This document shows positions 1 to 64,000 of a stretch of 64,000 bases of DNA, piece after piece. Position 1 is the stretch's first letter, and every line of letters begins with the position of its first letter. Where the stretch lies: assembly GCA_025558095.1 (NCBI GenBank), contig JAIVFI010000004.1:62001-126000 (forward strand), written 5' to 3'. Origin of the DNA: Hyaloraphidium curvatum SAG 235-1. Its lineage: Eukaryota; Fungi; Monoblepharomycota. Below the pieces are notes generated by a model. It saw nothing but the letters and a program-made list of their open reading frames with translations. It did not search any database and was not told the DNA's origin. The position numbers and the translations under genes were made by a program.

Positions 1-585
1 CGTGGCGTGGTCGTCGACCGTCGTCATCGTGGTTACCTCGAGAATGGGTTCGTGCCCAAAGACACCACACTTGCACGAGCCCTGGACATCGGGAAAACCT
101 CGACCGACATCGTCATCCGCCGCGTGGGCGCTCGTTCTGACCTCGTCGACGTCACCGTTGTTACCCCCAGCGTCACGGCCTCGCGCTCGACGGACTCCCG
201 CAACGAGACCTCGCTCCTGCGCCGCGCTGTTCAGAAGAAGGCGACGGCCCTTGCCAACCAGTTCTACGTTCCCGATCCCCCCGTGCACAACCTCGTTTGG
301 TTTGCGGTCTCGACCTTCGGCCGCCTGCACGACGTGGCGGACGAACAGCTCCGTGTTTGGTCTCGAGAGATCTCTCCCCCGCGCACCAAATCCGACGGCA
401 AAGACTGGGATGTCGATGGTCTCATGGCCCGCCAGACCGGCCGTCTGCGCGCCGTTGTTCAGCGGGGGCGCGTACTGGGTTGCCAACAGCTTATGAACAG
501 GTTCAAGGAAGCCTGTACCCGGCAGCTCGGCGGACATCTAACCCCTCCCCTCTTCCCCGAATTCAATGTATATGGCGTGACGTGA
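1..585 (+). mobile_element. 3' end of a probable non-LTR retrotransposon ORF: restriction-like endonuclease (RLE) domain, CRE/Cnl1-like; 5' part outside window
   Basis: Frame open from base 1; TDIVIRR...DLVDVTVVTP...KK...FY...VWFAVSTFGRL resembles the RLE pattern PD..D(V)TV...K..KY...FVPFAVET.G; intronless; no poly(A) seen. Confidence 0.6.
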
Positions 586-988
586 TGTATCGGGGTTGGG
601 GGGCGCTCAGCGCCTGTGATAGAGATCTGATCGCCAATGCACAGCGCTGCCTCACGCAAGATGCAGCCAAGCAGGAAGACCAGGGATAGAAGAATTGGTT
701 AGGACCGCTTCGATCCCGAGGTAGGCTTCGCAAAGAGCCCAGCACTACGCACCGCGAGAAGCCTGACCACGAAACACGCGCAACATTGAGCTCAACGTCA
801 ATTGCGAATCCGATCGTCAGCTGATGAATTCCTTCGATGCCCTGGCACAAGCCTTCAATGATCTGGCTGGAGATTTGCAGTGGATGGTTATTTTTTGACA
901 CTTGTTGGGTGTTTTGTGAGCCCGGGATTGGGTCGAGTGACGTGTCGCTTGTTCCGACCAAGTACCTTTCGGAGGAACCGCCACCGAA

Positions 989-1738
989 ATGCCCCGCGAG
1001 TTGCTGCTGCTCCGCTACCGCATCTACGAAGCGACCACCGGCGGCTACCTCAGCTTCGAGGCGTTCCCGCTCCCGCTCCAAGCCTGGCAGGAGTCCGAAG
1101 CCGCCGGCCGCGCGACGGACGGACTGTTCTCCCCCGCGGCCGATTGGGAGCAGTCTCTGCTCGGTGCAAGGGCGTGGCAGTGTTCCGTTTGCCAGGCCCC
1201 CGCCGAGCTTTCGGAGCGCGGCAACAGCATCAGGGAGGCCACGGTCGAGAACGACCTGCCCAGTCCCTCTGCGGAAGGCATCGTGCTGGTCGAGCGGTAT
1301 CCCACGTGCGGTGCCGAAGCTTGCAAGCATGCTGCTGCCCGGGAAGCGAAGGCCAGGATCGATACCGTGTTTGCCGAGGAGGCTTTCGTGCTGCCGGAGG
1401 TCCGGCTCGCCATCCGCCCGGCGCTCGGGCAGCCTTTGCACCAAATCGACCAATCGAGGGGCTTTTTCCTCGATGTTCCTGCGCGGGAGATCACCGTCGA
1501 GCGCTTGGTGGAGGGGCTGGGTGCCGAGACCCATCGTTGGTCGCGCAGGGCGATCGTGGAAGCCGGGGACAAGTGCGCGGCCTGCGGAGCCAAGTGCAAA
1601 GGTTTCGCGACCGAGATAAAGCCGTTGGTTCCGGGGGAAGCTCTTGTGATCGTGCCCGTCTTGGTGACCGCCGTGCCGACCTGCGGTGCGAAGGACTGCG
1701 TCGAGAGGATTGATGCGGTGGGCTTCAACGACGACTGA
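989..1738 (+). CDS. Hypothetical protein with two tandem ~110-aa putative Zn-binding modules
   Basis: WQCSVC...YPTCGAEAC and DKCAAC...VPTCGAKDC; ATG start, intronless. Confidence 0.65.
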   Translation: MPRELLLLRYRIYEATTGGYLSFEAFPLPLQAWQESEAAGRATDGLFSPAADWEQSLLGARAWQCSVCQAPAELSERGNSIREATVENDLPSPSAEGIVLVERYPTCGAEACKHAAAREAKARIDTVFAEEAFVLPEVRLAIRPALGQPLHQIDQSRGFFLDVPAREITVERLVEGLGAETHRWSRRAIVEAGDKCAACGAKCKGFATEIKPLVPGEALVIVPVLVTAVPTCGAKDCVERIDAVGFNDD

Positions 1739-1788
1739 AAGAGCAGCAAGATGACTTGCGCTATCAGCTTGTACATCTGTACGTGTAG

Positions 1789-2817
1789 CTAGACTTGCTT
1801 CTTCACGCTTCCTCCGACCGCCGCGGAGGCGAACGCCTTCCTGCTCTCCTCCCCCGACGCCAGCCTCTCCCTGACCTCGGCCTCCCTGGCCTCGTCCTCC
1901 GCGACGAACCTGTCGTCGAACGTCGTCGCGAGCTCCTTCAGCCCCCTGATCGCCCCCACCGACCTCGCCCTGCCGTCCTCGTCCCTCGCATACTTCAGCA
2001 GGAACTCGGTGCCGTGCTCGAGCGCCGTCTTACCCGGCGCCGCCTTCTCGTCCGCCAACCCGATCGCCACGGCCTCCTCGGGCCCGATCAATGGGCTCTG
2101 CCCGTACGCCCGCATGAACCGGCCCCTGCTCCGGCCCAGCAGCCTGAACACCTTGCTCCCGCCCTCCCACGCGGTGGCCAGCCCCATGCGGACCTGCACG
2201 AAGCGGAACTTGGTCGTGTCGGCGGCGACCCGGTGGTCCATGTGGGCTGCAATCTCCGTGCCGCCCCCAAGAGTATAACCGTCCAGCGCGGCGAGGCTGA
2301 CCAGCGGGAGCCGGCGCAGGCGGTGCAAGGTGCGCGTGATGAGCGCCGTGATCAAACCGCGGAGGTCTGCGGCTCCGGCTCCGGCGGGGACGCCGGTAAG
2401 ATCAAATCCCGCGCAGAAGGTGTTGCCCTGGCCGGCCACGAGCACGGCAACGAGGGAGCGGCCCGGTTCCTCCGCCGCGGAGCCCTGGGCGCAGATGGAC
2501 TCCAGGCGGTCCACGGCGTCGGCGAGTTCGGCGGCCATCTTGCCGCTGATCGCGTTGCGCTTTGCCGGCTGCGAGAGCTGCAGCAGCGCGATGCCCGGTG
2601 CGTGAGACAGATTGAGCGCAACGGTGCCGCCGCCGATCCCGCGGATACGCTCGCGGAGGTCGGCAGCGGGGTCCGAGGAGGACGCGCAGGGGGCGGCGCG
2701 GGGAGACGCGTGGGGGACATTCGAAGGCCGCGCGGCAAGGTGCGACGCGAGAAGCGCGAGCCGGGCACGTCCAGCGCCCGCTCCGGTCGTCTTGCAGATC
2801 ATTTCCTTCTGAGGCAT
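1789..2817 (-). CDS. ECHDC1: Crotonase-family protein, ethylmalonyl-CoA decarboxylase (ECHDC1)-like, with PTS2 motif
   Basis: KRNAISG, FCAGFDL, GYTLGGGTEI, FRFVQVRMGL; RLALLASHL matches PTS2; first ATG at 2817. Confidence 0.8.
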   Translation of the reverse strand: MPQKEMICKTTGAGAGRARLALLASHLAARPSNVPHASPRAAPCASSSDPAADLRERIRGIGGGTVALNLSHAPGIALLQLSQPAKRNAISGKMAAELADAVDRLESICAQGSAAEEPGRSLVAVLVAGQGNTFCAGFDLTGVPAGAGAADLRGLITALITRTLHRLRRLPLVSLAALDGYTLGGGTEIAAHMDHRVAADTTKFRFVQVRMGLATAWEGGSKVFRLLGRSRGRFMRAYGQSPLIGPEEAVAIGLADEKAAPGKTALEHGTEFLLKYARDEDGRARSVGAIRGLKELATTFDDRFVAEDEAREAEVRERLASGEESRKAFASAAVGGSVKKQV

Positions 2818-2937
2818 GACAAGAGAGTCCAAATCTCCGTGCGCGCTGTTGCAGGTGGGACGGTGTTTGAGGTGGACGCGTCCCTTTGACAGAGTGAAGA
2901 TTCCCGACTCTCTTCCTTCGATTCTTGCTGCAGCAGA

Positions 2938-3987
2938 TCACTTCCATACAGGCTTCCGCTTCTCGAGCCACGCCCTCTGTCCCTCCTTCGAATCGTCCAG
3001 CTCCCGGATCTCCACCATCACCCGGGCCGCCAGCGCCAGGGCCTCCTCGAGCGGGAGCTCGCGCTGCCTGTGGAACGCCCACTTGCCCACAAAAGTCGTC
3101 TGCCCGCTCCTCGAGCCGACCGACTCCGCCATCTGCTCCGCGTAGAGGTGGGGATCTTCGCCGTCAGGGACCACCTCGGAGATCAGGCCTATGTCCAGCG
3201 CCTGCTCGGCCGAGACGGGCTGCGCGGTAGCGAGCATCCGGAAAATCCGGGCCGGGGAAACGAGCCGCGACGGCGGTACCGACGGCAGGGTGCAGAATCC
3301 GCCGAGGTTGACCCCGGGAAATTGGAACCTCGCGTTGTTCGAAGCCAGTGTCACGTCAGAGGAAGCGAAAATCCCGAGACCACCCGCGGTCACGAGCCCG
3401 TCCGCAACGGCGATGACCGGCTGCGGCAGCCTCCTCAGCGCCAGCGTGATGTCGGCGCAGGTCCTGAAGATATCCGCGCGGTGCTCCCTGGTCGCTGCAG
3501 CCAGTTCACGGAGGTCGTGCCCCGACGACCACACGCGCTTGGCAGGTTCCTGGTCCCCATAATTGGCGCGCAGCAACACGCAGCGGATGGAAGTGTTCGC
3601 CCCGGACCGATCCAGCGACCCGGGAAGGTCGTCCAGGTCTACCCAGTTGTCCCGATAGGTCCACTCCGGGTTCACGGCGGCGATGCAGGCCCCGAGGTGC
3701 CGCAGGGTGCGAAGGGAAAGCGCGTTGCGCGTCGCGGGGGAGTCCAGGGTGACGGTCGCGACCCGCTTGGCGCGATCGATGCGGAGGGTGACGGGGGGCG
3801 GGCCCGAGTCGCTGCCGGTCAATGGGTTCGAAACGGCCTCCAAGCCGGGCGTGCCACGCGTGGCAGCGCTGCAAGAGAAAGCACGCGTGGTGGCGGGCAG
3901 CAAATGCCGGAGAAGGTTCGAAGAAGGCTTCATTTCGGTGTACGTCCTCCGGGTATTTGTACTGGCGTCGCGATCGGCCACCGCCAT
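2938..3987 (-). CDS. ECHDC3: Enoyl-CoA hydratase domain protein, ECHDC3-like, probably mitochondrial (alternative start 3933)
   Basis: TRNALS, WSSGHDL, DGLVTAGG, FQFPGVNLGGFC, EGQRAWLEKRKPVW; Arg/Ser/Thr-rich presequence-like N-terminus. Confidence 0.85.
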   Translation of the reverse strand: MAVADRDASTNTRRTYTEMKPSSNLLRHLLPATTRAFSCSAATRGTPGLEAVSNPLTGSDSGPPPVTLRIDRAKRVATVTLDSPATRNALSLRTLRHLGACIAAVNPEWTYRDNWVDLDDLPGSLDRSGANTSIRCVLLRANYGDQEPAKRVWSSGHDLRELAAATREHRADIFRTCADITLALRRLPQPVIAVADGLVTAGGLGIFASSDVTLASNNARFQFPGVNLGGFCTLPSVPPSRLVSPARIFRMLATAQPVSAEQALDIGLISEVVPDGEDPHLYAEQMAESVGSRSGQTTFVGKWAFHRQRELPLEEALALAARVMVEIRELDDSKEGQRAWLEKRKPVWK

Positions 3988-4121
3988 CTCTCGCAGGGTA
4001 AGTCGCCTCGAACCGGGTCCGATGAAGCGACTGAAACTGCTCTACAATGAGAGATACACAATTGCTGTACTAGAGACAGGAATCCAGAGAAAGACTCCAG
4101 CAGACCCCGACGAAGCCTTTT

Positions 4122-7053
4122 TCACCTGACAAGCACCTCCTCCACATACTTCATGCTCGGATCGGCCTTCCACAGCGTCACCAGCGCGTCCGCGCACCCG
4201 GCCGCCGTGCGCAGATGGTTCCCGATCCGCCTGAGCAGGGCCACGTGGTGCTGGAACCTGACGACGCACTCGCGCGCGCGACAGCGGACAAACTCGGGCA
4301 CCTGAGCCGGCGGGGCGGCGGAGGATCCCGGGGCGGGGTCGGCGGGGACGAAGGAGAGGCCGGGAAAGAGCGGGTCGGCGGCCTTGGAGGAGACCGAAAC
4401 CGCATCGTCGTCCGCGTCCCCCTCGCCCCCCTTCTCCGCCGCCGCGATGCAAGCCATGGCCAGGTCGCGCAGCGCGGAATGGTTCGAGATGTCCCTCGTC
4501 GAGTAGTGCAGCGACGCCCCCGTGCGGCCGTCCCCGCGGGCAAGCGCGACCAGCTGCCGCAGCTCCTCGAGCCAGATCGAGGCGGTGTAGTACAGCCCCG
4601 TGACCAGGTTCGCCGGCGGCGCGAGGTACGGGAACCAGCCTGCCGACTGCGGCCCCGGCCCGCTCCCGCCGCCGGCCCAGCGCAGCTCCACCGCCAGCGC
4701 GAGGTCCGTGATTCGGCGGGCGCACTGCAGCGCGGATCCGTAGTCGTCCGAATCCACCCACCGCACCTCGTCCGTCACGCACCGCAGGGAATGCATCTCA
4801 GGCCCGCGGACGACGAAAAGCGCGCAGTGGTAGAGCCACAGGAGCACCGCCCACTCGACGTCGAACGTGCCCGCGGCGAAATTCTCCCTCCCCCCTTCGG
4901 CGAACCTGACGAACCGCACCGCGCCCAGCCCGTCCCTCCATTCGCGGTCGGCGGCATCGTTCCCCGGCTCCGACGGCGGCCTCGACCCGATCGTGCGCTC
5001 GTCGAGCTGCCGCACCGCGGCGGGCACGCGCTGCCAGTACTGCGTGCGAAGCTCGTCCTCCAGCGCCGCGATCCGCACCAGGAACTCCTCATGGGAAACG
5101 ATGCCGCCCTTGAACCTGCGCATGGTGGAGTATACTGCGCGCTGGATCCGCGCGAGCATCAAAAAGAGCGGGCGGCGGTCTCCCTCCGCAAACGACGTGG
5201 GTATGGCGCGGAGGGCCGGCGAGCAGGGCGCGAGCGAGACGAGCCTCGAGGGCGGGTTAATCCGCTGCGGTAGCAGGATGGCGGGGGTGTTGCTCCCCGC
5301 CATGAACCACGCGTAGTCGTTGCAGGGCAGGTCCGCCGCCACGTCCTCCTCCACGATCGCGGCGGGCGCGCCCATCCCCGACACGAAGATCGAGTCCTGG
5401 GCGAACAGCCGCCAGAATGTGCGCCGGCGCTCCTCGTTGCTGATCCACTCGTCCGCCGTCGCCGGGCCGCCGTGGCCCACCTGCACCGGGTCAGCCTGCA
5501 GCCCCAGCCTGCGCGCGAGGGCGAGCGCGACCCCGTGCAGCTGGTGCGCCTTCATGAACTCGCCCTGCTCGACCATGTGCTCCACGCACCACGACATCGC
5601 GATCACCGTCCCCACGTTGCCGTTTCCCGAGAGGACGACGTCGGGGAGGAGCAGCATCACGCGGTCGAGGAAGGCGCGGACGACCGAGCGCGGCCGGAGG
5701 GTGAGCCGCGAGGCGCGGAGGAGGAGCGCGTTCAGGAGGAAGGGGTCGATGCCCGAGGGCGGGGTGGCAGAGAGGTAGGTGAGGAAGTGCGGCAGGTGGA
5801 GGTCGAAGGACGAGGGTTCGATGGTGCGGACCGCGTCGAGGAGGATGGAAGAGAGGTCGGGGTCCGCGGGGAGGGGAGCCAGGGCGTCGAATGGGCCGAG
5901 CTGGCGCGGCACCGGGTTGAAGAAATCGGGCACCCCCGCATCGTGCCCCGCAAAGCTTCCGGCCCAGTGCGCCATGCCCTGCACCAGGGCCGGGATGGGC
6001 GGCGCAGCGGGCTGCACGACCATGTGCGGGGCCGGCAGGGGAAGGGCGACCGTCTGAAGTCCCGCTCCGGTCCAGTCCGGCATGGGGAGGCCTTCAGAGT
6101 CCACGGTCAGAATCTGGCTGCCCGACGTCGTCGAAAGTTGCGCGCTGCTTAGGTACGGGCTGCCCAGCTGGGCCGAGTAGAGGGTCGAAGACGAGCTGCC
6201 GTTGAAATGCTCCTCGAGGCCCGTCGCCATGGTCTGAAGGGACGAGCTGCGGACCGTCCTCGACGCCGCGGTGGGAGACATGGGCAGAGCAGCCATCCTC
6301 ATCCGACCCAAGGCAAAGTCCGATGGCAGGGCGATCTGGATCCCGCCCGATGCTGACCGCACCACCTCGGGCAAGGCAAGGTGGGGCGACTGCGGCCCGC
6401 CGGCGACCTGCCCGCCGTATCCGCCGGCACCCAGCACAAAGAGGGCCGAGGCTGCGTTTGCGGATTCGGCCCTCCGCATCGGCAGCATGGGCTCGTCGAG
6501 GAAGGCCGCCCCGAGTCCGTCCATATCGATGTTGCCCACTTTCGGCGTAACGGAGCCCGAACGGGAGCTTTTCGGGCCGACAGTGACCGGCAACTCCGAA
6601 AGGTTGCTCCGAATAGCCTCCAGCGTCGGCGGGTTCCTGACCAGGCGCTCCCGCACCGGCCCTGAAGGGCGGTTCCTTGGCCGCTTGGGCTTCGTCCCGT
6701 CCTCCGGTTGTTCCAGTTTGACTCTCCCCTTGGGACCCCGCTTCTGCAGCACGGTGGGATAGACGCACTGCAGGCCTTTTTCGGCACAGCGCTCGCAGGT
6801 CGGGCGGTGGCCCGAGCATCGCGAATGGAGGTCGCGGCAGTGGTCGCACCTGGGGCGTGCCGGGCCGCTAGAATCGCGCCGGAAAGTGCGCATCGCGGCT
6901 CACCCACCTCACGGTAATGTATTTGCGCACCTTGCCGTTGGCGTGCGTCTGCACCGCGGGGTGCGGACCTTCGCTCGCCGGCGGCGCGCCGACCGCAGCC
7001 ACAAAACCCCCCGGCTGCGGCCCGGCGCCGGGGAGGACGCCCAGCGCCGCCAT
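4122..7053 (-). CDS. Zn(II)2Cys6 transcription factor with fungal middle homology region
   Basis: CDHCRDLHSRC-x6-CERC-x6-C; EERRRTFWRLF; intron 6850-6907 joins KVRKYITVR to CDHC, so the true start lies upstream of the track's 6893 (7053 or further). Confidence 0.9.
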
Positions 7054-7945
7054 GCGATCGGCCTGCGCGCGCTCCGCCGCCCCGTCCGCCGGAAAAGCCT
7101 CCGCCGGCGACGCTGCCGGTTCCCGCCCCTTTGCTCGCGGCCGCCCCGCGTCGGGCACGAACGCCTCCGCCGGCCCGAGCGGCTGGAAAACCCCACCGCC
7201 GACCGCCTGCAGAGCGTGCTGCACCGCTTCGCCGGCGCCGGACGCAACGGGCGGCACGGTTGAGTTGCAGGTGTGGCCGCGCTGGAGCGGGGAACGTTCG
7301 CGGGTCCACACGGAACATCCTCCGGGCCTCGTCCGCGGATTTACCACCAAGTACACTTCGGATCGCGTGTCGCAACTGTCGCCGTCCACAGCATTCTAGT
7401 CTGTTCTGAATGCCTGATTAGGAGATTGGTTCGCCGAACCCGGGCTCGTTCATCGGCGAGAGCTCGCTTATGGTGAAGGTGGACGTGGCTTCCTCGACGC
7501 AAACAATTCAGATCGCGGTTGCTCGTCACGTCGAAAAGGAGTAATCGAGTAGCTGAGAGGAATTGCTCCACCGATTCCGTACTACTTAGTTTCACTCATC
7601 AAAGGCTTTGTTCGCGCGGAACGACATATTGTCTTCAATCGAACGACAGGGCTTTTTTCTTTACTACAGATACGCTCCTGGGAATGCAGTCCTTCCTTTA
7701 ATCCTTCCTGGCCTCGCGCTGACAATCGGCACCTGTGCCAGCACCTCGCGATCCCGCAGCGCGAACACCGGCTCAACTTCATCTCGCCCTGCTGCTAACC
7801 GCACCGATCGCAGCTGTCAACACGGGACACACATCGGCGGTATGAGATCGGACCAGCAGAAAGCGGTATGGTGGTGCCGCCGGGAAAGGAATCCGAACCA
7901 TCAACCAGCGCCACGCGTGCACGTGGCATCGTCCCATAATGAGCG

Positions 7946-9073
7946 TCACTGCTTGGGCAAAACGATGTCGCCCGGCAGCACGGCGTACCGCGCCTGCTTC
8001 CCCGCCGCCTCGTCCTTGAGCTCCTCCCAGGGCTGCGAAAACCCGTCCGCGAGGGCCGTGTTCACGATCTGCACGTGGAAAGCGATCCAGCAGACGAGCA
8101 AGCCGATCGCCGAGGCTCGGTCCACGGGGACCCTCCGCGCGGGCGCCAGCAGGTGCCCGAGCACGGTCTGGAGGACAACCAGGAGCAGGGCAAAGTACGA
8201 CACGAAAAAGTACTTGTCCAGGAGCGTGAGGGCCGGGGTTTTGGGGATCTCGCTGGCAACGACAAATTTGAAGGTCACGAGCGTCAGGAGGAGCGTGAGA
8301 ATGATCGACATGCGGCCGCCGACGTCCTCGCAGCCCATGAGGAACGCGATCGGCGACAGGCAGACGATGAGGAAGACGATGAGCACGATGTTGTAGAGGA
8401 AGTAGCGCCACTGCCGCTCCACGCGCAGCGACACCGTGATCCTCAGCTCGTCCGACTGGCCGGCCGCGACGGAGGTGCCCACGATCGGGCTGATGGCGCT
8501 CCATCCGGCGACCGAGGGCGAGCACGTGAAGCTCGCCATGCTCCTCCAGTCGTGCTTGTCCGGCACGTAGTTCGGGGCCTCAGAAACTGCTCGGAACTCC
8601 TTGGTCTTCAGGCAGATTCGGATGGTCAGAAACTGCCGGTCAAACGGGAACCGATCCAGCTCGAGCTCCTCGTACAGCACGGCCTTGAAGTGGATCATCT
8701 CGCTGACGACACTGTTGCGGACGCGGAACACGGGCGGTCCGAAGAGCGAGAACTCGACCGCGTTCTCGAACACGGCGTCAGGATCCACCGGCTGGTTCGC
8801 GCCATCGTCGTCGGGCGATTCGAACTTGGCGTCCTCCCAGAAAAAGTTCAGATATCCGGAGATTGCAAATTGCTGCGCGACGGGGTCGATGGATTCGAGG
8901 CGGCAGTTCAGCGAGAACCAGACGTCGGTCCTCTTCCCGAACGTGGCCGTTGGTGTCGGCAGCTCCTCGGACGAGGCCGCGCGCGTCAAGTCCCCCGATG
9001 CAGTGCCGTCCACGACACGAGTGCCGCGGAATCGAAGCTGGGCATCCGGTTCTGCGATGGCGATGGCGCTCAT
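7946..9073 (-). CDS. Pentameric ligand-gated ion channel subunit, Cys-less (Pro-loop) type
   Basis: GYLNFFWED, FPFDRQ loop without flanking Cys, pre-M1 VERQW, four TM helices, M2 RMSIILTLLLT, M2-M3 IPK, LTLLD; intronless. Confidence 0.9.
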   Translation of the reverse strand: MSAIAIAEPDAQLRFRGTRVVDGTASGDLTRAASSEELPTPTATFGKRTDVWFSLNCRLESIDPVAQQFAISGYLNFFWEDAKFESPDDDGANQPVDPDAVFENAVEFSLFGPPVFRVRNSVVSEMIHFKAVLYEELELDRFPFDRQFLTIRICLKTKEFRAVSEAPNYVPDKHDWRSMASFTCSPSVAGWSAISPIVGTSVAAGQSDELRITVSLRVERQWRYFLYNIVLIVFLIVCLSPIAFLMGCEDVGGRMSIILTLLLTLVTFKFVVASEIPKTPALTLLDKYFFVSYFALLLVVLQTVLGHLLAPARRVPVDRASAIGLLVCWIAFHVQIVNTALADGFSQPWEELKDEAAGKQARYAVLPGDIVLPKQ

Positions 9074-9249
9074 TTTGCGATGTGGTTTTGGAGGTGGCGC
9101 GCCCCGGGCGGTGCTCGGCGGCGACGAAACGCGTGAACAGGTGACTCCACAAAACGTGTATTCACTCGACGTCGGTGCTACTGGTCTGCGATCGTCCTAC
9201 AAAACAAACTCGCACATGGCGGGCGTTTTCCGGGCCGGCGACGCGCCGA

Positions 9250-11428
9250 TCAAATTTTAGCCTGCATGATCTGGTCCTGGCCGAAGAGCTCCTCCTTGAT
9301 CCTGATGTGAGGAGCCTTCTTGGAGGCGACCTGCGAATAAGAAAGAGATTAGAACGAAAAGAGCACGGAGAATAGGGCTGCAACGCACCTTCTCGATGTC
9401 GGCGATGGTGACGCCGCGGGCCTCTGCAAACGCGCACAACAAGTCAGCCACCACACCCTCGCCACGGCGCATCGAATCAACTAACCAACGGCGGGGTTGT
9501 AGCCGAAGCGCTCCTTCCAGGTCGGGGGAGCGGGGGCGGGGCCGAAGGCCTTCTTGTACAGCGTGCAAACAACAACGCCGCCGAGACCGACCTAGAAAAG
9601 GATCGTAGAATAAGTAGCAAGCGACAAACGAACGATCGACAAGCCCACGTTGTGCTGCAGGGCAAGCTTCGCTCCTTCAACCTGACGAGGGCCCGCCCAG
9701 CCGCGGAGCTGCCAAGAAAGCTCACAACACTCGTAGTGAATTCCGTGTCAGTCCTCCTCTCCCTGAAGTCCGAGCACAAGTCCCACCTGAGCCAGACCGG
9801 TGGCACCGAGCGGGTGCCCCTTGGAGATCAGCCCGCCCGAGCCGTTGATGACCTGGGTGCGCTTGGGGTTCATCCCGGGCTCGCGGACCTTGGGGTGGTG
9901 GCCGGCGCCGGACTTGACCCAGTCGCTCGCCTTGCCGGGCTCGCAGAGCTCGAGGGCGTCGATGGTGATGAGCTCGTTGCCTGAGAAGCAGTCGTGCAGC
10001 TCGATCACGTCAACGTCCGAGGCCTTGATGCCGGCCTCGGCGTAGACCTGCTTGATGGCCTTGCGGGTCATGTCGGCGCCCTGCGGTGGCGTGCAGGTGA
10101 GCTTCCTTGTCCAGCACGAGCAAAACCCAACCATTCAAAACGCACCGCAATCTCCTCCAGGCTCTTGGCGTTGCCTCCGACGGCGAACGGCTTGCCCGAG
10201 TCGGTGGCCATGGCCTGGGCCACGATCTCGACGGCCTGGGCCTCGAGGCCGTGGGCCTTGACGAAGTCCTCGGAGCACACCACGGCGGCGGCTGAGCCGC
10301 ACGAGGGGGGCGAGCAGTGCAGCAGGGTGGCGTTCTTGTAGATCGGGCGGGCCTTGCGAACGTCCTCGAGCGACGAGTGGTGGCGGAACTGTGCGTCGTC
10401 AAGAAAAAGACGGAGACGTTAGCAACGGCTACGGCACGTCCACCACCGCTGTCCACGCACCTGCGAGTAGGGGTTCAGCTGCGAGTGGTTGTGGTTCTTC
10501 GACGCGATGTAGTCCATCGCGGCGTCGTCCTGGCCGTTCTTCTCGCAGTACTCGAGGGCCGCGTTGGTGAAGATCTGCGGGTTCCTGGGCGCCGACGTGA
10601 AGGGCGCGAGCTCGTTCATGATCACTGGGGTGGGGGATCGGCGTCAGTCCCTCTTTCATGCCGTGAGGGGGATGGCGCTGCTCACCCATCTGCTGGTCCA
10701 TGGTCGGGGTGCGCTCGGGGAAGTTGCCCTTGAGGGGACCGGGGTTCATCTTCTCGAAGCCGACAGCGAGGGCGCCTGTGCGCGCAAACAATCATCTTGT
10801 TAGCAAGCAATCGCAACAAGCCGGCCGAGGCACGCACAGTCGTAGAGCCCGCCGGCGACGGCCTGCCGGGCGAGCAGCAGCGCGGTCGAGCCGGTGGCGC
10901 AGGCGTTGGTCGTGTTGATGATGGGGATCTGGGTCGTGCCAAGCTGGTACAGGGCGCGCTGGCCGTAGCACGAGTCGCCGTAGACGTAACCGGCGGTCGC
11001 TGCGGGCGGATGCGCGTCAGACAGTGGAAGCGGAACGAGACGCGGGGAAGTGCCCACCGAACTCGATGTCATCAAAGTTGATGTTGGCGTCGGTGAGGGC
11101 CTTGGTCGCGGCCTCGACGGCGTACTCGGTGTAGTCCTTCTTGGGCTTCAGGCCGGGCTTGTCGAAGGTGGTCTACCAAAGCGAAAGGATGAAGCCTGGC
11201 GGCGACCTGTGGAAAGATACCCAAGCTCACCACTGGAAGGAGAAAGCGTGGTAAGCGACATGAAACATACCCTGGCGACCGCTGAAACTCACTTCCGACC
11301 CCGACGACTGTAGATCCGGGCGAGGGTGGCGGGCGGCGACAGAGGGCATCGGTCAGCCAATTGTCCACCATTAAACGCCTCGAAACAACGCAATACGCAC
11401 CGTAAACCTTCCTGCCGTTCTTGGGCAT
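9250..11428 (-). CDS. SCP2: SCP2-type (SCPx) thiolase, multi-exon, PTS1-like C-terminal AKI
   Basis: [40 protein letters not shown]; last exon ...DQIMQAKI*. Confidence 0.92.
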
Positions 11429-11884
11429 CTTGTCGGGTTCCTGGGGAAGCGAAACGGGTGAGCACCTCCGCGCGGTGGCCAATCCCTGGGGCGTTGCGGC
11501 CACCGCCGACGGAACCCCGACGGCGACCGCCATCCGCCTTCCGAGCAACGCCAAATGCGGGGAAAGCACGCCGGAGCGGCCACATATGCCCCGGGGCGCG
11601 TCGTTCAGCGCGTTCGGCCGATGGGAAACACCGGGCCGAAAAGCGTCCCCCACGCCCGGGGAGATGCCCAGGCGCCCGGGAAGCCCGCCGGCGCTTCGCA
11701 GCCGATGCCAAAAACGCACCTCGGTGTGCTTACGGCGCCGCGAGTCGGTGGTGGCTGCGGGATGTCGTGTCCGCGGATGAATCGATCGCGCCGAGCGAGC
11801 CCTCCCGCCTCCACCTCCGGCGGACCGTGCGGAAACCGGCGACGCAAACATTGTTGCTCCACATCCTGTCTCATCGCAGAAGCC

Positions 11885-12620
11885 ATGGCGTCCGTTCCGC
11901 CCCTGACGCGGGCCGAGATCGCGTTCGGCTTCGTGGAGCCCCTGCTCACGCTCCTCGGCGCCGCCTCCCTCGTCGTCCGCCCCGGAAACTATGTCGCGGA
12001 CTCGATGTACCCCGTGAAGCTGCCCAAGAAGGCCGCGGCAGACGAAGTGGACGGCTTTGAGATCGAAGCCCTCAATCGGAGCAGGGCTTTGGCCCTCGTG
12101 GCGCGCTATTCCGGTGAGGAGGAGCTCCGTATCTTGGAATATCCGATGTTTGACACCTTGTCTTCCCCTCTCGGTACCGACGCCCTGTCAAACTTCTTTC
12201 GACTCGCCTTCGGATTCCGCCTAATTATACCGCCTCATCACCGTGACGACGCTAGGATTCCTGATGGCACCGTTTTCCGCGATGCTCTATCTCGTCTGGG
12301 CACATCCCACACTCCGCACCAACCTTGCGCCTGCTAAACTTTTCGAGATCCGGAAGCTCTCGTTCGTGCCGATCATCCTCTCGGAGGTCGCCATCATCGG
12401 ACAGACCATCCAGGTCGGACTCGCGCGGTACCGCGAAGTGGCGGCCGCGATCGCGGAGGAAGAGCCGGCGACGCCCGTGGAGCCCCCCAGCAAAGCGGCT
12501 CCGAAGAAGGTGCCGTCGTCGAGGTTCAGGTGGAACGAGGGCGCGATCGCGACGCACGTGGGCTTCATGAGCGCCCTGATCGCGCTGCGCGTCGCGTACA
12601 TACGCGGCTGGTTCAAGTGA
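11885..12620 (+). CDS. Small multi-pass membrane protein, 2 exons
   Basis: FGFVEPLLTLLGA exon, GTGAGG donor near 12114, hydrophobic second exon ending RVAYIRGWFK*; head-to-head with thiolase. Confidence 0.6.
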
Positions 12621-12765
12621 GGGTTTTGTTTCTGTTTCGAGATAGATTTAGCTAGCTAGAGTCAACTAATGCGAGTAGAGCGGGCCGACACTATGAAGAG
12701 CGTCCGGGCCAGAGGTTGATTGTCGCCCACCGTCTCCCGAGTCCTTCCCCACGACCAGAAGCGTA

Positions 12766-13821
12766 ATGGCCAACAGGGCGTGGCTACATCCCCCTGGATC
12801 GACTTCCGATGGCCCACCAGAGGCCGATTCCTCGCTGCGGCTCCGCGTTCTGCAGTGGAACATCCTCGCGGACGGCCTCGCGCAGCACGGCAGCTTCGCG
12901 TTCTTCGAACCCCCTGGAACCTCCGAACGCGCCGAATCCGACCGCTCCGGGGCCAGGAACGCGTCGGATGATACCGACGAATGGAATCCGTTGCGGAAGT
13001 ACCCAGCAAAGCTCCTGGAGTGGCCGCACCGCGGCCCTCTCGTAGTTTACGGGCTATTGACGGACCCACCTGCCGACTTCCTAGCACTAATGGAGGTCAA
13101 CCAGTTCCCGTACATGCAAGACGCGCTCTCTCCACACGGCTACGAGGGCGTTTTTCGGCCGAAACCCCACGCCGCGGCCGGGGATTTCGGGTTCGCCCCC
13201 GACGGCGTGGCCCTGTTCTGGAACGCGCGGCGCTGGGAGGCCGAAGCGACGGGCTCGCGGAACTTTGACGGCGGAAACGCGAATCAGCTCCTCCTCCACG
13301 GCATTTTCAGGGAGAAGGGGGGGTCCGCGAGGGTGTTGGTCGCGGGAACTCACTTCAAGGCGAAGACCGGGGCAGCGAACGACGCGACCCGGCTGCGGCA
13401 CGCCCGCGAAACGTTGGCGATTCTGTCGGAGCTCTCTGCCCAGCATCCGGGAATGCCAGTGGTTCTTGCCGGGGACCTGAACACGGCTCCGGATTCCGAG
13501 GCTGTGCGGACGCTTGGGGAGGTCTTTGACCCTGTCGCGCCGTTCGCGGAGGACTCCAACGGCTACTGGACGACCTGGAAGTCGCGGACCAAGGACGGTG
13601 GCGGCTACGAGCACGTGAAGCGGACAATCGACTACATCCTTCTGAGTAGCTCGGATCGGCTAGCTGGGAGGTCCGACCCGGGGACCGGCACGTGGACCGT
13701 GGTGGACAGATGGATTCCGCTGGACGAGCAGGCGATCGGGGAAAGGGGCTTGCCGTGCGATTGGTACCCGAGCGACCACATTGGTTGCTGCGCGGACTTG
13801 ACTTTCGGGCGGCAGCCTTGA
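12766..13821 (+). CDS. NOCT: Nocturnin-like EEP-family phosphatase
   Basis: LRVLQWNILADGL, ALMEV, DGVALF, THFKA, GDLN, WTTWK, TIDYI, YPSDH. Confidence 0.85.
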   Translation: MANRAWLHPPGSTSDGPPEADSSLRLRVLQWNILADGLAQHGSFAFFEPPGTSERAESDRSGARNASDDTDEWNPLRKYPAKLLEWPHRGPLVVYGLLTDPPADFLALMEVNQFPYMQDALSPHGYEGVFRPKPHAAAGDFGFAPDGVALFWNARRWEAEATGSRNFDGGNANQLLLHGIFREKGGSARVLVAGTHFKAKTGAANDATRLRHARETLAILSELSAQHPGMPVVLAGDLNTAPDSEAVRTLGEVFDPVAPFAEDSNGYWTTWKSRTKDGGGYEHVKRTIDYILLSSSDRLAGRSDPGTGTWTVVDRWIPLDEQAIGERGLPCDWYPSDHIGCCADLTFGRQP

Positions 13822-13911
13822 CGAAGGATTAAGTACATTCAACGGTTGCAGTACAAAGCATTGACCAATTTAATGGTACAGGCGAAGTCACGCGAAAGCG
13901 ATACTCGTTCT

Positions 13912-16225
13912 TCACCGATCCGACCACTGCGCGCTGTAGACGGCTGTTTTCGGATCTTCCTTCAGCCACGGCTCCATCCGCTCGCGGATCTCAAAGAACA
14001 TAGGCCGTTTCGATCGCTCCTGGTGCCAGCAGTCTTCGATGAGCTGCCAGTGTCTCTCATCCACGGCGACGCTGTTCGGACGAGGCGGTCGCACGCCGTT
14101 AACGACAGCGTTCATGACCTGCAGGGCGCGACATGTCAGTGGTCTTTCTTCCGCCCTCCGTCGATGCTCTACCAACCTGCAGGGCCGAGCCGCCCCTAAA
14201 GGGAATCTTGCCTTGGCTGACGACCTCGTACAGCATCATAGCGAAGGCGTAGACATCTGCGCCTCTTCCCATGATGCCTGAGATGGGCGGCTCGGTCAAT
14301 TCAAGCGATCGTCTCCTCAATCTGGACTCTACCTTCGTACACTTCGGGCGCCATGTACCCGTGCGTACCGCCGTACCCATTTCCTGCGACGGTGGTCACC
14401 CGCTGCCGTACTTTTGACATGCCGAAGTCGGTGATCTTGGCGATGCCGTTGTCTTGATTGGGCGTGCGGGTCAGAGGAGCCAAAGTCAACGTTCCCGTTG
14501 TCCTTACCAATCAGGACGTTTGGAGGTTTGAGGTCAAGATGGACTCTAGAGATGGCAACGTCAGCATGGGTCAGCGCTTCTAAAACCCGGATCACGAACA
14601 TGTTGTTGCTGTGGAGGAAGGTCATCCCGTGCGTGACGTGGACCAGATATTTGAGACCGGTGGACAGACTCCACTTGAGCTTCGTCAAGCTCTCGCGCAT
14701 GTTGCCGTCGACCGCCAGCTCAGAAACCATCATCGGCGGATCTTCGCAAAAGGCCATGAGGGGAAGAACTGGAAGTGGGAGTGAGGATGCTAGCCCGCGA
14801 CAAACTCGACAGACAACGCACTATTCTTCTGCACAAGCCCGTCCCAGACGGCGATCTCGGCCGCGAAATCCTTCATCGCCTTCGGGTTCGCGTCCTTCAG
14901 GACCTTGATTGCGACACGGTTGTACTTCTTGAACGTTCCAGAATAAACGACCCCGAATCCACCCTCCCCCAGGGGTTTCTTGGTCTTGTCATAGTCGATG
15001 TCACTGGCCGAAACGCGAAGCTTGGAAATGACTGCAGCAGGAGTCATCCGCTCGGGCAGTTTCTCGTCCTCATCCGAGCCAAAGGATCTGCCGCTGACGT
15101 CCGGAACACTATTACCGTCGGAACCAGTGCTGGCAGACATCCTTTTGGACACGTTGTCCTCAGCGATCTTGGCCCACTTGCTCTTCCGGGACTCTGCTGC
15201 AGTCACGATCGGGGTCGACACAGCAGCGGTGGAGGAGGTGGTGGCCGTGTTTGCCTCCGCAAGTCGCCGGAACCTGCTCGTTTTCTGGCTTTCTCCGCTC
15301 AACGTCCGCTCCGTGGCGATCGACACCGGGGTGTAGGGAGATCGCGGCGAACTTCCTTCGCCGAGACTGCTGGTGGAAGCCGATTTCGAGCTCAGGTTCC
15401 GTGGCGGGACATTAAAGCCGTTGATGCCTGGTGAAGGCGACGCGGCAACGGGAGAGTTCTGCATTGGTGGGAGGGAGGCAGCACGATCTGCAACGCTGGC
15501 GGCAGTTCGTGGAGGGGGCGGAGAGAAAGGAGGCGGAGAGAGAGGAGGGGAGAGAGGCATCCGTAGAGGCGCGTGTCCAGGAGTATGATCCGGCTCGCGC
15601 TCCAAAGTCAGCTGCCGCATCATCTGCGGGAGTCGCGAGTCCTCGTGTGGCACCCCGGTCCCGAACTTGAGCATCCGGTTCACGGCATCCTCGACGAGCT
15701 TCCGTGTGGCCGCGTTCCCGGCTTGGCTCGGAGGCTTTCCCCGCAGGCTCGGAATCGTCGGGTTAACGAGCTCCCCGTGCGAAAGGAGGAGCTCGATGGT
15801 GGACGTCCGGTTGTACCAGCAAGCTAGCCAGAATCCCGTTCTGGTTGGTGAGGCGAGTCAATGTGGCGCCATCTGACTGCGTTCCGCAGATGACATAACC
15901 TTCCGAGATAGTTGCGCTTGTCGAAGTTCGTCCTGCCGTCCTTCAGGAGCAGCTCCACGACGGGGGAGTGTCCCTCTTGGCACGCCAACATGAACGCGTT
16001 CTCCCCATTGTCGTTGGTGACGTTGACGTCCACGCGAGCGTCGCCCAGCAGCAGCAAGACGATGTCGAGGCGGGCCTTTTCGGCCGCGACCATCAGGCCG
16101 CTCCGGTCCGAGACCTGGTTCGGGTCGAATGAGGGATCCGCAAGGAAGTGCCTCGCTTCGGCCAGGTTGCCCTCGCGGCACGCAATCCTAAACTTGGAGC
16201 CCTTCGTGAAGCCCAGCTCGTTCAT
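13912..16225 (-). CDS. Ankyrin-repeat tyrosine-kinase-like (TKL) protein kinase, multi-exon
   Basis: ~3 ankyrin repeats, Ser/Pro linker, LGEGGFGVV, VAIK, HLDLKPPN, DFG, GTHGYMAPE, DVYAFA. Confidence 0.9.
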
Positions 16226-16431
16226 TTTCGCGGGAATCTGTCGTTCTGAAGTCGAGATTCCGAGACTTTATGTGCCCTTCGGGGGCCTTTGCGCCGGTCA
16301 CAGTTTTTTTGCCTGTGGCTGGGGCCGACGCCATCGCGCGCCATGTCGAAGCCAAATTGAACCCCCTTCCTGGCACCCTTTCCTGCTCCAACTCAGTTCG
16401 GGCGCCCCTCCTCTGTGCCTCCGATTGCACC

Positions 16432-17942
16432 ATGATCCTAGCCATTGTCGCCCTGGCGCTTGCGAGCACGATTCTCGGCGCCGAAGCAGGTCCCTTGATC
16501 CCCCGTCAGAATCTGGGGAACGCAGCTATCTCCGCTCCTTCTTTCTGTGAGTGCCTGTCAGGTCCTGTGCTTGCTTGTCGACGTTCGCGGACCGCCTGCC
16601 GGCCCTCCTGGCGCTCGTAACCCCCCGCGCCGTCGTCCCGGGGTCGATCAGTGGATACTGATCAACTCTCCGCAGGCACCTACTCCAACGCCGACAAGGA
16701 CTTCTTCGTGGCCGCTCGCACCGCCGACGGAAACGGCGTCGGATGCCTTGGGGAGGTCGTGAACAGCGGAAAGTGCGGCTGGTTCCGGGACGACAAGTGC
16801 CAGGGCGTCAAGACGCAAGAACCAACGGCGGTGCCGCGAATCATCGCCGTCGTCTGCCCTTCGACCGGAGGCCCCGGCTGGTGTGAGGATGCTCGCGCCG
16901 CGATCGCTCAAGGCAACGGCGTCCGGTACCCGGTTCCGCGTTCTTCTTTGCCTCCGGTTGAGTGCACCAAGTCCGACTTTGACAACGGCTATCTCATGGC
17001 TTCATCGAGCTCGGTCCCGCGCTCCGCTGCCGGTGGCTTCCTAAACGGTTGCCTCGGAGGAGGAGTGGATTCGGACGGAAGGTGCTCGTGGTACAAGGAC
17101 AGCGGCTGCAGCCAGCTCACCAACGATTCGACCACGCCCATCGCCAACGTCATCGGACAATACTGCTTCGAAGAGGGGCAGGAATCGTACTCCACGTCCC
17201 CGCGCTGGTGCCTCAACGTCAACAGGGCCATCGCGGACGGGCCGCCTCCGCCGCCCGGTCTTTCCATCGGCGCCATCATCGGGATCGTGGTCGGAGTCGT
17301 GGCCTTGATCGGAATCGTGGCCGGTTTCTTCCTTTGGCGCCGGTACAAGAAACGGACGGTTGCGCAGCTCGACCAGGAGGCGGAGGCTGCCAAGAGGTCG
17401 AACACCGCGGCCGCCGAGATGAAGAAAGCCCCCACAACCGCTGCGGCCGAAGCCGACTGGAGCGTCAACCCCATGATGCCGCCCGCTCCAGGTCTGGGGA
17501 ACACTTCATCTCCTGTGCCGTCGATGCAGGTGGACAGCCCACCGCCCCCGTACGTGCAGAACGTGCCTGTTACGGCGGCAGCAGCCTCTGTTCGCCAGCC
17601 AGCGAGGTCAAGGTGCTATCTGCACTTCAAGCCCACGGACACTCGCTGCGACCGCGAAGCTCGCTTCATCCTTACCTTCGATTCCGAAGCCATGAAGTTT
17701 TGTGGTGAACACGTGAGCTAGCGCGCGCGCCACGAGATTGATCGCCGCTGACTCTACACCGCCGTTACCAGTGCCATTGGTGCGGCCGGAAGCCGGCCAC
17801 CCGAGACGGAAAGAGCCTACCTTTCTGCGCCGATCACGCTCCCATCGCCCACACAGGCTTTACCCTTTACGATGACGAAGCCGACGGCGAGAGAGTGGAC
17901 GACGTCCCGATCGATGCCAACAGCCCGATCGTTCGGATCTGA
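16432..17942 (+). CDS. Single-pass type I membrane (receptor-like) protein: signal peptide, two Cys-rich ectodomain repeats, TM, cytosolic Cys/His cluster
   Basis: MILAIVALALASTILGAEA; introns 16547-16675 and ~17713-17771; TM IGAIIGIVVGVVALIGIVAGFFLW-RRYKKR; tail RCYLH..RC..FCGEHCHWC..FCADH. Confidence 0.75.
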
Positions 17943-18006
17943 TCCATGCCAACGGCATTGTTAGAATGTGTCTCGCGCCTCGTGTCGTGATAGGAACTGT
18001 ATTGAG

Positions 18007-19701
18007 CTATTTTGAAGACCGCCCGATCGCCGCGAGCTGCTCCCCCGCCCCCGGCGAGCTCTTCCACGGCTCCATCCCCAGCCTGTACCCCGTCCCCCGC
18101 AGCGCGACCAAAAGCAGCCCCAGGTACGCCGCCACGTTGACCGCCGCCAGTATCGTCCACAGCCACCCAGGCCCCACGGCCGCCTGCAGCGGCGCGACGA
18201 CCAGCGGCCCGATCCCCGCGAGGGTGTACCGCAGCACGTTTGCGCTGGCGATGATGGACGACGCCGAGCCGGGGAAGATCTGGATGAGGAAGGCGCTGCT
18301 GGCGGTCGAGAAGCCCATGATGCCGATGCCGAGCACGACGGCGCCCGCGGCCGAGGCGGGCCAGCCGGTGGCGAATGCCAGGGTCCAGCCGAGGAGCAGG
18401 CTGCCGGCGACGAGCACGAAGATGGCGGGGATCGTGGCACGGAGGCGGTCCTCGGGGACGATGACGCCGCCGCGGCGCTGCTTCCACAGGCGGTACGTCC
18501 GGTCCGAATAACGCCCCGAGGCGTAGGTGCCGGCAAGCATGCCGACGCCGGCGGTGAGCTGCACGAACCCGGCTTGGGCCGTCGAAAAGCCGTCTGCGTG
18601 CCGTCAGGGCCGTCAGCAAACACATCCACTGGGCACTAAGCAGCACTCACAGATGGTGGGAAAATCCCGTGGAATAGTAACGCTCATCGTGTACAGCTCC
18701 ATGAACGACAGGGCCATCACCAGCACGTTCGATATCACAAACGGGTATCTGTTGTACCCCAAGCTGACCAGCGGCCGCAGCAGCGCATCGCGGGCCCGCG
18801 TCCGGCCCTTCTTGGCCCCGGTCTCGGGCAGGAAAACCGCCGAGGGCACGAACCACGCCAGCCCCAGCGCGGCGGCAAACACGAAGCAGTACCTCCACGA
18901 CGACGCCTCGGTTATCAGCCCTCCAAAGGCCGGGCCGATGGTCGTCCCGGTCGTGAAGCCGAGGTAGAAGATTCCCAAGGCGTTGCTCAGCTGTCCGCCT
19001 CCGTACAGGTCGGCGATCGTCCCCGACCCGGTCGAGAGGGCGGCGCTGGCTGCGGCCTGCTGCACGATCCTCACCACGAAAAAGACGGCGATGTTGGGGA
19101 CAAAGTACCCCGCGGCGGAGGCGAGAACAAAGATGGGCCCGGCGACGAGGAAGGTCCTGCGGCGGCCGAGGGTGTCGGAGAGGGCGGACCACAGCAGCGG
19201 AACGATGCCGTTGACGGCCGTGGCGACGGCGACGGAGGCATTGACGGCCTGCTGGGAGGTCGAGAGGTCCGCCTGGACGAGAGGGAGGGCGGGAAGGAGA
19301 ACGGTGGAGGATGTGTTGCCGACGAAGCCCCACAGGGTCAGGAGGGCCAGGATTCCGGCCTTGCGCGTCCGCGAGTACTCCGTCTGCGGTAGTTCCGGCG
19401 GCGTTTCGGGGGTTTCCTTCGATTCGGAGGCCCTGCCATTGGCAGAGGTCGCTCCGTTGGCAAGGGAGAGGACTTCCGAATGTCCGTCTGTCCGCTCGCC
19501 GAATCCCGGCTCAGAGATACCGGAATCTCGTCCAGGAGCACTCGCACGACGCAAAACCTCGGAGTCCGCGTCCGTTGGTCCCTCCTTCCCCGGGTGCGAA
19601 TGGGCTGCCGCTCCGGCGTCTCCCACGTCCCCGCACGCCGTCGTCCCCGAGAGCGCGCTCGAAAGGCTGCCGTCGGGTTCTGCGTCCGCAGAGTCGTGCA
19701 T
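18007..19701 (-). CDS. MFS drug:H+ antiporter (DHA1), one intron near 18595-18655
   Basis: LSDTLGRRR motif A, GTIADLY, GTTIGPAFGG, PEDRL. Confidence 0.9.
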
Positions 19702-19887
19702 GTCATTCTTCGGCCGAGTGGAGGACCGGATCCGGTGTGCCCTCGGCTCGGGGGACTGGTCTGGTGCGGACCGGCCAGATGCCAGACACCGACTAGGAGA
19801 TCCGACACTCCACCTCCAGCATGACTCGAAGTAGTAGCTTCATTACGTCCTTTCCAATAACGTATACCCTCCGATTCAGTCTATCGC

Positions 19888-20932
19888 CTAGGCCACGCGG
19901 TTCGCCTGGCAGGACAAGCTCCGTCAGCCCAGGGACCCCCGGGCACACCGGCAGCCGGAAACCCACCGGGTGGATCTTGATCTCGTTCAAGCCCGCGCCC
20001 TGCACGCCGACCACCTCGAGCGGCTTGCCGTCGGGTCCGATGGCCTTGATCACGCCCTCGTTCATCTCCACCTTGGAGCCCTGGGGGACCTGCACGACGA
20101 CGTTGGGGGCCATCTTGAGGCGGAGGTCGTGGAGCTGCGGGGCGCGAATGTTCGCGGGGCAAGCAGAGGAAGTGGGCGGGGCGGGGCGGATGAAGGCGGG
20201 CGGATGATGGGAGCGGCACCGACACGGTCGCGTGAAGGGCGGATGGTCAGATAGGGCATCGGGGTAGCGGCCCGGCACGGCCCACGCACCGGGCATCCCC
20301 TGCACATCAGGCACAGCAGCAGCGTGCTCAGCAGCAGCATCAGGATGGCCGAGAGCACGATGAGCGCAATCTCCCAGGAGGCCAGGCCGGTGCTCGAGGG
20401 GGTGAAGTACGCGCCGACAAAGGCGGGCGCGATGGGGCACAGCGCGGGGAAGCGCAGACGGCAGCCGGTGGGGTTGCAGTCGCCCTCGTTGGCGACGGTC
20501 AGGATGACGGTGCGGAGGTCGCTGCCGCACGCGGCCTGGGAGGTCTGGTTGGTCTGCGCGGGGAAAGGGTCAGCGCCTCTGTCGCCCCGCCATCTCCCCG
20601 CGATCGTACGGGGCAGCACGTGCACGTCTGTCGGCGCGGAGGCGGTGCGAATCGCGGATCGAGAGGTTAAGGGCGGGGGCGGAAGCGGTCAGCGAGGGAC
20701 CATCCGTGCGGCGGCCGCACCCACGCAGGTGGCGGCCTTCCACTGGCCCTGCGGTGCGAAACGGCACCGTGCGGAGCGGGCGGCGGCGGGATGCGGCGCG
20801 GGGCGGGTGCGAAGGCGGGCGGTTAGAGGGGAGGGGGACCGCGGGCGGCGCGCGCACCTGCGCGTCGGCGCCGGTCGCGGAGAGCACGACGAGCGCCGCG
20901 GCGAGCAGCATAATCAGCGTGGGGCCCCGCAT
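19888..20932 (-). CDS. Small single-pass membrane protein with signal peptide and Cys-containing ectodomain, multi-exon
   Basis: MRGPTLIMLLAAALVVLSATGADAQ; TM WEIALIVLSAILMLLLSTLLLCLMC; final exon ANRVA*. Confidence 0.6.
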
Positions 20933-21139
20933 CGCGGCGAGGGGCGGCGCGGGCGTGTGGGGCAGCGGCCGGGGAGGAAGCGGGACGGGAATCCGCACGG
21001 TTGGCTGGACCCTGACCTCGAACCAGTCCCCCGAGCAAGTCGTGGGCAGCCGAGCACCGACATCAGTTACGGCCGTCTAGTTGAAGAATCTATGGCCCCG
21101 ACAACGGGCCCATCGCCCATCGGCCAAAGAGTCGGCCGA

Positions 21140-44709: not shown

Positions 44710-45612
44710 ATGTCAGCGCCGTCCCCCGAGCCCGGCGCCGGCCCGCGGCCGCCATCGGCGGCACCGGCCGGCCCGTCGGACGAGGCGCTCTCGTTCCTGG
44801 CCGAGTACACGGGCCTCACGCTGCCCGAGTGCCGCGCCCGCGCCCTCGCCGTCCGCGACTCCGCGGTCTCGCAGAATCTCCACGTCTACCGCTGCGTCGC
44901 GGAGCTCATGTTCCTCACGGCGCGCGTCGCACGGCACCCGAAATATTCCGACGCGATGGCGGCCCTGGATGCCGACCCCGCCGCGCGGTGGCTCGAGGTC
45001 GGCTGCGCCTTCGGCGCCGACGTGCGCAAGCTGGTGCTGGACGGCTGGCCGGCCGCGCAGGTGCACTGCCTGGACGTGACCCGCGGGTACTGGGACCTCG
45101 GCTTGCGGCTGTTTGGGGACGCGGGCACGCTGGCGTGCCCCACGGCGTTCGGCAACATCCTCGAGGACGCGTTCTTCCCGCCCTCGCCGCCGCCCGGGTT
45201 CGCGGACCCGCTGCCGAGGAGGGCGTTCGCCGTCGTCTCGGTGGCGGCCGTCTTGCACGTGCTGGCCAAGGAGGACGTCGAGGGCCTGCTGTCCCGCATT
45301 TTCGAGCACTTGATGGCCCCCGGCGGCCTGCTCCTCGGCTCCTGCGTCGGCACGGCGGTCGAGGACGGCCAGTCGTGGTGGGAAACCCCCGACGGCACGG
45401 GCCGGCCGCGGTTCCTGCACTCGGGGGCCTCGCTGCGGCGCCTGCTGGAGAAGGTCGGCTACGTGGATGTGGAGGTGGGCCAGCACGTGCGGCCGGACAG
45501 GGCGATGCTGCGCTCCGAGGGTCCGAGGGAGGTGCAGCCGGGGACCAGGGAGGCCGAGGCGCTGGCCAACGACAACCTGCGGTACCTGGTGTTTTCGGCG
45601 AGGAAGCCCTGA
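44710..45612 (+). CDS. SAM-dependent methyltransferase (AusD/Trt5-like)
   Basis: YRCV..F, WLEVGCAFGADVRKL, GLRLF, AVLH. Confidence 0.85.
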   Translation: MSAPSPEPGAGPRPPSAAPAGPSDEALSFLAEYTGLTLPECRARALAVRDSAVSQNLHVYRCVAELMFLTARVARHPKYSDAMAALDADPAARWLEVGCAFGADVRKLVLDGWPAAQVHCLDVTRGYWDLGLRLFGDAGTLACPTAFGNILEDAFFPPSPPPGFADPLPRRAFAVVSVAAVLHVLAKEDVEGLLSRIFEHLMAPGGLLLGSCVGTAVEDGQSWWETPDGTGRPRFLHSGASLRRLLEKVGYVDVEVGQHVRPDRAMLRSEGPREVQPGTREAEALANDNLRYLVFSARKP

Positions 45613-45811
45613 GGGGGCGGCGGCTCGGACCTGGTTCGGCAGGACACTTTCTCTCACTTACGTAGTGCCTCTCGTAATGTTTGTTGTGGTGGAACCGCCG
45701 CAGGACGGGTACTTGGGCGGGGAACGCGATAGAACGGATAGATCGGTCGAGCGCAAAGGAAGGTCGGAGACGCGATCGCGCTTCAACACGTGCCGTCCAC
45801 ATGCACAGATG

Positions 45812-46734
45812 TCAAGCCCAAGCTGGCGGCGGACCAGCGGGCGATCGGCTCGCGAGGTTGCTCCGAGGCGCGAAGCGGAAGTGGACGTCGTCGAGCGTGA
45901 TCTGGACCATTTGCAGCTCGTCCGTGGGCTCCGACGCCGCTCCGGGTGCGACAAACAAAGGATGCATAGGGTCGCCTGTAGCGAAGAAAGAAATCTTCCA
46001 ATTCGAGATCACGAGACTAGATCAGGGTTCGGCAAGGCGAGGAATTTCAGTGCCCTCTCTCGCACTTCTTGGTAGAGCGGGCCGCCTCCCGCTTCCATGC
46101 TCCACTGGCTCCCGTGAAGCTTCAAGTCGCAACCCGCCAGCCTCTGCTCCGCGTCTGCGGGCTCCTCGCTCCCGTCCATCGGGGGAACCGGCAACGAACC
46201 ATGACCTCGCGCCGACCCGAGAACGTTGGAGCCTCGCCGGACAGGACGCCACTGTTCGCCTCGTCTTCGGCGTCAAGCACGTCCTTGACGGCCCGGTAGA
46301 AGCAAGCTGGGCGCACGAGATATTCCATTTTGGCGCGTGTCTCCGCCATGAGAGGATGGGTTGGCCGCTTCGGGCAGGGTAGTGGAGGGTGTTGATGTTG
46401 GCTGTCGTGGCGGGGCAACACGACAAGCTACGAGTCGCTCCGTTAGCGTACCAGGATACGATTCCGAAACGGCTGGTTTCCGAATCGGTGGATCGGGCAA
46501 GAGGGGACCCTCGGGCGTCCCCGGTCCACGGATCCCCCTTGACTTCCCTAGCCGTCGCACGATGCTGCGCCCGAAGTATGTGCGACGCCTGCTTCCCCTG
46601 GCTCCGCCACCTGCCGCAGCACCCGTCCTGTCACGGCCCGACGATCCGCGGCACAGATCCCGCACGTCGCCGAGCGAGTCACTCGGCACATATCCCATCG
46701 CCGACTGAGTCACCCGGCCATCCGTCTGCTCCAT
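45812..46734 (-). CDS. Possible multi-exon hypothetical gene or gene remnant
   Basis: Protein-like stretches (MEYLVRPACFYRAVKDVLD; ALKFLALPNPD; WKISFFATGD) and a GCTAAC..TAG acceptor; splicing not resolved. Confidence 0.3.
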
Positions 46735-47137
46735 GCTGTGGAGCACCCCGTCCTTGCCGCGGGGATCTGCACCTGAGTTCCCTGACCTACGCCGCCTGCG
46801 CGCAATTCCGCAACTCCTCAGCGGCTCGGTCCCTGGGCCGCACCATCTTGGGGGCATCTTGATCAGTCATTCGTGGAAGAGACCAGGTCGGGCCAAGGTG
46901 CGCAAATCTCGCATCCTGGGACCACCGGTCCCTCCTTGCCGTAAATCACAGAAACGTTCGCCGCCACGTCCGTCCTGCTGCGGGTCCAAATGCATCTGCC
47001 GAATGCATCTGACGAGGTTGCTTCCGAATGAGGCAAGAGGGGATCTAGTGTCCCTCGATCCCTCAAAATCGAACTCTCCCCGACGCCTCCCAATCCCCCA
47101 ACCTGTTCTCCAGGCTGCCCCCCGTGCCCACACCACT

Positions 47138-47946
47138 ATGTCGCGCCCGGTGTACACCGCGCTGCTTTCCCTGCTTGCCGCCGTGATCCTCCTTGTTGCC
47201 GGGGCCGCCGCGGCGCCCGGAGGGAAGGCCCCCGTCGTCTTCAAGCGCTCCTGCGGGGAGTGCGACAGTGCCGCCTTCTGGTACGCCACGGTTGAGCTGC
47301 TTGCCCGCGATGCCGCTGACCACCTTGCCGCCCGTGCCGCTGCTACCGCGCCTCACTCGCCGGCCACCCCCCTTCCGTTCCGCCTTCCCGCCCGGCGCTT
47401 CCGCCCGCGGCCGGGGATCCAGCGAGTTCGCCTACCCCAATGCCCCCGAAGGTCACGTCGCATGCGTCGGCCACGCCGACAGCCAGCACCTCTACAGGCG
47501 CTACGAAGCCTCCAAGCAGGCCACCCTGACGATGGTGGCCCTCAACAACGGCGGCCAGTTCTCGACGTCCGCCCAAGCGAAGTCCCTCGCCACCACCCTC
47601 ACGATCTTCAACCCCGGCGACGGGGACATGACCGTCACCGCCATCTCCATCGGCCCCCAGTCGGGCACCGCGAGCTGGGACATCGCCGCCCCGACGCCCA
47701 CGGGGGTGATCACCGCCGGCGGCGACGCGCTGCTGACCGCGTACGCGACCTACGTGACCGACTCGCAGGGGACCCTCACGCCCGTCGCGACGTTCACGGT
47801 GCTCGCCACCAACGCCGCGGGGGACCTTCCCGTCACGCCCACCGCGTTCTCGTTCACGGCCACGGCGACGCTGACGTACGTGGTGGGTGCATTATCCCGG
47901 GCTGCAAACCAACGGGGGGCTGACCTGCTCCCCTTTGCAGACTTGA
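47138..47946 (+). CDS. Secreted beta-rich (Ig-like?) protein, multi-exon
   Basis: Signal peptide YTALLSLLAAVILLVAGAAA, KR site, TLTIFNPGDGDMTVTAI. Confidence 0.65.
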
Positions 47947-48063
47947 TGCGACCGTGCGCGGATTCTCCATGCGAGACCACTCCGGGGCGCGACAAACAAA
48001 GCATGCATAGGATATCGTGGCTACATGCAGGGAATTGGATATCGTCCGACGACCGGGTCCCCT

Positions 48064-48803
48064 TTACTCTCCCCTGACTCCCCTTGCGGCCTCGGCGCCC
48101 GCGCCGACGCCCAGCGTCCCCACCGGCCTCCACACCCCGTCCCTGTCCACCTCCGTCGGATCCCCGCGGCGGGGTCCGACGGCGTCCTTGGCGGCCCAGT
48201 CGTCTGCGAGGATGGAAAGCGGGGAGGGAGGGCGACGCATGGGGTGCAGGGGTGTTTCGGATGCGTCGATGGGCCAGGTGTCGGGCGTGCCCTCGGGGAA
48301 TGCGATGAGGGAGGTCCAGTCGAAGTCGGCGGAAATAGGCTGGCCATCGGAGGAAGGAGCTGGCAGCGGGAGCGGTTCCGCGGGTGAGCGCAACGTCCTT
48401 CGCACCGGACCATGGCGGCACACCCACGGAAAGAGACGGAGCCATCGGCGGCGAGCTCCAGCAACACCTTATAGAGCGTGCCAAGCCAGGCCGGCGGGCC
48501 GGAGCTGTCCGCCGGAGCAGCGGGCTCTGCGGGGGGCTGCGCGGGCCTGGGCGGTGCGCCGGTTGTCAAGCGCGGGCTGCGCCGTCCCTCAGCGTGCGGC
48601 GCGCCGGCGGCCCCGATGGGCGGCGCGAGCGACGCGCGCAGCGGCTCGGAGAAGCGCGGGCCGCCGCGGGCCTGCGGCGGCGCGGGGGGCGGCGCGGGGG
48701 ACGCTGCGGGACCGCGGCACCGTCAGCAGCCGGCCACGGGGCTCCTGCCGCGCTGCGATGCGGCGCCGCGCGGCAGCCGGCGGATCTCACCGGCAGCGTG
48801 CAT
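48064..48803 (-). CDS. Hypothetical low-complexity protein, 3 exons
   Basis: ATG 48803; two GT-AG introns join MHAA, ASPAPP...VSF and PPSSDGQ...GE* in frame. Confidence 0.45.
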
Positions 48804-49447
48804 CTCGGCTGCTGCCGGCGTTGGGGCGGCGGGCGGCTGATGGGGGAGCGGGGGTGCGAACGCAAGGTAGACAGGGAAAGGTTGGCCAGGCACCGCAGCC
48901 AGGCGGCGCGCGCGCTGACCCACTCGTCTCGGGCCTAACTCGTAATTCGCTAACCTAGGTTAACCCACTCTCAGGTACCCGACTGCGGCGCGTTTCATGG
49001 ACGTACCCGGATGGCCGGCTTTTGTAGTCGATGTCAGCGCAAGCGTGGGCGGCGCGAGGTGGGCGACAAGCAAACCCTGCCTGTCTCAGGAACGGAGTGT
49101 CGGCAGCGGACTGCTTCACCATGGGCTCACGGACAACTGGCTACGGGCTTTTCTCGTCTACATGGAGGGCGTCTTCTACCGGCCGGGGCTGGTGCACTGG
49201 TGTTCAGACTGTTCAGACAGCAGACGCTGTCCAGGCACTGTCCAGACACTGCCGTCGATCAAACGACGATCAAACGGCACGATGCCTGCCTGGGATTTAT
49301 CGCTATCTTTGGTCGTATCCAGCTAGGCCCGGGTTTGTCCGTGCGGGTCCGCGTGGGCGAGGGCGTCCAATCCCCAACATCGTCTACTCATAGCCAACGA
49401 GTCCACCATGCCTCAGACGTCGTCGTCGCGAGATCTACTGCGCCCGT

Positions 49448-50011
49448 TCACGACAGTCCCGGAATCAAGCCCAGCTCGTCCACCCGGTAGTACCTGCTCA
49501 GATTCTCCGGCTCCAACAGCCGCACCTCCTGGTCCAGATGCCGCATCAGCGCCGGTCCGAACGAGTCCATGACCTCCTTGAGCTCCGACAGCCGCAGCTC
49601 CCTCTCCCCTTTCCGGCAGGCCTCGAGCAGCGCCTTCATTCTGTCCATCCCCGCGTGGATCTCGCCGTGCTGCGCCGTGAGCACCCCGGCACTCGAAAAC
49701 TCCGGGATCCGCCGCGCGAGAGCGGGGAAGACGTAGTATTCCTCGATGTCGTGGTGTCCCTCGAGGTTCTCGAGGAACCCCAGGCCCGCGGAGAGGAACT
49801 CGCGGATCGACACGCCGGGCGGCCGCGAGCCCGCGGTGCACGCGCCGTGGAGGTAGGCCCACGTGCGGCGGAAGTGCTCGTGGAACATGTCCATCTTGCG
49901 GGCCACGCGCGTGTACTGCTGCCGCTCGGCGGGCGTCAGCGCGGGGGGTTCCTTGGGGTCGGGCGCGGTCGTGGGGGGCTGGGCGGCCGCGGCGGGCTGC
50001 GCGGCGTCCAT
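49448..50011 (-). CDS. Hemerythrin-like (HHE) domain protein
   Basis: FHEHFR, HHDIEE..FP.L, QHGEIH, HLDQE. Confidence 0.88.
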   Translation of the reverse strand: MDAAQPAAAAQPPTTAPDPKEPPALTPAERQQYTRVARKMDMFHEHFRRTWAYLHGACTAGSRPPGVSIREFLSAGLGFLENLEGHHDIEEYYVFPALARRIPEFSSAGVLTAQHGEIHAGMDRMKALLEACRKGERELRLSELKEVMDSFGPALMRHLDQEVRLLEPENLSRYYRVDELGLIPGLS

Positions 50012-50339
50012 CGGTTTACTGCGATGGAGCGGAGCAAGCGGAGAGCAGGATAGGAAGGGTTTAAAGGCGATTCCGGGGCGGAGCGGGGGGCCTTTGAGGA
50101 CGTTTCGGAACATCGGAAAATCGGCCGATCCTTCACCTCAACCCTCGACACTCGAACCCGCCAGAAACGACCAGAAGAATCGCTAACCTGCACATATGCA
50201 GCGGGGTCAGCTTTGCTTGGGAGGATGTTCTGGGACTCGGTCGCAATCCCACGTTGTGCGGCCAACGAATACCCTACTCCATACCGTGAATCAGATGCAC
50301 AGCACATCCACCCATGCACTTCTCCCTCCTCCCAGCGCC

Positions 50340-52994
50340 TCACACCAGCGGCACCCCTCCCCCGGGCGGCCCCCCCTGCCCGTCCGAAGAGGCCCAGCTC
50401 CTCCCGCTCCTGTCGCTCGCCAAGCTGAGCGCCGACACGTCCGCCATGACCGCGTACCGCCGCATCATGCCGAACTTTTCGATCGCGGCGTACAGATCGC
50501 GGGCGCGGACGGGCTTGGCGACGTGCGCGTCCATGCCCGCCGCGAAGCAGTTCTGGCGGTCGTCGAGCATCGCGTTGGCGCTGCCCGGAAGGGGACCGGG
50601 GTCAGGAGGGCGAGGGGGAAACCGATGGGCGACCCACGTCAAGGCGATGATGGCGGGCTGCTCGGCGGGCTGTAGCTCGTGCCGGATCATCCTCGTCGCC
50701 TCCAACCCGTCGAGCACCTGCAACGAATGTCAGCCTCCGCGGAGCTCCCCATCAACAAAGCACGACCCACCGGCATCTGCACGTCCATCAGCACCACGTC
50801 GAACGGGTTCCTGTGCCTCCTCTCCAGCACCATCCTCACAGCCTCCTCCCCGTCCCGCGCCGTCGCCACGTGCTCCCCCTCCGCGTATCCCTCCTTCGAG
50901 AGCAGCTTGACCACCAGCCGCTGGTTGACCGTGTTGTCCTCCACCACGAGGATCTGCACGGGGAGCTTCCGCGCCAGGGGCTCCGCCGTCGGCGCGACGA
51001 TGGCCGGGGCGTCGGCGGGGGAGGGTAGGATCGAGCGGGGCTGCGCACCCGGGTCCGCGACGGGGGGCACGGGCCCGTCGCCATCGGGCACCAAGGAAAA
51101 CAGCTGCTCGTTGGCGCGGTCCATGTCGCGGTACCGGTCCGCGCCCTTGTTCCGCCGGGGGTGGTTCCCCAGCAGGCTCGCGTGCCTCGTGACCTCGTTG
51201 CCCCCGCCGCCGTTCTGTTCCTTCCTTCGCTCCCCGGACGCCGAACCCTCGGTGTTGCGCGCGCGCCGGGGCTTGCCCCTCTTGACACGCCGCACGTGGC
51301 TGCTCAGCGGGCCTTCCTCGATCGGCACGCTGAAAATGTCCTCCGGGGAGTAGTCCACCTCGAACCAGAAGGTGCACCCGAGCCCCTCGCCCTCCGAGTC
51401 GACCCCGATCCGGCCGCCCAGCAGCCCCACCAGGCGGCGGGAGATGAACAGCCCCAGCCCCGTGCCGCCAAACTGCCGCGCGTAGGACGGGTCCCCCGGC
51501 GAAAACTCCTTGAACAGCAGGGGGAGCTTGTCCCGCGCCAGGCCGATCCCCGTGTCGGCGACGGAGATCCGCAGGGTGTGCGATTTCGGCGAGTCCGACG
51601 GGCCGAGGGCGAGGCTCGAGCGGCGGCGGCCGCCGGGGATCGGCGGCGCGGTGCCCGCCGGCTGCTGCTCCCCTCGGAGGAACGCCTGCACCGCGATGGA
51701 GATGGTCCCCCCCGCGGGCGTGAACTTCTTGGCGTTGGTCAGGAGGTTGTGCAGCACCTGCGCCAGGCGGAGCTCGTCCGAGACGACCATCTCGGGGACC
51801 TCGGCCGAGCCGGGGCGGTCCGCGCTCGGGGGCAGAACCTCGGCGCGGAGGTCGATGCCCAGTTCGCGGGCGCGGGAGTAGTGCACCGCGTGGACGGTGG
51901 CGAGGAACTCGCGGGGGTGGAAGGGGGCGAGCTGGACGTCCATCTTGCCGGCTTCGATCTTGGAGACGTCTGATTGGGGCGGGGGTCAGCAGAGAGGCGG
52001 GGTGGGGCGGCACGGGAGAGCTACCGATGAGATCGTTGATGATGTTAGTCAGGCTGTCTCCCGCGTTGCGGATCATTAGCGCCCAGCTCTGTTCCTCCTC
52101 CGTTAGGCCCTCGGCGTCCTCGAGCAGTCGCGAGAAGCCGATGATGGCAGTCAGCGGCGTTCGTAGCTCGTGGCTGACAAAGGAACCATCAGTTGCTGTC
52201 CAAAAGCGTGACGTCGGCCAACAGAGTCACCTGATGGTGGCCACGAAGGTCGTCTTTGCCCTGTTCGCCGCCTCGGCGGCGTCCAGCGCCGCCTTGAGCT
52301 GCCGTGCCGAGTCGTGCTCAGCCCGCGACGCCGTGCTTGTGATGCAGAACCTAGCCGTCCCCCGCGGCACCTCGCCATCGTCGTCCCCGGGTGCCGACAC
52401 GCACCGGATCACCACGTCCGGGCGCACGGGCGGCTCGGGGGCGCCGGGCAGGTTGGGCGCCTGGAAGCGCACCGTCGCGCCCGAGGTGGCCAGCTTCGCG
52501 GCCTCGAAGAACTGCGCCCGCTGCTCGCGGAACACGCGGTACAGCGGGTTGCGGCGGGCCACGGGGCCCCCGGCGGCGAGGTCGCGCTTCGCCGCGCCGG
52601 GGGTCATGAGCGCCGCGCCCGCCGAAGTCTGCCGCGGCAGGTCGAAGTAGCCGCCCGTCTTGGAGGAGTCCGATGCCCGCGGCGTCGTGCTGGGCGTCGC
52701 CGGCGACACCGCCGCCGCGAGCAGCGCGCCCATCTCCGCCAGTCCGGCCGCGTTCACCTCCGCCACGGCAAACTCGTCGTCCTCGGGGTCCTCCGCGTCC
52801 GATGCGCCCGATCCGCCCTCCGCCAGCCTCGCCTTATAGAGGCTGCCCGGCGTCCAGTCGACGACGGCCTGCGCCGTCGCCGCCGACTCGAAGAAAAACC
52901 GGTGCCGCTCGCCCTCCCGCCGCAGCCGCGCGATTTCGGCGTCCTTGGTACGCAGCTCGGCGAGCAGCGCCGCCACGGCGTCGGCCGCCGCCAT
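50340..52994 (-). CDS. Hybrid histidine kinase (PAS-like input, HisKA, HATPase_c, receiver), multi-exon
   Basis: S|HELRTPL, NLLTNAKKFT, DTGIG, GGTGLGL, VEDN, LMDVQMP, KP. Confidence 0.93.
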
Positions 52995-53413
52995 GGGGCA
53001 CCGCCGGGCCGATATGACGCGATGTGCTGCGGCGTCTCGTCGACCGCCGGACGCTGCTCGCGTCCCAAACACCCCGGGCGGCCACCCGGAAACGGGGTCC
53101 GTATGACGATCGACAATGTGCCGGTGACGATAGGAGGGAATTGGGAGAGATTCGCATGGAATGCGGCCGTTCTGGTTGACGGATGAATCAGCGATCGCGT
53201 GTCGACCTCGGGCTCTGATCCGACGCTAATCCCGCCGAATCGAGCCAATCGTTGCTTGCAACATATTCTGAACTGCTTCCCGCTTCATTCGGTGCCGGTG
53301 TGGCCCCCACAAGGCAGTCCCGGGTGTCGAGCGGCGCGCCTGCGCCCCTCGCCCTGCTCGGTCCTGGCTCCAAACACGTCCCGCGTTCCCGTTCGCCCCT
53401 CCCCTTTCCCGCG

Positions 53414-54223
53414 ATGGAACTCCCCACCCTCGGCGCACACTGCTCCCTCCCCTCCTGCACCGCCCTGGACTTCCTCCCCTTCCCGTGCCCGAAATGCCCC
53501 GGCGCGTTCTGCCCCGCGCACAGGCACTACGCGTCGCACGCGTGCCCCGGGGACCCGGACCGCGTGGTTTCCGCGGAGGACGCGCAGAAGGGGGAGAGCG
53601 AGAAGGCGGCCTGCGGGAGGGAGGGGTGCGGCGTGCGGGAGGTCCGGACGCTCCTGTCGACGTGTGCCGGGTGCGGGGGCGCGTACTGCCTCGCGCACAG
53701 GCACGCGGCGGACCATGCCTGCGCTTCATTGGGGGACCGGGAGAGGGAAAAGGAGAAGAAAAAGGAGGAGGCGAAGGATTTCGTGGGGAAGCACATGGGG
53801 ACCGCCTTGGGGAAGCCGGCCGCGACGACCTCCGCTGCCCCCGCCAAGCCGCCCCCGAAACCGAAGAAGCTCAACCTGCAGATCGAGATCATGAAGCTCA
53901 AGCAGCGGGCCAAGGGCGACCCCGCCGTCCCCATGGAGTCGCGCGTCTACCTGACGGTCCGCATGCCCAAGGAGGCCGGCGGCGCGGACGAGCCGTGCTT
54001 CTTCCACCGCGACTGGACCGTCGGCCGGATCGTCGACCTGCTGGCCAAGCAGGGCAAGGTGGCGAACCGGAACAACGTATCTTCGGATCCGGGGGACCTG
54101 CTGGCCCTGTTCTCGGCGGAGGGGGCGAGGTTCGACACCGCGAGGACGCTCGGGGAGCTGGCGGCGGAGGGCGCGGCGAGCGGGTCGAGGGTGGTGTTCG
54201 AACGGGGCCCGTACGAGCCTTGA
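53414..54223 (+). CDS. ZFAND1: AN1-type zinc finger protein with C-terminal ubiquitin-like domain (Cuz1/ZFAND1-like)
   Basis: Two AN1 fingers (LDFLPF.C..C..FC..HR..H.C; YCLAHRH..HAC), KLKQRAKGD, WTVGRIVD. Confidence 0.88.
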   Translation: MELPTLGAHCSLPSCTALDFLPFPCPKCPGAFCPAHRHYASHACPGDPDRVVSAEDAQKGESEKAACGREGCGVREVRTLLSTCAGCGGAYCLAHRHAADHACASLGDREREKEKKKEEAKDFVGKHMGTALGKPAATTSAAPAKPPPKPKKLNLQIEIMKLKQRAKGDPAVPMESRVYLTVRMPKEAGGADEPCFFHRDWTVGRIVDLLAKQGKVANRNNVSSDPGDLLALFSAEGARFDTARTLGELAAEGAASGSRVVFERGPYEP

Positions 54224-54504
54224 AGAGCAGCAGATGCACGTCTGCGGAGTATTCCAAATCCTGGACAACGCCGTCCCGTTCTCCCTTCAGTTTTCCGTCC
54301 GCCGGCGACTTCACCACAGCAAACAGTGGACGGAGCGCCACGTTACGGTCCAGAAGATTGTCCGGGCGGTCGCCCCATCCCTCGGAGCTTCCTCGCCGAG
54401 CCGGCGGCATAAACAGCGTTCCGGTATTGCACACGACGCGATATGTTACATAGAGATAATCCAACCTGCATATGTACAGCGCGTCCCTCCGCCGGCATCC
54501 ACAC

Positions 54505-56467
54505 CTACTCCGACTCGTTCCCCCCATCCTCGTCGGCACCCGCCTCGGGTGCCACCCACCAGGCCGCCCGGACGTCGCGGGGGTCCGTCGGCGGGGAAAT
54601 GTCGGCGAGCGCCACGGTGTGCGGCGGGAACGCCATGAACGCGAACTCGGCGAGGCCGGCGAGCAGGGGCCCCGGCGTGAGGCCGTCGAGAGGCGGCGCA
54701 TCGTGCCCCGTGGTCTGCTCGTGCGCGTCGGCGTCGGGAAAGTGGTGCTCGCGCTCCTTGCTCTTGGCCGAGGCGGTGACCGGCGCCGGAATGTCGTCGG
54801 CCTCCTCCATCAACTCGGCGGGCTCCATCTCGGGAGAGTTGCAGAGGGTGGAGGAGCCGCTCCTGGGGGCTGCTCGGAATCATATGTCAGCAAGTCGACC
54901 GCCATTCGCGCGCAAGGGACATACGGGGGGAAGGCAGGCGGCTCGGTCCTCCGGCATTGGCCCATTCCGCAGCCTCCCGCATCAAGGCAAAGGCGTAGCT
55001 GTCGTCTTCAGCGTCGGGGCCGGGACCGATCTCGGCTGCTTTGCGCGGAGGATCAGGTACTTCCGAGGGGAAGCAGACAGGAACCGACCTCGACCTTCGC
55101 CGCCCTCCATGTCCCCGTCCTCGGACTCGTCCTCGGTGTACTCCACCACCTCGTCGTCGGGGCAGGTTGATGCGAGGGGCGCTGCATGGCGCGGAATCAG
55201 CGGTTCGCGAGGCAGGAGCGCGCCCGAGATTTAGTACCTGCCGGAGGCTGGCGGCCATCTCGCCTTAGGATCCAGTCGGCATAGGCAGCTCCCCAGTCCG
55301 CCTCGTCCACTGCGCGGCGAAAGACCGGCCAGCCTCGTTCCGCACTTGGGGCAGTGCCCGCCGTCGTAGTGCCTGGAGTGGGACGGCGTCCGTCAGACGG
55401 CGCGGGGCGGAGAGCGGAAAGGCAGATCCCACATCCTCTTCATGTGCTCCTTGTCGATGTGCTTGACCAGCTTGCACACCCTGCCGAGGTCCTTGGGCTG
55501 AAGCTCCTCGGTGACGAGGTCGGTGGACCATCCGAGGGCGTCCGGCTTGATGAACGTCACAATGTAGGTCTTGCCGGGGACGCGATCTTTGGCGCAGGTG
55601 CCGGCCTTCTGCTTGGGGCCGGCCTTTCGGCCGCGGTCCTTGCTGCCGGCCTGCGTCCTGCCACCCGTTCCCTCCGCGGCCGTCTCGCGGATCCTGATCA
55701 CGTCCGGCCGGCTCTGCCGGGCGCACGCGCGCTTGGCCTCCTCGCAGCAGTCCATATCGTGCTGGGGGCACTCTGCGCGGGTTGGCTCGGGCTGCGGAGC
55801 CGGGGCGGTGGCTGCGCGAGCCTTGCTGCTTTTGGCGCGCTTGCTGGGCTTCTTGGAGGTCGGAGGGTCGTCGGCATGGCGCTTGGCGGGTCGCTTGGCC
55901 TGCTCTGGCAGGGCCGGGACGGCCTGCGGTGCGGGGGCCGGCTTGGAGCCCACGCGGGCGCTGCGGCGCGTCTCGGCGGCAGGCTGGGCCGCAGCAGGAT
56001 CGGGGGGCTGCCGGAAGCCGAATTCGGCTGCCGAATGCTGGGCGGGTGGGTGGGCACCGTCGCCGTGGCCGGTCACGTGGCCTGCGGGGCCGCGGGGGTC
56101 GGCAGCGGCCGGAAGAGACGCCGACGACGCGGGAGGGCGACCGGTGGCCCGAGCAGGCGGGGATATGGCGGGTCCTGTGTGGCAGGGAGGTCAGCACGCG
56201 TGCCGGGGCAGCGCGGGGGGCACGGGGGCACCTTGCTGCACAGTGGCAAACGGCAGCGCCGGTCCATCGGGGGCATCGGGCGGGGCGCCGAGCGCGGCAG
56301 TCGCTGCCGGGTTGCCATCGGCCGGCGGAGGGGGAGGAGCGGGGCCATCGTCGGGGGGGTGCGTCGGCGGTCCCAATACTGTGGAACAGGCCCAGGCGGG
56401 CGAGCGTCAGCACACGCGTGGCGATGCTGCCGCCGGAAATCCCACCGGCCCTTGCTTTCTTGGCCAT
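54505..56467 (-). pseudogene. Zn-finger family paralog A; internal deletion removes most of the finger exon and shifts the frame
   Basis: Collinear with paralog B; near 55325 CPKCGTRLAG runs straight into the 3' end of the next intron, leaving VDEADWG out of frame. Confidence 0.55.
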
Positions 56468-59400
56468 AATGAAAAGGCTTGGAGGCGTCGCTCGATGGCG
56501 GCGGCGGCGGGTGCAGCGGGGCTGCCGGGGAGACCGGCGCTCGGGTTCGCGGGCGGGCGCGGCCTGATGCGCGGCGGCGGCGGGCAGACGGCGCCGGCGC
56601 CGAACGGATCTCGCTGCGCCGGGGCTATGTACCGCGGGGGAGGGGGAGGGAAGGCCTGCCGGCGGCGGGGGGTCGCGGGAAGGGGCTCGAGGTGTGGGAT
56701 TGGTTTGGCGGCGACCTGCCGCAAGTTGAACCGCAAGGTTGAAGGTCGGCCGACCGCTGACCAGACCGATCGACCAACCGACCGCTCCAAGCCAACAAGG
56801 TGATCCCGATCCCGAGCGGAGACCGCGGAATGGCAGCACAGCAAAGAAGTGTTCCGATCCCGGGGTCTGCCCGCTGCCTCGTTCCTGCCCGCCGAAGTCA
56901 CAATGTCGCTCCGTCCTTTGTAGTTGATTGCCCAACCCATAGATGCCGAGCCGACCCGCTTCGCCCGTGGGATCCTGCGAGCGTCGATGGTGGTGAGAAG
57001 GAGTGGGCAGGATGCCGGGTCCGCGTGTTTTGTCCCCGTGCCATTGCTGCGGAAAGGCAAGGTCCGACTCCTCGTGCCCCGGCAGATGCCATCAGAAGTC
57101 CGCATCGGACGAGGTAGCAGCTGGACCTGTCCGAAAGAAAGCCGGCCGCTATGTTCCCAGGGGTTGTTGAGAAAGCGGAAGCCGGGCCGAGTCGTTGGTG
57201 CGGCGCCGCCCGGTGGGCGTCCTGGAGTTCGCCCGCGCAAGCGCACCATCGCGCGCTCCGGGAGGGCGAGATAGCAATCGGCGTCCGTAGACGTCCACTT
57301 CAATAGGCGAACCGAGCACAGGGTCTCAACCCGACCAGGGAAGGGGTCGCAAAGGTCCCTGTGACGACTACTTGACCTTCGATGCGATGTTACTGTGATG
57401 CAGATGACAAACATTGTTCAGACATATTCGTTGCATGGCAGATATCAGACGCATATTTACACCAGGAGACCTCGGCAGGCGGATGTCCACGGCCGCACTC
57501 CGACTCCGACTCCGACAGCCCCGCGGCCTAGTCGAAGAACAAATACTCCATCCAGTCCTCCTCCGAGCCCGCGTCTCCGTGAGGCAGAACGGGCTCCGCG
57601 TCGGCCTGCCCGAAGGCAGGCTCGCCCGGCACCGGGCCGGGGCGAGGGTTATGACCGGGCTCTTGGGGGGGCACGTCGCGCTCGTTGAAAGGAGGCGCGT
57701 CGTACCCCGTGGCTTGCTCGTTCGGCTCGGCGTCGGAAAGGGGTTCCGCGCGCCCCTTGCCCTTGGCCGAGGTGGCGCGGGGCGCTGGGGGTTCGTCCGT
57801 GTCGGCAAGGCGCGAGTAGCGGAGGATCGAGGAGGAGTTGGTCGGCCCTGTTCGGAAGAATGCGTCAGCATGTCGACCGGAGCCCGCGCAAGAGTGCGGG
57901 ACATACGGGGCAAAGCCGGGCGGCTGGGCCCTCCGACGGCAGTCGATCCCGCGAGCGCCAGGCTGAGAGCGCGGCTTGGAGCTGCGCGGAAAGGCCTGGT
58001 CAACGAGTCTCCCGTCACCAGCGGGAAGGAACGCACTGAGCGAAGGCGGGTCGGCATCGCCGGTATCGCCCATCGGTGCGGGGGCCGAGGGCGGGTCGTA
58101 GAGGGTCGAGGAGCCAGTGCTCGGGGCTGCGCGGGACAGGTCGGAGCGGATCGGTCGGAGCTCGGCTGGTCGCCGGCGGGCGAACGCACCGGGGGAGTAC
58201 AGGCCGCTGGGTCCGCAGTTGTCGGCGAGCTGAGCGGCCTCCAGGGCGACTGCCATGTCGAATGTGAGCTCCATCTTGTTTTGGAAGGCCAAAGGGTAGT
58301 CCCCTGTACCGAGGGCAGGTCAAGCCGATTGCGGGCGATCGAGGCGGCGAAGGGCTCACCTGGCCACTCGTGGCCGTTGTTCGCTTCCTCCCGATCCTTG
58401 ATGGCGAGATCTCCAATGAACGCCCTCTCTTCCGCGTCCTCGTCCTCGGAGAACTCGATCACTTCGAGGATCCGCAACCCGTCGGGCGCGGGGTGGCAGC
58501 CACGGAAGCTGACGTCTCTGTCGGGAGAGTGTTCGCCTGTTTGCCGCGGGGTCAGGTGCGCCCAGGGTGAGCGGCGAGCGACGGACCTCGCCCGACCTCG
58601 CCTTCTTCCCCGTCCTCGTCCTCGTCCTCGGTGAACTCCATCACCTCAGGCTCGTGCCTTGCGACGGGCTTGCGGCCCGCTTTGGGGCCGGGCCGGGCCT
58701 TGCTCGCCATTCCGGGTGTCCCGGCGTCGAAAATATCCGTCGTATCCACGATACCGGGCGGGAACAAGGCGCGGGAAACGGGGTTGGGGACGATTGGCGC
58801 TGCGCGGCGAGAAATCAGCGGATCGTGCGGAAAGACGGCGCGCGGACCGTGCCTGCGGCAGCCTGGCGGCTGTTGCGGCGCTGGATCCACAGGTGGTAAG
58901 CAAGCCCGCGGTCTTCCTCGTCGACTGCTCGGCGAAAGATCAGTTCGACCCAAAGGGTAAGCGGGCTGCCCACCTTCCCCTTCCGCGACCGGCAGCCCGC
59001 AGTTCCGCCGTAACCACACGGGCATCTGCGTGACCTCTTCCTTGTGCATCTTGGTGCTCGTGTGCGCGTCGTACGTGCTCGTCGTCGAGTGGAGCGTCCC
59101 GCAGGCGACGCACCTGAGGTGGCCGCCGCCGGCCGAGTGGCAGTGGTAGCCTGCCAGGTGCTGCCGCACGTCGTGCATCGAGTCGACCTCGCCGCGGCCC
59201 TGTGTGTCCCCGGCGGGTACGACGCCGTCGGCTTTGCGGCAGTCGGGGCACGGTGCCGGGTCCGCCGAGGGGGTGGCGAAGGAGCAGAAATGGCCGCCCA
59301 GCTTCTTGCCGCACCTGGGGAAGCGCGGCGGACCCACATGCCCGGCATGTTCATGTGATCCTGCGCGTAGTGCTTGACCAGCTCGCACGGGATGTGGTTC

Positions 59401-61220
59401 GTCGGGATTCTCTCGGTGGTGACGCCGGTATGCCACTCGCGGGCGTGCCGGGGGGTGAACTGCACGAAGGAGGTGGTCCCGGGGACCCGCGGCGCGCGTC
59501 GGGCGCCGGCCGCCCGGTCGTGCCCGCCGGCCCGCGCTTTGCTCCTTGTGCCGCCCACGCTGCCGTCCGCGCGGACCCTAATTACCTCGACGCGCTCCTG
59601 CTCGGCGCACTTGCGCATGGCCTTCTTGCAGCAGTCAGGCCCGTCCTTGGGGCAACGCCCGGGGGCCAGCACGGGGTTCGGAGCGGGGGCGGTCTTGGCC
59701 TTCTTGGCGCGCTCGTCGGGCTTCTCGGAGGCTGGAAGTTCGTCGGCACGGCGCTTGGCGGGGCGCTCGGCCTGCTCGGGCAGGGCAGGGACGGCCTTGA
59801 GCGTGACGGCCGGCTCGAGGGCGGCGGGGGCGGGCTTGGTGCCCACACGGGCAATACGGCGCGTCCCGGTGGCAACATGAGTCGCAGCAGCGTCGAGAGG
59901 TTGCCCGAAGCCGAATGCGGGGGCTGAATGGGGAGCGAGGGCGTGCTCGCCCTCGCGATGGCCGGCCACGTGGGCTGTGGGGCCTTGGGTGTCGGCAGCG
60001 GCCGGAAAACCCGCAGACGACGCGGCTGGGTGACCGGCAGGCCCAATGACGGGCGTAGGCGGGGATACGGCGCGCCCTGCGGGGCCGGGAGGTCAGAACG
60101 TGCCGGGGGAGTCTGGGAGGCACAGGGCCACCTTCATCAACAGCGGTGGCCTGCTGCACCGGGCCATCGAGGCCATCGGGCGGGGTTCCGTGCGCCGCGG
60201 GGAAGGCCGGGTCGACATCGGCCGCCGGAGGGGCACGAGGGGTGCCATCGTGCGGGGGGTGCGGCGACCGACCGACTCCTGCGCGAACACGGCGGGGCAA
60301 TTCCGGCGCGCTCCCGACGACTCCGCCGGAGCGAATCCCACCGGCAATAGCTTTCTTGGTCATAATGAAAAGGCTCTCAGGCGTCCGCTCGATGGCCGCG
60401 GCGGCGGGTGCCGCGGGGCAGCTGGGCGACGGGCAGCGAGCTCGGCAGAGGGCGCGGCCTGATGCGGGCCGGCGGCGGTCAGCGAGCGCCCGGGCCGAAC
60501 GGATCCCGCTACCGTGGGTCCACATACCGCGGGGGAGGGGCAGGGGAGACCTGCCGGCTGCGGGGCGTGCGGGAAAGGAAGCTGATTGGTTTCGAAAGAT
60601 CTCTCAAGGTTGGCCACCGCTAACTCGACACCACAAACCGTCGTCGACCGAAGGCCGGCGCTCCAAAGACGGAAAACGGCATCCCGATAGCAGATGAACA
60701 GAATAGCTGCACATTACAGTACTCTTCCGATCCGCGGCCTGGCCGCTGCCTCTTGCCTGCGCGTCCAGCTTACGCATCCGGTCGTTGGCATAAGTCGAGT
60801 AGCACTGCCAAATGGACCTCGTTGCTCTGAATTCCAGCGAATTCCAGCGAGAATTGATGATCGCGGGCGAGATTCGGCATGCTGCCGGGTCCCGGTATAC
60901 GTGCCCGCGCCGTTGCCGTAGGAAGGTCGGACTTGCGCCCGGCCAAACGAAATAGTTAGAAGTCCGCATCGGAAGAGGTAGCAGCGGGCCCGTCCGGTAG
61001 AAAGCCGGCTGCGATGTCCCCAGGGGTCGTTGAGAAGGCGGGTCGAAGTCGTTGGAGGAGACAGCCGCCGCCGGCTTGTGTTCGTCCACGCAACCGCACC
61101 TGTGCGTGCTCCGGGAAAGCGAGAAAATTCTCGGCGTACGACGACGCCAACTTCAAAACGCGAACCGAGCACAGCGTCTCAACCCCGAGCAGGAAAGGGG
61201 TCTCAAAAGGTCTGTGTGAC
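54700..61220. repeat. Diverged direct tandem duplication: ~54.7-57.37 kb and ~57.7-61.22 kb, including ~0.9 kb of upstream DNA
   Basis: Shared anchors cataatgaaaaggct (56465/60361), agaagtccgcatcgga (~57094/~60958), gcgaaccgagcacag (~57307/~61160). Confidence 0.85.
57528..60363 (-). pseudogene. Zn-finger family paralog B; frameshift near 59315-59337 unless a 23-nt intron is spliced
   Basis: CPDC..HLAGYH, LRCVACGTLH..HTSTKMH; homologous to 34125-35564 and paralog A. Confidence 0.5.
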
Positions 61221-61343
61221 TGACTTTCTGCTGCGCCGCCGCGCTGAAAGGTTGACATTCTCGTCCTACCCGGCCGGCAGCAGATCTCCGCTGCATACTG
61301 GAGTCTTTCCTCGCCGTTTTGGAACCGAGCCCGCGCCGCCGCA

Positions 61344-64000
61344 ATGGAGGACCCGCCCTTGCGGCCGGCGACGCCGCCGCGCACCCCGCCGCAGCCCACG
61401 ACCTCGAACGAATCCCTCGCCGACCCGGGTCCCGCGCCCGCCGAACCGGCGCAATTCCCCGGTTTGGGAACGGGGCGGCCCCGCGACCAAATCCCGGAGC
61501 ACGATTCCCGCGTCGAGGCACCGATGGAGCTGGCCCTGCCCCGTAGCGGCGACCAAGGACCGCTGGCAGCCGACTATTCGAACACGGACTACTGGCGCAG
61601 CAGGCTCGCGGGACAGACACACCTACACGCGACAAAGGAGTTTATCGGGGACAGCGACAGCGTGATCCGCGCGCTCTCGGAGGCGTTGAAGGGGAACACG
61701 ATGCTGAGGTCCTTGCTCCTGCCCCGGAATAACATCGGGCCCGAGGGCGCTCGTCAGCTTGCGGAGGCCCTGAAGTGGAATTCAGTGCTTAAAGACCTGG
61801 ACCTGAGCGGAAACTCCATCGGGGACGTCGGCGCCACTGCGCTCGCAGAACTTTTGAAGGGGAACACGGCGCTGTTTTCCTTGGGCCTGGCGGCGAACTC
61901 CATCGGGCCCGAGGGCGCTCGCGCACTTGCCGAGGCGCTGAAGGGGAAGTCGGTGCTCAGGTCCCTGACCCTGTCCCAGAACTCCATCGGGCACGAGGGC
62001 GCGGGCGCGCTTGCCGAGGCGCTGAAGGGTAACTCCGTGCTCGAGAAACTGGACCTGCACGGAAACTCCATCGGCGACGACTGCGCCAGCGCGCTCGCAG
62101 ACCTTCTGAACCGGAACAAGGGGCCACCGAAAAGACTGCGCTCGGCCCGCCAGCAGTCCTCCGGTGGGTGGCATCCCGGATGCGTCGTGTGAGGCCATTA
62201 GCGAGTGCTTGATAACCTCCGCCGCCGCAGAGGACTCGTCAGGCTCGCCCGCCTCGGGGTTCCCGCCGCCCGACGAGCCGCAGTACGCCGTCTACCTCAT
62301 CTCGGCGGGCGGCCGCCCCGGCTTCGGCCGCGTGCACCGTTCGCTGCCCGCAGTCACCGCAGACACATGGCCCGCCGTGCACGCGGTGCTCGCTGCCTCG
62401 CGCCAGCCGGGCTGGCCGACCGACCTCACCGCCCTCCTGGAGAAGCTGCCGTCGTGCTGCTTCTACAAGTGCGCGCCGCACGTGCTGCTCTTTGCGCCCG
62501 CAGGTGGCGAGGGCCAGCTGCGCTTCGTGTCGGTCTTCTGCCACCCTGGCCTGCACGAGGGCGTGCCCGACGGCAACATGAGCAAAGGGCCCGCGGGCAA
62601 TTACACCCGCCACCGTAACTGCACGCCCGACAAGTGCGCGTGGGACCGCCGCCCCAACGTACGCACCGATCCGTCCGCCGCGTCCGCGATCGCGCGCTGA
62701 TGCACCATCCTTACGCAGGACCCGCAGCTGCTCAGGGTCGTGCCCCCCGCCAGGACCCGGACCAAGAACCCCTCACGCGCGCGGGACCGCCGCGCCCGCC
62801 GGCGCGACGACGACGACAGCGACTACGACGGCCGCAACGGCCCGCACCTCCTCGACGTGTACGCCGCCCGCACGGGCAGCTCTTTGTTCCCCAGCCCGAC
62901 CAGCCCCGCCAACCCCGTCGGGTACCACGCCTCGGGGGATCTCGCCGCCTCGCCGCACCCTTTCTCGACCTACCCCACCGCGGCACCCAGCCCCCCGAGC
63001 GCAGGCCACGGCCACTTCGGCTACGATCGCAACCTTCAGCACCCGGCCACCGCCCCGTATCCCGCGCGGGATGCCGGGCGACTGAAGAGCTCTGCCCAAG
63101 GCGATGGCGCGGCGGCAGCGGCCACCTACGAGGTCGACCCCCAGTACACCGACTCGGTCGAATCCGCCGTCGGCTCGGCCCCTGCGCCCGCGGTCCCGCC
63201 CCTGCCGCCCCCCGTGCCACCGCAATTCAACGGCTCGCGAACGTGGCGCCCCCGCGGCGAGAACGCGGGGCACGATTCCCGCGTCGACGCGGCGTTCGCG
63301 CTGGGCCCGCTGGGCCGGCCGCCGGAGGGGTGGGGCTTCGTGTACTTTGCCGAGAGGACGACAATGGTGCCGCACATCGTCAGGGAGCACGCGGGGAACG
63401 TGGATGATCCGGAGAGGGTGAGGCTGACCTGCGGGAGGTGCGGGAAGCAGTACCTAGGTGGGTGGGCCGCGGCGTCGCCTGATCCTCTGGAGATCTGACG
63501 AACTTCCTGCCCGTCATTTTCCTGGTTTGGACGTACTTTGGATGCAGGCGAGCTCAAGGGGAGCACTTTCATGAAGGACCACAGCACGCCGGGGACGTGC
63601 TTCAACATGGTCCCGCGGACGCGCAAGCGTAGGCGTCCCGCGGATCCCTCCTCTGCGTCTTTGCCCGCGCCCGGCGGACCGAGGACGCCCACACCGGAGG
63701 CCACCGAATCCCGCCGCATTCGCACCGGCTTTTCGGAGGGCTTCGGGGACGTCGGGCGCGACGCCATGGGGATGGCGAAGTCGGGGAGTGCGCGCGGCAG
63801 GGAGAAGCCCGAGTCTTTGCCCAGTTCGGATTTGGAACACCTGCTGACCCTGCCGGAGCGATCCGAGAGCCGGACGTGGCCCGCGAACCTCGCCGTCGAG
63901 CCGCTCGACCCGGCCGGAAGGGAGGGCCTGCCCGCGTTCCTGAGCCCGCCGCTTCCGCCGGACAACAACATTCACCTGCACCGCCTGCTGGAGCTCTCAC
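61344..64000 (+). CDS. Chimeric protein: RNI-like LRRs followed by Cys/His-rich and low-complexity regions; runs off window
   Basis: Five 28-aa LRRs; introns 62164-62230, 62659-62718 and ~63458-63547 keep one frame; CGRCGKQYL..DHS..C; RKRRR. Confidence 0.7.
61674..62108 (+). repeat. 84-bp tandem repeats encoding RNI-like LRRs
   Basis: LAEALKGNxxLxxLxLxxNxIGxxGA unit, 5 copies. Confidence 0.9.

Follow-up and report, generated by a model that had tools for sequence, protein, structure and literature searches.

The window analysed here is the whole 64,000-nucleotide stretch of Hyaloraphidium curvatum DNA. H. curvatum is an aquatic, early-branching fungus of the Monoblepharidomycota. The following genes are discussed:

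7946..9073, minus strand: channel gene, a single exon encoding a 375-aa subunit of a pLGIC (a pentameric ligand-gated ion channel) of the Cys-less Pro-loop type, with no signal peptide
4122..6893, minus strand: downstream neighbour, a Zn2Cys6/Fungal_trans transcription factor (profile match; context only)
9250..11400, minus strand: upstream neighbour, an intron-containing thiolase (Thiolase_C match; context only; outer end approximate)

The channel ORF (7946-9073, minus strand) starts with ATG, is intact with zero frame breaks, and its 375-aa product is identical to a public protein on a 957,334-base contig. The single-exon ORF between the Zn2Cys6/Fungal_trans factor and the thiolase agrees with the original prediction of an intron-free gene with fungal flanks. 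The possibility of a non-fungal host, raised there as a reason for doubt, was not borne out, since the host is a fungus and the codon usage is host-like. GC3 (0.88) and codon index (0.73) of the channel gene resemble those of the neighbouring fungal transcription factor, whereas the genes of its relatives have GC3 values of 0.52-0.72. Judged by its sequence context, the channel is a genuine H. curvatum gene in a true fungal genome; contamination appears unlikely because of the fungal neighbours, the close spacing to the thiolase, and the host-like GC3 and codon index. The last thiolase exon, as read from the sequence, appears to stop 176 bp before the channel ATG, which leaves limited room for an upstream signal exon. 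No hydrophobic stretch was found in any frame of these 176 bp, and an upstream signal-peptide exon is unlikely. That last thiolase exon (9250-9330, minus strand), on the same strand as the channel and 176 bp before its ATG, appears to end in AKI, a PTS1-like peroxisomal signal.

The encoded protein is divided as follows:

8930..9073, minus strand: N-terminal tail (aa 1-48), polar and disordered, pLDDT about 30, no signal peptide by hydropathy
8414..8929, minus strand: beta-sandwich ligand-binding domain (aa 49-220), no N-glycosylation sequon, three Cys, basic residues R152, K156 and R211
8627..8671, minus strand: Pro-loop (aa 135-149), FPFD at 8639-8650, Cys positions occupied by Glu135 and Leu149
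8339..8410, minus strand: M1 (aa 222-245), conserved pre-M1 Arg220, 14' Pro absent, Pro241 present
8249..8323, minus strand: M2 pore helix (aa 251-275), 0' R, 2' S, 6' T, 9' L, 13' T, 15' K, 16' F, 20' S; preceded by E-5' D-4' V G G-1'
8156..8224, minus strand: M3 (aa 284-306), after Pro277 of the M2-M3 loop
8051..8143, minus strand: short M3-M4 link and M4 (aa 311-341), from the structure model
7949..8050, minus strand: C-terminal tail (aa 342-375) with a subclade-conserved F-x-x-P-W-x-x-x-K-D-E motif, on the ligand-domain side

We compared the sequence with the pLGIC hallmarks defined in Table 1 of Jaiteh et al. (2016; PMC4795631). The [F/Y]PxD motif with its invariant Pro is present as F142-P143-F144-D145. 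Counting from this motif, the two Cys-loop cysteine positions hold E135 and L149, and the disulfide pair is absent. M2 carries R254 at 0', T260 at 6' and L263 at 9', exactly as predicted and in the same register as GLIC. The pre-M1 Arg (R220), the beta9 Trp (W191) and the M2-M3 Pro (P277) are also present. The 14' Pro of M1, a loss not mentioned in the original prediction, is replaced by I232, with a Pro at position 241 instead that is common to 71% of the subclade. The 14' Pro is 77% conserved in the superfamily and not obligatory (PMC4795631).

Profile and fold analyses gave a consistent picture of a beta-sandwich followed by four transmembrane helices. The protein matched Pfam PF02932 (Neur_chan_memb) with 30.2 bits against a cut-off of 28.1, while the match to PF02931 (Neur_chan_LBD) was weak (12.1 bits) and below the cut-off, so that the expected profile hits were obtained for the membrane part and not for the ligand-binding part. 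Residues 57-333 aligned with GLIC (E 7e-15). The AlphaFold2 single-chain model (pLDDT 72) has a disordered head of 45 residues, a beta-rich domain and four long helices, and its top Foldseek matches were GLIC and ELIC (E about 1e-17, 5e-18 for GLIC; probability 1.0). The model helices at 284-306 and 311-341 reproduce the very short M3-M4 linker noted earlier. The N-terminus is not hydrophobic, with a best 11-residue hydropathy of 0.79 compared to 2.2-2.9 in paralogues, in accordance with the predicted lack of a signal peptide. By motifs, profiles and modelled fold, the protein belongs to the pLGIC superfamily as a Cys-less member and is not a Cys-loop receptor, as originally proposed.

The query shares with GLIC (Gloeobacter) and ELIC (Erwinia/Dickeya) the fold over aa 57-333, the lack of a Cys-loop disulfide, a minimal M3-M4 link and a hydrophobic 9' gate, and has a 16' Phe as in ELIC. 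Identity is only about 20-22%, and unlike these channels the query lacks a signal peptide, the M1 Pro and a -2' Glu, and has Lys at 15', an extra C-terminal tail and eukaryotic relatives. The suggested likeness to GLIC and ELIC thus holds for the best structural matches, but it reflects the set of crystallised proteins, as the nearest named relatives are protists. With animal Cys-loop receptors (nAChR, 5-HT3, GABA-A and glycine receptors) the protein has the superfamily fold and coupling residues in common (Foldseek TM 0.62 to a GABA-A receptor), whereas it has no disulfide, signal peptide or large M3-M4 domain, neither a GEK nor a PAR filter, and Lys156 at the position equivalent to the loop B Trp. 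The hydrophobic N-terminus and aromatic-box ligand domain of the animal type are missing, and the pocket is basic. Eukaryotic Cys-less Pro-loop receptors, as far as the published passages on them go (PMC4795631; PMC9874803), resemble the query in the Cys-less FPFD loop, pre-M1 Arg, M2-M3 Pro, acidic pre-M2 region and short M3-M4 link; the query differs in occurring in a fungus and in having Gly at -1' and -2'. The Atlas clusters nearest to the query include molluscan, rotifer, xenacoelomorph and diatom clusters and one that is mostly bacterial. The query is probably a member of the eukaryotic Cys-less group that Jaiteh et al. described.

Because the claim rests on distribution, a large HMMER search was chosen to find relatives. 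Searched exhaustively, it yielded 179 clusters at E below 1e-30; a profile word search added no further relatives, and a metagenome scan returned the P0002 locus only. The nearest relatives are metagenomic proteins (51-52% identity), at least one of them on a eukaryote-looking contig, followed by Amoeba proteus (47%) and Paulinella. Foraminifera, chlorarachniophytes, Picozoa and dinoflagellates are further named members of the clade, and none of the approximately 15 nameable proteins among 150 relatives is fungal or prokaryotic. In the tree, a check that the original prediction had proposed, the query fell with protists and not with bacteria. It is placed in a clade with Amoeba proteus, Paulinella chromatophora and metagenomic proteins (support 100/99) whose inner branching order is not fixed, and also groups with foraminifera and chlorarachniophytes in a tree built without Jaiteh's own reference sequences. 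Direct transfer from bacteria is not supported, as the named close relatives are all eukaryotic. Both ancient transfer from a protist and retention with loss elsewhere fit the tree, which is unrooted and has few named tips, the patchy distribution and the single exon slightly favouring transfer.

Some relatives have unusual architectures. P0032, P0034, P0036 (Symbiodinium natans) and P0038 (Prorocentrum cordatum) are each one polypeptide of 2,000-2,700 aa with five or six pLGIC-matching stretches. The pLGIC units of P0032 and P0036 pair one-to-one, which suggests a natural concatenated heteropentamer. P0032 and P0034 also show weak N-terminal NUDIX matches without a signal peptide, an arrangement reminiscent of TRPM2. 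A weak C-terminal match to TB2/DP1/HVA22 (ER-shaping, REEP-like) at aa 469-542 of Paulinella chromatophora P0028 hints at ER localisation for the subclade.

At least 11 pLGIC loci, spread over six contigs, were detected in the H. curvatum genome (31.9 Mb, 55 contigs searched), and three head-to-head pairs are among them; besides the query there are at least 10 pLGIC genes on 5 other contigs. Further Cys-less loci lie at:

contig C6, 45168-47961 and 861776-864055
contig C1, 280041-282360
contig C37, 166117-168935
contig C39, 459632-460393
contig C27, 103211-103906

One paralogue, on contig C6, shares 97% identity with a protein of H. curvatum at NCBI, and several paralogues had already been named by automatic NCBI annotation. 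Most form one family with a C-terminal extension past M4; the very divergent C27 gene may represent a third pLGIC lineage. Paralogues were used as single exons or database proteins, with exons not joined. The query shares 22-28% identity with those that it matched. Those with readable starts have hydrophobic, signal-like N-termini, and the database paralogues carry sequons. The signal-bearing family (NCBI proteins P0017-P0024) consists, like the query, of Cys-less FPFD pLGICs from the same fungus, but unlike the query it has signal peptides, sequons, introns in the membrane part and a conventional charge bias. A single clade of the query and this family was rejected (p-AU 0.009), so that the tree analysis assigns the pLGIC genes of the fungus to at least two origins. 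The only close relatives of the paralogues that were found lie on two Logan contigs, L031 (SRR23967301) and L032 (SRR26194948), with members of 53-55% identity nested in the signal-bearing family; these contigs have a GC of 55-56% and fragmented gene calls suggesting introns, and possibly come from other monoblepharid-like fungi. A search of prokaryotic genomes with paralogue patterns of low sensitivity, which does not prove absence, gave no match. Two other H. curvatum loci, C4:610019-610366 and C5:906925-907209 (L035, L036), match Lig_chan PF00060, an ionotropic glutamate receptor-type channel domain, above the cut-off. L031 likewise has a Lig_chan gene (6975-8708) in the vicinity of its pLGIC gene.

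The lack of a signal peptide had led to the suggestion that the topology might be inverted, and clade-wide sequence features point in this direction. With hydropathy windows as a crude stand-in for a signal-peptide predictor, only 3 of 106 full-length clade members had a signal-like (two) or transmembrane (one) N-terminus, compared to 9 of 10 comparison proteins. Fewer than 25 residues precede the first strand in 29 of the 106, and transcript-derived ORFs of Amoeba and Paulinella that are marked complete also lack a signal. In several relatives a PH (P0087, P0095), SAM (P0064, P0126) or CAP-Gly (P0098) domain is fused directly to the N-terminal side of the ligand domain; all of these are cytosolic domains. 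Four of these five fusion proteins have no hydrophobic segment before M1, P0095 being borderline at 1.62, and one PH fusion has a clean start after AT-rich DNA, beside a RICTOR gene.

Charge and cysteine content also differ. In 93% of 134 clade members the side of the ligand domain carries more Lys+Arg than the opposite side, a bias seen in none of nine signal-bearing proteins, a small set picked for signal peptides in which seven belong to one family. The net charge of the M3-M4 loop is -1.6 in the clade versus +1.0 in the comparison proteins, and the ligand domain contains a mean of 3.4 Cys in scattered places versus 0.3. The p-values overstate the topology case, because the members of the clade have a common ancestry and a single profile was used to select them. 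Sequon depletion was uninformative in the clade (116 observed, 112 expected). The charge bias of the query itself is weak (6 versus 4 Lys/Arg), and its M3-M4 link contains three Arg, which is what a cytosolic loop would have. Taken together, the missing signals, fused cytosolic domains, flipped charge bias, acidic M3-M4 loop and Cys content indicate that channels of this protist-type clade are probably inserted inside-out, with a cytosolic ligand domain, which would account for the missing Cys-loop disulfide. For the query protein itself we consider inversion a reasonably good, if far from certain, expectation.

The binding site was examined at pocket positions that we assigned by presumed nAChR numbering, counting from FPFD and Arg220. 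The loop B Trp-equivalent K156 is Arg in 85% of the subclade, and R152 and R211, the equivalents of the nAChR K145/D200 pair, are conserved in 100% and 93%, respectively. Loop C has no aromatics, and basic residues at loop B and beta10 replace the aromatic box, which makes an amine ligand unlikely. An anionic ligand is predicted instead of the amines included in the screen proposed originally. In the pore, the anion-type PAR motif with Pro at -2' is absent (-2' G, -1' G, 0' R). The query has no acidic residue at -1' or -2', the -1' Gly corresponding to Asp in 55% of the clade, whereas E-5' and D-4' are present. With no PAR motif, the retained E-5' and D-4', and the clade Asp at -1', a cation-leaning or weakly selective pore is more probable than an anionic one.

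These features suggest the following mechanism. Without a signal peptide, the 220-residue beta-sandwich would fold in the cytosol and M1 would act as an N-in signal anchor. The pore would be built of five subunits, probably as a homopentamer since the subunit has no close paralogue, with its gates at 9' Leu and 16' Phe. A cytosolic, probably anionic ligand of the carboxylate, phosphate or nucleotide type may bind between subunits at the basic R152/K156/R211 cluster, with the FPFD loop, Arg220 and Pro277 transmitting this to the pore so that it opens; the pore would be cation-leaning or poorly selective and lie in the plasma membrane or an endomembrane. We therefore lean, with moderate confidence, toward a widespread branch of eukaryotic pLGICs, extending into fungi, that is inverted and opened by an intracellular anionic messenger acting on a cytosolic ligand domain.

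A conventional orientation would require translocation of the ligand domain with no cleavable signal, M1 serving as a reverse or internal signal, and the channel would then sense external pH or small molecules like GLIC or ELIC. These two are indeed the best structural matches, the M3-M4 link of the query is itself basic, and to our knowledge all characterised pLGICs are so oriented. We nevertheless judge this arrangement unlikely, as relatives have PH, SAM and CAP-Gly domains, which are of a cytosolic type, in front of the ligand domain, the direction of the charge bias is reversed throughout the clade, and translocation of a folded domain of more than 200 residues without a signal is rare. 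The protein could also be an accessory subunit or one that does not conduct, or its gating could depend on voltage, lipid or tension instead of a soluble ligand. The missing M1 14' Pro, the -1' Gly where 55% of the clade has Asp, the 15' Lys and the lack of an aromatic box would fit such a role, but the core coupling residues are all retained apart from the M1 Pro, the subclade shows the conservation at loop B, loop C and beta10 that a binding site would have, and no close paralogue is available as a partner (22-28% identity), which makes it rather improbable.

An origin as a contaminating or chimeric protist sequence, or as a dead recent insert, we consider highly improbable. The single exon, the amoebae and rhizarians as nearest named relatives and the absence of any other named fungus seen in the clade are what such an origin would give, but the gene sits 70 kb inside a 957-kb contig, with fungal genes on both sides and 176 bp from the thiolase stop, its ORF is intact, its GC3 and codon usage are those of the host and not of its relatives' genes, and other pLGIC genes occur on five further contigs. 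The preferred reading remains a probably inverted, ligand-gated channel that belongs to the fungus.

The survey of Jaiteh et al. (2016) detected no pLGICs in Fungi (PMC4795631), in agreement with the statement that these channels are classically reported absent there, and its text nowhere mentions a signal peptide. In the published passages on the schistosome Cys-less set, the domain is taken to be extracellular and no function is assigned (PMC9874803). Our literature search, which had incomplete coverage, found no report of fungal or inverted pLGICs. Likewise, characterised fungal orthologs, which would have lessened the novelty, were not found in the literature; the paralogues are annotated automatically at NCBI. 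With respect to the literature searched, fungal pLGICs are new, although automatic annotation already shows them.

The finding removes the stated absence of pLGICs from fungi, as an early-diverging fungus has at least 11 such genes of at least two origins. The clade-wide case for an inverted topology is the more valuable point and is cheap to test; the compact, intron-free 375-aa subunit offers an easy test case for topology, electrophysiology and cryo-EM. If the branch is inverted, this would explain the fusions with PH, SAM, CAP-Gly and NUDIX-like domains, and a textbook extracellular-ligand fold would also be an intracellular-ligand channel across protists. The same may then hold for the Cys-less receptors that molluscs and flatworms have and that are still uncharacterised; this would explain their orphan status and call for screening ligands from the inside.
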